From contig SVLW01000001.1 of the NCBI GenBank assembly GCA_015067705.1, positions 8,653-72,652 on the forward strand: a stretch of 64,000 bases of DNA, read 5' to 3'. Shown in pieces: positions 1-64,000 of this stretch. The notes under the pieces were generated by a model. The model was not told where the DNA came from and did not search any database. It worked only from the letters and a program-made list of their open reading frames with translations. A program made the position numbers and the translations under genes. Numbering within the stretch: position 1 is the first letter of the stretch; each line of letters opens with the position of its first letter. The stretch comes from Oscillospiraceae bacterium. GTDB lineage: Bacteria > Bacillota > Clostridia > Oscillospirales > QAMX01.

Positions 1-876
1 GAGGCAGCGGTAGATCTTCTCCGCGGCAGACCGCACACGGACGGATGCGTCGTCGGATATGCGGGCAGGAATGAAGAGGGCGGTGCCTTCGTCGTCGTAT
101 TTTGCCTCGTAGGTATAAAATTCTGCCTGCGGTGCAATCTCACCCACGCAGGAGGTCAGTACTTCGCCGTCGGCGTCGCCAAAGACGGCCACCTCGATCT
201 CCTGACCCACGATGTTTTCCTCAAGCACCAGCTTGCGGTCATACTGCAGCGCGTCCTCGATGCATGCGCGCACTTCCTCGATGGTCTTGGCCTTGCCGAC
301 ACCGATGGAAGAACCGGCGCGGGCGGGCTTTACAAAAAGCGGCAGGCCCAGGGCGGCCACGGCTTCCTCTGCCGTGCGCTGGGGATCCGCCAGATACTTG
401 CGGCGGTGCACTACTACATGACGTGCCTGGGTGATGCCCAGATCGTCTACGAAAAGCTTCGTGATGGCCTTATCCATGGTATTGGCGGAGGCGGCCACGC
501 CGCAGCCCACATAGGGAATACGGGCCAGCTCAAAAAGGCCCTGCATGGTGCCGTCCTCGCCGTTCATGCCGTGGAGAACCGGGAAGATCACATCCACTCG
601 CTCGGTGGTGCCATCCGAGTACATGAGGCCATGCACGCCGGTGTCGGGAGAGATGCAGCAGGGGCGATTGTCCGGATGCTGTTCCCAGGCGCCGCTGCGG
701 ATCTCGGCGGGATCGCCGCCCATATAGCGCAGCCAGCGGCCGTCCCGGGTGATGCCTACGGTGATGACATGGTATTTTTCACGGTCAATCTGATTCAGCA
801 CCGACTCGGTGGAGCGGCAGCTGACTTTATGTTCGGTAGAAGCGCCTCCGAAGAGGACGCAGAGCGTATACTGCAT
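1..876 (-). CDS. ddl: D-alanine--D-alanine ligase; the C-terminus is cut by the window edge
   Basis: Absent from the ORF track because it runs off the window. The reverse-strand translation from ATG 876-874 reads MQYTLCVLFGGASTEHKVSCRSTESVLNQIDR ... RVDVIFPVLHGMNGEDGTMQ, a typical Ddl N-terminus and ATP-grasp core. GGAGG lies about 10 nt upstream. Confidence 0.85.
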   Translation of the reverse strand, partial: MQYTLCVLFGGASTEHKVSCRSTESVLNQIDREKYHVITVGITRDGRWLRYMGGDPAEIRSGAWEQHPDNRPCCISPDTGVHGLMYSDGTTERVDVIFPVLHGMNGEDGTMQGLFELARIPYVGCGVAASANTMDKAITKLFVDDLGITQARHVVVHRRKYLADPQRTAEEAVAALGLPLFVKPARAGSSIGVGKAKTIEEVRACIEDALQYDRKLVLEENIVGQEIEVAVFGDADGEVLTSCVGEIAPQAEFYTYEAKYDDEGTALFIPARISDDASVRVRSAAEKIYRCL

Positions 877-1158
877 GTACGGATTGCCTCCAGTCAAATG
901 TTCGGACGGGAACGTCCGGGATGCTATAATCATACAGTATTATCATAGCACGTATTCCCGAAAAATGCAAACAAAGAGGCAGAAACTTTTGCGCCGGATT
1001 TCAGATTTTTGTCCGCATTCCCCAAGTAAGCGGAAAAATCTGTTCGAAACGGTTGCTTTTTTTGCAGGCAGAGAGTATACTATACACAACTTTGAGCCTT
1101 ATCACCAAATCAGTTGCGCATTCGTTCAGACAGAAAACGGATAAGAGGAGAATACAGT

Positions 1159-2325
1159 ATGAAACAGGGTGCATTTTATACCGGTGAGTACCGGAACGTA
1201 TTAGCAGAGTTCGGCTATGATCCTGCCGAGATCGACCGCCGCGTAGACGCGGCATATGAAGAGATGTTCCACGGCCCCGCCGACCGGGTGCTGTTCCATC
1301 CCGACTGGCCCGACAAGGCCAGCTTTGAGGACACCGGCAACGTAGACGCCCGTACCGAGGGCATGAGCTATTCCATGATGATGGCCGTGCAGATGGATCG
1401 CCAGGACGACTTTGACAAGCTCTGGAATTTCTGCATCACCTTCATGCAGCATAAGGAAGGCCAGTACCGCGGCTATTTTGCATGGACCACGGCGCTGGAC
1501 GGTGTGCGGAATGCTGACGGCCCCGCCCCCGACGGCGAGGAATATTACGCACTGGCCCTCTTCTTCGCTTCCCATCGCTGGGGCGATCGTGAGGCACCCT
1601 ATAACTATTCCGAACAGGCCCGCGCCATTCTCCACGAGTGCGTCCACAAGGGCGAAAACGGCGAGGAAGGCCGCGCCATGTGGGATCCCGATAATTATCT
1701 GATCCGCTTCGTCCCCGAAGCAGACAATACCGACGCTTCCTATCATCTCCCCCATTTCTATGAGCTCTTTGCCCTGTGGGCAAACGAGGAGGATCGTCCC
1801 TTCTGGAAGAAGGCCGCTGAGGAGAGCCGCAAGTATCTCCACAAGGCCTGCCATCCGGTGACCGGTCTGGCTCCCGAATTCGGCAACTTCGACGGCACGC
1901 CCCGGAACTTCATGGGCCGCGGCATCAGCCGTTACTACTCCGACGCCTATCGTGTGCCCGCCAACATCGCCCTGGACTCCCTGTGGTTCAACGTGGATCC
2001 CTGGCAGCACGAGAATAACGGCAAGCTGCAGAAATTCTTCTGCGAGACCGAGCCGGAGCATGACTATCGCGTTTACATGATCGACGGCACCATCGTGGAC
2101 GAGCCCGCCCTCCATCCCGTGGGCATCATCGCCACCAACGCCGAGGCCGCCATCGCTTCTTCTCAGCATCCGGACTATGAAAAGTACGCCCGCGAGTGCG
2201 TGGAGCTTTTCTGGAACACGCCGCTGCGTACCGGCATCCGCCGTTACTACGATAACTGCCTCTATATGTTCGCACTTCTCGCTCTGTCCGGACGCTATCG
2301 CATCTGGTGGCCGAAGGAGAACTAA
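1159..2325 (+). CDS. Glycoside hydrolase family 8, similar to reducing-end xylose-releasing exo-oligoxylanase (Rex)
   Basis: MKQGAFYTGEYRN..., TEGMSYSMMMAV, GPAPDGEEYYALALFFASHRWG and the C-terminal RYYDNCLYMFALL match the GH8/Rex pattern from memory. ATG 1159 is preceded by AAGAGGAG. The track start at 1114 has no RBS. Confidence 0.7.
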   Translation: MKQGAFYTGEYRNVLAEFGYDPAEIDRRVDAAYEEMFHGPADRVLFHPDWPDKASFEDTGNVDARTEGMSYSMMMAVQMDRQDDFDKLWNFCITFMQHKEGQYRGYFAWTTALDGVRNADGPAPDGEEYYALALFFASHRWGDREAPYNYSEQARAILHECVHKGENGEEGRAMWDPDNYLIRFVPEADNTDASYHLPHFYELFALWANEEDRPFWKKAAEESRKYLHKACHPVTGLAPEFGNFDGTPRNFMGRGISRYYSDAYRVPANIALDSLWFNVDPWQHENNGKLQKFFCETEPEHDYRVYMIDGTIVDEPALHPVGIIATNAEAAIASSQHPDYEKYARECVELFWNTPLRTGIRRYYDNCLYMFALLALSGRYRIWWPKEN

Positions 2326-2350
2326 GCGCCGATCCCAAAAGCCGATCCTG

Positions 2351-2382
2351 CGCCCTCCGATTTTTTCGGAGGGCGATTTTTC
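2351..2382 (+). terminator. Rho-independent terminator after the GH8 gene
   Basis: Stem CGCCCTCCGA (2351-2360) pairs with TCGGAGGGCG (2366-2375). The loop is TTTTT and the tail is ATTTTTC. Confidence 0.8.
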
Positions 2383-2505
2383 GCCGAAAATCGGAAAAAA
2401 CCCCGGATGCAACCGCCGGTTGCGGAAAAGAAAGGCCGGATTGGTGGCGCGGTGTGCCGAAATTATGCTATACTGCCCTCAAGATAAGAAAGGAGGCTAC
2501 GGTCT

Positions 2506-3750
2506 ATGGACTTAGGTTCCCGTATACAGACCCTTCGAAAAAAGGCAGGCCTGTCGCAGGAAGCGCTGGCGGACACCCTGGGCATCAGCCGTCAGGCACT
2601 GAGCAAATGGGAGAGCGGCGCGTCGCTGCCCACGCTTGAAAATCTTTTACAGCTTTCAAAGGTATTTGAGATTTCCCTCGACGAACTCATCACCGGAGAA
2701 GTGCCCCCGCCCGCCGGAGAGAATGCCCCGGATACAGCGGTGCGGCAGGAAACCCTGGAGGCGCTTTTACAGCACATGGAGTCCGGCCGGCGAAAGTCCG
2801 GCATCTGGCTGACGGCGCTGTGTGCGGTCTTTGCTGCAGTCGCGCTGAGCGCCGGAATTTATGCTGGGATGCGCACGGCGTTTTTAGAGTCAGAGCTCCA
2901 GAACATGAACCAGCGCATTGTGGAACAAAATAATACCATCAATTCGATTTACCAGAATGTGCAGGCGCAGATGGAAGATACGGCCATGATGGAAGAACTG
3001 AGGAATCAGGACTACACCTTCCGTCATGAGGTCACCGGATATAACCGTGAACGAGATACCGTAAGTATCTCATTCACACTGACCCCTAAGAAATACCACG
3101 TAGATGATCAGGTAGAGTTCCTTCTGACACCAATAAGAGGCGCTGATTCTACCGAAGGGTATTTAGAAGAAATGATTGTGGTTCCGGCTGTACTCCAGGA
3201 CGAACGCTACATTGCAGAAACGGAGATTCCCATTGTAAACGTTATGGGTGTTTTTCTGCGCAGAACCTCCAAAGACGGCAACGTAACACAGGAGTTCCTC
3301 ACTCATGAGAGCAACATAGCTGAGTATTGGGTTCCCAGTCTCGAAGTAGAAAACTATATGTTTACATTTGAGAAAACCAGCGATAAGATCATTTTGTGGG
3401 GAAAGCCCTATGTGACAGTTCATCTTCCCAGTATGGATCCGCGCGGTTGGAACGCCAAGCTGGTATCCACTCTAACTTATGGAGATCAGGTGATCTATAC
3501 GGAAAGTATCGATCTGGACGAATGGCACAAGGAAGTGATGGACAATTCCACAAAAGGAATGGATCCCGAAGAGAAAAAAGACTTTTTAGAATCAAACATT
3601 CACGCCACTACGTGTGAATTCATAATGAACGACGAGTCTTACCGCGATATGGAACTGGATTTGATCGAGGGTGGAGAGCTCACCTGGACTTTCCAACTCA
3701 TCTACGACGACGGCGAGACCTATGAGGAAGAACTCTCCTGGCGCACTTAA
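2506..3750 (+). CDS. Membrane-anchored XRE-family HTH regulator with an uncharacterised extracytoplasmic domain
   Basis: The N-terminus LGSRIQTLRKKAGLSQEALADTLGISRQALSKWESG is a Cro/C1 HTH. A single TM helix follows (IWLTALCAVFAAVALSAGIYAG), then about 290 aa with no motif I recognise. AGGAGG lies 9 nt upstream of the ATG. Confidence 0.7.
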   Translation: MDLGSRIQTLRKKAGLSQEALADTLGISRQALSKWESGASLPTLENLLQLSKVFEISLDELITGEVPPPAGENAPDTAVRQETLEALLQHMESGRRKSGIWLTALCAVFAAVALSAGIYAGMRTAFLESELQNMNQRIVEQNNTINSIYQNVQAQMEDTAMMEELRNQDYTFRHEVTGYNRERDTVSISFTLTPKKYHVDDQVEFLLTPIRGADSTEGYLEEMIVVPAVLQDERYIAETEIPIVNVMGVFLRRTSKDGNVTQEFLTHESNIAEYWVPSLEVENYMFTFEKTSDKIILWGKPYVTVHLPSMDPRGWNAKLVSTLTYGDQVIYTESIDLDEWHKEVMDNSTKGMDPEEKKDFLESNIHATTCEFIMNDESYRDMELDLIEGGELTWTFQLIYDDGETYEEELSWRT

Positions 3751-3759
3751 TATCTGACG

Positions 3760-3790
3760 AATCCCCCGTCATCGGCGGGGGATTTTTTCT
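3760..3790 (+). terminator. Rho-independent terminator
   Basis: AATCCCCCG (3760-3768) pairs with CGGGGGATT (3776-3784), followed by a T-run. Confidence 0.8.
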
Positions 3791-3868
3791 TGCCCGCAGA
3801 ATGAGACACATAAATCCGCGCCGGGCCGCTATACTGGGTAGCAGCAGATGACGAAGGAGGCGGGCGGG

Positions 3869-4711
3869 ATGGTGGTCTATTTGGATGAGCTCCTGTTCTT
3901 AAATCTCTTCGTCAACTATTTCCTGCTGCTCTCCGCCGGGATGCTCTCAGGCACGAAGCTGCGGCGGGGCAGGATCTTCTGCGGGGCGCTTTTCGGCGCG
4001 GGGTATGCGTGTCTGGAGTTTTTCCCGGACTGTGCGCCGCTTTTCTCCCTCTGGGGAAAGGCGGCGGTGTCGGTGGGGATGTGCCTCATGGCGTATGGAT
4101 ATGACGGCGTGGGGCGGATGCTGCGGCGGACGCTGGGGTTTTATCTGGTGGGATTCCTCTTTGCGGGACTGATGCTGCTGCTCTTCCGGGGGAAGGGCGG
4201 CGCGGTGATGGCCTCCCTGGATACCGGGGTATTGCTGGCCGCGGCGGCAGGGGCGTATCTCCTGCTGACGCTTCTGCGGGGCACTCCGGCGCTGCAGGAG
4301 GAAAAACCGCCGCAGGCCGCCGTCACGCTGACGCTCTTTGGCAGCACCGTGACGCTGGCGGCACTGCTTGACACCGGCAACCGCCTGCGGGATCCCCTCA
4401 CCAATGACCGGGTGCTCATTGCAGAGCGAAGGCAGATTCAGGACATTTTCCCGCCGGGGCTGCGGCGGCATCTCGCGCTCTTCGGCGTGGCGGATGCGGC
4501 GGCGGCACTGCGTATTCTGGCGGCGGCGGGCTACGGCGCGGGATTCCGGCTGATCCCCTACTCCGCCCTTGGGACGCAGAACGGCCTGCTGCTGGCGCTG
4601 CGGCCCGACCGGGTGGAGGTGGACGGGCGGGAGCTCCGGGACGTACTGGTGGCGCTGACGGAGCAGGAGCTACAAAACGACACAGGCTGCAGCGCGATCT
4701 TAGGTGCATGA
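3869..4711 (+). CDS. spoIIGA: Sigma-E processing aspartic peptidase SpoIIGA
   Basis: Multi-pass TM N-terminal half. The C-terminal half carries the [13 protein letters not shown] (DTG) motif. It sits immediately upstream of sigE. ATG 3869 has GAAGGAGG 8 nt upstream, and the track start at 3848 is also possible. Confidence 0.85.
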
Positions 4712-4727
4712 GAAGGAGGAAAGGCAG

Positions 4728-5447
4728 ATGCGAATCGGAACTCTTTTAGGGAGACTGCGGGCATTCTTTCAGATCATTCGGGCAAGGCGGTACCGCCGGC
4801 CCGGCAGTATCTTCTATATCGGCGGGGCGGAGAGCCTGCCGCAGCCCTTGTCGCCGGAGGAGGAGCGCAGTTATCTGGCCCGCTACGGCGAGGCGGAGGT
4901 GCTGCAGATTTTCATTGAGCGGAATCTGCGTCTGGTGGTGTACATCGCCCGGAAGTTTGAGAACACCAATATTTCTATCGAGGATCTCATCTCCATCGGC
5001 ACCATCGGCCTCATCAAGGCCGCCAATACCTATAACCCCGAAAAAAGCATCAAATTCGCCACCTATGCCTCCCGCTGCATCGAAAATGAAATCCTCATGT
5101 TCCTCCGGAAAAATGCCAACCGCAAGCAGGAGATCTCCATTGACGAGCCCCTGAACACCGACGGCGACGGCAATGAGCTGCTGCTCTCGGACATTCTGGG
5201 CACGGAGCCGGACAGCGTGGTGCGGCCGCTGGAGGACGACGCCGACCGCCAGCTTCTGGCCCAGGCGCTCTCTCATCTGGGGGAGCGGGAGCGACTGATC
5301 ATCTCCCTGCGCTTCGGTCTGGGCGGCGTGCAGGAGCGCACGCAAAAGGAGGTGGCGGAGCTCATGGGCATCTCCCAGTCCTATATCTCTCGGCTGGAGA
5401 AAAAGATCCTGGCAAAGCTGCGGGCCGACATGGTGCGCATGATGTGA
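4728..5447 (+). CDS. sigE: Sporulation sigma factor E (pro-sigma-E)
   Basis: Pro-sequence plus [13 protein letters not shown], region 2 ([44 protein letters not shown]) and region 4 ([21 protein letters not shown]). ATG 4728 follows GGAGGAAAGG. The track start at 4704 is a GTG inside the spoIIGA 3' end. Confidence 0.9.
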
Positions 5448-5451
5448 AATC

Positions 5452-5500
5452 AACCGCCGGATTCGCGCGAGCTACGCGGATCCGGCGGTTTTTCTTTTTT
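5452..5500 (+). terminator. Rho-independent terminator after sigE
   Basis: AACCGCCGGA (5452-5461) pairs with TCCGGCGGTT (5481-5490), followed by TTTTCTTTTTT. Confidence 0.85.
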
Positions 5501-5540
5501 ATGGGACCGTGCTGTGCTATACTGAAGAGGAAAGATCTGC

Positions 5541-5567
5541 TGTAACATTTGGTTCATACCTTTCGTC
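5541..5567 (+). promoter_or_regulatory. ECF-type promoter candidate (TGTAAC-N17-CGTC)
   Basis: TGTAAC at 5541-5546 and CGTC at 5564-5567 are separated by 17 nt. The site lies about 45 nt upstream of the ECF sigma gene. It resembles the AAC / CGT(C/A) architecture of Bacillus SigX/SigM/SigW-class promoters, which are usually autoregulated. Confidence 0.5.
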
Positions 5568-5610
5568 TAATGATTGAACATCCGATCATCGATACTGCAG
5601 GAGGATGACA

Positions 5611-6135
5611 GTGCTGTTTTTACCAATGGAACCAGGGCTTCCGGATCTTGACAGGATCATGGAAGATTACGGTACGGGCTTACTCAGGCTTTGTACCCTA
5701 TATTTGAAAGACCATCATCTGGCGCAGGATGCGGTGCAGGAGACTTTTATCAAAGTCTATGCCAAGTATTCCTCCTTCCGCTCGGAATCCAGCGAAAAAA
5801 CCTGGATCACCCGGATCGCCATGAATGTCTGCCGGGATATGATGCGAAAGCGCGCCTATCGGGAGCGCCCGGAGGAATTTTCCGAATACATGGCCGCCGA
5901 TGCCAGCGGCACACCGGAGGAAAGCGCCATCGACCGGGACGAGAGCATCATGCTGCTGGACGCGATCCGCCGTCTGCCGGATATCTACCGACAGACGATC
6001 CTTCTATACTACTACAAAGGCTTCAAGGCCGATGAGATCGCAAAAATCCAGCATACCGCCCGGTCTACCGTCAACGTCCGGCTGAAGCGCGGGCGGGATA
6101 TGCTGCGTACCATGCTGAAGGACGACACGATTTGA
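5611..6135 (+). CDS. ECF (sigma-70 family group 4) RNA polymerase sigma factor
   Basis: Region 2 is AQDAVQETFIKVYAKYSSFRSESSEKTWITRIAMNVCRDMMRK. Region 4 is LPDIYRQTILLYYYKGFKADEIAKIQHTARSTVNVRLKRGRDML. There is no region 3. ATG 5605 abuts GGAGG with zero spacing, so GTG 5611 (6-nt spacing) is preferred. Confidence 0.85.
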   Translation: MLFLPMEPGLPDLDRIMEDYGTGLLRLCTLYLKDHHLAQDAVQETFIKVYAKYSSFRSESSEKTWITRIAMNVCRDMMRKRAYRERPEEFSEYMAADASGTPEESAIDRDESIMLLDAIRRLPDIYRQTILLYYYKGFKADEIAKIQHTARSTVNVRLKRGRDMLRTMLKDDTI

Positions 6136-6154
6136 GAGGGGTTCGGAGGAACAT

Positions 6155-9100
6155 ATGAGTAAACTGGATCAATTAAGAGAGATCATCGAGGATCATTTAC
6201 GGAATGTCACCATGACCGAATCCGATCGCGCGGCCGTGCGCCGCAGAATCGCAGAGCAGGCGGTGGACAAACGAAAAAATCCCGGATACGGCTGGTATCT
6301 GGCCTCGGCGGGCATGGCGGCGGCCTGTATATTGGCGGTGGTGTTGGTATGGCCGTCGCTGCCCCGTGCTGGAGAGATGGCCCCGGATGCGGAGAGCGAC
6401 CGCCTGGTGACGGAATCCACCGGGGACGGCATCGGTGCAGCGCAGGAGCGGCCCATGGACTCCGCCGCTGCGACCACGGACGGCATGTCGTTTGATGTTC
6501 TGGCTGCAGCCAGAACATCCGGCGTCGTGACGCCGGACACCGCATTTTTCATCGACGTGACCGGCGGGACGATGGCAGCGGACGAACTAGAAGCGCGAAT
6601 CACCATGGAGCCCGCGGTGGAATTCACCGTGGTGCCGGAAACGGAGACCCGCTATTGCCTGACGCCGGCAGAGCCTCTGCCGAACGGCGAGGTAGTGCGG
6701 CTGTCCATTGCAAAAGACGACGGTTCCTCTCTGTCCTGGGCCTTCCAGACAGAGGCATCCTTACAGATTTTATCCACGCTGCCGGGCAATGAAGCCACCA
6801 GTGTTTCTTTGGATTACGGCAGTATGCCTGCAGAGGACGGCACCGTGCCTGTAGAGACCGGCATTGAGATCAATTTCTCCCGCATTGTGTCGGATGGCGC
6901 GGCGGAACACTTCACCATCTCTCCGGAGACGCCCGGCGCGTTCCGGTATTACGGCAAGACGCTGGCCTTCGTGCCGGAGGAGCCTCTGCGTGCCGATACG
7001 GTATACACCGTCACGGTGGGCGCGGGCCTGACCGCGGATTCCGGCGAGGTGCTGAACGATGACTATACCTTCTCCTTCCGCACGTCGGAATATTATTATT
7101 CCGCAGGGCAGTATTTCACCCTGGCAAACCGTGTGACGGAGAGCTATCTCCCCGGAGATCCGGTGTCCATAGGTGTCACGGCCTCCGAGGATCTGACAAC
7201 GGCACAGGTGAAGCTGTGGCGGGTGAATAGCGCAGAAGAATATCTGTCGCTGGCCGAGGAAATGATCGTCGGCGTGCATCCCACCCTGGGCCGTCTGGGT
7301 GACGGCAGAGTGGAGACGAGTGGACTCCCCCTCCTGGAGGAATTTGACGCAGAGATTCTCAGAACCGAGACCTCTTACTGGTACGGCGGCGTCAGCTATG
7401 TCCTGCTGCCGGAGCTTGAGGTCGGCTGGTATCTGGCGGAGCTTTCCGCCGCGGATCATGAGGGCGGCGTCCATACCATTCAGAAGCTCATTCAGGTGCA
7501 CCCCCTGGCAATTTATTATCAGAGCATTGGCGACGAAACCATCGTTTGGGTGAATGATACGACAAGCGGCAGAACCCTTTCCGGCGTCAGTGTCCAGCTC
7601 ACGGCAGACGACGTGACGGAGGCAGTTATGACCGACGCCAGCGGCCTGGCGAAGCTGCACGGCTGTACGGACGCGCGGGGCTATGCCCGACTGGAAGTGA
7701 AGAGCGATGCAGGCGTGTACGCCGATCTGGTGGAGACTGCTGCGGCAGTCGAGACCGATGTAGCCCAGGACTTCCGGCGCTTTGTCTACCTGGATCGGGC
7801 GGTGTACCAGCCCACGGACACCGTGCGGTTCTGGGGAATATTACAGCCCATCCGGGGCGCGGCGCTGCCGGAACGATTGGACGTCATGCTGTCCGGCTCC
7901 GGTGAGCCTGTGAAGGTGGGAACCGTGGAAGTGGCTGCCGACGGCAGCTTTACCGGCAGCGTCTCCTTTGAAAACCGCATTTCCGGCTATACCGTGCTGT
8001 CCTTCTGGCAGGACGGAGTGTACTATGCCGGCGCCCAGTATGAAGTGATGGCCTATCAGAAGCCCGCGTATCTTCTGGAGGCGGCGTTCGACCAGCCCTA
8101 TTACCGCCGGAATGAGGAAATGACGGTGCATGTCTCCGCCAGTTTCTATGACGGCACGCCCGCCGCGGGCCTGGGCGTCAGTGTATCGGCGGACACGGGC
8201 TATTCCCTGACCATGGATGAAAACGGCCAGGGAGAAACCACCATAGAGCCCCGCATTTACCAGGACGACTGGCGGCCCACCTCTCAGCACATCACCGCCA
8301 TGAATACCGGCTCTGAGAACGTGTATGTCTCCGCTTATGACGCGGCCTATTATTTCCCCAGTGACTATATGCTGACGGCGGAGGCCGTGGAGCCCGGCGC
8401 TCTGCAGGTGGAACTCCTTGCCAATGCCATTGATTTTACAAAGGTTCCGGACTATCTGGATGGCGGCCTGATGGATCAGGATATGCTGCGGGGCGACGCT
8501 GCGGTCATCCACGGCACGGCGGAGCTCTGGGGATGCTGGTACGAAAAGGTGGAGACCGGCCGCGAATATGACCCCATCAATAAAGTCAGCGTGCCGACCT
8601 ATGACTATATCCTCCACGAGGATCTGCTCTCCGAAGAGCAGTTTACCACGGATAACGGGCGATCTCTCACCGGCGGATACCAGCCGCAGGCAGACGATCC
8701 CTATACCTATTACCGCATGGAGCTCCGCTACGACACGCCGGATGGGCAGAATTTCTCCACGGAGCTTGCCCTCACCACCCATTTCTATCCGGGCAATTAC
8801 TATTCCGGCTATCATCTGGTGGAACAGCATATCGACCGGCGTGATCTGGGGCTTGGGGAAACGGCCCGGCTGCAGCTATACAGCACCGATGCCGTATCGG
8901 ATGGACAGCTTCTGGTGATCCCCACCACAGACCGGATGCTGGGTTATTCCTTTGCCGAACCGGAGGATGTTTCCGTCACCTTCACGGCGGAGATGATCCC
9001 CAATGTGTCGCTTTTCTGCGCGTATTTCGACGGACGGCATATTTATGCGGTGCAGGAATACCGGCTTTTCTATGACCGGACGGAGCGGGAACTGGCAGTA

Positions 9101-11200
9101 CGGGTGGAGACCGATGACAGCAGCTTCGAGCCCGGCGAGACCGTCAGCGGACGCGTCATAGTGACGGACAAAGACGGAACTCCGGTGCGCGCCGCATACG
9201 CCATGGGCGTGGTGGACGAAGCGGTGTTTGCCATATCGGAACAGGTGGTGGATCCCCTAAGTGCGCTTTATGCCACGCGCTTCTATCCCGCGCCGGTGCG
9301 CTATACTTCCTATGTGGATAAAGACCTGATGCTCGTCTATGCCGAGGGCGGCGGCGGGGACGGTTATGCCGAGGCCCGCGCCGACTTTGCCGACACGGCT
9401 GCCTTCCTCACCGGCACCACGAACGGGGACGGCACGGCAGAGTTCTCCTTCCCCCTCCCCGACAATCTCACTTCCTGGCGTCTGACTGCGGCGGCCGTCA
9501 CGGAGGACGGCGAGGCAGGCGCGGCAAAAGAACACATCTCCGTTTCCCTCCCCTTCTTCCTGCATCTGGTCATGAATGACACCCTTACGGCAGGCGACGA
9601 CGTATCCCTTTCCGCCCGGGTGTATGGCGCAGCGGATGGAACCGCGGTGCAGTACACGGTGTATCTGGGGAAAGAGGTCATTGCGAAGGCAGGCGGAGTC
9701 GCCGGAGAGCACTGCTTCCTGCATCTGGGGCAGCTGCCCACCGGCAGTCATGAAATCACGGTATCGGCAAAGGCGGGCGACCGGACAGACGGCATCCGCC
9801 GCACCATCACCGTACAGGAAAGCCGACACGAACTGATGCAGGCCCAGTCCGGCCTTTTGACGGACGGCGTTGATCTGGCGGCGGTGCGCTATCCCGTTAC
9901 GCTGCTGCTCTCCGATGCCGAACAAGCGGCGTCCATGGAGACGCTTACGACGCTTCTCTCCATGAACGGCCGACGACTGGATCAGACTCTTGCGGTCTAT
10001 ACGGCAAAGTCCCAGCTTCTGGCACTGGATCCTGAGAATCCCCTGTCGGAAGAGCTGCCCGATCTATCGGGATACCAGCACTATTCCGGCGGCATGAAGC
10101 TTTTCTCCTACGGCGATCCGGACGTGATGCTCACGTCTCTGTCTCTGCTCACGGCAGCAGAGCATCTGGACAGCGCTGCCGCCCGGGAGTATCTCTATCG
10201 GGTGCTTTACGACCGGGAATCCTCCCGCTATGAGGTGGCCGCGGCTTACTTAGGTCTTGCGGCGCTGCGGGAGCCGGTGCTGAGTGATCTGGCGGTGCTT
10301 CTGTCCGATCCGGGCTTTACGGCGGAGGAACAACTGATTCTGGCGGAGGCGCTGGCCATCCTGGGCGACCAGACAGGCGCCACGGCACTTTATGAGACGC
10401 TGGTGCTGCCGGGGCTGACCCGGACGGATACCTGGTGTTATATAGAGAATGGTAACCGGGAGGCACAGTATGCCGCCACCTCACACGCCGCCATTCTGGC
10501 GGTCCTGCTGGATCGGGAGGAGGCGGACGGCATGATCCGGTATCTCCAGGAAGAGGCCAGTCAGGAAACGCTGGCATCCTTCCCGCTGATCCTCCGGGCC
10601 AAGAGAGCGCCGATTGCGCCCTCGGATGCCGGGATCCAATATGTCTATAGCGGAGAAACAATCACCCGTTCCCTGCGGGAGACCCCGGTGATCGTGCTGG
10701 AATATGACGAAACGGCACTGAAATCCGCCAATTTCCGCATCACTTCCGGCGAGATCGCCTATACGGCGCTCTATATGGGCGGCATGGACACTCTGGCGGA
10801 TACCGCCGGTGAACGCATCCGCGCGGCCATTTCGGGCCCCGATACTGCGGCGGCGGGCGGCAATTCCGTGACGCTCACCACTACGGTGGAGTTTTCTGAG
10901 GATTGTCCGGGAGACAGCTATCTGCTGGACATCGTGCTGCCCTCCGGTACCCGTTATGCGGGATATGAATACCGGCACAACGCAGGATACACGCTCCTCG
11001 CACAGGAGGGCAGCCGACTGACCTTCCTGCTGCACCGCAGACCCGATGAGCGTTCCGGCACCGCCCGCAACAGCTTCTCCGTACCGGTATCGGTGCGGGC
11101 CGTATTGCCGGGCAGCTATATTCTGGAAGAACCGGTTGTCCGCGGCGTGGAGTCCGGCATCACTGCCATCGGACAGCGCCGGAATCTGACGATCTCATGA
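6155..11200 (+). CDS. Single-pass membrane protein: anti-sigma-like N-terminus fused to Ig-like (SbsA/Big_5-type) domains and a full alpha-2-macroglobulin-family ectodomain without a thioester
   Basis: It starts 19 nt after the sigma stop, preceded by GGAGGA.
- Residues 1-45 are cytoplasmic and helical, followed by a TM helix (WYLASAGMAAACILAVVLVW).
- Two Ig-like repeats are present (EINFSRIVSDGAAEHFTISPETPGAFRYYGKTLAFVPEEPLRADTVYTVTV).
- MG-domain hallmark YLDRAVYQPTDTVRFWG lies at nt ~7787-7840.
- An A2M_N_2-like stretch, FEPGETVSGRVIVTDKDGTPVRAAYAMGVVDEAVFAI, lies at nt ~9124-9240.
- A2M core DTAAFLTGTTNGDGTAEFSFPLPDNLTSWRLTAAAV lies at nt ~9390-9500.
- The C-terminal MG10-like motif is LLDIVLPSGTRYAGYE.
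- No CxEQ motif occurs anywhere. The expected position reads NGRRLDQT (nt ~9955-9993). Confidence 0.75.
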   Translation: MSKLDQLREIIEDHLRNVTMTESDRAAVRRRIAEQAVDKRKNPGYGWYLASAGMAAACILAVVLVWPSLPRAGEMAPDAESDRLVTESTGDGIGAAQERPMDSAAATTDGMSFDVLAAARTSGVVTPDTAFFIDVTGGTMAADELEARITMEPAVEFTVVPETETRYCLTPAEPLPNGEVVRLSIAKDDGSSLSWAFQTEASLQILSTLPGNEATSVSLDYGSMPAEDGTVPVETGIEINFSRIVSDGAAEHFTISPETPGAFRYYGKTLAFVPEEPLRADTVYTVTVGAGLTADSGEVLNDDYTFSFRTSEYYYSAGQYFTLANRVTESYLPGDPVSIGVTASEDLTTAQVKLWRVNSAEEYLSLAEEMIVGVHPTLGRLGDGRVETSGLPLLEEFDAEILRTETSYWYGGVSYVLLPELEVGWYLAELSAADHEGGVHTIQKLIQVHPLAIYYQSIGDETIVWVNDTTSGRTLSGVSVQLTADDVTEAVMTDASGLAKLHGCTDARGYARLEVKSDAGVYADLVETAAAVETDVAQDFRRFVYLDRAVYQPTDTVRFWGILQPIRGAALPERLDVMLSGSGEPVKVGTVEVAADGSFTGSVSFENRISGYTVLSFWQDGVYYAGAQYEVMAYQKPAYLLEAAFDQPYYRRNEEMTVHVSASFYDGTPAAGLGVSVSADTGYSLTMDENGQGETTIEPRIYQDDWRPTSQHITAMNTGSENVYVSAYDAAYYFPSDYMLTAEAVEPGALQVELLANAIDFTKVPDYLDGGLMDQDMLRGDAAVIHGTAELWGCWYEKVETGREYDPINKVSVPTYDYILHEDLLSEEQFTTDNGRSLTGGYQPQADDPYTYYRMELRYDTPDGQNFSTELALTTHFYPGNYYSGYHLVEQHIDRRDLGLGETARLQLYSTDAVSDGQLLVIPTTDRMLGYSFAEPEDVSVTFTAEMIPNVSLFCAYFDGRHIYAVQEYRLFYDRTERELAVRVETDDSSFEPGETVSGRVIVTDKDGTPVRAAYAMGVVDEAVFAISEQVVDPLSALYATRFYPAPVRYTSYVDKDLMLVYAEGGGGDGYAEARADFADTAAFLTGTTNGDGTAEFSFPLPDNLTSWRLTAAAVTEDGEAGAAKEHISVSLPFFLHLVMNDTLTAGDDVSLSARVYGAADGTAVQYTVYLGKEVIAKAGGVAGEHCFLHLGQLPTGSHEITVSAKAGDRTDGIRRTITVQESRHELMQAQSGLLTDGVDLAAVRYPVTLLLSDAEQAASMETLTTLLSMNGRRLDQTLAVYTAKSQLLALDPENPLSEELPDLSGYQHYSGGMKLFSYGDPDVMLTSLSLLTAAEHLDSAAAREYLYRVLYDRESSRYEVAAAYLGLAALREPVLSDLAVLLSDPGFTAEEQLILAEALAILGDQTGATALYETLVLPGLTRTDTWCYIENGNREAQYAATSHAAILAVLLDREEADGMIRYLQEEASQETLASFPLILRAKRAPIAPSDAGIQYVYSGETITRSLRETPVIVLEYDETALKSANFRITSGEIAYTALYMGGMDTLADTAGERIRAAISGPDTAAAGGNSVTLTTTVEFSEDCPGDSYLLDIVLPSGTRYAGYEYRHNAGYTLLAQEGSRLTFLLHRRPDERSGTARNSFSVPVSVRAVLPGSYILEEPVVRGVESGITAIGQRRNLTIS

Positions 11201-12159
11201 AACGGCGTCTGATGATCTGGGGCGCGGCATGGATGCTGCTCTTCTCCGCCTGCGCCCCCGCCGAAGTACCCACACCGGAGGCGCCGCCTGTGGAAGCGGT
11301 GGCGGAGAATCCTCCGGCGACAGAACCAGACGGAACGGAGATCCCCTGCGTACACACGGACTTTCCTCTGGTGGCGCGGCAGCTTTCTGCCGCATCCGCG
11401 CCGGTTTTGTCCGGCACGCTCTGCGGCGCGATCCTGCCGCACTATGCGCCCGCCATGCAGATGGGCGCGGATCTCCTGGCGGCACGGGAGACCCCGCCAG
11501 ATACCATCGTGATTCTGGCACCCAACCATGCCGGGGATGGCGCGCCTGTCCAGATCTGCGGCGCGTCCTATGTATGGGACGGCGGCGGCATGGCGGGTGA
11601 TCCTGCCCTTGCTGCAGCACTGGCGGAGGCGCTGTCGCTGTCGCCGGACGACCGGGCCGCAGGAGAGGACTGGTCGGCATCGCTCCACGTGCCGTATCTC
11701 TCCGCCTATTTCCCGGAGGCGCAGATCGTCACGATCCTGCTGTCCCGGGGCGCCGATGCCGCGGCACTGCAGACGCTGGGCGAAAGCCTTGCAGCGCTTG
11801 CGGCGGCGCGGGAGCTTTTCGTTCTGAGTTCCGTAGATTTCTCCCATGAACAGACACCCGACACCGCCGCCCGCTGTGACCGGGAGACCCAGCGGCTCCT
11901 TCTGGACGGCGAGCCCAGCGCCCTGCTGCCCCTGGGGAATGACTATCTGGACTCTCCGGAGAGTGCGGCGGTGCTGATGTACTATGCCGATGCCTGTGGG
12001 TTGACGCTGATGCTGCAGGATTCTCACATCGAGCATTTTATTGAGGACGGCAGGCAGAAAACCGGCAGTTATTATGCCTATGCGCTTATAAAAGCCGACG
12101 GCGATGTTCCCGCCGACGGGGCCGGGCAGGCGGCGGACGATCAAAGCGCACCAGAATGA
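11197..12159 (+). CDS. Lipoprotein with a Memo / AmmeMemoRadiSam-protein-B-like (class III extradiol dioxygenase fold) domain
   Basis: Signal peptide with lipobox MKRRLMIWGAAWMLLFSAC. The stretches GAILPHYAPA, IVILAPNHAGDG, LHVPYLSAYFP and SSVDFSHEQ parallel the Memo motifs PHAGY, GPNH, EHS..QLPFL and SSDLSHY. The ATG overlaps the upstream stop (ATGA at 11197-11200). Confidence 0.55.
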   Translation: MKRRLMIWGAAWMLLFSACAPAEVPTPEAPPVEAVAENPPATEPDGTEIPCVHTDFPLVARQLSAASAPVLSGTLCGAILPHYAPAMQMGADLLAARETPPDTIVILAPNHAGDGAPVQICGASYVWDGGGMAGDPALAAALAEALSLSPDDRAAGEDWSASLHVPYLSAYFPEAQIVTILLSRGADAAALQTLGESLAALAAARELFVLSSVDFSHEQTPDTAARCDRETQRLLLDGEPSALLPLGNDYLDSPESAAVLMYYADACGLTLMLQDSHIEHFIEDGRQKTGSYYAYALIKADGDVPADGAGQAADDQSAPE

Positions 12160-12376
12160 TATCGTCCCCGATCTTCTCGATCTGGCACCAGGGCACCACG
12201 TATTCCTCTCCCTTGGAAAAGAGACAGGACAGCCGCCAGGGCCCCGGCACCACGATGGCCACCAGTCGTCCGGTGTGGATATCCAGCTCTACATCCCCCA
12301 CATATCCCATGCGGCATCCGTCGCATACGTTCACGACTTCCCTGCACTGTAATTCTGCAATTCTGATCGGTGTCAT
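12086..12376 (-). CDS. ylmC: YlmC/YmxH-family sporulation protein (PRC-barrel)
   Basis: MTPIRIAELQCREVVNVCDGCRMGYVGDVELDIHTGRLVAIVVPG...VVPWCQIEKIGDDIILV matches the YlmC/YmxH pattern. ATG 12376 is preceded by AGAGGGGGA. The longer track ORF has no RBS. Confidence 0.8.
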   Translation of the reverse strand: MTPIRIAELQCREVVNVCDGCRMGYVGDVELDIHTGRLVAIVVPGPWRLSCLFSKGEEYVVPWCQIEKIGDDIILVRFDRPPPARPRRREHRRRLL

Positions 12377-12492
12377 ACAGATCCCCCTCTTTGTGCTTGT
12401 ACCGTATGTATATGCCAAAGGGCGGGGATTTTTTCTTGCCTGTCCTGAAATGGCGGCAAAAATGCCCCGTCCCAAAAGGGACGGGGCACAGG

Positions 12493-13326
12493 TCACGAGG
12501 CGCTTTCCGCTGTCAGCCAGGGATTATTGGGATTGGGATCCGTGGGATCCCAGGTACGGTTGGGGCTCTCGGGGTCGATATAGATGGGTTCCGGCTTTCC
12601 CAGAGGGCCGGGATCCTCGGATTCATAGAGGATCACCGTCGTTCCAAGGGCGCAGTAGTCATAGATCCACTTGGCGTCCGCCGCGGACAGGCGGATACAG
12701 CCCGCGGATACCGTGAGACCCAGTTTGTTATATTCCTCATAGAGCAGACTGTCGCCGCTCTTTTTCCGATACGGAACAGAATGGAACAGGATATGATCGA
12801 CGATCCGCGTGGCATACTGGCCATAGGTGCCGCCGAATAAGGGCCGCCACTCATCCCGGTTGATGGTACGATACTCCCCGAGAGGCGTTTTCTTCCCCAC
12901 GGAGCAGACCATGGCGCGCACCGGCACGGTATACGCCCCGGCCTCATCCCGCTCGTACACCGTCACGGTGTTTTTCAGGGCATTGACATGGATCTGACAG
13001 GCCTCGGGATCGTCGGCCAGGGATTCCCAATGGGCGAGGAGTTCCTCCTCGGTGGGCGGTTCCGGCGCGGGTTCCTCTTCCGGTTCCTGTGCTTCTGCGG
13101 ACGTGGACTCCGGCGCAGACGCCGGGGGCGTATAGGCTTCATCCCCCGGCGCCGTGGCGCCGGCAATGGGGGCATCCTCCGCGGTCAGGGACAGGGCGGC
13201 CACGGGATCCACCGCAATGTGCTCCACTTCTTTCCGGGAACTCTCCGGACGGGCAATCAGAAGCACCAGCGCCAGAAGCACCGCAAGTCCCAGAAGATGT
13301 AAACACCGAATGGTACGCTCGTACAT
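12493..13326 (-). CDS. L,D-transpeptidase (YkuD domain), membrane anchored
   Basis: N-terminal TM helix, a Pro/Glu-rich linker, and a catalytic region HILFHSVPY...LGLTVSAGCIRL (H...SxGC[IV]R motif). ATG 13326 follows AAGGAGGG. Confidence 0.85.
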   Translation of the reverse strand: MYERTIRCLHLLGLAVLLALVLLIARPESSRKEVEHIAVDPVAALSLTAEDAPIAGATAPGDEAYTPPASAPESTSAEAQEPEEEPAPEPPTEEELLAHWESLADDPEACQIHVNALKNTVTVYERDEAGAYTVPVRAMVCSVGKKTPLGEYRTINRDEWRPLFGGTYGQYATRIVDHILFHSVPYRKKSGDSLLYEEYNKLGLTVSAGCIRLSAADAKWIYDYCALGTTVILYESEDPGPLGKPEPIYIDPESPNRTWDPTDPNPNNPWLTAESAS

Positions 13327-13484
13327 CGATTGTCCCTCCTTTCCCATAATGCCTATTCAGTATAGCATAAAACCCCGCAAAGAGAAACAGAAAAACTGTG
13401 AATTCTACGCGTGCCTGCCCGCTTGGAAAAGCGGCGGAAATATGATATGATGGAGAAAAGAATCGGAAAGGATCCCTGAAAGAA

Positions 13485-15521
13485 ATGGCAAGATCAGAAA
13501 TTCTCGCGCCGGTGGGAGGCCGCGAACAACTGTTGGCGGCGGTGCGCTGTGGCGCGGACGCGGTGTATCTGGGTGCCCGGGGCTTTAACGCCCGGCGCAA
13601 TGCGGAAAACTTTGACGAATACTCTCTTGCGGAGGCGGTGGCCTTCTGCCATGGCCGGGGCGTGCGGGTGCATGTCACGGTGAATACGCTGGTCATGGAC
13701 GACGAGATGGACGCCCTGGAGGAGACCGTCCGGCAGGTGGCGGACAGCGGCGCGGACGCCGTGATCATCCAGGATCCGGCGGTGATGCGCCTCTTCCGGG
13801 ATCGCTGCCCCACCATCCAGCGCCATGCCTCCACCCAGATGGCAGTGCACAATATTGACGGCGCCAAACTCATGCAGGAGCTGGGTTTTCATCGCGTTGT
13901 GCTGGCCCGTGAGCTGAGTCTCCGGGAGATCGAGGCCATCAATCGTGCGGTGGATATTGAGACCGAAGTATTTGTCCACGGCGCACACTGCATGAGCGTA
14001 TCCGGGGCCTGTTATCTTTCCGCCATGCTGGGCGGCAGAAGCGGCAACCGGGGCCTGTGCGCCCAGCCCTGTCGTCTGGATTTCCGCCAGAACGGCAGAG
14101 AATATGCCCTGTCCTTAAAAGATCTCTCCTTCATCACCCATATGCAGGAGATCATGAATGCCGGTACGTATTCCTTTAAGATCGAGGGACGCATGAAGCG
14201 GCCGGAATATGTGGCGGCGGCGGTGACGGCCTGCCGGGATGCTCTGGAGGGTCGGGAACCGGATCTTGACCGGCTGCAGGCGGTTTTTTCCCGCAGCGGC
14301 TTTACCGACGAATATCTCACCGGGAAACGCAGCGCCCATATGTTCGGCTATCGCCGTCATGAGGACGTGACGGCGGCAAATTCTGTCTTTGGCGAGCTTG
14401 CCGGGCTTTACCGCGCCGAGCGGCAGAGCGTTCCGGTAGATCTGCGGCTGACTATGACGGCGGAATCCTCCCGCCTGACGGCCACGGACGGCGTCCATAC
14501 TGTGGCAGTCACGGGTGACGTGCCGCAGCCCGCCCGTACCCGCGCCACAGACAAGGACGCCGCCCTCAAAAATCTGGGCAAAACCGGCGGTACGCCCTTT
14601 GCCCTGCGGATGTTCTCCGCAGAGATCGGAGAGGGACTGATGCTGCCTGCCTCCGCGCTGAATGCTCTGCGGCGAGATGCACTGGCGGCGCTGCTGGCGG
14701 CCCGGGAGACCATCGTGCCGCATGAGCTGGCGTCCCGCGGGGAGAGCGCTTTCCCCGCACACAAGGCTGTCGCCGAACCCGCGCTCCGCGCCCGGTTTGA
14801 GACCGCGGCGCAACTGCCGGAGGATCCTGCGGTTTATGATAAGATCATTCTTCCGATCGAAGAACTGGAGCGCAGTCCCGTGCTGATCGCGCAGTTGGGC
14901 GACCGGCTCATCGGCGAATTGCCGGCGCTGCTCTTCCCCACCCGGGAGGCCGCCATGCGGGAGACTCTGCAGACCCTAAAGGCACAGGGACTCACCGCCG
15001 TACAGACCGAGAATGCCTATGGCCTGCACCTGGGCCGGGAGCTGGGTCTTCGGGTGCACGGCGGATTCGGGCTCAACATCTTAAATTCTGCCGCGCTTTC
15101 TGAATATGAATCGCTGGGGCTTCAGGACGCTACGATTTCCTTCGAGCTTGCCGTGCAGAAGATCCGCCGCCTGGGCGGCGGGCTGCCCCGGGGCATTCTG
15201 GCCTATGGCCATCTGCCGCTGATGCGGCTGCGTGCCTGTCCGGCCAAGGCGGGATGCAAGACCTGTAACGGCCGTCCCACCCTGCGGGACCGCATGGACG
15301 TGGAGTTCCCGCTCCTCTGCCACGACAAACAGTACACCACCATGCTCAACTCCGTGCCGCTCTATATCGGCGACAAGGACTATCGGGGTGTGGACTTCGT
15401 GACGCTTTACTTCACCAAGGAATCTGCCGCGGAATGTGCGGCGCGCACGGCGCTCTTCCGCCGCGGCGCAGAACCAAACTTCCAGAGAACCAACGGCCTT
15501 TATTTCCGCACCTTACAGTAA
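13485..15521 (+). CDS. U32-family peptidase (collagenase-like) with a C-terminal extension
   Basis: EILAPVGGREQLLAAVRCGADAVYLG, VHVTVNTLVMDDE, DAVIIQDP, ARELSLREI, FVHGAHCMSVSGACYLS and FKIEGRMKRPEYV are classic U32 blocks. Confidence 0.85.
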   Translation: MARSEILAPVGGREQLLAAVRCGADAVYLGARGFNARRNAENFDEYSLAEAVAFCHGRGVRVHVTVNTLVMDDEMDALEETVRQVADSGADAVIIQDPAVMRLFRDRCPTIQRHASTQMAVHNIDGAKLMQELGFHRVVLARELSLREIEAINRAVDIETEVFVHGAHCMSVSGACYLSAMLGGRSGNRGLCAQPCRLDFRQNGREYALSLKDLSFITHMQEIMNAGTYSFKIEGRMKRPEYVAAAVTACRDALEGREPDLDRLQAVFSRSGFTDEYLTGKRSAHMFGYRRHEDVTAANSVFGELAGLYRAERQSVPVDLRLTMTAESSRLTATDGVHTVAVTGDVPQPARTRATDKDAALKNLGKTGGTPFALRMFSAEIGEGLMLPASALNALRRDALAALLAARETIVPHELASRGESAFPAHKAVAEPALRARFETAAQLPEDPAVYDKIILPIEELERSPVLIAQLGDRLIGELPALLFPTREAAMRETLQTLKAQGLTAVQTENAYGLHLGRELGLRVHGGFGLNILNSAALSEYESLGLQDATISFELAVQKIRRLGGGLPRGILAYGHLPLMRLRACPAKAGCKTCNGRPTLRDRMDVEFPLLCHDKQYTTMLNSVPLYIGDKDYRGVDFVTLYFTKESAAECAARTALFRRGAEPNFQRTNGLYFRTLQ

Positions 15522-15533
15522 GGAGGCGTATCT

Positions 15534-15830
15534 ATGAAACGGCTTTATTCGGTGAGTATCTGTCGGGAGGGCGTCCTCGGCGGCAGTCTGCGGATCGAGG
15601 ATCACGGCCTTCGTTACCGCACCAACAAGCTGACGGTGTCCCCCATGCTGCGGGATTTATTCCTGGCCTTTTCCGACATCCGGGAAATCCGGCCCCGCTG
15701 GTGGCTGATCTTTCCGCTAATCACCGTGGAGATGCGGGACGGGGAGCGGTATTCTTTCATCCTTTTTGGGCAGCGAGCTTTCTTCCGGGCACTTTCCGAG
15801 CTGGGCCAGCCCAGCCCGAACTTTCCTTGA
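15534..15830 (+). CDS. Small hypothetical protein (possibly with a bacterial PH/GRAM-like fold)
   Basis: AAGGAGG lies 7 nt upstream and the gene starts 12 nt after the U32 stop. I recognise no catalytic motif. Confidence 0.45.
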   Translation: MKRLYSVSICREGVLGGSLRIEDHGLRYRTNKLTVSPMLRDLFLAFSDIREIRPRWWLIFPLITVEMRDGERYSFILFGQRAFFRALSELGQPSPNFP

Positions 15831-15886
15831 CAGACCGCGGGAATCGCGATAAGATAACGGTATTCACACAATACGAGGTAATGACT

Positions 15887-16702
15887 ATGCATATTTCCAT
15901 CGCAGGTAAACTGGGCAGCGGCAAGAGCACCATTTGCAAGGCGCTGCAGCAGGATCACGGCTTCGAGATTTATTCCACCGGCGCAGTGCAGCGCGAGGTG
16001 GCCAAGGAAATGGGCATCAGCACCCTGGAGCTGAACCAGCGCATGATGTCCGATCCGGCGCTTGACCACGTCATCGACGACGCGGTTGCCAAGATCTCCC
16101 GGGAGCGCCCGGACGATCCCATCCTCTTCGACTCCCGCATGGCCTGGCACTTTGCGGAGCGCACCTTCAAGATCTTCGTGGTGATCGATCCCCTGATCGC
16201 CGCCCAGCGCGTCATGGCCAATCCCCGCGGCAGTGAGGAGACCTATCAGGATGTATATGAGGCCAGAGACAAGCTTTTAGAGCGCGGCCGGGTGGAGAAT
16301 GCCCGTTTCCGCGAGATCTATCAGGTGGATAACTTCGATTACCGCAATTATGACCTGATTCTCGACACCTCCTACGCCACCCCCGCAGAGGTGTGCGATA
16401 CCCTGTGGGCCGCCTATGAGGCCTATCAGGAGGCCCCCTGGGACGGTCCCCGCATGATGCTCTGCCCCCGTTCTCTCTATCCCACTCTACCCCTTGCAGA
16501 GGCCGACGGGAATGAGACCGTGGGCATCACCGCCCGTGACGGCCGCCATCTCATCGTGCATGGCCACAAGGCCGTGGGCGAAGCGCTTCGCCGCGGAGAC
16601 GTGTATCTCCGCGCAGAGCTGGCCGAGGGAGACGTCGCACGAGTCTCTGACGCAGAGCTGGCCGCCTATGAGGCGGCATACGGGATCCATTACGCCAAGT
16701 AA
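15887..16702 (+). CDS. Cytidylate-kinase-like P-loop protein with a C-terminal extension of about 90 aa
   Basis: MHISIAGKLGSGKSTICKAL (Walker A), FDSRMAWHF and DLILDTS are typical of the Cytidylate_kin2-type family. ATG 15887 has GAGGT 7 nt upstream. The long N-terminal extension in the track (15434) overlaps two other genes and is rejected. Confidence 0.65.
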   Translation: MHISIAGKLGSGKSTICKALQQDHGFEIYSTGAVQREVAKEMGISTLELNQRMMSDPALDHVIDDAVAKISRERPDDPILFDSRMAWHFAERTFKIFVVIDPLIAAQRVMANPRGSEETYQDVYEARDKLLERGRVENARFREIYQVDNFDYRNYDLILDTSYATPAEVCDTLWAAYEAYQEAPWDGPRMMLCPRSLYPTLPLAEADGNETVGITARDGRHLIVHGHKAVGEALRRGDVYLRAELAEGDVARVSDAELAAYEAAYGIHYAK

Positions 16703-16704
16703 AG

Positions 16705-16748
16705 CAAAAAAGCACCCCGGTTGGAAGAATTCCAACCGGGGTTTCTTA
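16705..16748. terminator. Bidirectional terminator between convergent genes
   Basis: AAAAAAGCACCCCGGTTGG-aagaatt-CCAACCGGGGTTTCTT, with A and T tracts on both sides. Confidence 0.8.
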
Positions 16749-17657
16749 TTTCTGATTGACAAGAAGCAGGGTGCCGTCCACCAGATAGCGGATATTCCGT
16801 TCCTCCATCACGGTGTCGCGCTTTGTGTGGATGCGGTCCAGATAGAGACCGCACACCCGACTCCGCTTGAAGGCGGCGAAGGCCACAGACACGGGGAAAT
16901 TGGCCTGGTCGGAGGGATAGATAGTGGTGGATGATTTTTCAAATGCCACGGTCTTGCCCTCGGGCGTCTCGCCATAGGCGGCGCGCAGAGCGTCCTCGTG
17001 GGCAGCGCGGGCCTTTTTATTCGCAATCACCAGGAAATGGTCGCCGTCGGAGACACAGTCAAAATTAAGAAGCAGTTTTCCCTTCATCTCGGCTTTATGC
17101 CGCTTTGCAAACTGCGCGGAACCGATTAGACCGGATTCCTCTAAATCGAAGAACACAAAGGCCGTTCTGCGGCGCTCTTCTTCGCTCATTGCGGCAAAGC
17201 ATTCCAGCAGCGTGATCACGCCGGAGGTGTTATCATTCACCGTGTGCCGATTGGCGGGGCCCGCCATCATGAGCACCAACAGGACGAAATACGCCGCCAG
17301 CACCAGCCAGTACGTCACCTCCCCCGGTACACCGGCCAGCGTGAGGAAAAAGGAGAGCAGAAAGGAAATGCCAAAAAGCGGGATCAAGAGCAGCAGTTGA
17401 TATGCCAGATAGCAGAGGAAATTCTTCGGCGTCAGGAAATTGGGAAAGGGCAGACGAGCACAGGTGTCGTAATGAGCACCCAGAACCACATCGGCCTCCG
17501 CCACGTTACCCAACACCAGATTCCGAACACCGAATTTTCCCTGTTCCACCTGCAGATCCGGAAATTCCGCCTGCAGAAACGCGATGAAGTCCGTTTTCTG
17601 CTGACGGGTTTTCCGCACCTGCCAGGTTTCCAAAATCGTACGGGACAGTTCCGTCAT
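16746..17657 (-). CDS. M28-family zinc peptidase with internal TM segments
   Basis: VVLGAHYDT, VNDNTSGVITLLE and FVFFDLEESGLIGS are the M28 metal-ligand blocks. Hydrophobic helices sit between them. AAGGAGG lies upstream. Confidence 0.75.
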   Translation of the reverse strand: MTELSRTILETWQVRKTRQQKTDFIAFLQAEFPDLQVEQGKFGVRNLVLGNVAEADVVLGAHYDTCARLPFPNFLTPKNFLCYLAYQLLLLIPLFGISFLLSFFLTLAGVPGEVTYWLVLAAYFVLLVLMMAGPANRHTVNDNTSGVITLLECFAAMSEEERRRTAFVFFDLEESGLIGSAQFAKRHKAEMKGKLLLNFDCVSDGDHFLVIANKKARAAHEDALRAAYGETPEGKTVAFEKSSTTIYPSDQANFPVSVAFAAFKRSRVCGLYLDRIHTKRDTVMEERNIRYLVDGTLLLVNQK

Positions 17658-17669
17658 AGGAATGCCTCC

Positions 17670-19616
17670 TTACAGGCGCTCGCGCACCCAGACGGTCATT
17701 TCCGCCGGGCCGCGGTTTGCCCATGCGTAATAGGGAATGAAGTGCAGAGGACGGGCGGAGAAGGCCGGAGCCTTCTGCTCGGTATAGAGCTCGTCCTCGT
17801 CCCAGTCGGCGATTCCCAGCTCGTATCCTGCGGTATCCAGAGACACGATGCCGCCCAGGGTCTCAGGCTCCCACTGCGTAGTGAAGGCGGCGTTTGCGTC
17901 CATATAGACGCGGGCCAGGTGCGGGCCGTTGTCCGGCTCCTCCAGGCAGTAAACCACCGGGCCGCGCATGACGGCGATCTTGCCGACATTTTCGGCCACC
18001 TTGGGATTCGCGCGCACGGTGACAACCGGCATCTCAAGCGTCAGGGTCACCTGGTCGCCGGCCTGCCAGTCGCGGGTGAGATAGAGATAGCCATCCTGCG
18101 GCGCGGCAGTCACGGTCTCGCCGTTCACGAGAACCGTGTACTGACGGCACCAGCCGGGGATCCGCAGCGCCAGAGTCATCGCGGCGGGCGCGGCATCCAC
18201 AGTCATCTGGATGGTGCCGTCCCAGGGATAATTCGTGGTCATGGAGAGGGCGGCCTCGCCGGAGGTGAGGGCGGTCTTCATTTCGTTGGTGGTGTAGAGG
18301 TTTACATAAACCGTATCGTCACAAGTGTGATAGAGATACCCCGGCAGAGAGGCGATGAGGCGGCCCAGGTTGGGCGGGCAGCAGGCGCAGCCGAACCACT
18401 TCTGACGCTCCGGCTTCACATGGCGGAACTGATGGTTATGGGCGCACTTGGCGGGATCCACTTCCAGGGGGTTCACATAGAAGAACTTGGTGCCGTCTAA
18501 GGACATACCGCTGATGGAACCGTTATAGAGCACGCGCTCCATCACATCGGCATACTCGCCCCGGGGCGCCAGGCGCAGCATCCGCTGGGCAAAGAAGGCC
18601 ATGGAAATCGCGGCACAGGTCTCGCCATAGACCAGATCGTTGGGCAGGTCATAGTCAAAGGTGAAGGACTCGGCAATAGAGGACTGGCCCACGGTGCCGG
18701 TGATGTACATCTGGCGGCGGGTGATATTGTACCACAGGCGGCGGCAGGCCTCGGCAAGGCTCTCGTCTCCGGTGAGGCGGGCCACATCCGCCATACCGGA
18801 ATAGAGATATCCGGCACGCACCGCATGGCCTTCGGCAGCGGTCTGCTCCCGGACGGGCACATCGGCCTGGTAATACTTCAGATTAAAGGGAGACTCCGGC
18901 TTCACCTGCAGGCCGCGTTTTTCGGTCTCCACCTCGAAATGGTTGGGAGACTGGCCGCGCTCATTCACAAAATAGGCGGCCAGGGCCAGATGAGCGGGAT
19001 CCTGCGTGATCTCATAAAGCTTGCACAGCGCCATTTCCAGCACTTCGTGGCCGGGATAGCCGTGGATCTTGCCCTCTTCCGGGCCGATCACGGAGGCGAT
19101 GTGGGCCACATTGCGGATCATCACGTCCAGCAGGGTACGCTTGCCGGTGGCATGGTAATAGGCCACGGCGGCCTCCAGCATATGACCGGCGCAGTACATC
19201 TCGTGGTTATCCTTGGTGTTGGTCCAACGGTTTTCAATGCCAGTGAGAATATAATAGGTGTCGATATAACCGTCCGGCAGCTGGGCGCGGCGCACCAGTT
19301 CGATGGCCTCGTCTACGGTTTTTTCCAGTTCTGCGTCGGGATTCCAGTAAAGGGTATAGGCGGCGGCCTCGATCCACTTGGCAAGGTCGCTGTCCTGGAA
19401 CACCATGCCGCCGTGCTCGCCAGTCTCTACGCCCGCGGCGATGCGGAAATTCCGCATACAATAGCTGGGCGCGGCGTCCGGGATCTCGTCATTGAGTGCC
19501 TTCCACTGATAAGGCAGAAGCTTTTCCACGGTGATCTTCATGAGATTGCTGAAGAAAGAGTCATGCACCGTGACATTCGGGATGGCTACGGGAGTCGTCA
19601 ATTTCCGCTGATCCAT
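17670..19616 (-). CDS. Glycoside hydrolase family 127 (beta-L-arabinofuranosidase, DUF1680)
   Basis: FFSNLMKITVEKLLPYQWKALND, DSDLAKWIEAAAY, GHEVLEMAL, ETCAAISMAFFAQRM and CACCPPNLGRL resemble the HypBA1 family, including its Cys-rich active-site region. Confidence 0.85.
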   Translation of the reverse strand: MDQRKLTTPVAIPNVTVHDSFFSNLMKITVEKLLPYQWKALNDEIPDAAPSYCMRNFRIAAGVETGEHGGMVFQDSDLAKWIEAAAYTLYWNPDAELEKTVDEAIELVRRAQLPDGYIDTYYILTGIENRWTNTKDNHEMYCAGHMLEAAVAYYHATGKRTLLDVMIRNVAHIASVIGPEEGKIHGYPGHEVLEMALCKLYEITQDPAHLALAAYFVNERGQSPNHFEVETEKRGLQVKPESPFNLKYYQADVPVREQTAAEGHAVRAGYLYSGMADVARLTGDESLAEACRRLWYNITRRQMYITGTVGQSSIAESFTFDYDLPNDLVYGETCAAISMAFFAQRMLRLAPRGEYADVMERVLYNGSISGMSLDGTKFFYVNPLEVDPAKCAHNHQFRHVKPERQKWFGCACCPPNLGRLIASLPGYLYHTCDDTVYVNLYTTNEMKTALTSGEAALSMTTNYPWDGTIQMTVDAAPAAMTLALRIPGWCRQYTVLVNGETVTAAPQDGYLYLTRDWQAGDQVTLTLEMPVVTVRANPKVAENVGKIAVMRGPVVYCLEEPDNGPHLARVYMDANAAFTTQWEPETLGGIVSLDTAGYELGIADWDEDELYTEQKAPAFSARPLHFIPYYAWANRGPAEMTVWVRERL

Positions 19617-19652
19617 AAGTAATCCTCCATATGATAAAATTTTTCTTGTCTC

Positions 19653-20582
19653 TCAAAGTCGGACCCATCCGACAAAGCCGTCTTTTTTTGCTAAAATCCG
19701 GTCAGAGAAGCGCTTCACCACGCCGACCTCGTCGCCGGGGGACAGGGGCAGGAAATAGTCCGTGCCGCCGGGGCCCACGAAGGTATTTCCCTCCTGGTCC
19801 GGCCAGACCACACCATATGGCAGCTCCAGCTCCCGCCCGCTCTTCACATGGCGCCAGAGCGCCACCTCGCCGCGATCCTCCAGGCGCTCGACATAGCGCT
19901 CTTCCCAGGTGATGTTAATGGGGTTTTCCGTGGCGTCCTGCGCCTTCTCCACGATCATCTTCGGCAGGGGATCCACCGCGGCAAACCCGACTTCCCCATT
20001 TTGGATCAGCAGAGCATTCATCTGGGCATCACCGCGGACGCCCATGCCGCCGTCAATGCCGATGACGCGCTTTTCCTCCGAGATAAAGGGATTGCAGCAG
20101 GCGATCTCGTGGCAGAAATGCTCCACCGGGAAATGGCCCACGATCTGCCATTTGTCAAAGCCTGGGGTTTTCTCAATATAATTATCAAATTTCATGCAGG
20201 AATAGGCATCAAAAGCCGTGTAATCCCGGGAAGGCAGACCGCCGTGAACAAAGATCCAGTCCTCAGTCTCAATGATGTTGGGCAGGCCGTCGATCCACTC
20301 CCCCGCGGCATCCTCCATATAGTCGAATTTCCAGTCACAGTTGCCGCGCAGGATGTGGACGTTTGAAAGCGGACGCAGCTCGTCATAAATATAATGAAAG
20401 GTCTCCTCCGGCTGCGGGCCTTTTAAGAAGAGATCGCCCACCAGAAAAAGCTCATCTTCCGCGGAAAAACCCACTTTTGCAAGGATTTCACGGAAGGTAT
20501 CGAGACAGCCGTGGATATCGCTGATGGCGATGATGCGGCGCTCCCGGGGGACGGAGAGATACTGTACAATCGGCAGAGACAT
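19653..20582 (-). CDS. PPP-family metallophosphoesterase with a C-terminal SH3-like domain
   Basis: IIAISDIHGCLD, LFLVGDLFLKGP, LRGNCD and FVHGG are the calcineurin-like phosphoesterase motifs. ATG 20582 follows AGGAAAGGA. Confidence 0.75.
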   Translation of the reverse strand: MSLPIVQYLSVPRERRIIAISDIHGCLDTFREILAKVGFSAEDELFLVGDLFLKGPQPEETFHYIYDELRPLSNVHILRGNCDWKFDYMEDAAGEWIDGLPNIIETEDWIFVHGGLPSRDYTAFDAYSCMKFDNYIEKTPGFDKWQIVGHFPVEHFCHEIACCNPFISEEKRVIGIDGGMGVRGDAQMNALLIQNGEVGFAAVDPLPKMIVEKAQDATENPINITWEERYVERLEDRGEVALWRHVKSGRELELPYGVVWPDQEGNTFVGPGGTDYFLPLSPGDEVGVVKRFSDRILAKKDGFVGWVRL

Positions 20583-20753
20583 GAGGGTATTCCTTTCCTG
20601 ATTACTTATCCTCATCATAGCACAGCCCCCTCCTGAATGCAACGAAAAAGCCCGAACTGTGTCAGAGATTCTCTTCTCCCCGGGCATTCTTGCTTTTCCA
20701 TCGGAAAAATGCTACACTGCATGATAGAACGTACTGGAAAGGAGCATCCCCTT

Positions 20754-21341
20754 ATGAAACCGGATCTCTCGGCATTCCGCTGGACCCGTCAGCCAAAGGC
20801 CTATCAGATCACTGAAAACGGCATTACCATCACCACCGAAGCGAACACCGATCTCTGGCAGCGCACCTATTATGGCTTTCAGAACGACAATGCCCCGGTG
20901 TTCCAGATGACGACCGACGAAGCGTATTTTTCTTTTCTGGTAAAGACCGAGTTCGACAGCTCGCGGCGCTATGACCAGTGCGGTGTGGTGCTTTATCTGG
21001 ACAGCGAGAACTGGCTGAAGGCCTCCATCGAATACGAAAACGAGAGCTGTCAGCGTCTGGGCAGTGTGGTCACCAATCACGGCTATTCCGACTGGGCAAC
21101 CACGGATATCCCCGCCTCTGTGCGCGCCATGTGGTATCGGCTCAGCCGCCGCGGCTCTGACTACTGCATCGAGTGCTCCGACGACGGCATCACCTTCCAC
21201 CAGATGCGGATCTGTCATCTGTGGGAGGGCGGCGGAACGATCCGCTTCGGCATCTATGCCTGTTCGCCGGAGGAATCCTCCTTTGAGGCACGATTTACAG
21301 AGCTTTCGCTGACGGAATGCCAGTGGAAGGCCCATGTCTGA
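20754..21341 (+). CDS. DUF1349-family protein (concanavalin-like fold)
   Basis: FRWTRQPKAYQITENGITITTEANTDLWQRTYYGF...YDQCGVVLYLDSENWLKASIEYE matches my memory of DUF1349. ATG 20754 follows GGAAAGGAG. Confidence 0.65.
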   Translation: MKPDLSAFRWTRQPKAYQITENGITITTEANTDLWQRTYYGFQNDNAPVFQMTTDEAYFSFLVKTEFDSSRRYDQCGVVLYLDSENWLKASIEYENESCQRLGSVVTNHGYSDWATTDIPASVRAMWYRLSRRGSDYCIECSDDGITFHQMRICHLWEGGGTIRFGIYACSPEESSFEARFTELSLTECQWKAHV

Positions 21342-21361
21342 CGGATTCCCTTCCCTTTTCA

Positions 21362-21391
21362 TTGACAAGACACCCCGATTTGCGGTATAAT
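21362..21391 (+). promoter_or_regulatory. Sigma-A promoter of rnpB
   Basis: TTGACA (21362-21367), 18 nt, TATAAT (21386-21391), just upstream of the P1 helix. Confidence 0.7.
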
Positions 21392-21396
21392 AATTT

Positions 21397-21760
21397 GGTG
21401 AGTAAGCTGGACAATCGCGCCCGGTATGCCGAAAGGTTCCCGGGTGAGGAAAGTCCGGGCTCCATAGGGCAAGGATAACGGATAACGTCCGCCGAAGGCA
21501 ACTTCAGGAAAAGTGCAACAGAGATATACCGCCGGGGCTTCGCCCCGGTAAGGGTGGAAAGGCGAGGTAAGAGCTCACCGGCTTCCCTGGAAACTTGGAA
21601 GCCCTGTAAACTCTATCCGGAGCAACACCGCAGTGGGGAGTCCGCGAAAGCGGAGACTTGCCCGGTCAATTCCCCCAGGGTGGCATGGACATGTGCGGCA
21701 ACGTACATGCAAGATAGATGATTGTCCACGACAGAACCCGGCTTACAGGCTTACTCACAA
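21397..21760 (+). ncRNA. rnpB: RNase P RNA (bacterial)
   Basis: GAGGAAAGTCCGGGCTCC (21446-21463) and ACAGAACCCGGCTTA (21731-21745) are the universally conserved P4 strands. The terminal helix pairs GGTGAGTAAGC with GCTTACTCAC. Confidence 0.9.
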
Positions 21761-21773
21761 CATCAAAATCAAA

Positions 21774-21812
21774 AAGCCGGCGCGTGTTTTCACGCACCGG
21801 CTTTTCATTTTT
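21774..21812 (+). terminator. Terminator of rnpB
   Basis: GCCGGCGCGTG-tttt-CACGCACCGGC followed by TTTTCATTTTT. It ends 15 nt before the addB start codon. Confidence 0.8.
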
Positions 21813-21826
21813 CAGGAGGCAAAATC

Positions 21827-24800
21827 ATGCTCACATTGGTGCTGGGCCGTCAGGGCAGCGGAAAAAGCGAAACCCTCTACCGCGCGGCGGCAGAGGCGGC
21901 GAGACGCGGCGTGCGGCGGCAGATCTTTCTGGTGCCGGAGACCCATTCCCACGAGGCCGAGCGGCGGCTCATCGAGCTGGGCGGCGACAGCATTTCCCTG
22001 TCCTGTGAGGTCTTAACCTTCCGGCGGCTCTCTAACCGCGTGTTCGCGGAACACGGTGGTCTGGCCGACCGGATCCTCGATGACGGCGGCCGCATTCTCC
22101 TGATGCAGCAGGCCGCCGCCCAGGTGCGCAGCGCCATGCAGTATTATCTCGGCACCCCCAGTCCGGAGCTTTTAGATGGCTTTGTCCGGATCGTGGACGA
22201 GTTCAAAAGCTGCTGTCTTTCGGGCGAGGTGCTCTCCCAGCTTCTGACGGAGCTGGATCCTGTGCTGCGCGCGAAGCTGCAGGATCTGATGCTGATCCGG
22301 GACGCCTATGACGCGGCATGCGCGGGTCGGTTTCTGGATCCCCGGGACGAGATGACCCGGCTTTCTGATGCGGTGCGCGCGCTTGACTGGTTCCGGGGCC
22401 GGCGGGTGTATATCGACGGCTTCTCCGGCTTTACGCCCCAGGAGTATGAGATTCTCTCCGCCCTTTCTCATGCCGACGTGATGGCGGCGCTGGACTTTGA
22501 CCCACAGGATCCGGACGCCGATCTCTTCTTAAAAAGCCGGGAGACGGCGGCGCGCCTGGTGCGTGTGGTGGGCGATGGGCGATATGAGACCATTCCCCTC
22601 TCCCCGCCCCGGCGTCCCGGCGATTTACAGTGCCTGGAAGAATCCCTCTTCACCTATGCCCCTACTGCCTACCCGGTGGAACCCACGCATATCGAGCTTC
22701 GTGCCGCATCCGGGATTTTTTCGGAATGCGAGCACGCCGCGGCCCGCATCTGCGGGCTTTTGCGGGAAGGATACCGCCTGCGGGATATCGTGGTGGTTTC
22801 CGGCGATTTTGAGAACTACCGTCTGGCGCTGGAGTCCGCGCTGGAACGCTTTGCGATTCCCTACTACATTACTCAGAAAACCGATCTCCGGGTGAAATCC
22901 GTCACGGCGCTGGTTCTGCGGGCGGTGCGGATCGCCTCATCCGGCTTCCGGCACGAGGACGTGTTCTCTTACTTAAAAACCGGGCTCACCGGGATCCCTC
23001 AGGAGGATGTGGATTTCCTCGAGAATTACTGTCTCATGTGGCGGGTGAAGCCCGGCCAGTGGACCAGTGAGCTGCCCTGGGGCATGAATCCCGCGGGCTT
23101 TGGCCAGCCGCTTACCGAGGAGGGAGAGGCGCGTCTTGCCCGGGTGAATGCTATCCGGGAGGCTGTACGCACGCCGCTTCTGACGCTTTCCCGGCGTCTG
23201 CGGGCAGAGATCCCCGCCATCGAAAAAGTGCGCGCGGTCTATGACTTTACGGTAGAGATCGCGCTGCCGGACGCCATTGCCGAACGCGCCGCAGTCTGTA
23301 CAGCGGCAGGAGAACTGACCCAGGCAGACGAATACCGCCAGTTGTGGGATGTGTTCTGCCGGTGTCTGGACAGCTTTGCGGACATTTCCGCCGATCGTCT
23401 GCTCTCGGCCCAGGAATTTGAAAAACTCTTTACGCTGATTCTCTCCCGCTATGATATCGGCACGATCCCGCCATCCATTGACCGAGTGGCCTGCGGCGAT
23501 CTGTCCCGGCTGCGGGCGACGGATGCCAGGGTGGTGCTGCTTCTGGGCGCCCGGGACGGCGCCTTCCCCGCCTCCGGCAGCAGCGACGGCTTACTCACCG
23601 ATTCCGACCGGGACGAGCTGCAGTCCTATAGACTGGAGCTCTCCTACACGGCGGACAGTCGGGACGCGGACAATCTTTTGGAGGCCTATCACGCACTGAC
23701 CAAGGCCCGGGAGCGGCTGATCCTCTCCTATTCCGAGGCGGATGCCTCCGGCGCGGTGATTCGTCCGGCCTATTTCCTGCGGCGGCTGATGAATCTGTTC
23801 CCGCGACTGCCCCTGCGGCGCATTTCCGGGCAGGACGACCGTCATCTTCTGGAATCCGCTGCCACCGCGCCGGACTACGCGGCAGCCCATGGCGGCGAGG
23901 CCGAGGCGCAGATCCTTTCGATCCTGTCCGAGCGGCAGGACGGCGATGACCTGGCGCTGCCCGTCCATCCCGATACCCTGCTCGCCGAGGACCGGATCTC
24001 AAAAGATGCCGTACAGGCCCTTTACGGGCCGGATCTCCGACTCAGCGCCACGCGGCTGGATGCCTTCAACACCTGCCGCTTCTCCTACTTCTCCCGCTAT
24101 GGTCTGAATCTTCAGCCCCGCCGGGAGGCGGGCTTTGACGCACCTGCCAGAGGCGTGTTCATCCACTATGTCCTGGAGGGCACTGTGCGCCGCGTGCAGG
24201 AGGAGGGCGGATTTACCGCCTGCACCCGGGAACAGGTGCGGGGCTTTGCCGCTGCCTGCGTCAAGGAATACATTGCCCGGGACATCCCGGATTTTGAAAC
24301 GAAATCCGCCCGGTTCCGCTATTTGTTCCAGAGAATCCGTCATTCTCTGGACATTCTCATTGATAATCTTTACGACGAATTCCGGGAGAGCAGCTTCCGG
24401 CCGCTTGATTTCGAGCTGAGTTTTGCCAAAGATCTCCCTCCGGTGCGGATCGAGACGGAGGCGGGGCGCGCCTCTCTCCGGGGTGTGGTGGACCGCGTGG
24501 ACGGCTGGGTGAAGGACGGCGTGCTGTATGTCCGCGTGGTGGACTATAAGAGCGGCCTGAAGACCTTCTCCTACGGCGAGATCTTAAACGGCCTGGGGAT
24601 GCAGATGCCGGTGTACCTCTTTGCCCTGCGGCAGGAGGCGCGGCACTATCTCGCCCGCCATCCCGAGCTGGCGGCGGATGCCATTGTGCCCGCAGGACTT
24701 TTATACACGCCCGCCCGGGCGGAGCCCCACAGCGCCAGTCACGATCTGCCGGACGAAGAACTGGCGCAGAAACTGGAGGCGGAGCTGATGCGCTCCGGCA

Positions 24801-25183
24801 TCATTTTGTCCGACCCTGAGGTGATCGACGCCATGGAGCCGGGCATCACCGGCGAGGGCCGGTTCATCCCGGTCAAGCTCACCCGCACGGGCCAGCACAG
24901 CCAGCAGTCCGATGTGGCGGATGCCGAGCAGTTTGACCTGTTGGAGCGCCATGTACGGCGCATGACGGCGCTGACCGCCCAGCTCATGACCGAAGGGCAT
25001 ATCGATGCCCGCCCCGCCGTCACCCACGGCGTACAGGCCTGTACCTACTGCGATTATCGCAGTGTGTGCTTCTTTGATGAAACCCGGGATCAGGAGCGCA
25101 TCCGGCATATTCCGTCCATGCGGGCGGCGAATTTCTATTCTATTCTGCAGGGAGGGCAAGACCATGGCAGTGAACTGGACTGA
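21827..25183 (+). CDS. addB: ATP-dependent helicase/deoxyribonuclease subunit B (AddB/RexB)
   Basis: The N-terminus MLTLVLGRQGSGKSE is P-loop-like. The C-terminal nuclease domain carries Fe-S cysteines (CRFSYF ... CTYCDYRSVCFFD). It lies immediately upstream of addA, and AGGAGG sits 8 nt upstream of ATG 21827. Confidence 0.9.
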   Translation: MLTLVLGRQGSGKSETLYRAAAEAARRGVRRQIFLVPETHSHEAERRLIELGGDSISLSCEVLTFRRLSNRVFAEHGGLADRILDDGGRILLMQQAAAQVRSAMQYYLGTPSPELLDGFVRIVDEFKSCCLSGEVLSQLLTELDPVLRAKLQDLMLIRDAYDAACAGRFLDPRDEMTRLSDAVRALDWFRGRRVYIDGFSGFTPQEYEILSALSHADVMAALDFDPQDPDADLFLKSRETAARLVRVVGDGRYETIPLSPPRRPGDLQCLEESLFTYAPTAYPVEPTHIELRAASGIFSECEHAAARICGLLREGYRLRDIVVVSGDFENYRLALESALERFAIPYYITQKTDLRVKSVTALVLRAVRIASSGFRHEDVFSYLKTGLTGIPQEDVDFLENYCLMWRVKPGQWTSELPWGMNPAGFGQPLTEEGEARLARVNAIREAVRTPLLTLSRRLRAEIPAIEKVRAVYDFTVEIALPDAIAERAAVCTAAGELTQADEYRQLWDVFCRCLDSFADISADRLLSAQEFEKLFTLILSRYDIGTIPPSIDRVACGDLSRLRATDARVVLLLGARDGAFPASGSSDGLLTDSDRDELQSYRLELSYTADSRDADNLLEAYHALTKARERLILSYSEADASGAVIRPAYFLRRLMNLFPRLPLRRISGQDDRHLLESAATAPDYAAAHGGEAEAQILSILSERQDGDDLALPVHPDTLLAEDRISKDAVQALYGPDLRLSATRLDAFNTCRFSYFSRYGLNLQPRREAGFDAPARGVFIHYVLEGTVRRVQEEGGFTACTREQVRGFAAACVKEYIARDIPDFETKSARFRYLFQRIRHSLDILIDNLYDEFRESSFRPLDFELSFAKDLPPVRIETEAGRASLRGVVDRVDGWVKDGVLYVRVVDYKSGLKTFSYGEILNGLGMQMPVYLFALRQEARHYLARHPELAADAIVPAGLLYTPARAEPHSASHDLPDEELAQKLEAELMRSGIILSDPEVIDAMEPGITGEGRFIPVKLTRTGQHSQQSDVADAEQFDLLERHVRRMTALTAQLMTEGHIDARPAVTHGVQACTYCDYRSVCFFDETRDQERIRHIPSMRAANFYSILQGGQDHGSELD

Positions 25184-28100
25184 GGGCCAGCTGAATGCGA
25201 TCACCCGTCGGGGCGGAGCCCTGCTGGTGTCTGCCGCGGCCGGTTCCGGCAAGACCGCCGTACTGGTAGAGCGCGTGATCCGGCGCATTCTGGACGAGAA
25301 CGACCCCTGCAGCATTGACGAATTTCTGATCGTCACCTTCACCAAGGCCGCCGCGGCGGAGATGAAGGCCAAGATCGCCGACGCCCTGACGGCAAAGCTT
25401 CTGGACGATCCCGGCAGCCGTCGTCTGCGCCGCCAGCTGAGTCTGTTGGATCGGGCGCAGATCACCACGGTGCACTCCTTCTGTGCCTATCTCCTGCGGG
25501 AAAATTTCCAGGCCGCGGGCCTGGCCCCGGATTTCCGGGTGGCGGACGAGGACGAGATCGCCATGCTGCGGGACACTGTGCTGGACGAGATGATCGAAGA
25601 ACGCTATGAGGCGGAAGAGAACGCGGGCTTCCTGATGCTGGTGGAGGCACTCTCCGCCATGCGGGATGACACGCGCCTGCGCAGCGTCCTCATGGAGACC
25701 TATGAAAAAGTACAGAGCCATCCCTATCCGGAGAAATGGCTCTCTGAAATGGCGGCGGCAGAGCCGGAGGAGGATCCCATTACCGGCGTCTATGGCAGGA
25801 TCGTCATGGAATCCATTCTCTCCCGCTGCCGTTGGTCGCTCCTCATGCTGGAGGAAGCCGTGCTGCGCTTTGCAGAGTATCCGCCTGTTGAGAAGGCCTA
25901 CGGCAAGGCCTTTGCCGCCGACCTTGAAAATCTGCGGCAGTTGATCGCCCTTCTGAAGGACGGCGACTGGGACGCCGCGGCGGACTTTGCCAATCACATT
26001 GCCTTTGCACGGCTGGGCGCTGTCCGGGGCTTTGAGGACCCGGTACTTTTGGAGCTGATCAAGGCGCCCCGGGACACCTGGAAAAAGACGCTGGCCACGC
26101 TGTGCCGGGATTATTTCGGCTTTTCGCGCGCACAGCTCTCCGCGGATATGGCGGCGGTGCGGCCCTATGGAGAGGTGCTTTTGTCGCTGGTATCGGAATT
26201 TATCCAGCGGCTGGACGCCGAGAAGCGGATGCGGGGCATCGTGGATTTCGGCGATTTGGAGCATCTGACGGTGCGGATGCTTCTGGGCGAGGATGGGCGC
26301 GAACCCACTCCTATGGCCCATGCGCTCTCGGCCCGGTATACGGAGATCATGGTGGACGAATATCAGGACACCAATGACGTCCAGGACGCCATCTTCCGGG
26401 CGCTGTCCCGGGAAGAACGCAATCTCTTTATGGTGGGCGATATCAAGCAGAGCATATATAGCTTCCGTCTGGCCAATCCCGAGGTGTTTTTGCGGAAATA
26501 TCTCAGCTATCAGGACGACCCCCCGGCGGGCGAGCCCTGCCGCATCGTGCTGGCGCAGAATTTCCGCTCCCGCCGGGAAGTGACAGAGAGCGTCAACTAT
26601 ATTTTTGAAAAGATTATGTCAACCGATCTGGGTGACGTCACCTACGGCGAGGCAGAGCGTCTGGTGCCGGGCGCGGCGTATCCTGCAGGCGAAGGATACG
26701 AAAGTGAGCTTTGTCTGGTGGAGACGGAGGAAGAGGGGGAACTGTCCTCTGCCGAGGCGGATGCCGCCTATGTGGCAGGACGGATCCGGGAGATGCTGGA
26801 CCAAGGCTTCCCGGTGTATGACCGGAATCTCGACGCCATGCGGCCCTGTCGGGCGGAGGATTTTGCCATCCTGCTGCGCAGCGTGAAGAGCAAGGCAGGA
26901 TTTTATGAAGCGGCACTCGCCCGGGCGGGGATTTCTGCCCTGCAGGATGTGGGCGCGGAGCTCTTTTCCTCGCCGGACGTGATGATTCTCATGTCCCTCA
27001 TTGATGTGCTGGACAATCCGGAGCAGGATATTCCTCTGGCGTCCCTGATGCGTTCGCCGCTTTATGGCTTCACGGCGGATGAACTGGCACAGATCCGCGC
27101 CGCCCACCGGGAGGGCAGCTTCCTGCAGGCGGTACAGGAAATGGCAACGTGCGAAGACGCACTTGGTCTGCGCTGCCGCGGGATGCTGGATGCACTGTCT
27201 GCCCTGCGGCGGTCTGCCGCGGATTTATCCGCGGATCGCCTAGTATTGCGGATCCTTCATGAAACCAGACTGGAGGCGGTGTGCAGTCATCTCACCGAGG
27301 GCGGCGGGATGATCCGTGCCTTCCTGGAGCAGGCGCAGCGCTTTGAGCGGGCGGGATACTGCGGCCTTTATCGCTTTGCCCAGATGATGCGCACGCTAAG
27401 GGAGCGGGGCTGTGAAGTAGCGGCGGCGCCGTCGGAGGCCTCCGCCGTGCGGATCATGAGCATTCACAAGTCAAAGGGTCTCGAGTTCCCCATCGTATTC
27501 CTGGCAAATTGCGCCCAGCGATTCAATACCCGGGATCTCACCGAGCCGGTGCTGATCCATCCCACACTGGGTGCGGGTTTCCGCCGCCGTCAGCTGACAC
27601 GGCGCATTGAATATCCTACGCTGCCCCGTCTGGCCATTGCCCTGCAGGCAAAGCGCGAGATGCTTTCTGAGGAGGAGCGCATCCTCTATGTGGCCATGAC
27701 CCGGGCCAAGGAGAAACTCATCGTCACCGCGCCGGTGAAAAATGCGGCGGAACTGGCCGCGAAGCTCTATCCGGACGCCTGTTCGGATCCCATCCCGCCG
27801 CAGATGCTGCTGAATTGCGCGGGAATTCTGCCATGGGTGCTGGTGCCGCTGCTGCGATTGCCCACGGCGGCGCATCTTCTGGCAGAGGGTGGCATCGCCG
27901 CGGCCTTCCCGGATCGGGAAGATCACGCATGGATGCTCCGCAAGGTACGGCCCACCGCGGCAAAGCCCAGAGCGGCCCGGGAGGATGCTCCTGCGGAAGC
28001 GCTGCCGTATGAGGAAGAGGAGCTGGCGGTGCGGCTGCGGTATGAATATCCCTACGGCGCGGCGGCAGATCTGCCGTCCAAGCTGACGGCCACGGCGCTG

Positions 28101-28736
28101 AAAGGACGATTTGCCGATGAAGAGGCCGCCGAACAGGCGGTGCAGCAGCTGCCGACGGCAGCCATGCCGTTCCGGCGGCCCAGATTCATCCGGGATCGCG
28201 GCCTCACCGGCGCGGAGCGGGGCACGGCGCTGCATCTGGTGATGCAGTTCATCGACTTCGCCGCCTGCGGCAGCGAGGAGAGCATCCGGCAGGAGGTGGA
28301 ATCCCTGCGCCAGCGGCGTTTCCTCACGGAGGAACAGGCGGAAGTCATCGACGTCAGAAAGATCGCGGTCTTTTTCCGCTCGCCCCTGGGGCAGCGGCTG
28401 ATGGCTTCATCGGGGATTTACCGGGAGTTCAAGTTCTCCCTGCTGGCTCCGGCGGAACTGGCGAAGAATCCGGCGGCTCTGGCCCGCATCCCAACCGCGG
28501 AAGAGGACACCATCCTCTTCCAGGGCGTCATTGACTGCTATTTCGAGGAGGGTGACGGTCTGGTGTTGTTGGATTTCAAGACGGACTTCGTATTGCCGGG
28601 ACAGGAGGCGCTTCTGGCGGATCGCTATCGCCCCCAGCTCTCCGCATACGCCATCGCCCTGAAGCGCATCACCGGAAAACCGGTACGGGAACAGCATCTC
28701 TATCTCTTCCACCCGGATCTGGATCTGATGCTTTGA
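25164..28736 (+). CDS. addA: ATP-dependent helicase/nuclease subunit A (AddA)
   Basis: UvrD/Rep motifs are present (WTEGQLNAI, VSAAAGSGKTAVLVERV, VDEYQDTN, FMVGDIKQSIYSFR, TIHKSKGLEFP-like MSIHKSKGLEFP, YVAMTRAKEKL). A C-terminal RecB-type nuclease follows (GVIDCYF...LLDFKTD). It overlaps addB by 20 nt. Confidence 0.9.
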   Translation: MAVNWTEGQLNAITRRGGALLVSAAAGSGKTAVLVERVIRRILDENDPCSIDEFLIVTFTKAAAAEMKAKIADALTAKLLDDPGSRRLRRQLSLLDRAQITTVHSFCAYLLRENFQAAGLAPDFRVADEDEIAMLRDTVLDEMIEERYEAEENAGFLMLVEALSAMRDDTRLRSVLMETYEKVQSHPYPEKWLSEMAAAEPEEDPITGVYGRIVMESILSRCRWSLLMLEEAVLRFAEYPPVEKAYGKAFAADLENLRQLIALLKDGDWDAAADFANHIAFARLGAVRGFEDPVLLELIKAPRDTWKKTLATLCRDYFGFSRAQLSADMAAVRPYGEVLLSLVSEFIQRLDAEKRMRGIVDFGDLEHLTVRMLLGEDGREPTPMAHALSARYTEIMVDEYQDTNDVQDAIFRALSREERNLFMVGDIKQSIYSFRLANPEVFLRKYLSYQDDPPAGEPCRIVLAQNFRSRREVTESVNYIFEKIMSTDLGDVTYGEAERLVPGAAYPAGEGYESELCLVETEEEGELSSAEADAAYVAGRIREMLDQGFPVYDRNLDAMRPCRAEDFAILLRSVKSKAGFYEAALARAGISALQDVGAELFSSPDVMILMSLIDVLDNPEQDIPLASLMRSPLYGFTADELAQIRAAHREGSFLQAVQEMATCEDALGLRCRGMLDALSALRRSAADLSADRLVLRILHETRLEAVCSHLTEGGGMIRAFLEQAQRFERAGYCGLYRFAQMMRTLRERGCEVAAAPSEASAVRIMSIHKSKGLEFPIVFLANCAQRFNTRDLTEPVLIHPTLGAGFRRRQLTRRIEYPTLPRLAIALQAKREMLSEEERILYVAMTRAKEKLIVTAPVKNAAELAAKLYPDACSDPIPPQMLLNCAGILPWVLVPLLRLPTAAHLLAEGGIAAAFPDREDHAWMLRKVRPTAAKPRAAREDAPAEALPYEEEELAVRLRYEYPYGAAADLPSKLTATALKGRFADEEAAEQAVQQLPTAAMPFRRPRFIRDRGLTGAERGTALHLVMQFIDFAACGSEESIRQEVESLRQRRFLTEEQAEVIDVRKIAVFFRSPLGQRLMASSGIYREFKFSLLAPAELAKNPAALARIPTAEEDTILFQGVIDCYFEEGDGLVLLDFKTDFVLPGQEALLADRYRPQLSAYAIALKRITGKPVREQHLYLFHPDLDLML

Positions 28737-28880
28737 TATTATGTAAATCCGGTTATTGTATTCCGAAGATTGGAATACTAATTTATGTAAACTATATTTC
28801 TAAAAAATATTGTTTTAAGCAGCACTTTACATATTATGTAAACTTAATATGTAGTTCATACATTGTATTCCATTAAACAC

Positions 28881-28913
28881 AAAAAAGCGAGCCTGCAGAT
28901 TCTATCTGCAGGC
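28881..28913 (-). terminator. Terminator of abrB
   Basis: On the minus strand, GCCTGCAGA-tagaa-TCTGCAGGC is followed by TCGCTTTTTT. Confidence 0.8.
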
Positions 28914-28925
28914 CCGTTTGCGTTC

Positions 28926-29171
28926 TTACAGTTCCAGGATGCCCTTGGCACAATCTGTGCAAATGCACTTTCCCTTATAGTGATGCACATCCACAGCACT
29001 GCCGCAGAATACACAGGTGGGCTGGTATTTCTTCAGAACAATGGTGTCATTGCCCTCGATGTATATTTCCAGCTGATCGCGCTCCGCGATGTCCAGCGTA
29101 CGACGCAGCTCGATGGGCAGCACAATTCGGCCCAGCTCGTCCACTTTTCTCACAATACCGGTTGATTTCAC
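28926..29171 (-). CDS. abrB: AbrB-family transition-state regulator with a C-terminal Cys4 tail
   Basis: VKSTGIVRKVDELGRIVLPIELRRTLDIAERDQLEIYIEGNDTIVLKKY is near-identical to the B. subtilis AbrB N-domain. GTG 29171 has GAAGGGGGA 6 nt upstream. The C-terminus is CVFCGS...CICTDC. Confidence 0.85.
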   Translation of the reverse strand: MKSTGIVRKVDELGRIVLPIELRRTLDIAERDQLEIYIEGNDTIVLKKYQPTCVFCGSAVDVHHYKGKCICTDCAKGILEL

Positions 29172-29294
29172 GGTGAGTCCCCCTTCATGAATACTGACTA
29201 TCTGGTGATAAGTATAATCACTTTTTACCATATAGTCAACAGATTTTCCTTATTTTTTAGATATAAACGTAAAAATGTTGAAATAATCGCATAT

Positions 29295-29366
29295 TTCGAC
29301 AAATTAATATTCTATTTGTTTTTGCTGGTTTTTTTCGTTTTATTTGTTTATCGACACATTTCGACG
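29295..29366 (-). promoter_or_regulatory. Spo0A-box cluster upstream of abrB
   Basis: The plus strand carries TTCGACA (29295-29301, a perfect complement of the TGTCGAA 0A box). It also carries ATCGACA (29350-29356) and TTCGACG (29360-29366), spaced 10 bp apart. The cluster lies 120-195 nt upstream of the abrB start. Confidence 0.5.
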
Positions 29367-29525
29367 CGAAATCCCCTTTATTTTGCATCGTAAAATATAC
29401 GATATTTTTCTCTCATGTTTTTTGCGTTATGATTTGTTGAATATGCCGGAAATGAGAGATTCGATTGCCTCTTGTCCCTTTCCCCGACTTATGCTAGAAT
29501 ACTCATAAAACAGGAGGTATTTCAT

Positions 29526-30149
29526 ATGAAAGTGTTATTGTTAAACGGCAGTCCTCACAAAAACGGCACTACCTTTGCGGCGCTCTCCGAAGTGGCCGCC
29601 ACATTGGAGGCACAGGGGATCGAGGCCGAGATCTTCCATGTGGGCAACGGGCCCATCCATGGCTGTATCGGCTGCGGCCGCTGTAAGGACGCCGGCAAGT
29701 GCGTCTATCAGGACGACATCGTGAATGTGATCATCGAAAAGGCCAAGGAGGCCGACGGCTTTATCTTCGGCGCGCCGGTGCATTACGCCGGTCCTGCGGG
29801 CATCATGCACACGGTTCTCGATCGTGTCTTCTATGCCGGCAGCTATGCCTTTGCCTATAAGCCCGGTGCAGCTGTGGTTTGCTGCCGCCGCGGCGGCGCC
29901 ACCGCATCCTTTGATTCCCTCAATAAGTATTTTACCATCGCCAATATGCCGGTGGTTCCCTCCCAGTATTGGAACATGGTGCACGGCGCCAACGCCGAAG
30001 ACGCCAAAAAGGACGCCGAGGGCATGCAGACCATGCGCACCCTGGCCCGCAATATGGCATGGATGCTGCGCTGCTTCCAGGCCGGCCGCGATGCAGGCAT
30101 CGCGCTCCCCGAAAAAGAACCCGCCCAGCGCACCAATTTCATCCGCTGA
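29526..30149 (+). CDS. NADPH-dependent FMN reductase / iron-sulfur flavoprotein family
   Basis: MKVLLLNGSPHKNGTT, a Cys cluster HGCIGCGRCKDAGKC, and GFIFGAPVHYAG. AGGAGG lies 8 nt upstream of ATG 29526. Confidence 0.75.
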   Translation: MKVLLLNGSPHKNGTTFAALSEVAATLEAQGIEAEIFHVGNGPIHGCIGCGRCKDAGKCVYQDDIVNVIIEKAKEADGFIFGAPVHYAGPAGIMHTVLDRVFYAGSYAFAYKPGAAVVCCRRGGATASFDSLNKYFTIANMPVVPSQYWNMVHGANAEDAKKDAEGMQTMRTLARNMAWMLRCFQAGRDAGIALPEKEPAQRTNFIR

Positions 30150-30153
30150 ACAG

Positions 30154-30197
30154 AAAAAAATCCCGGTTTCAATCGCTTGGTTGAAACCGGGATTTTA
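30154..30197. terminator. Bidirectional terminator
   Basis: AAAAAAATCCCGGTTTCAA-tcgcttgg-TTGAAACCGGGATTTT, located between convergent genes. Confidence 0.8.
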
Positions 30198-30207
30198 TCA
30201 TGCCATT

Positions 30208-30846
30208 TTACAGAGATTCCAGCAGGCGGATCGCTGCCTCGGCGGCAGTGGCGGCATCCGGTGCATAGGCGTCTGCGCCGATGGAGTCGCAGAAGCTCTG
30301 GGTAATGGGCGCGCCGCCCACCATCACCTTGATCTTGTCCTGCAGACCGCGTTCCTTCACGATCTCCACCACACGACGCATCTCGCCCATGGTGGTGGTC
30401 AGAAGAGCAGAGCAGCAGATCAGCTGTGCATTGTTCTCCAGGGCTGCATCCACGAACTTTTCGGCGGGGATATCCACGCCCAGATCGATGGGAGTGATGC
30501 CGCTGCCTTCCAGCATAATGCGGACGATGTTCTTGCCGATATCGTGCAGGTCGCCCTTGACGGTGCCGATGACGGCAACGCCCTTGGCGGTAACGCCGGA
30601 TTCTGCCAGCTTGGGACGCAGAATGTCAAGACCGGCATTCAGGGCGCGGGCGGCGATGAGCACCTCCGGGACAAACACTTCGTTATTCTTAAACTTCTCA
30701 CCGATAACGGCCATACCGCTTAAGAGACCGTCATTCAGGATCACACCGGGCTCGGTGCCTTCGTTCAGAGCCTCTTCCACCAGCTGCTTTACATTGCGTG
30801 CGCGGCCTTTCTGCAGAAACTCACTGATTTCTTCCATGCGTGCCAT
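30208..30846 (-). CDS. Cobalamin-binding corrinoid protein (methyltransferase cognate, MtaC/MtbC-like)
   Basis: An N-terminal helical cap is followed by a Rossmann B12 domain with the DxHxxG motif (GDLHDIGKN), SALLTTT and the C-terminal VMVGGAP. ATG 30846 follows GGAGGAA. Confidence 0.85.
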   Translation of the reverse strand: MARMEEISEFLQKGRARNVKQLVEEALNEGTEPGVILNDGLLSGMAVIGEKFKNNEVFVPEVLIAARALNAGLDILRPKLAESGVTAKGVAVIGTVKGDLHDIGKNIVRIMLEGSGITPIDLGVDIPAEKFVDAALENNAQLICCSALLTTTMGEMRRVVEIVKERGLQDKIKVMVGGAPITQSFCDSIGADAYAPDAATAAEAAIRLLESL

Positions 30847-30937
30847 ATACTGTTCCTCCATACGTTTTGTTTCCTACCATAGTATAAATAGGATACTCCG
30901 GGAAATGATAGCATTATTTTATGATTCTCAGACGATT

Positions 30938-32140
30938 TTACGAATCTTCTGCGTCCTGCGGCACACCCGCAAACAGAGCGCGGTAACGATTGGGCGGCAT
31001 ACCGGTCTCCCGCTTGAAGATCTTCGTAAAATAGCTCTGGTCGCCGAATCCGCACATATCCGCAATATCCACCAAAGGGATCCGGTCATCCTCCAAAAGG
31101 CGCTTGCTCTCCTCGATCCGCACATGATTGATATAGGACGTGAGACTGGTGCCGGTTTCTTCCTTGAAAAGACTGCTGATATAGGAACGGCTCAGGAATA
31201 CCTGGCCGGCCACATCATCCAGCGTGATCCTGCGCTGATAATTGCTTTGAATATACTTGATGATACGGTGCACCGCGTCCGAATGCTTCATCCGGCGGGG
31301 ATCAAAGGCCAGAAGCATGAAATGGTGCATCACATCCGTGAGCCATACGCTCATTTCCTCGATATTGGTAAAGCTCTCGATCCGGGCGAAATACTGGGTG
31401 TTGCTCTGAAGGATCTCTTCTTTGTCCGCACCGGCATCGATCACGGCCCGGGACAGCACCACGATCAACTCCAGCACACGGGATTTGATAATGGATAACT
31501 CGAAATTGCACGAGAAGTAAATATATCCCAGAAGGTCATTGAGCAGGGTCTGGGCGCCGTTGCGGTCAAAGGAAGCCACAAAGGCGCGGAGCTGGCGCTC
31601 ACAATCCAGGAAATACCGGGCGCCGTCCTGTCCCTCCGGTGCATTTTCATAGATCTCACGAGCGGGCAGAATCCGCTGGTGAATGCCCACCGGATGGGCG
31701 GAGCCTGTGAGCTTTTCCGCCAGTGCCGCCAGTACCTCTGAACAGTGCCGCACGCGCGCCGTGGAATAGCTGGGCAGTTCCTCCCGAATAGCCCGGCGGA
31801 GATCCTCCCGGGGCTCCATCACGTCCTCCGGGTCACCCATGACCATAGGCCCCATCACGAGACCGCCGATCATCTCGCCCTTGGCGATCAGGGGCGACGC
31901 GGCAAACACCACGCCCGCGGCGCAATAGGAGATATACTGTCCGCCCCAGCGATAGGCCTCGATACAAGCATAACGGCAGGAGCCCGGAATGTGCGCCGCG
32001 CAATATCCGCAGACAGTACAAAAAGGCGCCTCACCATAGACCTCGCGCCGGTCACAGTCCAGCACGCGCACGTTGACGCCGCTCATCCCCTCGAGATGCT
32101 CTGCTAATTTAATTGCCTGTTTGCGCAGTTCTTCCGTCAT
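30938..32140 (-). CDS. AraC-family transcriptional regulator with an N-terminal PocR-type sensor domain
   Basis: The N-terminal half is Cys-rich and PocR-like (FCTVCGYCAAHIPGSCRYACIEAYRWGGQYISYCAAGVVF). The C-terminal half has a double HTH (ITLDDVAGQVFLSRSYISSLFKEETG...IADMCGFGDQSYFTKIFKRETGMPP). Confidence 0.8.
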   Translation of the reverse strand: MTEELRKQAIKLAEHLEGMSGVNVRVLDCDRREVYGEAPFCTVCGYCAAHIPGSCRYACIEAYRWGGQYISYCAAGVVFAASPLIAKGEMIGGLVMGPMVMGDPEDVMEPREDLRRAIREELPSYSTARVRHCSEVLAALAEKLTGSAHPVGIHQRILPAREIYENAPEGQDGARYFLDCERQLRAFVASFDRNGAQTLLNDLLGYIYFSCNFELSIIKSRVLELIVVLSRAVIDAGADKEEILQSNTQYFARIESFTNIEEMSVWLTDVMHHFMLLAFDPRRMKHSDAVHRIIKYIQSNYQRRITLDDVAGQVFLSRSYISSLFKEETGTSLTSYINHVRIEESKRLLEDDRIPLVDIADMCGFGDQSYFTKIFKRETGMPPNRYRALFAGVPQDAEDS

Positions 32141-32215
32141 GCCGACACCATTTCCGAAAATAGCTTGACTTCCGCTCGACCTTTCACTAAGATACTTCAT
32201 AGGAGGATTGATCCT

Positions 32216-33772
32216 ATGAAACTGACGATTTACCGGGATAACACCCATATAGTATTAGAGTACCGCACTCCGGAACGCTTGTCAACCCTTTTTGCCCGGG
32301 CGGGGATCCCGCTTTCCATGCCCTGCGGCGGACAGCGCCGCTGTCTCAAGTGCCGCGTGATCGCAAAGGGCGCGCTCTCTCCCCTGTCCGAGGAGGAACG
32401 TCGCCTGCTCTCGCCGGAGGAGATCGCCGGGGGCGTGCGCTATGCCTGCATGACGGAGGCATTGGGCGATGCGGAAGTCTGGCTGCCGGACAGCGAACAG
32501 CGCCAGCGTATCCAGGTCAGCGGCAGTCTGCCGCAGCCTGTGGGGGCGTTGGGAGAGCCCGGATACGGCGCGGCCTTTGACATCGGCACCACCACCATTG
32601 CGGCCTATCTCTGCCGCATGGAAAGCGGCGAGATCCTTGCCACCGCCTCCCGGAAAAACCCCCAGGCGGTCTTTGGCGCAGACGTGATCTCCCGGATCAC
32701 CCGCGCCATGGAGGGCGAGGGACAGGCGCTGGCGGACGCCGTGCGGCAGGCGATTGCCGCGCTGCTGGATACCCTTGCCGGGAAGGCCGGGATCCCGCGG
32801 GATGCGATCCGTGCCATGGTGCTCACCGGTAATACTGCCATGGAATATCTGCTCATGGGCTATGATCCCACGGCCATCTCCCGGGCGCCCTTTGCGCCCG
32901 ACCATTTCTTTGGCGTTTTCACCTCCGCCGACCGACTGGGTCTGGGCACGGCGGAGACCACCGTGTATCTCACCCGCTGTATTTCCGCCTATGTGGGCGG
33001 CGATATCACCTCCGGCATTCTGGCCACGCGGATGAAGGACGCGGATGCGCCCGTCCTGCTGGCCGATATCGGCACCAACGGCGAACTGGCGCTTGCCTTT
33101 GGCGGGAAGCTTTTCTGCTGTTCTACGGCGGCTGGGCCCGCCTTTGAAGGTGCGGGCATCTATCAGGGCATGACGGCATCTGACGGGGCCATTTCCCGGG
33201 TCTGGGCGGAGGACGGCGGGCTGCAGTATGAGGTCATCGGCGGCGGAACGCCCCAGGGCATCTGCGGCAGCGGCATCATTGACGCGGTGGCCGCCTGTCT
33301 GGCGCTGGGCTATCTCGACGAGACCGGCGCTATTGACGATCTGTTACCGGACGAGATTTATCGGGAAGTGGATGACCAGCCGGCCATCGTTTTCCCGAAC
33401 TCCGACATCTTGCTGACCCAGAAGGATATCCGCGCGGTACAGCTGGCGAAGTCCGCCATCTGCTCCGGCATGGAAACTCTGCTGGCCGAGGCGGGGCTGT
33501 CGGCAGAGCAGATGGGACAACTTTTGATCGCGGGCGGCTTTGGTACTGTGCTGAATCTGGAAAGCGCCGCGGCCATTGGGCTGATTCCCAAGGCGCTGGC
33601 GGACAAGGCAAGGCCCGTGGGCAACGCCGCCGGCATGGGCGCGATTCTGCAGCTTTTGACCGCAGAAGAGCGTGCGGCGGCCGAGGCACTTGCCGGAAAG
33701 GCCGAAACCCTGGAGCTCTCCACCCACCCGGTATTCCGGGAGGCCTATATTGAGAATATGATGTTTGAATAA
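32216..33772 (+). CDS. Corrinoid reductive activase (RACE/RamA-like; 2Fe-2S ferredoxin plus ASKHA ATPase, DUF4445)
   Basis: The N-terminus has a plant-type ferredoxin Cys pattern (MPCGGQRRCLKCRV...YACM). ASKHA blocks follow (AAFDIGTTTIAAYL, LADIGTNGELA, CSTAAGPAFEG, GICGSGIID). GGAGGA lies 8 nt upstream. Confidence 0.8.
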   Translation: MKLTIYRDNTHIVLEYRTPERLSTLFARAGIPLSMPCGGQRRCLKCRVIAKGALSPLSEEERRLLSPEEIAGGVRYACMTEALGDAEVWLPDSEQRQRIQVSGSLPQPVGALGEPGYGAAFDIGTTTIAAYLCRMESGEILATASRKNPQAVFGADVISRITRAMEGEGQALADAVRQAIAALLDTLAGKAGIPRDAIRAMVLTGNTAMEYLLMGYDPTAISRAPFAPDHFFGVFTSADRLGLGTAETTVYLTRCISAYVGGDITSGILATRMKDADAPVLLADIGTNGELALAFGGKLFCCSTAAGPAFEGAGIYQGMTASDGAISRVWAEDGGLQYEVIGGGTPQGICGSGIIDAVAACLALGYLDETGAIDDLLPDEIYREVDDQPAIVFPNSDILLTQKDIRAVQLAKSAICSGMETLLAEAGLSAEQMGQLLIAGGFGTVLNLESAAAIGLIPKALADKARPVGNAAGMGAILQLLTAEERAAAEALAGKAETLELSTHPVFREAYIENMMFE

Positions 33773-33773
33773 G

Positions 33774-33815
33774 AGCAAACGAGCATCTGGCGAATATGCC
33801 AGATGCTCGTTTGCT
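33774..33815 (+). terminator. Perfect 18-bp stem-loop directly after the activase gene
   Basis: AGCAAACGAGCATCTGGC-gaatat-GCCAGATGCTCGTTTGCT. No clean T-tract follows, so terminator function is inferred from position only. Confidence 0.5.
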
Positions 33816-33931
33816 TATGTGGTTGTACAAATGCTATGCACTGGTACAGTGCGTAGCATTGCGCCCTCACCAAATGGTGGAAAAGTGGTTTTTCGGCCGC
33901 TCGACAAATTGGAAGTTGCCGGTCTATCTGA

Positions 33932-34384
33932 CTAAAATTTATAATACATATAATTTTCATTATGCCGAAAACCAAAAGCTGAATATAATTTAACTCCCAT
34001 ATCTGACGCTGTTATTTGCACTGTACCGCAACCATATTCTTTTGCTTCCTCAACTACACGAGTCAGTAATTCTTTTGCAATACCTTTTCTCCGATAATTA
34101 GGATTCGTAAACATGCTGGACAATATTCCCATTTTACCACTGGGACATCCAAATATAGGAGGTCTTTCCACAAAAGACATTCCACTAGTTCCGATAATTG
34201 TATCACCATCCAAGGCAATCCAAGATACAAAAGTACCATCTGCCATATGTCTCTTGTAATGATCTTTCAGCTCAGGAACTAAATCAATTTCTTCTGCTGC
34301 TCCTTCTTCGCGAAGTTGTTGTATTCTCATACTAATAAAAATATCTAATTCTGCATCAGTAAGTTTTTTATATACTATTTCCAT
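33932..34384 (-). CDS. GNAT-family N-acetyltransferase
   Basis: FTNPNYRRKGIAKELLTRVVEEAKEYG (acetyl-CoA binding motif A, R/Q-x-x-G-x-G/A) and LYSAFGF. GGAGG lies 8 nt upstream of ATG 34384. The gene is visibly AT-rich. Confidence 0.8.
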   Translation of the reverse strand: MEIVYKKLTDAELDIFISMRIQQLREEGAAEEIDLVPELKDHYKRHMADGTFVSWIALDGDTIIGTSGMSFVERPPIFGCPSGKMGILSSMFTNPNYRRKGIAKELLTRVVEEAKEYGCGTVQITASDMGVKLYSAFGFRHNENYMYYKF

Positions 34385-34506
34385 TATAGCAACCTCCACC
34401 TTTAAGCAACTTCAAATTTATCGCTTTCTTCCTATCACAGCAATATCCGAAACAACAAGCCTTGTCTGGCTTGTGCTTTGGATTGTTTCTGATCGTTCGC
34501 TATGAA

Positions 34507-35034
34507 TCAGCTATCGTTACTTTCTTTCCCCATGATGAAGCGCCAGGGGCGGGCCTGGTCTTCCGGGCTGGCGTAGCCGATGCCCACGCGGGGCGCGGTG
34601 CGGACAGCATAGCGGCTGCCGTCGTCGTAAATGGCCAGCCGGGGATCCGTGACGATATCCTCTCCATTGAGGCTGCGATCCAGCTGTAAGGCTTTCGTCA
34701 GGCGGCCGGGGCCGGGCGCATCCACACAGGCGCGGATCAGCACGCCCTGCGGCTCCCCTTCCTCCCCGGTGATCACATTCATCAGATTGTGCATCCCGTA
34801 GCAGAGATAGATATAGATGGTGCCGGGCCTGCGGTAGAGAATCTCCGTGCGGGGCGTACGGCCGCGATGTGCGTGACAGGCGGTGTCCTCCTCGCCGCAA
34901 TAGGCCTCGGTCTCAGAGATCCGAAGGGTCCGTTTGCTGCCATCCGGCAGCGTATGGGTCAAAAGCTTGCCCAGAAGATCCGGCGCCACCTCCAGGGCAT
35001 GGCGATGGAAAAATGCCTCGTCCAGTCTTTTCAT
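34507..35034 (-). CDS. mpg: DNA-3-methyladenine glycosylase (Mpg/AAG family)
   Basis: FFHRHALEVAPDLLGKLL, ISETEAYCGEEDTACHAHRGRTPRTE, GTIYIYLCYGMHNLMNV and GVLIRA. Confidence 0.85.
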   Translation of the reverse strand: MKRLDEAFFHRHALEVAPDLLGKLLTHTLPDGSKRTLRISETEAYCGEEDTACHAHRGRTPRTEILYRRPGTIYIYLCYGMHNLMNVITGEEGEPQGVLIRACVDAPGPGRLTKALQLDRSLNGEDIVTDPRLAIYDDGSRYAVRTAPRVGIGYASPEDQARPWRFIMGKESNDS

Positions 35035-35040
35035 GTCGGT

Positions 35041-35511
35041 TTATTCCCCGTCCCAATAGTCATGGGTATCGTCCTGCAGGAAGATGGCATTATGCTTACT
35101 GCCCCAGACGCCCAGTTTCCCGGAATCGGGATAGAAGCAGAGATCCACGGCGTGATTGGTATCCACGTCCAGATAGCGCAGCACCTCGGTATCGGAGGTG
35201 TTCAAAAGCTTATGGGCGCCGTTTGCGTTCGCGGGAAAATAAATCAGATCGCCGGGGCCGACGACTTCCTCGCCCTCCGGCGTCCGCAGCAGGCCGGTGC
35301 CGCTGATGATATAGAAAAGCTCCTCATTCTGCAGATGGTAGTGATAGGGGCACATGGCATTGCCGGGCTGGAGCTCATAGACGCAGGCCACCATTTGTGC
35401 GCGTTCGCCGTGCTTGACAAAGTGGCGGCGGTCATGGGTATATCCGGGGTGCTCCTCTTTTCTCACAGGCGTGAGGTCATTTACATTGGCTTTGCGGATC
35501 TTGTCCGGCAT
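35041..35511 (-). CDS. Cupin-domain protein
   Basis: The cupin motifs are CPYHYHLQNEELFYIISG and GDLIYFPANANGAHKLLN. The stop lies 6 nt before the mpg start. Confidence 0.7.
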   Translation of the reverse strand: MPDKIRKANVNDLTPVRKEEHPGYTHDRRHFVKHGERAQMVACVYELQPGNAMCPYHYHLQNEELFYIISGTGLLRTPEGEEVVGPGDLIYFPANANGAHKLLNTSDTEVLRYLDVDTNHAVDLCFYPDSGKLGVWGSKHNAIFLQDDTHDYWDGE

Positions 35512-35540
35512 ACGGTCACCTGCTTTCCTGAAATAGATAT

Positions 35541-35575
35541 GAAAAAAGTCCTGCAAGAAACCTTGCAGGACTTTT
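35541..35575 (-). terminator. Terminator downstream of tRNA-Leu
   Basis: AAAAAAGTCCTGCAAG-aaac-CTTGCAGGACTTTTT, which is symmetric and so potentially bidirectional. Confidence 0.8.
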
Positions 35576-35658
35576 TGGTGCGGTCACCGGGACTTGAACC
35601 CGGACGGTTGCCCATACGCCCCTCAAACGTACGCGTCTGCCTATTCCGCCATGACCGC
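35576..35658 (-). tRNA. tRNA-Leu (anticodon GAG)
   Basis: The reverse complement is GCGGTCATGGCGGAATAGGCAGACGCGTACGTTTGAGGGGCGTATGGGCAACCGTCCGGGTTCAAGTCCCGGTGACCGCACCA. It has a 7-bp acceptor stem, an anticodon stem TACGT/GCGTA with loop TTGAGGG, a long variable arm, a GGTTCAAGTCC T-loop and an encoded CCA. Confidence 0.9.
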
Positions 35659-35679
35659 ATATCGCGAACAACAGTGATT

Positions 35680-35708
35680 ATTATAACGGGTAAACCTCGA
35701 TTTGTCAA
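35680..35708 (-). promoter_or_regulatory. Consensus sigma-A promoter of tRNA-Leu
   Basis: Minus strand: TTGACA (35708-35703), 17 nt, TATAAT (35685-35680), about 20 nt upstream of the tRNA 5' end. Confidence 0.75.
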
Positions 35709-35756
35709 GCCTTTTTCCTGAATTTTTTCAAAAAATCCGGGAAGCCCTTCGGAGGG

Positions 35757-35790
35757 ACAAAACACCCGGCACAAGGCTTTGTGCCGGGTG
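35757..35790 (-). terminator. Terminator after udg
   Basis: Minus strand: CACCCGGCACAA-agcc-TTGTGCCGGGTG followed by TTTTG. Confidence 0.8.
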
Positions 35791-35794
35791 AATC

Positions 35795-36373
35795 TTATGC
35801 ACGATCTTTGCCGTGAAGCGCCGCATAGGCCTCTGCAATCAGAATGAAATCCTCATAGGCCTCCTCCCGTTTGGAGGGGTCCCGCAGAAGCGCCGAGGGA
35901 TGATAAGTGGCGATCATACGATACGCGCCCTTTTCATACCACATCCCATGCTCTTTCGTAATGCGGAAGTCGGGATCAATGATCCGCTTGGCGGCGATGC
36001 GGCCCAGGCAGACAATGATCTTCGGACGGAGCAGCGCCGTCTGGCGACGGAGCCACGGCAGACAGGCCTCCTCTTCCTCCGGCTTGGGATCCCGGTTACG
36101 GGGCGGACGGCATTTTAAGATATTGGCGATATACACTTCTTCCCGGGAAATGCCCACCGCGTTCAGGTATTCGTCCAGCAACTTTCCGGCGGGGCCCACA
36201 AAGGGTTCGCCCGTGAGATCCTCCCGTTCGCCGGGGCCTTCCCCGATAAAGAGGAGCTCTGCCTGATGACTGCCGACGCCGAACACCACGTTGGTGCGGG
36301 TTTCATGGAGCGGACAGGCCTGACACGCATGACAGGCGGCGTCCAACGCTTCCCAGTTCAGCATAGCGCTCAT
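35795..36373 (-). CDS. udg: Uracil-DNA glycosylase, family 4
   Basis: CHACQACPL, VFGVGSHQAELLFIGEGPGEREDLTGEPFVGPAGKLL, NILKCRPPRNRDP and HPSALLR. Confidence 0.85.
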   Translation of the reverse strand: MSAMLNWEALDAACHACQACPLHETRTNVVFGVGSHQAELLFIGEGPGEREDLTGEPFVGPAGKLLDEYLNAVGISREEVYIANILKCRPPRNRDPKPEEEEACLPWLRRQTALLRPKIIVCLGRIAAKRIIDPDFRITKEHGMWYEKGAYRMIATYHPSALLRDPSKREEAYEDFILIAEAYAALHGKDRA

Positions 36374-36382
36374 AAAAGCAAA

Positions 36383-37546
<1,164 letters not shown>

Positions 37547-37697
37547 ATATGTACCTCCAATGAGTGTCTATTTGAAATAAAGATAAGTCTCTTTCTATTA
37601 TTTTAACCGCATTTGCGTCCATAGTCAACATGAAATTACAAATATTTTAACCAAATTGTCACCATCATACTGGAAAGCATGAGAGATATTTCCCATT

Positions 37698-38654
37698 TTA
37701 TGTGGTGTACGGTCGGAAATTCACTGTGGACGGCGTGGACAGGTCGATCACGCCCTGATCCGTTTCATGGAGACGGGACAATACTTCCTCAAATACCGCC
37801 AGCTTGTAGGGCAATTCACTGGCGTCTCCCAGAAGCACGGTATAGCGATTGCCATAGTTAAACGAGATATCGTAAATGCGTTCCAGATCGATATCCACGA
37901 TCTCTGTGATCCAGTCGGTGGCCACCAGTTCCGTGAGGATATTCTTGAGGGAGTCCAGCATCAGCTCGTCCTCGAACATCACTTCGCGGCCGGTCTCCAC
38001 CTCCGTGGGGGCCGCGCCGTGGATCACCGGCAGACGATACTGATCCCCCAGAGCCGTATACTCCAGAAGCACCGCTTCCTCGTCAATGAGATAGGAAATG
38101 CCGTTATTCTCCAGTTTCGCGGCAGGACGACGCTCCGTGATCTCCAAAACCACGGTATTGGGGAAGCGCTGGCGCACCTGCATTTTTTTCACATAAGGCA
38201 GTTCTGCCCGGATATTCTCCCAGATTTCAAAACGATTGATAAAGAGCAGACGGTCGCCGGTCTGGATGCCGGAAATGGCGGCCACCTGTTCCGGCAGGTA
38301 TTTTGTGGTGCCGGTGACTTCGATGCGCTTCACCTCAAAGAAGGTGGAGGCAATGAAGAAGAGCGCCGCGGCGATCATGCCCACGAGCAGGACGCGGTAC
38401 AGGATCTCGCCGCCGTTTCCGTCCTCCCGGCGGCGGGCTTTCCGGGCCTCACGGAAGGTGAAGGGCTCCACTTCCCGCACGCGACGGCGATTTCTCCGGG
38501 CCGGGGATCTTTTTGCCGCCGGACGACGATCCGCCGCGGGTGCCGCGGATTCTGCCCGGTTCTGCTGTGCTGCGGAATCTGCAGCAGAAGCAGGCCTCGG
38601 CGCATTTGCGCGGGGCCTGCTGCGATGATTCTTTTTTCTCTTTCGTGCTGCCAT
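37698..38654 (-). CDS. ftsQ: Cell division protein FtsQ/DivIB (POTRA domain)
   Basis: Basic N-terminal tail, one TM helix, then POTRA (FEVKRIEVTGTTKYLPEQVAAISGIQTGDRLL...FPNTVVLEITERRP). It lies between murA and ftsZ. Confidence 0.75.
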   Translation of the reverse strand: MAARKRKKNHRSRPRANAPRPASAADSAAQQNRAESAAPAADRRPAAKRSPARRNRRRVREVEPFTFREARKARRREDGNGGEILYRVLLVGMIAAALFFIASTFFEVKRIEVTGTTKYLPEQVAAISGIQTGDRLLFINRFEIWENIRAELPYVKKMQVRQRFPNTVVLEITERRPAAKLENNGISYLIDEEAVLLEYTALGDQYRLPVIHGAAPTEVETGREVMFEDELMLDSLKNILTELVATDWITEIVDIDLERIYDISFNYGNRYTVLLGDASELPYKLAVFEEVLSRLHETDQGVIDLSTPSTVNFRPYTT

Positions 38655-38678
38655 AAAAGCACACTCCAAGGTAAAAAT

Positions 38679-39935
38679 TCAAAATTCCCGTCGGCACACC
38701 TCTGCGCCAAGGGAGGAGAGCACCTCATCCATGCGCGCATAGCCGCGGTCCAGATAGTCGATATGGGAAATAGTGGTCTCCCCATTAGCCCCCAGCGCGG
38801 CAGTTACCAGTGCCGCGGCGGCCCGCAGATCAGGAGCGGACACCGCCGCACCCGTCAGCCGGGGAACCCCATGGATCGCCGCGAAGCGGCCATCCGTCAG
38901 GATATCCGCACCCATGCGGCGCAGCTCCTCAATATGATTATACCGGGATGCAAACATGGTTTCCAGGAATATGCTGGTGCCTTTTCCCGTACAGGCCAGC
39001 GCCAGAAGGGGCGGCTGTAAATCCGTGGGATAGGCGGGATACGGGCCGGTCTCAATGATGCCCACGGCGCGCAGATTTCTCGGGGCATGCAGGCGCAGAC
39101 GACTGCCGTTCACGGTCAGGGTACAGCCTGCGCGGAGCAGCGCATCCGTCAGGGCGCGCAGTTCCAAAGGATTTGCGTTTGTCAGTTCGATCTCGCCGCC
39201 GGTGACAGCGGCGGCGCAGAGATAAGTGCCCGCGGCAATGCGGTCCGTCATCACGGGATAGCGCACGCCGTGGGGCCGACTGCCGCCGGTGATCTCGATG
39301 ACCGGTGTGCCGGCGCCCCGCACCGGGATGCCGATAGCGTTCAGAAATCCCGCCAGATCCACAATTTCCGGTTCTCTGGCGGCGTTGCGGATTCGGGTAA
39401 GTCCCCGGCAGGCCGCGGCCGCCAGCATGGCATTCTCCGTAGCGCCCACCGAAGGGAAAGGCAGGAGAAGCTCCGCACCCCGGAGACGGCAGGCACGGCA
39501 GAGCAGCCGGTCGCCGCAAAGGTCAATATCCGCGCCCAGTGCGCGGAGTGCGTCAATATGATAGTCAATAGGCCGGGGACCCAGCATACAGCCCCCGGGC
39601 ATGGTCATTTCCGCCCGGCCGGCCCGGGCCAGAATGGCGCCCAGAAACACCACCGAGGAGCGCATCCGCTTCATAAGATGCGCCGGGATATCGCAGGCAT
39701 GCATCCCGGTGGCGTCCACCGTCACTGCGCTGCCGCAGCGATGGGCCCGACAACCCAGGTATGTAAGGATCTCCAGTGCCGCGTCCACGTCGCTGAGGGC
39801 CGGGCAATTGTCCAGCACCACCTCGCCGCAAACCAAAAGCGCCGCGGCCAGAAGGGGCAGCGCACTGTTTTTGGAGCCCTGCACGGCGATGGCGCCGCGC
39901 AGCTTTCTTCCGCCGTTTATGAGAAACTCCGTCAT
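38679..39935 (-). CDS. murA: UDP-N-acetylglucosamine 1-carboxyvinyltransferase
   Basis: INGGRKLRGAIAVQGSKNSALPLLAAALL, the GGC active-site-Cys region (MPGGCMLGPRPID) and YPAYPTDLQ. Confidence 0.9.
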   Translation of the reverse strand: MTEFLINGGRKLRGAIAVQGSKNSALPLLAAALLVCGEVVLDNCPALSDVDAALEILTYLGCRAHRCGSAVTVDATGMHACDIPAHLMKRMRSSVVFLGAILARAGRAEMTMPGGCMLGPRPIDYHIDALRALGADIDLCGDRLLCRACRLRGAELLLPFPSVGATENAMLAAAACRGLTRIRNAAREPEIVDLAGFLNAIGIPVRGAGTPVIEITGGSRPHGVRYPVMTDRIAAGTYLCAAAVTGGEIELTNANPLELRALTDALLRAGCTLTVNGSRLRLHAPRNLRAVGIIETGPYPAYPTDLQPPLLALACTGKGTSIFLETMFASRYNHIEELRRMGADILTDGRFAAIHGVPRLTGAAVSAPDLRAAAALVTAALGANGETTISHIDYLDRGYARMDEVLSSLGAEVCRREF

Positions 39936-40018
39936 GGTTTTTGCCTCCTGTATGGGGCGCCGCCAGGGCGCCCGTCATGCATTCAGCCCATACTATGCGG
40001 GAGTTTTCGTTCCTGTGC

Positions 40019-41137
40019 TTAGTTCCGCACCACGCCACTGATGGCGGCATAGATCTGATCCATGGCGTCCGGCACCGCGAAGCGGGCGATGTTCCGGGAC
40101 ATTTCGGAAAGACGCGCCGGATCCTCCAAAAGTTCGCAGGCGGTGGAGAAGAGCTTTTCTGCGGTGCAGTCCCGCTCCACGATCACCACGGCGCCGCCTT
40201 CCTTTTCGATGGCGCGGGCGTTCTTTTCCTGATGGTTCTCCGCCACATTGGGGGACGGCACAATGATGATGGGCTTACCCATCATAGCCATCTCGCCTAA
40301 GGTGGCCGCGCCGGCGCGGCACAGGATCAGATCCGCGGCGGCATAGACCTCTGCGGCATTATAGATATAATCCCGCACTTCGATATTGGGGTGTTTGGAA
40401 AGATCCACGCCGTGGGCGGCGATCTCTTCCGGCACCCACTTGTAACCATAGCTGCCGATGGCATGGATCAGGTTATGACGGTCCTCCTTCGCCTCCATGG
40501 CGATGAATTCCGTCATCACATGGTTCATGCGCTCCGCACCCAGAGAGCCCCAGACAGAGACAATGAGGGGGCGGCTGTCGATGCCCAGCGCCCGGCGTGC
40601 CTCGTCCCGTTTGGCGAAGAGGATATCCTCCCGCACGGGACTGCCGGTGAGGATGATTTTATCACTCTTGATCAGCTTACGGGTCTCCTCAAAACTGATC
40701 ATCACAGCATCCGCCTTGTGGGACAGCACCTTGGTGGTGAGGCCGGGCAGGGCGTTGACCTCCAAAATCGCCGTGGGGATCTTTTTGGTCTGGGCCGCAT
40801 AGACGATGGGGAAACTGGCATACCCGCCGCAGCCGATGGCCACGTCGGGACGGAATTCCTCCACCAGGCGCTTGGCCTGAGACAGGGCCCGACCGGCCTT
40901 GCGGAGGATCTTCAGATTATAGGAAATGCCCTTCAGATTCAGGCTGCGGCGGAAGCCGCGAATGTCAAAGGTCTCCAGGCGGAAGCCCTCTCTTGTCACC
41001 AGTTTTTCTTCCAGGCCGCCTTTTGCGCCGCAGAAGACCACCTCACTGCCGGGGCAGCGGGTCATGATATGCTTTGCGATGGCGAGGGCGGGATTGATGT
41101 GTCCGCCGGTACCGCCGGTGCCGATCAATACTCTCAT
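40019..41137 (-). CDS. murG: UDP-N-acetylglucosamine--N-acetylmuramyl-(pentapeptide) pyrophosphoryl-undecaprenol GlcNAc transferase
   Basis: MRVLIGTGGTGGHINPALAIA, GGYASFP, LCRAGAATLGEMA and HQEKNA. Confidence 0.9.
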   Translation of the reverse strand: MRVLIGTGGTGGHINPALAIAKHIMTRCPGSEVVFCGAKGGLEEKLVTREGFRLETFDIRGFRRSLNLKGISYNLKILRKAGRALSQAKRLVEEFRPDVAIGCGGYASFPIVYAAQTKKIPTAILEVNALPGLTTKVLSHKADAVMISFEETRKLIKSDKIILTGSPVREDILFAKRDEARRALGIDSRPLIVSVWGSLGAERMNHVMTEFIAMEAKEDRHNLIHAIGSYGYKWVPEEIAAHGVDLSKHPNIEVRDYIYNAAEVYAAADLILCRAGAATLGEMAMMGKPIIIVPSPNVAENHQEKNARAIEKEGGAVVIVERDCTAEKLFSTACELLEDPARLSEMSRNIARFAVPDAMDQIYAAISGVVRN

Positions 41138-41142
41138 ACTTT

Positions 41143-42408
41143 CTATCCTTTCCGCTGTGCGGGGATCTGACGAGAGACCGACAGCACAACACCCAATTCA
41201 GCAAATAAAATCACCAGAGAAGTACCGCCCTGTGAGAAGAAGGGCAGCGATGCGCCCGTCACCGGCAAAAGACCGGTGACAACGCCGATATTCAGGATGG
41301 TCTGCAGGGCGATCTGTGTGGTAAAGCCTGCCACCATCAAAGAACCGAAATTATCCCGGGCACGGAGCGCAATGTAATAGCCCCGCACAATGAAGGCCGC
41401 GAACACGATGAGGATCAGTGCACCGCCCACAAAGCCCAGTTCTTCGCACACGATGGCGAAGATAAAGTCGTTCTGGGGTTCCGGCAGGAAGAGCTGTTTC
41501 TGACGGCTCTGCCCCAGGCCCAGACCCCACATTCCGCCGGAGCCCAGCGCATACAGCGACTGGAGGATCTGATAGCCATCGCCCTGTGCGTCCAGGGTGG
41601 GGTCGATCCACATGTTGATGCGGTCAAGGCCATAGCCGACACCAAAGACGATGAAGAGTGCCACCGCCACCAGCACAACGCCCATTCCCGCCAGAATGCC
41701 GATATTGGCCCCCGCCATGAAGATGATCAGGATGCCGGTGATGGCAATGATGATGGTGGCGGAGAGGTGGGGCTCCTTCATCAGGAGGAAGCCCACAAAG
41801 CCGATGATGATAAGGAAGGGCAGAATGCCGTAGCGGAAGGTACGCATCCGCTTGCCCATACGCACGGCAAGACTGGAGAAACTGATGATCACCGCCGCCT
41901 TGGCTACCTCGGAGGGCTGGAACGTGAAGGTTTCGCCGACGCCGATCCAGCGGGTAGCGTTATTTCGCGTCTGTCCGATAAAGAGCACCAGCACCAGAAG
42001 CACAATCGCCGTCACCAGCATGGGGAAGGCCAGGCGGTGCAGAATCTGGTACGGGATGGCCATGACGATGAAAAGCACGATATAGCCCAGGACGAAGAAG
42101 ATGAACTGTCGCCAGATGAAATAGGTGGCGTCGCCCTGGTAGAAATGGGCGGAGGTGTAACTGGCGGAGAAGAGCATGACCAGTCCGATCAGGGTCAGCA
42201 TCACCACCAGCATAAAATACGGCACGTCAAATCCGCCCACCGTGGGACGCTCCGCCATTTTGCGGCGGCGTACCTCACGCCGGACAGGAGCCTGCGCCTC
42301 CGCCGCCGCGGTCATGCCCCCCTCGCGGGGTGCAGCAGCACGGGGCGTGCGGGTCTCGATAGAGCGCTGCGCCGGGAGCGCGCGCGAATGCCGTCTTCTA
42401 CCTGCCAT
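41143..42408 (-). CDS. SEDS-family peptidoglycan polymerase FtsW/SpoVE
   Basis: A 10-TM SEDS pattern is present (RWIGVGETFTFQPSEVAK, YQILQSLYALGSGGMWGLGLGQSRQKQLFLPEPQNDFIFA). ATG 42408 follows GAGGAGG. The N-terminal tail is about 60 aa and Arg-rich. Confidence 0.85.
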   Translation of the reverse strand: MAGRRRHSRALPAQRSIETRTPRAAAPREGGMTAAAEAQAPVRREVRRRKMAERPTVGGFDVPYFMLVVMLTLIGLVMLFSASYTSAHFYQGDATYFIWRQFIFFVLGYIVLFIVMAIPYQILHRLAFPMLVTAIVLLVLVLFIGQTRNNATRWIGVGETFTFQPSEVAKAAVIISFSSLAVRMGKRMRTFRYGILPFLIIIGFVGFLLMKEPHLSATIIIAITGILIIFMAGANIGILAGMGVVLVAVALFIVFGVGYGLDRINMWIDPTLDAQGDGYQILQSLYALGSGGMWGLGLGQSRQKQLFLPEPQNDFIFAIVCEELGFVGGALILIVFAAFIVRGYYIALRARDNFGSLMVAGFTTQIALQTILNIGVVTGLLPVTGASLPFFSQGGTSLVILFAELGVVLSVSRQIPAQRKG

Positions 42409-42433
42409 ATAAGCCTCCTCAGGGCAAAGGAAA

Positions 42434-43414
42434 TCAGAGCCACCGGACGCCGAAATAGCCCAGGACACAGAAAAGGGCGGTGATCAGGGATGCCGTGATC
42501 ACGATCTGGCGTTCGTTATAGCCGCAAAGTTCAAAGTGATGGTGAATGGGGGACATTTTGAAAAGGCGCTTGCCGTGGGTCAGCTTGAAATACCCCACCT
42601 GCAGGATCACGCTTAATACCTCAACGATGTAGACAAGACCCACCGGCAGGAGAATCAGCGGCAGATCAATGGCAAAGGCCAGACCGGCCACCAGACCGCC
42701 CAAAAACAGGGAGCCGGTATCGCCCATAAAGACACGGGCGGGATTGAAGTTATAAATCAGGAAGCCCAGCAGCGCGCCTGCCGCCGCAGCGGGCAGGATC
42801 GCCAGCGTTCCCTCCGCCAGATACAGAGCGGCGGCGGTGAAGAACACCATAACCACAAAGGTCACACTGGCGGCCAGACCATCCAGACCGTCGGTGAGGT
42901 TCACGGCATTGTCCGCGCCCACGATGACGAAGCTCATGAAGATGAAGTAGAGGATCCACGGTACCTCAAAGCTCACATTCAGGAAGGGCACCACGATCAC
43001 GTTAGTCAGCATGCCGCAGACACGCAGCAGCGTGATGAACACGATAGCCACGGCCAGCTGCAGGAGGAATTTCTGCTTGGCGGAAAGACCCTTGTTCTGG
43101 CTCTTTTTGATCTTATGCCAGTCGTCGATAAAGCCGATGGCGCCGTATGCCGTCGCCATGGCAAGCACGATGAGCCAGCGCAGGGCGTCCTCGCCCTTCG
43201 TGAGCAGTAAGGCCACCAGCATAGCAGCCACGATGCCGAAGAAGAAGATAAAGCCGCCCATAGTGGCGATGTTCTGCTTTTTCAGATGCCACTTGGGGCC
43301 GTCCTCCAGAATCTTCTGGCCAAATTTCAGACGGCGCAGCGTTTTGATGACAAAGGGGCCCACCGCAGCGGACACCGCAAAGGCCACAATAAATGCAATC
43401 AGAATTTCCTTCAT
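42434..43414 (-). CDS. mraY: Phospho-N-acetylmuramoyl-pentapeptide transferase
   Basis: KQNIATMGG, NAVNLTDGLDGLA, FMGDTGSLFLGG and SPIHHHFE. Confidence 0.95.
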   Translation of the reverse strand: MKEILIAFIVAFAVSAAVGPFVIKTLRRLKFGQKILEDGPKWHLKKQNIATMGGFIFFFGIVAAMLVALLLTKGEDALRWLIVLAMATAYGAIGFIDDWHKIKKSQNKGLSAKQKFLLQLAVAIVFITLLRVCGMLTNVIVVPFLNVSFEVPWILYFIFMSFVIVGADNAVNLTDGLDGLAASVTFVVMVFFTAAALYLAEGTLAILPAAAAGALLGFLIYNFNPARVFMGDTGSLFLGGLVAGLAFAIDLPLILLPVGLVYIVEVLSVILQVGYFKLTHGKRLFKMSPIHHHFELCGYNERQIVITASLITALFCVLGYFGVRWL

Positions 43415-43438
43415 GCGTAAACCCTTCCGATTCTATCG

Positions 43439-44797
43439 TTATTTTTGAAAAAGTGCCAGTGCTTTTTCCATATGCATGCCATGACTGCCCTTGAAAAGCA
43501 CCGCGTCGCCGGGGGACGCCAGTTCACTGAGGCGGGCCGCCAATGCCTCGTGGCTTTCAAAGCACGCCATCCGCTCTTCCGGCATTCCGGCCGCTCTTGC
43601 GCCGTCCAGATAGCCATTGTCACCGTAGACGAAGAGATAATCCGCCGATTCCGCGGCGGCGCGGCCGCAGCGGGCATGGCCCTCGTGGGCGTAATCGCCC
43701 AGCTCCAGCATGCCGCCCAGCACCGCGAAGCGGCGCTTCGCCGGCAGGTCTTTCAGCACGCCAAGAGAGGCGCACACGGCCTCGGGACTGGCGTTATAAC
43801 AGTCGTCCAGGATAATGATGCCGCGGGATTCATAGATGTTCTGTCTGCCCCGGGCGGGCTGGTACCGGGACACGGCCGCAGCGGCATCCGAAAAGTCCAT
43901 GCCCACACAGACGCCCGCCAGAATGGCTGCCAGCGCATTGGATACATTATGCTCCCCGACTGCGGGCAGGGTCACTTCCGCGCGTTCCCCTTCATAGGAA
44001 ACCAGGAAGCGGGTGCTGCCGTTTTCCGTAGAGAGATTTTCCGCCGTACAATCGGCATTCGGATTATGTAAACCATAAGTCAGGGTACGGAAGCCATTAT
44101 CCGCCCGGCGTTCCCAGAGAAGCGGCTCGTCGCCGTTTATGATCAGGGTGCCGTCGGGGTGGAGACCATGCAAAATCTCAAGCTTTGCCTGACAGATCTT
44201 TTCCCGGGTGCCGAAAAACTCGATGTGCGCCGTGCCGATGGTGTTGATCACCGCCACATCCGGGCGGGCCATCCGGGTCAGGCGGCTCAGCTCGCCGGGC
44301 TGGGACATGCCCATCTCGAGAACCGCAGCCTCATGCCCCGCATCCAGGCGGAACAGGGCAAATGGCAGGCCGATCTGTCCGTTAGAGTCCTCTTCGGTCT
44401 TGAGCAGGCGATATCGGGAACCCAGGACCGCCGCGGTCATCATGGCCGTGGTGGTCTTACCCACGCTGCCGGTGATGCCGACGATTTTGGGAGAAAACAG
44501 GCTGCGATAGCCTGCGGCGATGGCCTGGTAGGCATCGCGGACATTTTCCACCTGCAGAAGCGGCACCTCTGCCGTCATCCCCTCACGGGCGCAAAGAGAC
44601 GCAGACGCACCGTTTGCCACGGCGGAGGCCAGGAAGTCATGCCCGTCGAATCTGGCGCCGGGCAGAGGAATGAATAAACTGCCTGGACGAGCCGCACGGC
44701 TGTCCTTGCAGATATCGTCAATGATGAGATGCTCCGCACCCCTGGGACACACGGCCCCGGCCCATGCGGCGATCTCTCCCAGTGTCACTTCACGCAT
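43439..44797 (-). CDS. murF: UDP-N-acetylmuramoyl-tripeptide--D-alanyl-D-alanine ligase
   Basis: GITGSVGKTTT, ILEMGMSQPGE, INTIGTAHIEFFG and DDCYNASP. ATG 44797 overlaps the murE stop by 8 nt. The track start at 44806 is a GTG. Confidence 0.9.
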   Translation of the reverse strand: MREVTLGEIAAWAGAVCPRGAEHLIIDDICKDSRAARPGSLFIPLPGARFDGHDFLASAVANGASASLCAREGMTAEVPLLQVENVRDAYQAIAAGYRSLFSPKIVGITGSVGKTTTAMMTAAVLGSRYRLLKTEEDSNGQIGLPFALFRLDAGHEAAVLEMGMSQPGELSRLTRMARPDVAVINTIGTAHIEFFGTREKICQAKLEILHGLHPDGTLIINGDEPLLWERRADNGFRTLTYGLHNPNADCTAENLSTENGSTRFLVSYEGERAEVTLPAVGEHNVSNALAAILAGVCVGMDFSDAAAAVSRYQPARGRQNIYESRGIIILDDCYNASPEAVCASLGVLKDLPAKRRFAVLGGMLELGDYAHEGHARCGRAAAESADYLFVYGDNGYLDGARAAGMPEERMACFESHEALAARLSELASPGDAVLFKGSHGMHMEKALALFQK

Positions 44798-46250
44798 GCC
44801 AGCCACCCCGTTTCAAGGCCGAAAGCACTTCCTCCGCATCATCGAAGTGGGAGCGCACGCCCCGCACCTCCTGATAGGTCTCGTGACCCTTGCCCATGAT
44901 GAGCACGGTGTCGCCGGGGCCGGCCAGAGACACGGCGCGGGCGATGGCCGCGCGGCGGTCCGGGATCACTTCCGTGGGACAGGCATCCCGGTCGATACCG
45001 GGCAGAATGTCCGCAATGATGTCGTCGGGTTCTTCAAAGCGGGGATTATCGGTGGTGACGATCAGAAGATCGGCATAGCGGGCAGCGGCCTCACCCATGA
45101 GGGGGCGCTTGGTGCGGTCACGGTTGCCGCCGCAGCCAAAGAGGGAGATGAGACGACCGGAGGTGAATTCCCTTGCGGTCTCGGAGATCTGGCGCACGCT
45201 GTCGGGGGTGTGGGCATAGTCCACCAATACCCGGAAGGGCTGGCCCGCGTCCACATGCTGCAGTCTGCCGGGGACGGCGGGTGCGGTGCACATGGCGGCA
45301 CAGGCATCCCGGAAGGAGACGCCCAGCTCCAGCGCGGCAGTGATGGCCGCCAGCGCGTTATAGATCATAAACTGTCCTGCGCTTGAGAGGCGCACGCGAT
45401 GGCGTTCCCCGCCGTAGACTGCCGTGAAGGATGCACCGGCATCCTCGGCATAGGAGATTTCCTCGGCACGCACAGCGGCGTCGGGATGATTCAGGCCGAA
45501 TCCGACGGCGCGGCAGGGAAGCGCGGGATACAGGCCCGCCGCCGCGGCATCGTCCAGATTCAGCGCACCGCAGCCCGCCATGGAGAAGATTTTGGCCTTG
45601 GCGGCCAGATAATTTTCCATGGTGAGATGATAGTCCAGATGATCCTGGGAAAGATTCGTGAAAATAGCGGAGGCGAAGCGGATGCCTCCCACGCGGCCCA
45701 CATCCAGAGAATGAGAGCTGACCTCCATCACCACATGGGTACAGCCCCGGGCAGCCATTTTGGCCAGAGTCTCATGGAGAAGCGGCGCCTCCGGCGTGGA
45801 GTTCTTGGAATCGCAGAGGATCTCCTCCCCTGCCATATACCAGACCGTGCCGATAAGACCCACCTTGGCGCCCAGCGCCTTCGTGAGGATATGTTTCAGG
45901 TTAAAGGCGGTGGTGGATTTTCCCTTGGTACCGGTGATGCCGATAATCTGCATCCGGTCGGCGGGATTTCCGTAGAAATTGGCGCAGATCTGTGCAAGCG
46001 CCGCATTGCCGTCCGCCACCTGTACGCTGGCGCAGTCCGGCAGATCCCGCTGGGACACAATGAGGCTGGCGCCGGTTTCCCGGGCCGCGTCGATATAATC
46101 ATGGCCGTCGGTGCCCACACGGCGGGATGCAATGAATGCAAAGCCGGGAAGTGCCTGGCGGGAGTCACAACACACGCCGGTGATCTCCGCCTCGGGATCA
46201 CAGTGCATGGCCAGCACAGGAACACCGCGTAATAGCTCTTTGATCTGCAT
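44790..46250 (-). CDS. murE: UDP-N-acetylmuramoyl-L-alanyl-D-glutamate--2,6-diaminopimelate ligase
   Basis: GITGTKGKSTT, MEVSSH, FTNLSQDHLDYH, VDYAHTPDS, GCGGNRD and TTDNPRFE. The DNPR motif is usually linked to meso-DAP specificity. Confidence 0.9.
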   Translation of the reverse strand: MQIKELLRGVPVLAMHCDPEAEITGVCCDSRQALPGFAFIASRRVGTDGHDYIDAARETGASLIVSQRDLPDCASVQVADGNAALAQICANFYGNPADRMQIIGITGTKGKSTTAFNLKHILTKALGAKVGLIGTVWYMAGEEILCDSKNSTPEAPLLHETLAKMAARGCTHVVMEVSSHSLDVGRVGGIRFASAIFTNLSQDHLDYHLTMENYLAAKAKIFSMAGCGALNLDDAAAAGLYPALPCRAVGFGLNHPDAAVRAEEISYAEDAGASFTAVYGGERHRVRLSSAGQFMIYNALAAITAALELGVSFRDACAAMCTAPAVPGRLQHVDAGQPFRVLVDYAHTPDSVRQISETAREFTSGRLISLFGCGGNRDRTKRPLMGEAAARYADLLIVTTDNPRFEEPDDIIADILPGIDRDACPTEVIPDRRAAIARAVSLAGPGDTVLIMGKGHETYQEVRGVRSHFDDAEEVLSALKRGGWHA

Positions 46251-46261
46251 ACTGGTTCTCC

Positions 46262-48550
46262 TTATTCGATATCCTCGTTGGAGGTATCCCTGATGAAGGT
46301 AACGGTCACCACAGTGCCGGCCTCCACAAAGGTCTGGGGCTCGATATCCTGGCCGGAGGACAGCACCAGCGATTCCTCGGAGGTATTGCCCACGGCACGG
46401 ATATAGAGATTGGAGTCTTTCAGCAGGCGGCGGATACCGCCCAGGGTCATGCCGGTGATATTCGGCACGCCCACCTGATGGCTGGGCTTATTGCCGCCCA
46501 TATAGATCACCATTTCCGCACTGCGGGGCACCACCGCGCCGATGACGGGCATCTGGTCAGTGACGAAGTCGCCGTCGCCCACCACGCGATAGCTCAGGGA
46601 CATTTCCTGGGCCTTCAGTTCCACCTCTTCCATGGTCATACCGGTGAAGTCCGGCGTGGTGACGTCCAGGGAGAGGAATTCTTCCTCGGTGTATTCCGGG
46701 GAAACGCCCAGATAATTCAGCGTGTTTTCAATCACTTCCGCGGCGTAGGGCGCGGCCAGCATATTGCCGGAGTGCGTCTCCGAAGTGGGCTGTTTCACAA
46801 GGATCAGCACGGCAATCTCGGGATCGTCTGCCGGAGCGAAAGCCAGGAAGGAGGAGATATACTGCTTATTGTCGGTCTCATTGGTGGAGGTAATAACGGT
46901 GGTACCGGTCTTGCCGCCTACCTTAAAGCCCTTGACATAGGCATTGGAGCCGGTACCCTCGGAAACCACCTTTTCAAGGGCGAAGCAGAGATCCTCTGAG
47001 GTCTTTTCGGTGATGACCTGACGCACGGCAACGGGATCAAAACTTTCCTTCACGGTGCCGTCTGCGCCCACGATCTGCTTGACGATATGGGGCTCATACA
47101 GGGTGCCGCCGTTGACACAGGCGGAAACCGCCGTGATCATCTGCAGCGGCGTGATATTGAAGGTCTGGCCGAAGGTGGAGGTGGCCAGAGAGATGGGGAT
47201 GGAATTCAAGTAAGACTCGTCATGATAAAGGGCCGAGGAACCGCCGCCCTCGCCAGGGAGGGTGATGCCGGTTTTCTGGGTAAAGCCGAAGGCCTGGAAG
47301 TATTTGAAGAAGGTGGAGCCGCCCAGACGCTGTCCCAGATCGATAAAGACGGGGTTACAGGAATTCATAACGCCTTCGATAAAGGTCTGGTTGGGGCCGT
47401 GGCCGGTATCATGCCAACAACCGATGGTGCGGTCATAAATCGTGACGGACTTGGCGCCGAAGCAGTTGAAGGAGTTGTCGTAAAGAGAGGTGACGCTCTC
47501 CTCCAGTGCCATGGCGGCGGTGATGATCTTGAAAACGGAGCCGGGCTCGTAAGTATCGCTTACCACGGCGTTGCCCCACATATCCTGCCGCACCGCGGAC
47601 ACCGCGGCGTCATATTCTTCGCCGGACAGCATGGAAAGACCCTCGTTGATATCGCCGTCCTGGATCACCAGCGGTTCATTGGGATCGAAATTCGGCTCGG
47701 AAGCCATGCCGAGGATCTCGGCGCTGTTCACGTCCATGACGATGCCCACCGCGCTGGATGCGCCGGCATTCTCTTTCGCGCTTTCCAGTGCCTTTTCCAG
47801 ATATCCCTGCACCACGCTGTCAATGGTCAGCACCACGCTGTCGCCGTCCTCGGCGTCATAGTACTGCTCATACTCAAAGGGCATATCCGTGCCCTTGGCG
47901 TTCTTTGCCGCGATAATGCGGCCCGGCGTGCCCTGCAGGGTCTCTTCATAGGTATACTCGATGCCGTAAAGACCGGTATTGTCCGTACCCACAAAGCCCA
48001 GGATCTGGGAGCCGGTGGAGCCGTAGGGATAATAGCGCTTGGTATCCTCTACCAGGAAGATCTCGCCGCTGAGCTTATTCTCCTGGATGAAGAGGCGCAC
48101 CTGATCCGCCACGTCGGATTCCACGCGCTTTTTGACGTATTCGTAGTAACTGCCGGTTTTCTGGGTTTTCTCGTAAATGGTGTCATAACTGACGTCCAGA
48201 AGGGCGGAGAGGCCGGAGGCCACCAGTTTTGCGGTCTCATGGGTCTCTTCGGTATCGTTTTTCTTCTCCATCTCCTGAATGTCGTGGGGAGAAATACAGA
48301 TAGTCTCCACCGTGGCACTGAGGGCCATGGCATTGCCGTTGCGGTCATAGATCGTACCGCGGGAGGGCGTCAGGATTTCGTTGCGGGTCTGCTGGGACAC
48401 CGCCTTCTGCTGGTATTCCTCATAGGCGATCACCTGCACCTGAAAGAGCTTCCCGATGAGGACCGCAAAGGCCAGAAATCCCAGCACCACCATGACAAAG
48501 GTGGTGCGCTTGAAAACAGAGGTGGTATTGAGTCCGCGCCATCTATCCAT
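46262..48550 (-). CDS. Class B penicillin-binding protein (FtsI/PBP2B/SpoVD-like) with two C-terminal PASTA domains
   Basis: N-terminal TM anchor and dimerisation domain. The transpeptidase motifs are SVFK, SCN and KTGT. Two PASTA repeats follow (TPDFTGMTMEE, VPNITGMTLGG). Confidence 0.85.
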   Translation of the reverse strand: MDRWRGLNTTSVFKRTTFVMVVLGFLAFAVLIGKLFQVQVIAYEEYQQKAVSQQTRNEILTPSRGTIYDRNGNAMALSATVETICISPHDIQEMEKKNDTEETHETAKLVASGLSALLDVSYDTIYEKTQKTGSYYEYVKKRVESDVADQVRLFIQENKLSGEIFLVEDTKRYYPYGSTGSQILGFVGTDNTGLYGIEYTYEETLQGTPGRIIAAKNAKGTDMPFEYEQYYDAEDGDSVVLTIDSVVQGYLEKALESAKENAGASSAVGIVMDVNSAEILGMASEPNFDPNEPLVIQDGDINEGLSMLSGEEYDAAVSAVRQDMWGNAVVSDTYEPGSVFKIITAAMALEESVTSLYDNSFNCFGAKSVTIYDRTIGCWHDTGHGPNQTFIEGVMNSCNPVFIDLGQRLGGSTFFKYFQAFGFTQKTGITLPGEGGGSSALYHDESYLNSIPISLATSTFGQTFNITPLQMITAVSACVNGGTLYEPHIVKQIVGADGTVKESFDPVAVRQVITEKTSEDLCFALEKVVSEGTGSNAYVKGFKVGGKTGTTVITSTNETDNKQYISSFLAFAPADDPEIAVLILVKQPTSETHSGNMLAAPYAAEVIENTLNYLGVSPEYTEEEFLSLDVTTPDFTGMTMEEVELKAQEMSLSYRVVGDGDFVTDQMPVIGAVVPRSAEMVIYMGGNKPSHQVGVPNITGMTLGGIRRLLKDSNLYIRAVGNTSEESLVLSSGQDIEPQTFVEAGTVVTVTFIRDTSNEDIE

Positions 48551-48728
48551 GAAATTGGGGCCTCCTTCCCCGAGAGTCGGTCACATAAGAGAGGGGCGAT
48601 TCCGCCGGTTCCTGCGAGAGCTGATACCCCGCAGGCTTCGTGTCTCGCCCCTGATGCTTCGTTTACGGTTTGCCGCATACCGTCCGGACGGTATGACCGG
48701 ACAGCCATGCTTTCATTATATACGCCCC

Positions 48729-49289
48729 TCAGGCCAGAAATTCCAGGAAATCCCGGAGTTTTTCGCCGATCTGCCGGAACAGTCCGGCGACCTTGTCCTC
48801 CTGATACGGCGTGATCATCGTGATGGTATCCGGATTGGAAAGCTCAATATACTCAATCATATTGCTCTCAAGCTTCACCATACCCAGATTGTTCACCGCG
48901 TACGTTTCAATGTCATTGAGAATATAGCGTTCGTCAAATTTCTTCTGCAGAATGATCTCCTCGTTCTGCAGTTCCTCCAGCTGGACGTTCAGCTTGGAAA
49001 GATCCTCCGTGAGGATGGTCAGATTCATGTAATTGCTGATGAGCAGCACCGCCAGACCGGCGATCAGGCAGTACATCAAAAGAAGACCCAGAGAGAGGCG
49101 GGAGCGCGTCGGCGCCTCCTCCCGGCGGCGCTGCGCCGGATGAGCGTCCGGGTCGGCCTGCACCGCCCGCTGCACGCTGCGGCGGCGGTCAAAGCGGGAG
49201 AGATCGCTGGCGACACGGCCGGGCGCGGAGGGTGCGGCGTCGGTATTCACATATTTGCCGTACTCTTCCAGAACCTTACTGTTGTCCAC
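48729..49289 (-). CDS. ftsL: Cell division protein FtsL-like (septum formation initiator)
   Basis: One TM helix is followed by a coiled coil and ETYAVNNLGMVKLE. It lies between rsmH and the PBP gene. The track start is TTG 49307, but GTG 49289 has AGGAGGA 6 nt upstream. The N-terminal tail is unusually long. Confidence 0.65.
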   Translation of the reverse strand: MDNSKVLEEYGKYVNTDAAPSAPGRVASDLSRFDRRRSVQRAVQADPDAHPAQRRREEAPTRSRLSLGLLLMYCLIAGLAVLLISNYMNLTILTEDLSKLNVQLEELQNEEIILQKKFDERYILNDIETYAVNNLGMVKLESNMIEYIELSNPDTITMITPYQEDKVAGLFRQIGEKLRDFLEFLA

Positions 49290-49324
49290 GGTCGATCCTC
49301 CTGTCAAAAAAATTGGGGATGTGC

Positions 49325-50245
49325 TCAGAGCTTCTCCGCGATCCGGAGCTTTGCGCTGCGGGAGCGGGGGTTTTCTTCCAGTTCCTGCGCCGAGGGCAGG
49401 ATGGGTTTATTCGTAATGATCTTCACCTGGGGCTTTGCACCGCAGACGCACACCGGGAAATCCGGCGGGCAGGTGCAGCCGTTTGCCAGTTTCTTAAAGC
49501 CGGACTTCACGATCCGGTCCTCCAGAGAATGGAAGGTGATCACCAGCACACGTCCGCCGGGCTTTAAGAGGCCTACGGCGGCGGAAAGCGCCTGTTCCAC
49601 GGCGCCCAGTTCGTCGTTCACGGCGATGCGGATGGCCTGGAACGTCCGCTTGGCGGGATGCTGTTTTTCCCGCTTGGCATTGGGAATGGCAGACGCCACG
49701 ATGCCGGCAAGTTCCAGCGTGGAGGCAATGGGCTTCTGCTCCCGGGCCCGCACAATGGAAGAGGCCACGGGCCCTGCAAAGCGTTCCTCGCCGTAATCGG
49801 CGATGATCCGGCGCAGTTCCTCACGGGAATACTCATTCACCACGTCATAGGCGGAGAGTCCCGCGGAGCGGTCCATACGCATATCAAGCGTGGCGTCGTG
49901 CATATAGGAGAAGCCCCGGGAGGGCTCATCCAACTGGAAGGACGACACGCCCAGATCAAAGAGGATCCCGTCCACAGGCTCCTGAATATGCTGTGCCATA
50001 TCGCGGAAATTCGTTTTGATGAGACGCACCCGCTGGCCAAACGGCGCGAGCCGCTCCCCGGCCACTGCCAGGGCATCGTCATCCTGATCAAGACCATAAA
50101 GCCGTCCCGTCTCAAGACGCCGGGCAATGCTGGACGAATGTCCCGCGCCGCCCAGGGTCGCATCCACATAGACGCCGTCCGGCCGGATCATAAGTCCCTC
50201 GATACACTCGTCGTGCAGGACACTGACATGGTGAAATTCCGCCAT
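49325..50245 (-). CDS. rsmH: 16S rRNA (cytosine1402-N4)-methyltransferase
   Basis: [38 protein letters not shown] and [12 protein letters not shown]. Confidence 0.9.
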
Positions 50246-50350
50246 ACTTCCCTCTCTTGAAAACGCAGAAACGTACCGTCCTGATTCTACCAGACGGCAC
50301 GCTGCGTAATCTACCGTGTTTTCTTGAAGTTTCTGTAAAATCCTGCCGCC

Positions 50351-50824
50351 TTATCGGGCAGCGCTCTGACCGGCTGCTGCCTTGAACTGCTGACGGATCT
50401 GGCGCAGCTCCTCCAGAGTGGAGGTGACCGTTTCTTCGGTCTGCTTCAGAATTTCGTCGCAATAGCTGCTGGCGGCCAGCTTCAGCTCGCGGGACTTGGT
50501 CTCTGCGTTATTGAGGATCTCGGTGGCCTTCTGTCTGGCCTGCACCACGATCTCGTCGTTATTCACCATCTGCGCGGCCTTTTCCTCGGCCTGCTTGCGG
50601 ATGGATTCGGCCTCGCGCTTGCCCTCCGCCAGAAGCTCGTTGCGCTTGTCCACCACGTCACGGGCAGCCTTGATCTCGCCGGGGAGATTCACACGCAGCT
50701 CGTCCAGGATGTCCAGCACACGCTCGCGCTCGATCAGGCACTTGTCACGGCCAAGGGGCATGCTCCATGCCTCTTCCACCATACCATACAATACATCAAT
50801 CAGTTCGTCGATTCCGCCTGCCAT
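50351..50824 (-). CDS. Hypothetical coiled-coil protein (ATPase subunit b/H-like heptad region)
   Basis: Predominantly charged helical sequence (KREAESIRKQAEEKAAQM...). ATG 50824 has AGGAAAGGA upstream. No catalytic motif is seen. Confidence 0.45.
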   Translation of the reverse strand: MAGGIDELIDVLYGMVEEAWSMPLGRDKCLIERERVLDILDELRVNLPGEIKAARDVVDKRNELLAEGKREAESIRKQAEEKAAQMVNNDEIVVQARQKATEILNNAETKSRELKLAASSYCDEILKQTEETVTSTLEELRQIRQQFKAAAGQSAAR

Positions 50825-50872
50825 AAAACACATTCCTTTCCTGTAAACTGCCGTCATTTGACGAAACAGCCA

Positions 50873-51358
50873 TTATTTTCTTAATTTATCAATGACGCGC
50901 TTTTGTATCTTCAACGGCACAAAGTCCGAAATATCTCCGCCATAGCGGCCCAGATCCCGCACCAGACTGGAGCTTAAATACATATACCGTTCGCTGGTCA
51001 TGAGAAACGCCGTATCCAGCCGGTGGTTGATCTTCCGGTTGGCCAGAGCCATCTGGAATTCGTATTCAAAGTCCGACACGGCCCGGAGACCCTTGATCAC
51101 GGTCGTGGCGCCGATGGACTGGGCAAAATCGGCCAGAAGTCCATCAAAGGACGTCACCTCGATCTCACAGCCCGGCACCTTGGGAATGGAATCCCGGATC
51201 AGCTCCACACGTTCCTCTACGGTAAAGAGCGGGGTTTTGCTGGAATTATTCAATACCGCCACCACCAGACGGTCAAAAATATTGGCCGCACGGATGATGA
51301 TGTCCAGATGTCCGTTTGTGATAGGGTCAAAGCTGCCCGGATACACCGCTGTCTTCAT
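50873..51358 (-). CDS. coaD: Phosphopantetheine adenylyltransferase
   Basis: MKTAVYPGSFDPITNGHLDII, TVIKGLRAVSDFEYE and SSSLVR. ATG 51358 lies 32 nt inside the rsmD 3' end. Confidence 0.9.
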   Translation of the reverse strand: MKTAVYPGSFDPITNGHLDIIIRAANIFDRLVVAVLNNSSKTPLFTVEERVELIRDSIPKVPGCEIEVTSFDGLLADFAQSIGATTVIKGLRAVSDFEYEFQMALANRKINHRLDTAFLMTSERYMYLSSSLVRDLGRYGGDISDFVPLKIQKRVIDKLRK

Positions 51359-51914
51359 GTTCTTCACCCTGAATCTTCATAAACAATGTGATTTTGGTTC
51401 TGCCATAGACATATTCGCGGCCTTTGGTATAGGCGCCGATCGGCTCGGGGAGTTCGTCGTCCCGGTCGCCCTCGCACACGATCAGTCCGCCGTAATAAAG
51501 CAGGTCACGGCGCATGATCTGGGACACGGCCTGCTTCAGCATGCCGGTCTCATACGGGGGATCCAGGAAAATCAGGCCAAAGCTCTCGGGCGGAGCTTTT
51601 TTGATATAGTTGCGGAAGTCCGTGGTCTCCACGGTGGCCACATCCAGGAACTTCGTATGCTCCAGGTTTTTGCGGATCGCGGCGGCGCAGTCCCGGCGGG
51701 TATCCACAAACACGGCGGATTCCGCACCGCGGCTTAATGCCTCGATGCCCATCTGACCGGTGCCGGCGAAAAGATCCAGCACGCGGCGGCCCTCGATATC
51801 AAACTGGATACTGTTGAAAATGCTCTCCTTGGTACGCTGGGACGTGGGGCGGGTCTCAAGGCCCTCCACGGACACCAGATTGCGTCCTCTTGCGGAGCCG
51901 GTGATTACTTTCAT
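51327..51914 (-). CDS. rsmD: 16S rRNA (guanine966-N2)-methyltransferase
   Basis: ITGSARGRNL, TRPTSQRTKESIFN, VLDLFAGTGQMGIEALSRGA and IFLDPPY. Confidence 0.85.
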   Translation of the reverse strand: MKVITGSARGRNLVSVEGLETRPTSQRTKESIFNSIQFDIEGRRVLDLFAGTGQMGIEALSRGAESAVFVDTRRDCAAAIRKNLEHTKFLDVATVETTDFRNYIKKAPPESFGLIFLDPPYETGMLKQAVSQIMRRDLLYYGGLIVCEGDRDDELPEPIGAYTKGREYVYGRTKITLFMKIQGEEHEDSGVSGQL

Positions 51915-53729
51915 TTAACCATCCTCATTATGAAAAAATCGATACACGGATGCGGCGGCACTTTTGGGCAGGAAACGCTCCAGCTCGTGGAGGTCCGCCG
52001 TGCGGATCGCATCAATGCTTTTATAGTGAGCCAGCAGGGCATCGCGCCGCTTGGGGCCGATGCCGTCTATTTCATCCAGCATGGAATGCAGGCTGTCACG
52101 CAGGTTGCGGTGGTAGGAGATGACGAAGCGGTGCACCTCCTCCTGAATGGTGCCGATGAAGGAGAACACAGCCGGATTGGTGCTGATGCCGGTTTCCTGG
52201 CCGAATTCATCCACAATGGCACGGGTGCGGTGGCGGCTGTCCTTCACCATGCCGCGCACTTCACACTGCACGCCCATGGCCCGGATGGCCTCCAGCGCCG
52301 CGTGGACATGGCCCACGCCGCCGTCTATTAAAATCAGATCGGGCATCACGGAGAACTTCTCATCGCCTTCCAGCAAGTGCTTGAAACGGCGAGTGAGCAT
52401 CTGCGCCATAGCAGCATAGTCGTTTTGCCCTTCGAGATCACGAATTTTGAATTTCCGGTAAGAATTGCGCTTTGGCCTGGCGTTTTCAAACACCACCATG
52501 GCGCCCACGGTGTCCTCACCGGCAGTATTGGAGATATCATAGGCCTCGATGCGATTGGGCTTTTTCGAAAGCGACAGCATCTTCTGGAGCAGGTCTCCGA
52601 TCTTGGCCTGACGTTCTTTTCTGGCCGTGGCGCGCTCCGCCTCGTCGCGGGCGTTGACATAGGCCATATTGGTAAAGCGCTTGCGATCCCGTCCCGGGCC
52701 CATGACGGACACCTTGTGTCCGGCGATGGACTCCAGCCACTGCTCCGTCAGTTCCTGATCCTCCGGCACGGTGCTGCAGACAATCTCCCGGGGAATATCC
52801 GCGGCATTTTCATAATAACGCTTGATGAAATCATCCATCAGCGCGGGGATCTCGCTCTCGTCCGCGGCATCCAGCATCTGGACGTCCTTGGCGTAAAGCG
52901 TGCCGCCCATATAATGGAGCACCACGGCACAGCTCTTCACCGAGCCGGCATAGAAACCGATGATATCGGTATCCGGCGCTCTGGCCGCCACCACTTTCTG
53001 GCGGTCGCCCACTTTCTCAAGAGCACGCAGACGATCCCGCAGGCGGGCCGCCTTTTCAAATTCCAGTGCTTCCGCGGCATCCTCCATTTCCTGACGAAGC
53101 TCCCGGGCCAGCTTTTCATAGCTGCCTTCCAGCAGCATCACGGCCTGGTCCACCAAAGCACGGTACTCCTCATAGGGAATCCCGGTGCAGACGCCCACGC
53201 ATTTGCCCAGCTGGTAATTCAGGCAGGGCCGGTCGCGGCCGATATCCTTGGGGAAGCTGCGCTTGCAGGTGGGGAGGCGGAAGGTGGAGGTGACGATATC
53301 GATGACTTCGTGGGCCACGGTTCTGCCCCGATAGGGGCCAAAATACCGGGCGCCGTCATCCCCGACCGCGGGCACCAGAGAAAAGCTCACATACGGCAGT
53401 CTCGTGTCCACCCGGATGAAGGGATAACCCTTGTCGTCTTTTAAGAGGATATTGTATTTCGGCATATGGCGCTTGATGAGGGTGTTTTCCAGCACCAGCG
53501 CTTCCCATTCCGTGGTGGTGATGATGACCTCGAAGTTGTCCACATGGGACAGCATGGTCTCGGTCTTGATGCCGTGATTGCCGGTGTTCAGAAAATAACT
53601 GGACACCCGGTTCCTCAGTTTTTTGGCCTTGCCCACATAGATGATCACGCCGTCGCGGTCCTTCATCTGATAGACGCCGGGACGCATCGGCAGGGCATTT
53701 GCTTTTGCGCGAAGTTCTTTTAATTCCAT
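51915..53729 (-). CDS. uvrC: Excinuclease ABC subunit C
   Basis: GIY-YIG N-terminus (PGVYQMKDRDGVIIYVGKAKKLRNRVSSYF), a UVR domain (EFEKAARLRDRLRAL), an endonuclease domain and a C-terminal HhH. The stop abuts the rsmD ATG. Confidence 0.9.
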   Translation of the reverse strand: MELKELRAKANALPMRPGVYQMKDRDGVIIYVGKAKKLRNRVSSYFLNTGNHGIKTETMLSHVDNFEVIITTTEWEALVLENTLIKRHMPKYNILLKDDKGYPFIRVDTRLPYVSFSLVPAVGDDGARYFGPYRGRTVAHEVIDIVTSTFRLPTCKRSFPKDIGRDRPCLNYQLGKCVGVCTGIPYEEYRALVDQAVMLLEGSYEKLARELRQEMEDAAEALEFEKAARLRDRLRALEKVGDRQKVVAARAPDTDIIGFYAGSVKSCAVVLHYMGGTLYAKDVQMLDAADESEIPALMDDFIKRYYENAADIPREIVCSTVPEDQELTEQWLESIAGHKVSVMGPGRDRKRFTNMAYVNARDEAERATARKERQAKIGDLLQKMLSLSKKPNRIEAYDISNTAGEDTVGAMVVFENARPKRNSYRKFKIRDLEGQNDYAAMAQMLTRRFKHLLEGDEKFSVMPDLILIDGGVGHVHAALEAIRAMGVQCEVRGMVKDSRHRTRAIVDEFGQETGISTNPAVFSFIGTIQEEVHRFVISYHRNLRDSLHSMLDEIDGIGPKRRDALLAHYKSIDAIRTADLHELERFLPKSAAASVYRFFHNEDG

Positions 53730-53767
53730 AGCACCAACCTGTCGGGCAGAAATACATACCCGACGAT

Positions 53768-53796
53768 ATTGTACCCCATATCCCCCGAAAAGTCAA
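53768..53796 (-). promoter_or_regulatory. Sigma-A promoter candidate for uvrC
   Basis: Minus strand: TTGACT (53796-53791), 17 nt, TACAAT (53773-53768). Confidence 0.5.
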
Positions 53797-53914
53797 ACAA
53801 TTTCGGAAATGATAGGGGATGTTTCGTGACATTCTCTAAAAAAACCGGGCAGATTCCGCTATTTTTCAAGGAGCACCACAAAGCCCGGCCATATTTCAGA
53901 GAATCTGCGGCATG

Positions 53915-53950
53915 AAAAACCGCCCGGACGGCGAAATGCCATCCGGGCGG
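53915..53950 (-). terminator. Terminator after the HPr-like gene
   Basis: Minus strand: CCGCCCGGA-tggcatttcgccg-TCCGGGCGG followed by TTTTT. Confidence 0.8.
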
Positions 53951-53967
53951 TGAATCTTCTGCGATTC

Positions 53968-54231
53968 TTATTCAGCAGTTTCGGAGCTGACCAGCTCCAC
54001 GAGAGCCATGACGGCCTCCTGCTCATCGGCGCCCTCTGCGAGGATCGTGATGGCAGTACCCTTGGTGATGCCCAGAGACAAAATACCCAGCAGGCTCTTG
54101 GCGTTGACGCGGCGCTCGCCCTTTTCAACCCAAACCGTGCTTCTGTATTCATTCGCCTTCTGCACAAAGTACGTTGCGGGACGTGCATACAAACCAACCT
54201 GGTTGATAACTTCTACATCCTTAGAAAACAT
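53968..54231 (-). CDS. HPr-family phosphocarrier-like protein with Tyr in place of His15 and Ser46 retained (Crh-like)
   Basis: MFSKDVEVINQVGLYARPATYFVQKANEY...RVNAKSLLGILSLGITKG aligns with HPr (GIHARPAT...VNLKSIMGVMSLG) and Crh (GLQARPAA...VNAKSIMGLMSL). ATG 54231 follows AGGAG, and the track start is a TTG. Confidence 0.8.
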   Translation of the reverse strand: MFSKDVEVINQVGLYARPATYFVQKANEYRSTVWVEKGERRVNAKSLLGILSLGITKGTAITILAEGADEQEAVMALVELVSSETAE

Positions 54232-54327
54232 AAACAACGCTCCTGTCTATCGTTTGATGATCGGGAATGATCGCGTACGACGGAACTTGTTTGGAATCCC
54301 GCCGGAGAATGATATACTCACAATTAC

Positions 54328-54356
54328 ATTATATACACCAAATGATTCGTTTGCAA
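54328..54356 (-). promoter_or_regulatory. Sigma-A promoter candidate for the HPr-like gene
   Basis: Minus strand: TTGCAA (54356-54351), 17 nt, TATAAT (54333-54328). Confidence 0.5.
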
Positions 54357-54424
54357 TCGTCATTTTCCATAATCTTGGGTGAAATCTGTCCTGGAATTTC
54401 GCCCACCAGGTAAATTTTGACGAA

Positions 54425-56824
54425 TCATTTCAGTTCGATCACGGTGACGCCGGCCTCGCCCTCGCCATAGCGGCCCGGGCGGAAACTGGCAATGCGGCGG
54501 TCGCGCTTCAGATATTGCTGCACCGCGGTGCGAAGTGCGCCGGTGCCCTTGCCGTGGATCACCGTCAGGGGGGAGAGCTTCGCCATCTGGGCAGCATCCA
54601 GGAAACGCTCCAGCTCGATGACGGCCTCATCGGACATCATACCACGGAGATCCAGCGTAGTGGTGGCGGTCTTTGTCACGCTGCGGCGCAGGAGGGCGCT
54701 CTCTTTGGCGGGCGTGAACTTCACCTTTTCCCGCTTGGCGTCCTCTTCCACCACCGTCAGAGTATTGGCCTTGACGGTCATGGTCATGATACCCGCCTGG
54801 AGGGTCACGTTGCCGTTCTTGTCCGGCTCCGTCAGCACCTCCGCATGGGTGCCGCCGCTGCCGAAGGCCACGATATCGCCCACATGGATCTCCCTGGCCT
54901 TACGCTGGGAGACTTTCGGCAGATTGGGATTGGCCTTGCTGGAGGCCTCGTTTAATCGTCTTGCGTGCTTGGCGCGGGCGCCCACCACATCAATGGCAAA
55001 CTGTGCCGCGGCAGCCTCTTTTTTCAGCTGGGCCAGCTCGTCAAAGGCCGCATCGGAGGCAGCGCGGGCATCCGCGATCACGTCCAGTGCCTGACGGCGG
55101 GCATCCTCCAGAATCTTTTCCCGCTGGCGCTCCAGTTCCGCCTCGCGGCGCTCGATATCCCGCCGAATCTTATCGGTCTCCATGCGGCTGCGGGCGGCCA
55201 GGGCCAGCTCCCGCTCCATGGTCTGGCGCTTGCGATCCAGATCAGTGAGCACGTCCTCAAAGCGAACGCTCTCGCCGGTGAGGGACTCGCGGGCGGCATC
55301 GATGATCCGCTCGTCCAGACCCAGACGCTTGGAGATCGCAAAGGCATTACTCTTGCCCGGCACGCCGATCAGGAGGCGATAGGTGGGCTTTAAGGTCTCT
55401 ACATCAAATTCACAGGCGGCATTTTCCACGCCGTCGGTGGAGATGGCAAACATCTTAAGCTCCGCATAATGGGTGGTGGCGGCCACCAGAGACCCCTGGG
55501 AGCGCACGTGCTCGATGATGGACATGGCCAGGGCTGCGCCCTCGGTGGGGTCGGTACCGGCGCCCAGCTCATCAAAGAGCGTCAGGGAACGGTCGTCCAG
55601 TTCCTCCAGAATGCCCACGATATTGGACATATGGGAGGAAAAGGTGGACAGCGACTGGGAAATGCTCTGTTCGTCGCCGATATCCGCGAAAATACGGGTG
55701 AAAAGCGACACGGTGGAGGTCTCCTCCGCCGGGATATGCAGACCGCACTGCACCATGAGGGTCAAAAGGCCCAGGGTTTTCAGGGCAACGGTCTTACCGC
55801 CGGTGTTGGGGCCGGTGATCACCAGGGTGTTGAAATGCTCGCCGATATGCACGTCGATGGGCACCGCTGTTTTCTGTTCGAGAAGCGGATGGCGGGCGCG
55901 CTTTAAGTCGATGATGAGATCATCGGAAAGCTGGGGCGCGTAGGAATCGGTGGCCAGAGAATACTGCGCCTTGGCAAAGATCGCATCCAGAATCGTCAGC
56001 ACATGGATATCATCCGCGATGGAGCCGGAGAAATTGCCCACCTCATTGGAAAGCTCGGCGAGGATCCGTTCGATCTCTTTTTCTTCCTTGGCGGTTAAAA
56101 CCCGGATCTCGTTATTGGCCTCCACCACCTGAGAGGGTTCCACAAAGAGGGTGGCGCCGGAGGCGGAGACGTCGTGCACCAGACCGCTGATCTCGCTGCG
56201 GAACTCCGCCTTGACGGGGACGACGAAGCGGCCGCCGCGCTGGGTGATGAGGGATTCCTGCAGATATTTGGAATAGGACTGGGAGGAAATGATCCGGTTT
56301 AAGACCTCGCGCACCCGGGAATGGGCGGCGCGGATCTGACGGCGGATGGAGGCCAGCTCCGGCGAGGCGCTGTCGGCAATTTCCTCCTCACTGAGGATGG
56401 CGGAGGTGATGCGATCCTCCAGAAATTTATTGGTATTGATGGCGGCAAACAAGTGGTCCAGAGAGGTTCTCAGGCCGTCCCGGCGCTGGGACGGGTCGCC
56501 GTATTCCGCCGTGGCGCGGGCACAGCGCAGAAGCTCCGCCACCCGCAGAAGCTCCGCGGGGCCCAGCGTGCCGCCGATCTCCACCCGACGCAGCTGTACG
56601 GTCACATCCTGAAGACCCGAGAACGTGGGGGCGCTGCGGGCGGACATCAAGCGCTGGGCGTCGGTGATCTCCGTCAGGCTGATGCGGATATCCTCCAGAT
56701 ACCGATAGGGCTTTGCGGCCCGCACCCGCTCCTTGGCACCCTCGCTCACCGCATACTGGGCAATTTTCTCCAGTACCTGCGGCAGCTCCAGCGTCAGAAT
56801 CGATTTTTCATATATGGTACTCAA
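54425..56824 (-). CDS. mutS2: Endonuclease MutS2 (with a C-terminal Smr domain)
   Basis: MutS ATPase (ITGPNTGGKTVALKT, LFDELGAGTDPTEGAAL) and a Smr tail (LDLRGMMSDEAVIELERFLD...VIHGKGTGALR). The preferred start is TTG 56824, 9 nt after AAGGAG and downstream of the recO stop. The track start is GTG 56851. Confidence 0.9.
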   Translation of the reverse strand: MSTIYEKSILTLELPQVLEKIAQYAVSEGAKERVRAAKPYRYLEDIRISLTEITDAQRLMSARSAPTFSGLQDVTVQLRRVEIGGTLGPAELLRVAELLRCARATAEYGDPSQRRDGLRTSLDHLFAAINTNKFLEDRITSAILSEEEIADSASPELASIRRQIRAAHSRVREVLNRIISSQSYSKYLQESLITQRGGRFVVPVKAEFRSEISGLVHDVSASGATLFVEPSQVVEANNEIRVLTAKEEKEIERILAELSNEVGNFSGSIADDIHVLTILDAIFAKAQYSLATDSYAPQLSDDLIIDLKRARHPLLEQKTAVPIDVHIGEHFNTLVITGPNTGGKTVALKTLGLLTLMVQCGLHIPAEETSTVSLFTRIFADIGDEQSISQSLSTFSSHMSNIVGILEELDDRSLTLFDELGAGTDPTEGAALAMSIIEHVRSQGSLVAATTHYAELKMFAISTDGVENAACEFDVETLKPTYRLLIGVPGKSNAFAISKRLGLDERIIDAARESLTGESVRFEDVLTDLDRKRQTMERELALAARSRMETDKIRRDIERREAELERQREKILEDARRQALDVIADARAASDAAFDELAQLKKEAAAAQFAIDVVGARAKHARRLNEASSKANPNLPKVSQRKAREIHVGDIVAFGSGGTHAEVLTEPDKNGNVTLQAGIMTMTVKANTLTVVEEDAKREKVKFTPAKESALLRRSVTKTATTTLDLRGMMSDEAVIELERFLDAAQMAKLSPLTVIHGKGTGALRTAVQQYLKRDRRIASFRPGRYGEGEAGVTVIELK

Positions 56825-56841
56825 CTTTAGAAACTCCTTCG

Positions 56842-57603
56842 TTACTTGCACAAAGAATGATAAATGGAAAGGCTGTCATAGCTTCTGCCCATCTGCTCCC
56901 GGGTGAAGAGCTCGCAGAGGAAGGCGAGATTCTCCGCCGCTTCCTCTCCCAAAGAGAAGGAGAAGAGCTTCGGAAGCTCTGCCGACAGAATATAGCGCAT
57001 GGCAGCAATCGACGAGGGATGAATGGGGAAAAGCTGCTCACCGCCGCTGCGTCGGACTTCACCGCAGCGGGCGCAGTAGAGTGCCGCATCCGTCACGTTG
57101 AAATACGCCGCATCCTCCCCGCCGCAGCCCTCACAGCCCAAAAGCTCCGGCGCGAATCCGGAGAGCGCCATCAGGCGCAGCTCAAAGGCCGCCTTGATGA
57201 GCCGGTGGGGGCGCTTCCCCACCGCCAATGCATAGAGGGCGTTCAGCGCCAGGCGCAGCACCTCCGTATCGGCCTGTCCCGCCAGACTCACATCGTGGAG
57301 CACCTCCACGAAATAAGACGCGGCGGCATAGCCTTCAATAGAGGCGGACAGGGCAAAAAACTGCTCAATGGTTTTTACGCTGTCCACTTTATAGCGGCCG
57401 CGGCTTTCCACCAGCGTGAATTCGGAATAATTAAAAAGCTTTGTCCCGGCGGATAAAGAACTGCCGCTCTTGCGGGAGCCATAGGCCGTGGCGGTGATGA
57501 GGCCGTCCGTGGCCGTCAAAATCGTGAGGATGGCGTGATTCTCTTTATAGGGGAATTCCCGCAGCACCAGACCGGGAGACTGGATTTTTTCGTTACTGCT
57601 CAT
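56842..57603 (-). CDS. recO: DNA repair protein RecO
   Basis: GLVLREFPYKENHAILTILT (OB fold) and a Cys4 zinc motif (CEGCGG...CARCG). ATG 57603 overlaps the era stop. Confidence 0.85.
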   Translation of the reverse strand: MSSNEKIQSPGLVLREFPYKENHAILTILTATDGLITATAYGSRKSGSSLSAGTKLFNYSEFTLVESRGRYKVDSVKTIEQFFALSASIEGYAAASYFVEVLHDVSLAGQADTEVLRLALNALYALAVGKRPHRLIKAAFELRLMALSGFAPELLGCEGCGGEDAAYFNVTDAALYCARCGEVRRSGGEQLFPIHPSSIAAMRYILSAELPKLFSFSLGEEAAENLAFLCELFTREQMGRSYDSLSIYHSLCK

Positions 57604-58480
57604 AACCGAAGTTACGCATGAAGAACTCGTTGTCACGCCATCCCTCGCGCACCTTGACCCACAGGGTCAGGAACACCTTGGCGCCCAGAAGATTCTCCAT
57701 ATCAAGGCGGGCCTGTTCACCCACTTTTTTCAGCATGGCACCATCCTTGCCGATGACGATGCCCTTGTGGGAGGCCTTTTCGCAGTAGATGACGGCGCCG
57801 ATCTCGATGGTACCGGTGTCGCGCTCGTCAAAGACCTCGATCTCCACGGCGATGCCGTGGGGGATCTCACGGTCCAAAAGGCGCAGAAGCTTTTCGCGGA
57901 CAAATTCCGCCACAATGACCCGCTCCGGCTGGTCGGAGCTCATGCCCTCGGGATAGAGCGCCGGACCCTCCTCGGCGAATTTTTCCAGTTCGCTCATGAG
58001 AATATCCACGCCGTCGCCGGTGCGGGCACAGACGGGGATCACAGCGGCGAACTCGCCAAGTTCGGTATACTCGGAGATGACGGCCAGGATCTCCCGCTTA
58101 TTGATGGTATCGATTTTATTGATCACCAGCACGCAGTCCAAACCCTGCTCCATGATCTCCTGATAGAGCATTCGCTCCTGCTTGCCGGGGGAGCGGGGCT
58201 CCACCACCAGGATGGCGGCGTCGGTATCGGACACGGTCTCATGCACCACGCCCACCATAAAGTCGCCCAGCTTATTCTTGGGCTTATGAAAGCCAGGGGT
58301 GTCCATGAAGATGTACTGCACGCCCTCCCGATTCACGATGCCGCTGATGCGGTTACGGGTGGTCTGGGGCTTTGAGGAAGTGATGGCGATCTTTTCGCCG
58401 GTGAGTGCATTTAATAAAGTGGATTTTCCCACGTTGGGACGGCCAACGATGGAAAACATGGCAGTTCTGGTAATTTCCAT
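57593..58480 (-). CDS. era: GTPase Era
   Basis: GRPNVGKSTLLN, DTPG, NKID and a C-terminal KH domain (VIGKDGAMLKKVG). AGGAGAA lies upstream of ATG 58480. Confidence 0.9.
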   Translation of the reverse strand: MEITRTAMFSIVGRPNVGKSTLLNALTGEKIAITSSKPQTTRNRISGIVNREGVQYIFMDTPGFHKPKNKLGDFMVGVVHETVSDTDAAILVVEPRSPGKQERMLYQEIMEQGLDCVLVINKIDTINKREILAVISEYTELGEFAAVIPVCARTGDGVDILMSELEKFAEEGPALYPEGMSSDQPERVIVAEFVREKLLRLLDREIPHGIAVEIEVFDERDTGTIEIGAVIYCEKASHKGIVIGKDGAMLKKVGEQARLDMENLLGAKVFLTLWVKVREGWRDNEFFMRNFGYEQ

Positions 58481-58499
58481 TTCGTTCTCCTGTAAATAC

Positions 58500-59006
58500 T
58501 TATCCCTTTTCGGTTTTCTTTTTCTTCTGACGGCCCAGAACCAACAGCATGATGTCTTCTTCAAAGCCGCGCATCAGTGCCTTTCTGGGGCCCTCGTCCA
58601 CATGGTCATAGCCCAGAAGATGCAGAATGGAATGCACCACCAGATACCCGCACTCCCGTTCAAAGCTGTGGCCGAATTCCTCGGCCTGGGCGGCGGCACG
58701 CTGGGCGGAGATCACCACGTCTCCGATCTCCACGCATTTCGTGGCAGGATCATAGTCCCAGGGCTGGGGCAGATCGCCCTGTCCGTCCACCCAGTCAAGG
58801 AGCGGGAAGGACAGCACATCGGTGGGGGCGTCGATCTGACGATGCTCCCGGTTCAATTCCCGGATGCCGGCGTCGTCGGTAACGGTGACATTCACTTTTG
58901 CCCGGAAGGGCACTTTTTCATAGCGCAGGGCGGCGCGGATAGCCTTACGGATCAGCTTTTCCGTGGCGCGCTCGGCGTTTGCGATCTCGATTCTATGTCT
59001 GGGCAT
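58500..59006 (-). CDS. ybeY: rRNA maturation endoribonuclease YbeY
   Basis: TDVLSFP and HSILHLLGYDH (zinc-binding H-x-x-x-H-x-x-x-x-x-H). Confidence 0.9.
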   Translation of the reverse strand: MPRHRIEIANAERATEKLIRKAIRAALRYEKVPFRAKVNVTVTDDAGIRELNREHRQIDAPTDVLSFPLLDWVDGQGDLPQPWDYDPATKCVEIGDVVISAQRAAAQAEEFGHSFERECGYLVVHSILHLLGYDHVDEGPRKALMRGFEEDIMLLVLGRQKKKKTEKG

Positions 59007-59014
59007 CTGGCACC

Positions 59015-60022
59015 TCAGTTTTTCTTCGGCGGACGGCCGGTATAATGTTTCTGGGCAGTTTCCTTCCGGGACTGCTTCTTTTCGTATTCCTCATAGGCGC
59101 GGATGATCCGCTGGACCAGTTCGTGGCGCACCACGTCCCGCTCCGTCAGGCGGCAGATGGCAATGCCCTCCACGCCGTCCAGGATCCGCACGGCGGACTT
59201 CAGGCCGCTGGCCTTACCGATGGGCAGGTCGATCTGGGTCTCGTCGCCGTTGACCACGGCCTTGGAGCCAAAGCCAATACGGGTCAAAAACATCTTCATC
59301 TGCTCCGGCGTGGTGTTCTGGGCCTCATCCAGAATGATGAAGGATTCGTCCAGGGTGCGGCCGCGCATATAGGCCAGAGGCGCCACCTCGATGTTGCCCC
59401 GCTCCACGCAGGCATGATAGGTCTCGGGGCCCATCAGATCGAAGAGGGCGTCGTAAAGCGGGCGGAGATAGGGATCCACCTTGGACTGGAGATCGCCGGG
59501 CAGGAAGCCCAGACGCTCGCCGGCCTCCACCGCCGGGCGGGTGATGATGATGCGGTTCACTTCTTTATTGCGGAAGGCCGTCACGGCGGCGGCCACCGCC
59601 AGATAGGTCTTGCCGGTACCGGCAGGACCCACGGAAATGGTGACGGTATTCTTGCGGATGGCGTCGATCATATGCTTCTGGCCCAGGGTCTTGGCCTTGA
59701 TGGGCTTGCCGCGGGCAGAGACGCAGATCACGTCCCGGGAGATCTCGCCCAGACGGTCGGTATTGCCGTCCCGGGCCAGGGTGATGACATATAAAACGGT
59801 CTGGGAGTTGATCTGCTCGCCCCGGCCGGCAATGGACAAAAGTCCCTCCACCACCTTGGCCGCGATCATCACGGCCTCCGGGTCGCCGCCGATTTTGATT
59901 TCGGCGTCGCGGTACAGGATCCGCACGCCCAGCTCCCGCTCGATCAGGCGGATATTCTCATCAAAAGAGCCAAACACACTGATGAGATCGTCGATTCGTT
60001 GTACATTGATGACTTGTTCCAT
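59015..60022 (-). CDS. phoH: PhoH-family ATPase
   Basis: GPAGTGKTYLAVA, AGERLGFLPGD, ILDEAQN and NGDETQIDLP. ATG 60022 is preferred, and the track start at 60040 is a GTG. Confidence 0.9.
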   Translation of the reverse strand: MEQVINVQRIDDLISVFGSFDENIRLIERELGVRILYRDAEIKIGGDPEAVMIAAKVVEGLLSIAGRGEQINSQTVLYVITLARDGNTDRLGEISRDVICVSARGKPIKAKTLGQKHMIDAIRKNTVTISVGPAGTGKTYLAVAAAVTAFRNKEVNRIIITRPAVEAGERLGFLPGDLQSKVDPYLRPLYDALFDLMGPETYHACVERGNIEVAPLAYMRGRTLDESFIILDEAQNTTPEQMKMFLTRIGFGSKAVVNGDETQIDLPIGKASGLKSAVRILDGVEGIAICRLTERDVVRHELVQRIIRAYEEYEKKQSRKETAQKHYTGRPPKKN

Positions 60023-60036
60023 AGTCCCTCGCTCTA

Positions 60037-61218
60037 TCACTCACGGAGTACGGTGACTCCGATCTTTTGCACACTTTCGCCGGTGGCGCGTACATAGAGG
60101 ACGCCGTTTTCCGTCCACACGCGCTCACCCAGCCGGGATACCACGCTGCCCCGTCCATCCGCCCGCACGCGGCGGTGGGCGGTATCAAGAAGCGTCCCGG
60201 AAACGGCGCTCTCCTCCAGCATCTGAGGAAAGCTCTCATATTCGATAGAAGTCTCCCGGATCCATGTCACAGGTAAGATGGAGCCGTCAGAAAGGGCGAC
60301 CTCATATCGATCTATTATTTTATCACATTTGGCAAAGGGATTTCCACCCTTTCCATAAAAATTTATCCGGAATTTTCCTATAGAAAGCGCATATCTGACA
60401 CTTTTTCTGCCGGTGGGCACCTTGGTCTCCCCGAAAAGGGGAAGTGCCGCCGTGGACTGGTGCCAGACACGGGCGAAAATATCCGCTTCCGCATGGGTGA
60501 GCATGGTTTTTTCCTCCAGGCGCAGATGCACCAGTCCCGACACCAGCACCTGTCCTGCCTGCACCGCCTCCCCGGGCTTCACCAGTTCCTCCCCGTGGGA
60601 GGCCCGCAGGATCTCGATGACGCCGTCCCGGTCGGCAATGATGTCGGCGGGGCGGGAACGATCCGGGATCTCCGGCGTTTTTCCCCGCTCCCGCACATCC
60701 ACCACCGCATGGCTGCCCCGGATCGTCACGGTGAACCAGGAGAGCTCCGGCATAGCCAGCAGGATACGGTCCCGCAGCTCTGAGGCGTCCACCCGCCGCG
60801 TCAGAGTGCCGATGCCCACGCCCTCCGCCCTCAGCGCATCAAGCACCGCCGCCGGGGCCACCGTCTCGCATCCCGTCACATCAAAGGACAGAATCGCCGC
60901 ATTCATCAGCCACATCGCCCCGCAAAGACAGAGAACCCCCATGAGCAGTACCGCCCGGCGCAGCAGACGGCGGCCCTCATAAAGCGCCCCGCACTTTCCC
61001 GTCAGGCGCACGCTGCAGCCGCTGGCCCGGGCGACGGGACGGATCCGCCGGTAATCCCGGGCGCTCATGGAAAGGGCCAGGCAGTTTACGTCCCGGTACC
61101 GGAGATCCCAGAAGGCGATCTCTTCCGCCGCGCAGCGGTTGAGGAAGAGAACCGGGCGGGCGCCCGTGACCGTACAGCGCACGCTGCCCCGGAGAAAGTT
61201 ATGAAAATGCTGCAGCAT
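60037..61218 (-). CDS. yqfD: Sporulation protein YqfD
   Basis: MLQHFHNFLRGSVRCTVTGARPVLFLNRC... with a central TM helix. It sits in the yqfC-yqfD-phoH context. ATG 61218 follows GGAGGAGGGGAG. The 74-aa N-terminal extension in the track is rejected. Confidence 0.8.
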   Translation of the reverse strand: MLQHFHNFLRGSVRCTVTGARPVLFLNRCAAEEIAFWDLRYRDVNCLALSMSARDYRRIRPVARASGCSVRLTGKCGALYEGRRLLRRAVLLMGVLCLCGAMWLMNAAILSFDVTGCETVAPAAVLDALRAEGVGIGTLTRRVDASELRDRILLAMPELSWFTVTIRGSHAVVDVRERGKTPEIPDRSRPADIIADRDGVIEILRASHGEELVKPGEAVQAGQVLVSGLVHLRLEEKTMLTHAEADIFARVWHQSTAALPLFGETKVPTGRKSVRYALSIGKFRINFYGKGGNPFAKCDKIIDRYEVALSDGSILPVTWIRETSIEYESFPQMLEESAVSGTLLDTAHRRVRADGRGSVVSRLGERVWTENGVLYVRATGESVQKIGVTVLRE

Positions 61219-61495
61219 GACTCCCCTCCTCCAAAGCGATGGATGTGATCCTGCCGTAGATCTGCATCCCCAGCCGATCCATGGCGGCGATGCGCAGATC
61301 TGTGCCGTATACCGACACCAGACAGTCCTCCCGGACAAAGCGAATACACTCCGGTTCGTATGTGAAAAGCTCCGCACCGCCGGTGACGAGCAGATCTCCC
61401 GTGCCGGTGAGCTCCAGACGCGGCACCGGCAGCGCCGCATCCGCCGGCAGCCGCAGCGCCCGGGACAGACGATTTCTCAATCGATACTTGGCCAT
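61199..61495 (-). CDS. yqfC: Sporulation protein YqfC
   Basis: PRLELTGTGDLLVTGGAELFTYEPECIRF...LRIAAMDRLGMQIYGRITSI. It lies upstream of and overlapping yqfD. GGGAAGGA lies upstream of ATG 61495. Confidence 0.8.
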   Translation of the reverse strand: MAKYRLRNRLSRALRLPADAALPVPRLELTGTGDLLVTGGAELFTYEPECIRFVREDCLVSVYGTDLRIAAMDRLGMQIYGRITSIALEEGSHAAAFS

Positions 61496-61586
61496 ACCGT
61501 TCCTTCCCTCCGCATATTCTTCCCTTTTCGGCATATCCTGATGACAGCGACACAGATTGCCGGAACAGGGAGGACTGTCATACTCT

Positions 61587-62747
61587 ATGAAAAGTGTTTG
61601 GAAAATAGGCTTCGGAAAATGGTATCGGATCCTGCTTGCGCTGGCGATCGTCTTTACAGGCGTGGGATTGGTGCGCTATCAGGATGTCTCCATGGAGACG
61701 GCGGGAAAGGCCGCCGCCATGTGTCTCGAGGTTCTCCTGCCCTCCCTCTTCCCGTTTCTGGTGGTGTCCAATCTTTTCATCGGCATGGGCTATACCGAAG
61801 TGCTTGGCCGATGGGCGGCGCCCCTGATGCGGCGGGTATTCCGGGTGAGCGGAGCCTGTGCGGGCGCCTATCTCATGGGCATCATCGGCGGCTATCCCGT
61901 GGGGGCCCGGGCCGCCATCCAGACCTATGAACAGGGGCTTTGCAGCAAGACCGAGTGCCAGAGAATGCTCTCCTTCTGCAACAATTCCGGGCCGGCCTTT
62001 ATTCTGGGCGTGGTGGGCGCCGGGATTTTTTCCAGTTCCCGGGCGGGGATGCTGCTCTACGGGGTACATATTCTGGCCTCCCTGACGGTGGGGATCTGCT
62101 TCCGGTTTTACCGCCGTGACGAAGCGCCGGGGACAGAGCAGGTACATCCCCGCGCAGTCCCCCGTCCCGCGGTCGTGTTCGTGGATGCGGTGCGGGGCGG
62201 TCTTTCCGGCATCGGCAGCATCAGCGCGTTCGTGATCTTCTTCGCGGTGGCGGTGAATCTTCTGTTTGCCTCCGGCCTTTTGACGCGGATGTCCGCCGGG
62301 ATCGCGGGTCTTTTCGCTCCCCTGGGCGTTACTGAAGCGGCGGTGCGCCGCCTGCTCACCGGCATTGTGGAAATGACTTCCGGCCTCTCCTCCCTAAGGG
62401 CTGCGGGGGAAAGCATGAGCGCCCGACTCTCAATGGCGGCATTCCTCCTGGGCTGGGCGGGGATCAGCGTGCATTGCCAGGTTTTGAGTTTTCTTGGCGA
62501 AAGCGGCATCTCTTTACTGCCCTATCTCTGCGGCAAGGCGCTGCACGGCGGGATCTCGGCGCTTTATATGGCGATCCTCTGCCGCGCCCTCCTGCCGGAT
62601 TTCTCCGCTGCCGCCGCGGCGGCGGGACAGATCGGGGAACTGATCTCCGTCCGGCCCCATCCGCTTCCCGGTACGTTGTTCCTCTGTCTCGCGGCTATTC
62701 CGGGGATTTGTCTTCTTTTCAGAAATCCTCATAAAAAATTGAAATAA
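61587..62747 (+). CDS. ylbJ: Sporulation integral membrane protein YlbJ (nucleoside-recognition domain)
   Basis: Polytopic membrane protein with CLEVLLPSLFPFLVVSN, GIIGGYPVGA and FCNNSGPAFILG. Confidence 0.8.
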   Translation: MKSVWKIGFGKWYRILLALAIVFTGVGLVRYQDVSMETAGKAAAMCLEVLLPSLFPFLVVSNLFIGMGYTEVLGRWAAPLMRRVFRVSGACAGAYLMGIIGGYPVGARAAIQTYEQGLCSKTECQRMLSFCNNSGPAFILGVVGAGIFSSSRAGMLLYGVHILASLTVGICFRFYRRDEAPGTEQVHPRAVPRPAVVFVDAVRGGLSGIGSISAFVIFFAVAVNLLFASGLLTRMSAGIAGLFAPLGVTEAAVRRLLTGIVEMTSGLSSLRAAGESMSARLSMAAFLLGWAGISVHCQVLSFLGESGISLLPYLCGKALHGGISALYMAILCRALLPDFSAAAAAAGQIGELISVRPHPLPGTLFLCLAAIPGICLLFRNPHKKLK

Positions 62748-62750
62748 GGT

Positions 62751-62779
62751 TTGCCAAACGGGGAAAGATGGTGTATAAT
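62751..62779 (+). promoter_or_regulatory. Sigma-A promoter candidate
   Basis: TTGCCA (62751-62756), 17 nt, TATAAT (62774-62779). Confidence 0.55.
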
Positions 62780-62800
62780 TTATGCTGAGGAGGGATTGGT

Positions 62801-63004
62801 ATGCTGTTTCGCAAAGATATACCGAAGGTCTGCGCCCATTGCCAGCACGCGGTGCGTTTGGACTCTCAGGATATGCTCTGCCGCCGCCACGGCGTCGTGG
62901 GCGCCCGGCACGGCTGCCGCCGCTTCCGCTATGACCCGACGAAGCGTCTCCCGCCTCCCAAAATGAATCTGGACACCGGCCTTGATTTCAAAATTGAACC
63001 GTAA
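62801..63004 (+). CDS. Small Cys-containing hypothetical protein (possible zinc ribbon)
   Basis: GAGGAGGG lies 7 nt upstream. The sequence has CAHC ... C ... C spacing. Function is unknown. Confidence 0.5.
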   Translation: MLFRKDIPKVCAHCQHAVRLDSQDMLCRRHGVVGARHGCRRFRYDPTKRLPPPKMNLDTGLDFKIEP

Positions 63005-63073
63005 CGGAATTCATTTCGGCGGATTTGTGAAATTATCATAAGTACCGGATTCTTTTCCGGCAATTTTTCATTG

Positions 63074-63102
63074 TTGACACAGGTTTTAGACCTTGTTATA
63101 AT
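63074..63102 (+). promoter_or_regulatory. Consensus sigma-A promoter of the PEP carboxykinase gene
   Basis: TTGACA (63074-63079), 17 nt, TATAAT (63097-63102). Confidence 0.75.
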
Positions 63103-63136
63103 TATTCCAGATTACCAAATTTCAAAAAAGGAGACC

Positions 63137-64000
63137 ATGACCATGACCAACAATAAGGCTGTTCTGTCCTGGGTGGAAGAGATCGTTGCTCTGACCAAGC
63201 CCGACCGCGTTGTTTGGGTTGACGGCAGCGAAGCCCAGCTCGACGAATTCCGCGCAGAGGCTTGCAGAACCGGCGAAATGGAGCTTCTGAACCAGGACCT
63301 CCTCCCCGGCTGCTACTACCACCGCACCGCCGTGAACGACGTTGCACGTGTTGAGGGCCGCACCTTTATCTGCACCCCCACCAAGGAAGAAGCCGGCCCC
63401 ACCAATAACTGGATGGATCCGGATGAAATGTACAAGCTCCTCTGGGGCCTGTATGACGGCGCCATGAAGGGCCGCACCTGCTACGTTCTGCCCTACTCCA
63501 TGGGCCCTGTCGGCTCCCCCTTCGCCAAGTACGGCGTTGAGATCACCGACTCCATTTATGTTGTTCTGAACATGAATATCATGACCCGTATCGGCTCCAA
63601 GGTTCTGGATGCTCTGGGCGACAACCCCGACTTCATCAAGGGCCTGCATGCCAAGGCAGACATCGACGAAGAGAAGCGTTACATCGTTCAGTTCCCGCAG
63701 GACAACTACATCTGCTCCGTTAACTCCGGTTACGGCGGAAACGTGCTCCTGGGCAAGAAGTGCTTCGCTCTGCGTATCGCTTCCTACCTGGGCCGCAACG
63801 AGGGCTGGATGGCCGAGCATATGCTCATCCTGGGCATCAAGTATCCGGACGGCACCAAGAAGTATGTCACCGGCGCATTCCCGTCTGCCTGCGGCAAGAC
63901 CAACCTGGCCATGCTGATCCCGCCGAAGTACTTCCGCGATCAGGGCTACGAAGTTGAGACCGTTGGTGACGACATTGCATGGCTGCGTGTCGGCGAGGAC
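63137..64000 (+). CDS. pckG: Phosphoenolpyruvate carboxykinase (GTP); the C-terminus lies beyond the window
   Basis: Absent from the ORF track (no stop in the window). The frame from ATG 63137 (or 63143, which is better spaced from AAGGAGA) reads MTMTNNKAVLSWVEEIVALTKPDRVVWVDGS...TNNWMDP...SMGPVGSPF...NSGYGGNVLLGKKCFALRIAS...FPSACGKTNLAML...VGDDIAWL, the hallmark GTP-PEPCK motifs. Confidence 0.9.
   Translation, partial: MTMTNNKAVLSWVEEIVALTKPDRVVWVDGSEAQLDEFRAEACRTGEMELLNQDLLPGCYYHRTAVNDVARVEGRTFICTPTKEEAGPTNNWMDPDEMYKLLWGLYDGAMKGRTCYVLPYSMGPVGSPFAKYGVEITDSIYVVLNMNIMTRIGSKVLDALGDNPDFIKGLHAKADIDEEKRYIVQFPQDNYICSVNSGYGGNVLLGKKCFALRIASYLGRNEGWMAEHMLILGIKYPDGTKKYVTGAFPSACGKTNLAMLIPPKYFRDQGYEVETVGDDIAWLRVGED

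What the first reader, a model, noticed from the sequence alone, without database searches (positions are those of the whole stretch)
5541..12159. ECF sigma operon whose anti-sigma-position gene encodes a membrane-anchored alpha-2-macroglobulin-type protease trap
**What the sequence shows**
- An ECF-type promoter (TGTAAC-N17-CGTC, 5541-5567) precedes a 175-aa ECF sigma gene.
- Nineteen nt later comes a 1681-aa ORF.
- A third ORF follows, overlapping the 1681-aa ORF's stop through an ATGA start/stop overlap.
- The 1681-aa ORF's first ~70 residues look like the short N-terminus typical of clostridial anti-sigma factors: a cytoplasmic helix followed by a single TM helix.
- The other ~1600 residues carry the full domain series of bacterial alpha-2-macroglobulins: Ig-like domains, MG domains with the DRxxYxPxxxV hallmark, an A2M core with PDNLTSWRL, and an MG10-like C-terminus.

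**Established background**
- Anti-sigma factors sit directly downstream of their ECF sigma.
- They are often inactivated by regulated proteolysis of the ectodomain.
- A2M proteins change conformation when a protease cuts their bait region.

**Inference**
- The protein may couple attack by a foreign protease to release of the sigma factor. That would be a protease-sensing envelope stress or defence switch.
- I know of no described A2M/anti-sigma fusion.
Basis: partly seen in the sequence, partly recalled or inferred. Interest (0 to 1): 0.8.

Follow-up and report, generated by a model that had tools for sequence, protein, structure and literature searches.

The report
Protease-inhibitor anti-sigma factor operon
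A gut Clostridia bacterium has a three-gene operon in which the membrane protein that should hold an ECF sigma factor in check carries a huge alpha-2-macroglobulin-like (protease-trap) outer domain, and relatives carry a serpin on the same inner module, which suggests (untested) a switch that turns genes on when outside proteases attack.

Summary
Window 5541-12159 holds an ECF-type promoter, an ECF sigma gene, a 1681-aa gene and a Memo-like lipoprotein gene.

**The 1681-aa protein**
- It starts with two short cytoplasmic helices, one TM helix and a disordered linker.
- About 1570 aa of alpha-2-macroglobulin (A2M) architecture follow. Foldseek's top hit is E. coli ECAM (E 4e-51).
- It has no CxEQ thioester.

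**Support for the anti-sigma reading (comparative only)**
- Among 70 assessable homologous loci, an ECF sigma lies directly upstream almost only where the A2M-like protein has a cytoplasmic tail of 30 aa or more (24/3/1/42, Fisher p 2e-14).
- At least six unrelated tail types each pair with their own sigma type. One has a zinc-finger HxxxCxxC motif.
- The promoter motif is conserved in 12 of 13 related operons.

**New result**
- The window's N-terminal module, with a sister sigma (46% identical) and the same promoter, also occurs fused to serpins.
- Serpins are an unrelated class of cleavage-triggered protease inhibitors.
- This independently favours protease attack as the signal.

**Not shown**
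- Sigma binding, protease trapping and regulated proteolysis are all untested.

I found no description of such fusions. Verdict: a new variant of ECF/anti-sigma signalling, of high interest.

The parts
5452..5500 (+). Intrinsic terminator of the upstream spoIIGA-sigE operon. It insulates the ECF operon from upstream transcription.
   Evidence: 16-bp stem with 11 GC pairs, followed by TTTCTTTTTT; sequence read.
5541..5569 (+). ECF-type promoter, probably autoregulated: -35 TGTAAC (5541-5546), 17-nt spacer, -10 CGTCTA (5564-5569).
   Evidence: Single match in the window against 0.03 expected. The same motif lies upstream of the sigma in 12 of 13 class-A and serpin-type operons, against a background of 0.02 per 450 nt. 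That this sigma uses it is inferred.
5605..6135 (+). ECF (group 4) sigma factor gene. The start is probably GTG 5611 (174 aa).
   Evidence: Sigma70_r2 and Sigma70_r4_2 with no region 3. TIGR02937 sigma70-ECF scores 95.5 bits against a cut-off of 42.9, and no equivalog cut-off is reached.
6155..11200 (+). 1681-aa single-pass membrane protein: a putative anti-sigma factor with an A2M-like ectodomain.
6155..6289 (+). Cytoplasmic two-helix module (aa 1-45; consensus MSKLxxLKxIVDxHLxxxxMTExQKxxVRRRI). This is the putative sigma-binding part.
   Evidence: Helices at 2-16 and 22-40. Conserved in class-A homologues. Present only where a sigma gene lies upstream. A profile search of 1.84e9 proteins finds it on A2M-like proteins and on serpins. 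Binding to sigma was not tested.
6293..6358 (+). Transmembrane helix (aa 47-68).
   Evidence: Hydropathy and the AF2 helix at 47-68.
6359..6478 (+). Disordered juxtamembrane linker (aa 69-108). It is a candidate site-1 cleavage zone and a spacer through the cell wall.
   Evidence: pLDDT below 50 for aa 66-108. The role is inferred.
6827..7084 (+). Big_5 Ig-like domain (aa 225-310), inside an N-terminal series of beta-sandwich domains (aa 111-520).
   Evidence: Pfam Big_5 1e-9; beta-sandwich secondary structure.
7793..7825 (+). MG2 hallmark motif DRAVYQPTDTV (aa 547-557).
   Evidence: Sequence. D547, R548, Y551, P553 and D555 are invariant or nearly so in the family. Weak MG2 Pfam match at aa 543-573.
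8834..9232 (+). A2M bait-region domain (the MG6 part; aa 894-1026).
   Evidence: Pfam A2M_BRD 1.7e-10.
9287..9370 (+). Exposed disordered loop at the bait position (aa 1045-1072, PAPVRYTSYVDKDLMLVYAEGGGGDGYA). It contains an AEGGG motif that is invariant among the 15 closest homologues.
   Evidence: pLDDT below 50 at model residues 546-573. The loop sits between A2M_BRD and the A2M/MG7 domain. Its length varies and it carries long insertions in distant members. Cleavage was not tested.
9419..9631 (+). A2M family domain (MG7; aa 1089-1159), including PDNLTSWRL.
   Evidence: Pfam A2M 7.7e-12.
9917..10606 (+). Alpha-helical thioester-domain-like region (aa 1255-1484). At the position where I expected the thioester motif, the CxEQ is replaced by NGRRLDQ (aa 1271-1277, nt 9965-9985).
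   Evidence: Helical bundle at model residues 756-985. No CxEQ at that position in any of 28 family members. Overall fold matches to A2M/TEP structures. The placement of the motif position is my reading, not a structural alignment.
10631..11197 (+). C-terminal beta-sandwich (aa 1493-1681), MG10/receptor-domain-like.
   Evidence: Beta strands at model residues 994-1181. The profile aligns colinearly with the C-terminus of YfhM. Weak bMG10 hits appear only in distant members P0029 and P0030.
11197..12159 (+). Memo-like lipoprotein gene (320 aa; signal peptide with LFSAC lipobox), translationally coupled by ATGA.
   Evidence: Pfam Memo scores 37.6 bits against a cut-off of 27; TIGR04336 scores 60 bits against 26. 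A homologue lies directly downstream of the A2M-like gene in 47 of 77 assessable loci, with or without a sigma. The lipobox is read from the sequence.

Best explanation
**What it is**
- The region is a self-contained operon that probably activates itself: ECF sigma, membrane anti-sigma, Memo-like lipoprotein.
- The 1681-aa protein is the anti-sigma factor.
- Its two cytoplasmic helices (aa 1-45) would hold the sigma at the membrane.
- A single TM helix and a roughly 40-aa flexible linker connect them to a thioester-less A2M-type protease trap on the outer face of the membrane.

**How it most likely works (inferred)**
1. An extracellular protease cuts the exposed bait-position loop (aa 1045-1072) or the juxtamembrane linker.
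2. The spent or shed ectodomain then exposes the membrane stub to intramembrane (site-2) proteolysis.
3. The sigma is released and transcribes its own promoter (5541-5569).
4. That replaces the single-use inhibitor, together with its Memo-like partner, in proportion to its consumption.

**Shown versus inferred**
- Shown: gene order, domain architecture, A2M fold, missing thioester, promoter conservation, co-occurrence of the tail with a sigma gene, and the same module on serpins.
- Inferred: sigma binding, protease trapping, the cleavage steps and the regulon.

**Sub-probabilities**
- The protein is the cognate anti-sigma: about 0.8.
- The trigger is proteolysis of the ectodomain or linker by foreign proteases: about 0.55.
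For: **Architecture**
- Pfam and NCBIfam domains.
- AF2 models with pLDDT 83.5 and 77.3.
- Foldseek top hits are ECAM 5a42 (E 3.9e-51), Salmonella A2M 4u48 and activated ECAM 4ziq (TM 0.51).

**Tail and sigma go together**
- Of 70 assessable loci, 24 have both a tail of 30 aa or more and an upstream sigma.
- Three have the tail only, one has a sigma only, and 42 have neither (OR 336, p 2e-14).

**Repeated pairing with different tails**
- The ectodomain occurs with distinct tails (classes A, B, C and D, plus P0022, P0029 and the HxxxCxxC-bearing P0030).
- Each tail has its own sigma clade, and stop and start codons often overlap.
- These forms are scattered among lipoprotein or plain-anchor forms in a rough ectodomain tree.

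**Modularity of the tails**
- A class-B-like tail also heads a 982-aa protein of another kind, encoded next to a divergent ECF sigma (L029).
- The class-D tail weakly matches DUF4179. DUF4179 is a recognised Firmicutes anti-sigma type (PMC7826278).

**Promoter**
- It is unique in the window.
- It is conserved in 12 of 13 operons, including ATTT directly after the -35 hexamer in the window and all four serpin-linked operons.

**Serpin parallel**
- A profile of the class-A tail, searched against 1.84e9 proteins, finds only A2M-like proteins of about 1640-1690 aa, short fragments, a few multi-stretch matches I took to be spurious, and two serpins of 503 and 535 aa.
- Every serpin fusion examined sits directly after an ECF sigma.
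- That sigma is 46% identical to the window's and belongs to the sister clade.
- A second tail-sigma type (class D) is likewise shared between an A2M-like protein (L069) and a serpin (L091b).

**Background**
- Thioester-less MagD still traps a protease (PMC5764988).
Against: - No test of binding between the sigma and the N-terminus was possible, because no complex prediction tool was available.
- The tail matches no curated anti-sigma domain. It has only two helices, fewer than the class I anti-sigma domain as I recall it.
- The thioester is absent.
- The bait-position loop is short and carries an AEGGG motif that is invariant among the 15 closest homologues. From memory, broad-spectrum A2M baits are long and variable, so this is unlike them.
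- Three loci have long tails but no sigma (L026, L045, L060).
- The Fisher test ignores shared ancestry, and the trees are rough neighbour-joining trees.
- No site-1 or site-2 protease was identified.
- The regulon is unknown beyond the operon itself.
- All sources are uncultured or unstudied genomes, and no expression data were examined.
Confidence: 0.6

Rival explanations
1. The protein is the anti-sigma factor, but the signal is not protease attack. The A2M-like ectodomain would be a large beta-sandwich surface protein that binds a ligand such as cell wall, a polysaccharide or a host glycoprotein. It could also report envelope damage, in the way RsgI anti-sigma factors use carbohydrate-binding modules or RsiV binds lysozyme (both recalled from memory).
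For: - No thioester is present.
- The bait-position loop is conserved rather than variable.
- The function of type II bacterial A2Ms is debated, and MagD protects against peptidoglycan-targeting T6SS effectors (PMC12663445).
- The conserved partner is a Memo-like lipoprotein of unknown role.
- Ig-like Big_5 domains are common in adhesins (the adhesin link is from memory).
Against: - The same tail, sigma and promoter module sits on serpins. The property serpins share with A2M is cleavage-triggered protease inhibition, not ligand binding.
- The whole A2M domain series is retained, including a disordered loop at the bait position and a TED-like domain.
Confidence: 0.2
2. The 1681-aa protein is not an anti-sigma factor. 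It would simply be the main target gene, co-transcribed with an ECF sigma that is controlled in some other way. The cytoplasmic tail would be only a membrane anchor or a sorting signal.
For: - No known anti-sigma domain is detected.
- Three loci have long tails without a sigma.
- Some ECF groups have no identified anti-sigma factor (PMC7826278).
Against: - Family members without a sigma manage with a lipobox or a short anchor, so the 30-45 aa tail is not needed for anchoring.
- The tail appears essentially only with a sigma.
- Tail type tracks sigma type.
- One tail type carries the canonical HxxxCxxC motif.
- The gene sits where ECF anti-sigma genes usually sit (from memory), often with overlapping stop and start codons.
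Confidence: 0.1
3. This is a quality-control or stoichiometry loop rather than an environmental sensor. The sigma would be released whenever the large ectodomain misfolds or is turned over by the cell's own proteases. That would keep the surface level of the A2M-like protein constant whether or not foreign proteases are present.
For: - The only promoter match in the 64-kb window drives the operon itself.
- The conserved core in sigma-less relatives is just the A2M-like gene plus the Memo-like gene.
- The invariant AEGGG in the loop could be a site for a dedicated endogenous protease (speculation).
Against: - This does not explain why serpins, of all ectodomains, share the module.
- It overlaps with the main explanation, differing only in which protease acts.
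Confidence: 0.1

Closest known systems
Membrane-bound ECF anti-sigma factors that are themselves the receptor and are removed by regulated intramembrane proteolysis (B. subtilis/C. difficile RsiV-SigV with lysozyme; RsiP-SigP, PMC8844934; RsgI-SigI with carbohydrate-binding ectodomains, PMC6056542)
   Same: - Sigma gene first, with the single-pass anti-sigma gene directly after it.
- A short cytoplasmic N-terminus, one TM helix and a functional extracytoplasmic sensor domain.
- A promoter that probably drives its own operon.
   Different: - The ectodomain is about 1570 aa of A2M architecture (or a serpin in sister operons), not a lysozyme-, beta-lactam- or sugar-binding module.
- The tail matches no curated anti-sigma model.
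- Proteolytic activation is inferred here, not shown.
- Details of RsiV and RsgI are recalled from memory.
Bacterial type I alpha-2-macroglobulins (E. coli ECAM/YfhM, Salmonella A2M; PDB 5a42, 4ziq, 4u48)
   Same: - Best structural matches (E 4e-51 to 6e-48).
- Colinear MG domains, bait-region domain, A2M/MG7 domain, helical TED-like domain and C-terminal beta-sandwich.
- Anchored to the outer face of the cytoplasmic membrane.
   Different: - About 15% sequence identity, and only E of about 1e-7 by profile search.
- No CxEQ thioester.
- Anchored by a TM helix with a cytoplasmic tail instead of a lipobox.
- An extra N-terminal series of Big_5/Ig-like domains.
- Found in a Gram-positive lineage.
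- The partner gene is Memo-like. From memory, the partner of type I A2Ms is pbpC.
Type II (thioester-less) bacterial A2M, MagD of Pseudomonas aeruginosa (PMC3735191, PMC5764988, PMC12663445)
   Same: - Lacks the thioester yet has the A2M fold.
- Membrane-associated and encoded in an operon with accessory proteins.
- MagD traps a protease non-covalently, which shows that a trap without a thioester is possible.
- Pseudomonas A2M-family proteins of 1518-1524 aa are distant sequence hits (E 1e-17 to 1e-21).
   Different: - No MagA, B, C, E or F-type partners were seen next to it. None of the neighbouring genes scanned carries such a name, and no Mag-specific search was run.
- MagD is not fused to an anti-sigma-like tail and is not preceded by a sigma gene.
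- MagD's mag operon is regulated by GacA (PMC12663445).
Bacterial serpins of gut and cellulolytic Clostridia (cellulosomal serpin PinA of C. thermocellum, as cited in PMC12484212)
   Same: Extracytoplasmic suicide-substrate protease inhibitors from related Clostridia lineages. The sister operons found here encode serpin domains with Pfam E of 1e-83 to 1e-87.
   Different: - Known bacterial serpins are secreted, lipoprotein or dockerin-borne.
- The ones found here carry the class-A or class-D anti-sigma-like tail and follow an ECF sigma.
- I found no description of this arrangement.
Short (class II, CnrY-type) anti-sigma domains
   Same: A cytoplasmic sigma-binding part of only about 45 residues followed by one TM helix. 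This resemblance is recalled from memory and is a lead only.
   Different: No sequence or structural comparison was made here. From memory, CnrY belongs to Proteobacteria and senses metals through the partner protein CnrX.

Membership tests
ECF (group 4) sigma-70 factors | Sigma-70 regions 2 and 4 only, about 170-200 aa. | tested here: met
   Sigma70_r2 at aa 19-84 and Sigma70_r4_2 at aa 116-166, with no region 3 hit. TIGR02937 scores 95.5 bits against a cut-off of 42.9.
ECF (group 4) sigma-70 factors | Membership of a named ECF equivalog such as SigV, SigW, SigM or SigX. | tested here: not met
   The best match is PRK09415 at 136.9 bits against a cut-off of 198. All equivalog models score below their cut-offs.
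ECF (group 4) sigma-70 factors | An autoregulated promoter with an AAC-type -35 and a CGT-type -10. | tested here: inconclusive
   The motif is present, unique in the window and conserved in 12 of 13 operons. Use by this sigma was not tested.
Membrane-bound ECF anti-sigma factors | Encoded directly downstream of the sigma and co-transcribed with it. | tested here: met
   19-nt gap with no terminator between the genes. The adjacency is conserved in 24 loci, often with overlapping stop and start codons.
Membrane-bound ECF anti-sigma factors | N-terminal cytoplasmic part, then a single TM helix, then an extracytoplasmic domain. | tested here: met
   Helices at 2-16 and 22-40, TM helix at 47-68, and basic residues before the TM helix.
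Membrane-bound ECF anti-sigma factors | A recognisable anti-sigma domain (class I ASD/zf-HC2, RskA, DUF4179 N-terminus and so on). | tested here: not met
   No Pfam hit for aa 1-100 even at E up to 10. Other family members do carry HxxxCxxC (P0030) or a tail with a weak DUF4179 match (L069).
Membrane-bound ECF anti-sigma factors | Physically binds and inhibits its sigma. | not testable with these tools
   Only single-chain structure prediction was available. The indirect evidence is the co-occurrence and matching of tail type with sigma type.
Alpha-2-macroglobulin / thioester-containing protein superfamily | A series of macroglobulin (MG) domains with a bait-region domain and the A2M (MG7) domain. 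| tested here: met
   Pfam A2M, A2M_BRD and MG4 score above their cut-offs; MG2 and bMG3 score below. Foldseek gives E 4e-51 to ECAM, and also matches CD109, TEP1, C3 and C5.
Alpha-2-macroglobulin / thioester-containing protein superfamily | An internal thioester (CxEQ) in the TED domain. | tested here: not met
   NGRRLDQ sits at the position where I expected the motif. No member of the 28-sequence family alignment has CxEQ there.
Alpha-2-macroglobulin / thioester-containing protein superfamily | An exposed, protease-sensitive bait region whose cleavage triggers a conformational change. | tested here: inconclusive
   A 28-aa loop with pLDDT below 50 lies at the expected position. It is short and contains an AEGGG motif that is invariant among the 15 closest homologues. 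Cleavage was not tested.
Type II bacterial A2M (MagD-like) | Thioester-less A2M encoded in a mag-type operon with MagA, B, C, E and F partners. | tested here: inconclusive
   The thioester-less criterion is met. No mag-type partner is evident: the downstream gene is Memo-like and the other neighbours scanned are unrelated. No Mag-specific search was run.
Memo / AmmeMemoRadiSam system protein B | The Memo fold signature scores above curated cut-offs. | tested here: met
   PF01875 scores 37.6 bits against 27; TIGR04336 scores 60 bits against 26.
Memo / AmmeMemoRadiSam system protein B | Encoded with AMMECR1 and radical-SAM partners, and cytoplasmic (as I recall the system). | tested here: not met
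   No such Pfam families appear in the adjacent genes scanned. The protein has a lipoprotein signal peptide.

The most novel reading that the evidence does not exclude
Clostridia have a previously unrecognised class of 'suicide-inhibitor' anti-sigma factors. The extracytoplasmic sensor is itself a single-use, cleavage-triggered protease inhibitor, either an A2M-like trap or a serpin. Consumption of the inhibitor by an attacking protease would be transduced directly into ECF sigma release and re-synthesis of the inhibitor. This would be the first ECF pathway in which a foreign protease is both the signal and the target. It would also be the first functional handle on A2M-like proteins in Gram-positive bacteria.
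Probability: 0.5. Interest if true: 0.85.

Novelty: new variant of a known kind. Interest (0 to 1): 0.8.

Why it matters
- ECF sigma/anti-sigma pairs are a main route by which bacteria sense the outside world, yet for most of them the signal is unknown.
- Here the sensor domain names its own signal. Two unrelated families of bait-type protease inhibitor sit on the same sigma-controlling module.
- If true, this gives a directly testable model for how gut Clostridia detect and counter host, dietary or competitor proteases.
- It would also explain how a stoichiometric, single-use inhibitor is replenished on demand.
- It gives a first physiological context for the large, unstudied A2M-like proteins of Oscillospiraceae. 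These include cultured Anaerotruncus, Marasmitruncus, Acetanaerobacterium and Angelakisella, although the copies recovered from those cultured genera lack the sigma.
- The compact sigma, tail and promoter module could serve as a protease-responsive genetic switch for engineering.

Tried and rejected
1. Pfam on the N-terminal 100 aa of four tail classes at E up to 10 gave nothing useful. The only hits were a weak DUF4179 match for class D and a weak zf-HC2 match for P0030.
2. The word-indexed protein search with the 70-aa N-terminal alignment returned only two fragments, so it was wasted. The exhaustive profile search succeeded instead.
3. The search for related loci with the 28-sequence alignment failed because no stretch was conserved enough. 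It worked with the 15 closest sequences.
4. I looked for a natural sigma/anti-sigma fusion to fold as one chain.
   - P0086 looked like one, but it is a frameshift product with a garbled region 4.
   - The structure tool returns no contacts in any case, so I did not use it.
5. The PDB sequence search with the Memo-like protein gave only spurious DARPin matches.
6. PADLOC gave no hits for any of the three proteins or for the serpin fusion, so this is not a catalogued phage-defence system.
7. One literature query was badly framed and uninformative.
8. I considered that the CGEQ in P0011 might be a thioester. I rejected it because it is not at the TED position in the alignment.
9. I considered that the 545-579 aa sigma-domain ORFs in L051 and L067 might be regulators of the neighbouring lipoprotein-type A2M gene. 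In L067 the ORF lies more than 1 kb away with another gene in between, so I did not count it as a pair.

Full report
**1. What is in the window**

- After the sigE gene (4704-5447) comes a strong intrinsic terminator at 5452-5500.
- TGTAAC-N17-CGTCTA follows at 5541-5569.
- The sigma ORF is 5605-6135. GTG 5611 has the better spacing to GGAGG and matches how homologues start.
- After a 19-nt gap, a 1681-aa ORF runs 6155-11200.
- A 320-aa ORF at 11197-12159 overlaps its stop by ATGA.
- No convincing terminator lies inside 6135-12159.

Pfam and NCBIfam give these assignments:
- Sigma: Sigma70_r2 plus Sigma70_r4_2, and sigma70-ECF. No named equivalog cut-off is reached.
- Large protein: A2M, A2M_BRD, Big_5 and MG4, plus sub-threshold MG2 and bMG3.
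- Third protein: Memo and AmmeMemoRadiSam-B. It also has a lipoprotein signal peptide.

Context:
- The neighbours are spoIIGA-sigE upstream. Downstream on the other strand are a PRC-barrel (ylmC-like) gene, an L,D-transpeptidase gene and a U32 peptidase gene.
- The large protein is identical to MBE6934880.1 from a Ruminococcaceae/Oscillospiraceae MAG, where it is annotated 'hypothetical protein'.

**2. The large protein is a real but divergent A2M**

- A family profile reaches E. coli and Salmonella YfhM, C5, CD109 and human A2M only at E 1e-7 to 1e-5, but colinearly.
- An AF2 model of aa 500-1681 (pLDDT 83.5, pTM 0.72) matches ECAM (5a42, E 3.9e-51), Salmonella A2M, activated ECAM (4ziq, TM 0.51), CD109, TEP1 and C3/C5.
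- The model has a 28-residue disordered loop (aa 1045-1072) between the bait-region domain and MG7.
- It also has a helical TED-like domain (aa 1255-1484) and a C-terminal beta-sandwich.
- The thioester is missing. NGRRLDQ stands where I expected CxEQ, and none of 28 family members has CxEQ there.
- The protein therefore resembles 'type II' thioester-less bacterial A2Ms such as MagD. MagD still traps a protease non-covalently (PMC5764988), and its physiological role is debated (PMC12663445).
- The bait-position loop carries AEGGG. This motif is invariant in the 15 closest homologues. More distant members have long insertions in the loop.
- The AF2 model of aa 1-520 gives helices at 2-16 and 22-40, a TM helix at 47-68, a disordered linker at 69-108, and then beta-sandwich domains.

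**3. Is it the anti-sigma factor? Comparative evidence**

- A scan of one genome per species returned 80 homologous loci. They are mostly Oscillospiraceae and Eubacteriales and include cultured Anaerotruncus, Marasmitruncus, Acetanaerobacterium and Angelakisella.
- I called ORFs in these loci and searched them with an iterated sigma HMM.
- The ectodomain is found with three kinds of N-terminus:
  - a lipoprotein signal peptide;
  - a short TM anchor;
  - a 30-96 aa cytoplasmic tail followed by a TM helix.
- An ECF sigma gene lies directly upstream essentially only in the third case. The counts are 24 tail with sigma, 3 tail only, 1 sigma only and 42 neither (Fisher p 2e-14). This test is not corrected for phylogeny.

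The tails fall into unrelated sequence classes:

| Class | Tail consensus or feature | Where found |
|---|---|---|
| A | MSKLxxLKxIVDxHL..MTExQKxxVRRRI | the window and 8 genome loci |
| B | MKKEELSDAMxEIDEDIIEEA | 8 loci |
| C | MKFRDLLxLNKD.. | 4 loci |
| D | distinct tail | L069 |
| others | distinct tails; P0030 has HLEDCEPC | P0022, P0029, P0030 |

- HLEDCEPC in P0030 is the zinc-binding anti-sigma HxxxCxxC motif.
- P0022, P0029 and P0030 each have a sigma whose stop overlaps the start of the A2M-like gene.
- Sigma clades match tail classes.
- In a rough ectodomain tree, the sigma-linked forms are interspersed with sigma-less forms. This suggests repeated gain or loss of the regulatory module on one effector scaffold.
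- A class-B-like tail also heads a 982-aa protein of a different kind, encoded next to a divergent ECF sigma in L029.
- The class-D tail weakly matches DUF4179. DUF4179 is a recognised Firmicutes anti-sigma type (PMC7826278).
- None of this proves binding, and the window's tail matches no curated anti-sigma model.
- Even so, the pattern is what a cognate sigma/anti-sigma pair predicts. It is hard to explain if the tail were only an anchor.

**4. The promoter**

- TGWAAY-N17-CGTCWA occurs once in the 64-kb window, against 0.03 expected.
- In 1.6 Mb of fetched loci it occurs 7 times. Five of those lie just upstream of class-A sigma genes.
- A relaxed form is found upstream of the sigma in 12 of 13 class-A and serpin-type operons, against a background of 0.02 per 450 nt.
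- Even the ATTT after the -35 hexamer is shared between the window and the serpin-linked operons.
- This supports an ECF promoter that drives its own operon. No other copy exists in the window, so the regulon beyond the operon is unknown.

**5. The unexpected result: the same module on serpins**

- I searched a profile of the 47-aa class-A cytoplasmic tail against 1.84 billion representative proteins.
- The hits were A2M-like proteins of about 1640-1690 aa, short fragments, a few multi-stretch matches I took to be spurious, and two proteins of 503 and 535 aa.
- Those two proteins consist of the tail, a TM helix, a low-complexity linker and a full serpin domain (Pfam E 1e-83 and 6e-87).
- Further members came from a homology search (P0081, P0082, P0087).
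- Every one examined sits directly after an ECF sigma, and three of the four have overlapping stop and start codons.
- The L085 sigma is 46% identical to the window's.
- The serpin-linked sigmas form the sister clade of the class-A A2M-linked sigmas and use the same promoter motif.
- Locus L091 has two sigma-serpin pairs in tandem.
  - The second pair uses the class-D sigma and tail type, which is otherwise seen on an A2M-like protein (L069).
  - A third serpin in that locus has only a plain anchor.
- As with the A2M-like family, other serpins of the group are lipoproteins without a tail (P0084, P0085).
- So two different sigma/tail modules are each joined to two structurally unrelated ectodomains. 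The property those ectodomains share is stoichiometric, cleavage-triggered protease inhibition.
- This is the strongest available argument that the signal is protease attack.

**6. Mechanism proposed (steps marked)**

- Shown: the architecture, topology, adjacency, promoter conservation and module sharing.
- Inferred:
  - (a) Helices 1-2 sequester the sigma.
  - (b) A foreign protease cuts the bait-position loop or the disordered juxtamembrane linker.
  - (c) The reacted or shed ectodomain makes the stub a substrate for a site-2 protease, as in other ECF pathways (PMC8844934 for RsiP).
  - (d) The freed sigma transcribes the operon, replacing a single-use inhibitor in step with its consumption.
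- The Memo-like lipoprotein is a conserved partner of the A2M-like protein with or without a sigma (47 of 77 loci). It therefore belongs to the effector side of the system. Its role is unknown.

**7. Rivals**

- The protein is an anti-sigma whose ectodomain senses something other than proteases (confidence 0.2).
- The protein is only a co-transcribed target and not an anti-sigma (0.1).
- The system is an internal turnover or quality-control loop (0.1).
- The serpin parallel argues against the first rival. The tail/sigma correlation argues against the second.

**8. Comparison with what is known, and novelty**

- The logic (ECF sigma, single-pass anti-sigma that is itself the receptor, regulated proteolysis) is established, for example RsiV, RsiP and RsgI.
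- The fold is that of bacterial A2Ms.
- What I could not find described is an anti-sigma factor whose sensor is an A2M-like protein or a serpin.
  - Full-text searches gave nothing relevant.
  - The main text of the ECF reclassification paper does not mention macroglobulin, A2M or MG2. Its supplements were not available.
  - Databases name these proteins hypothetical, Ig-like domain-containing or serpin family.
- I rate this a new variant of a known kind.

**9. Limits**

- Everything here is comparative and structural prediction.
- The trees are neighbour-joining trees on MAFFT alignments.
- Start codons were chosen by a simple ribosome-binding-site rule.
- The statistics ignore shared ancestry.
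- Three loci with long tails but no sigma remain unexplained (L026, L045, L060).

Noticed in passing
L085:4474-6512; L086:4477-6608; L089/L090:about 3475-5533; L091:3478-5383: ECF sigma genes followed directly by serpins. Each serpin carries the window-type (class A) cytoplasmic tail, a TM helix and a low-complexity linker. These operons use a sister sigma clade and the same TGTCAY-N17-CGTCTAA promoter.
   Followed up: yes
L091:3478-9383: Two sigma-serpin pairs lie in tandem, one with a class-A tail and one with a class-D tail. An IS1595-type transposase gene and a third serpin with only a plain membrane anchor follow. This looks like a small serpin expansion island.
   Followed up: partly
window 9341-9355 (aa 1063-1067): An AEGGG motif is invariant among the 15 closest homologues and sits inside the disordered bait-position loop. 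More distant members have Gly-rich variants and long insertions there. A conserved sequence in a 'bait' is odd and might be the site for one particular protease.
   Followed up: partly
L026:9430-9630; L045:2177-2345; L055:443-610; L060:9647-9750: Four A2M-like proteins have long cytoplasmic tails. These are acidic and proline-rich in L045 and L055, Gln/Ser/Asp-rich in L026, and made of basic amphipathic repeats in L060. None has an ECF sigma upstream, although L055 has too little upstream sequence to judge. They may have other cytoplasmic partners.
   Followed up: no
L029:6086-9576 (minus strand): An ECF sigma gene is transcribed divergently from a lipoprotein-type A2M-like gene. On its own strand it is followed by a 982-aa protein with a class-B-like tail (..LEGLDENLINETAE..), a TM helix and a different ectodomain. 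This shows the tails are modular.
   Followed up: partly
L051:7901-9538; L067:6998-8737: ORFs of 545-579 aa with an N-terminal sigma-70 r2/r4-like part and a long C-terminal extension lie upstream of lipoprotein-type A2M-like genes. A lipoprotein-like gene precedes them. Domains were not checked with Pfam.
   Followed up: no
window 3848-5447 and 12086-12496; L001, L002, L003: In the window and its three closest relatives, the three-gene operon sits between spoIIGA-sigE and a ylmC-like PRC-barrel gene. From memory, sigG often follows sigE at this position. In more distant class-A loci (L004-L010) the flanks differ, so the operon behaves as an independent unit.
   Followed up: partly
P0086 (351 aa, ENA contig): This looks like a sigma/anti-sigma fusion protein. 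It is actually a frameshifted read-through: region 4 of the sigma is garbled before the serpin-type tail begins. It is probably an assembly or sequencing error.
   Followed up: yes
model of window aa 500-1681 (m22a5d7641f0f): The AF2 model superposes better on protease-activated ECAM and human A2M (TM 0.48-0.51) than on the native forms (0.30-0.34). This may be a modelling bias or may reflect a compact resting state in a thioester-less protein.
   Followed up: no
window 2506-3750: This 414-aa protein has an N-terminal HTH_3 (XRE-type) DNA-binding domain, an apparent membrane segment and a large C-terminal domain of unknown type. It lies just upstream of spoIIGA and may be a membrane-tethered transcription regulator.
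   Followed up: no
L081:3280-9137 (farmland soil metagenome): This is a distant member of the A2M-like family with a roughly 96-aa tail carrying HLEDCEPC, directly after an ECF sigma. It has no Memo-like gene downstream. The architecture is therefore not confined to gut Clostridia.
   Followed up: partly
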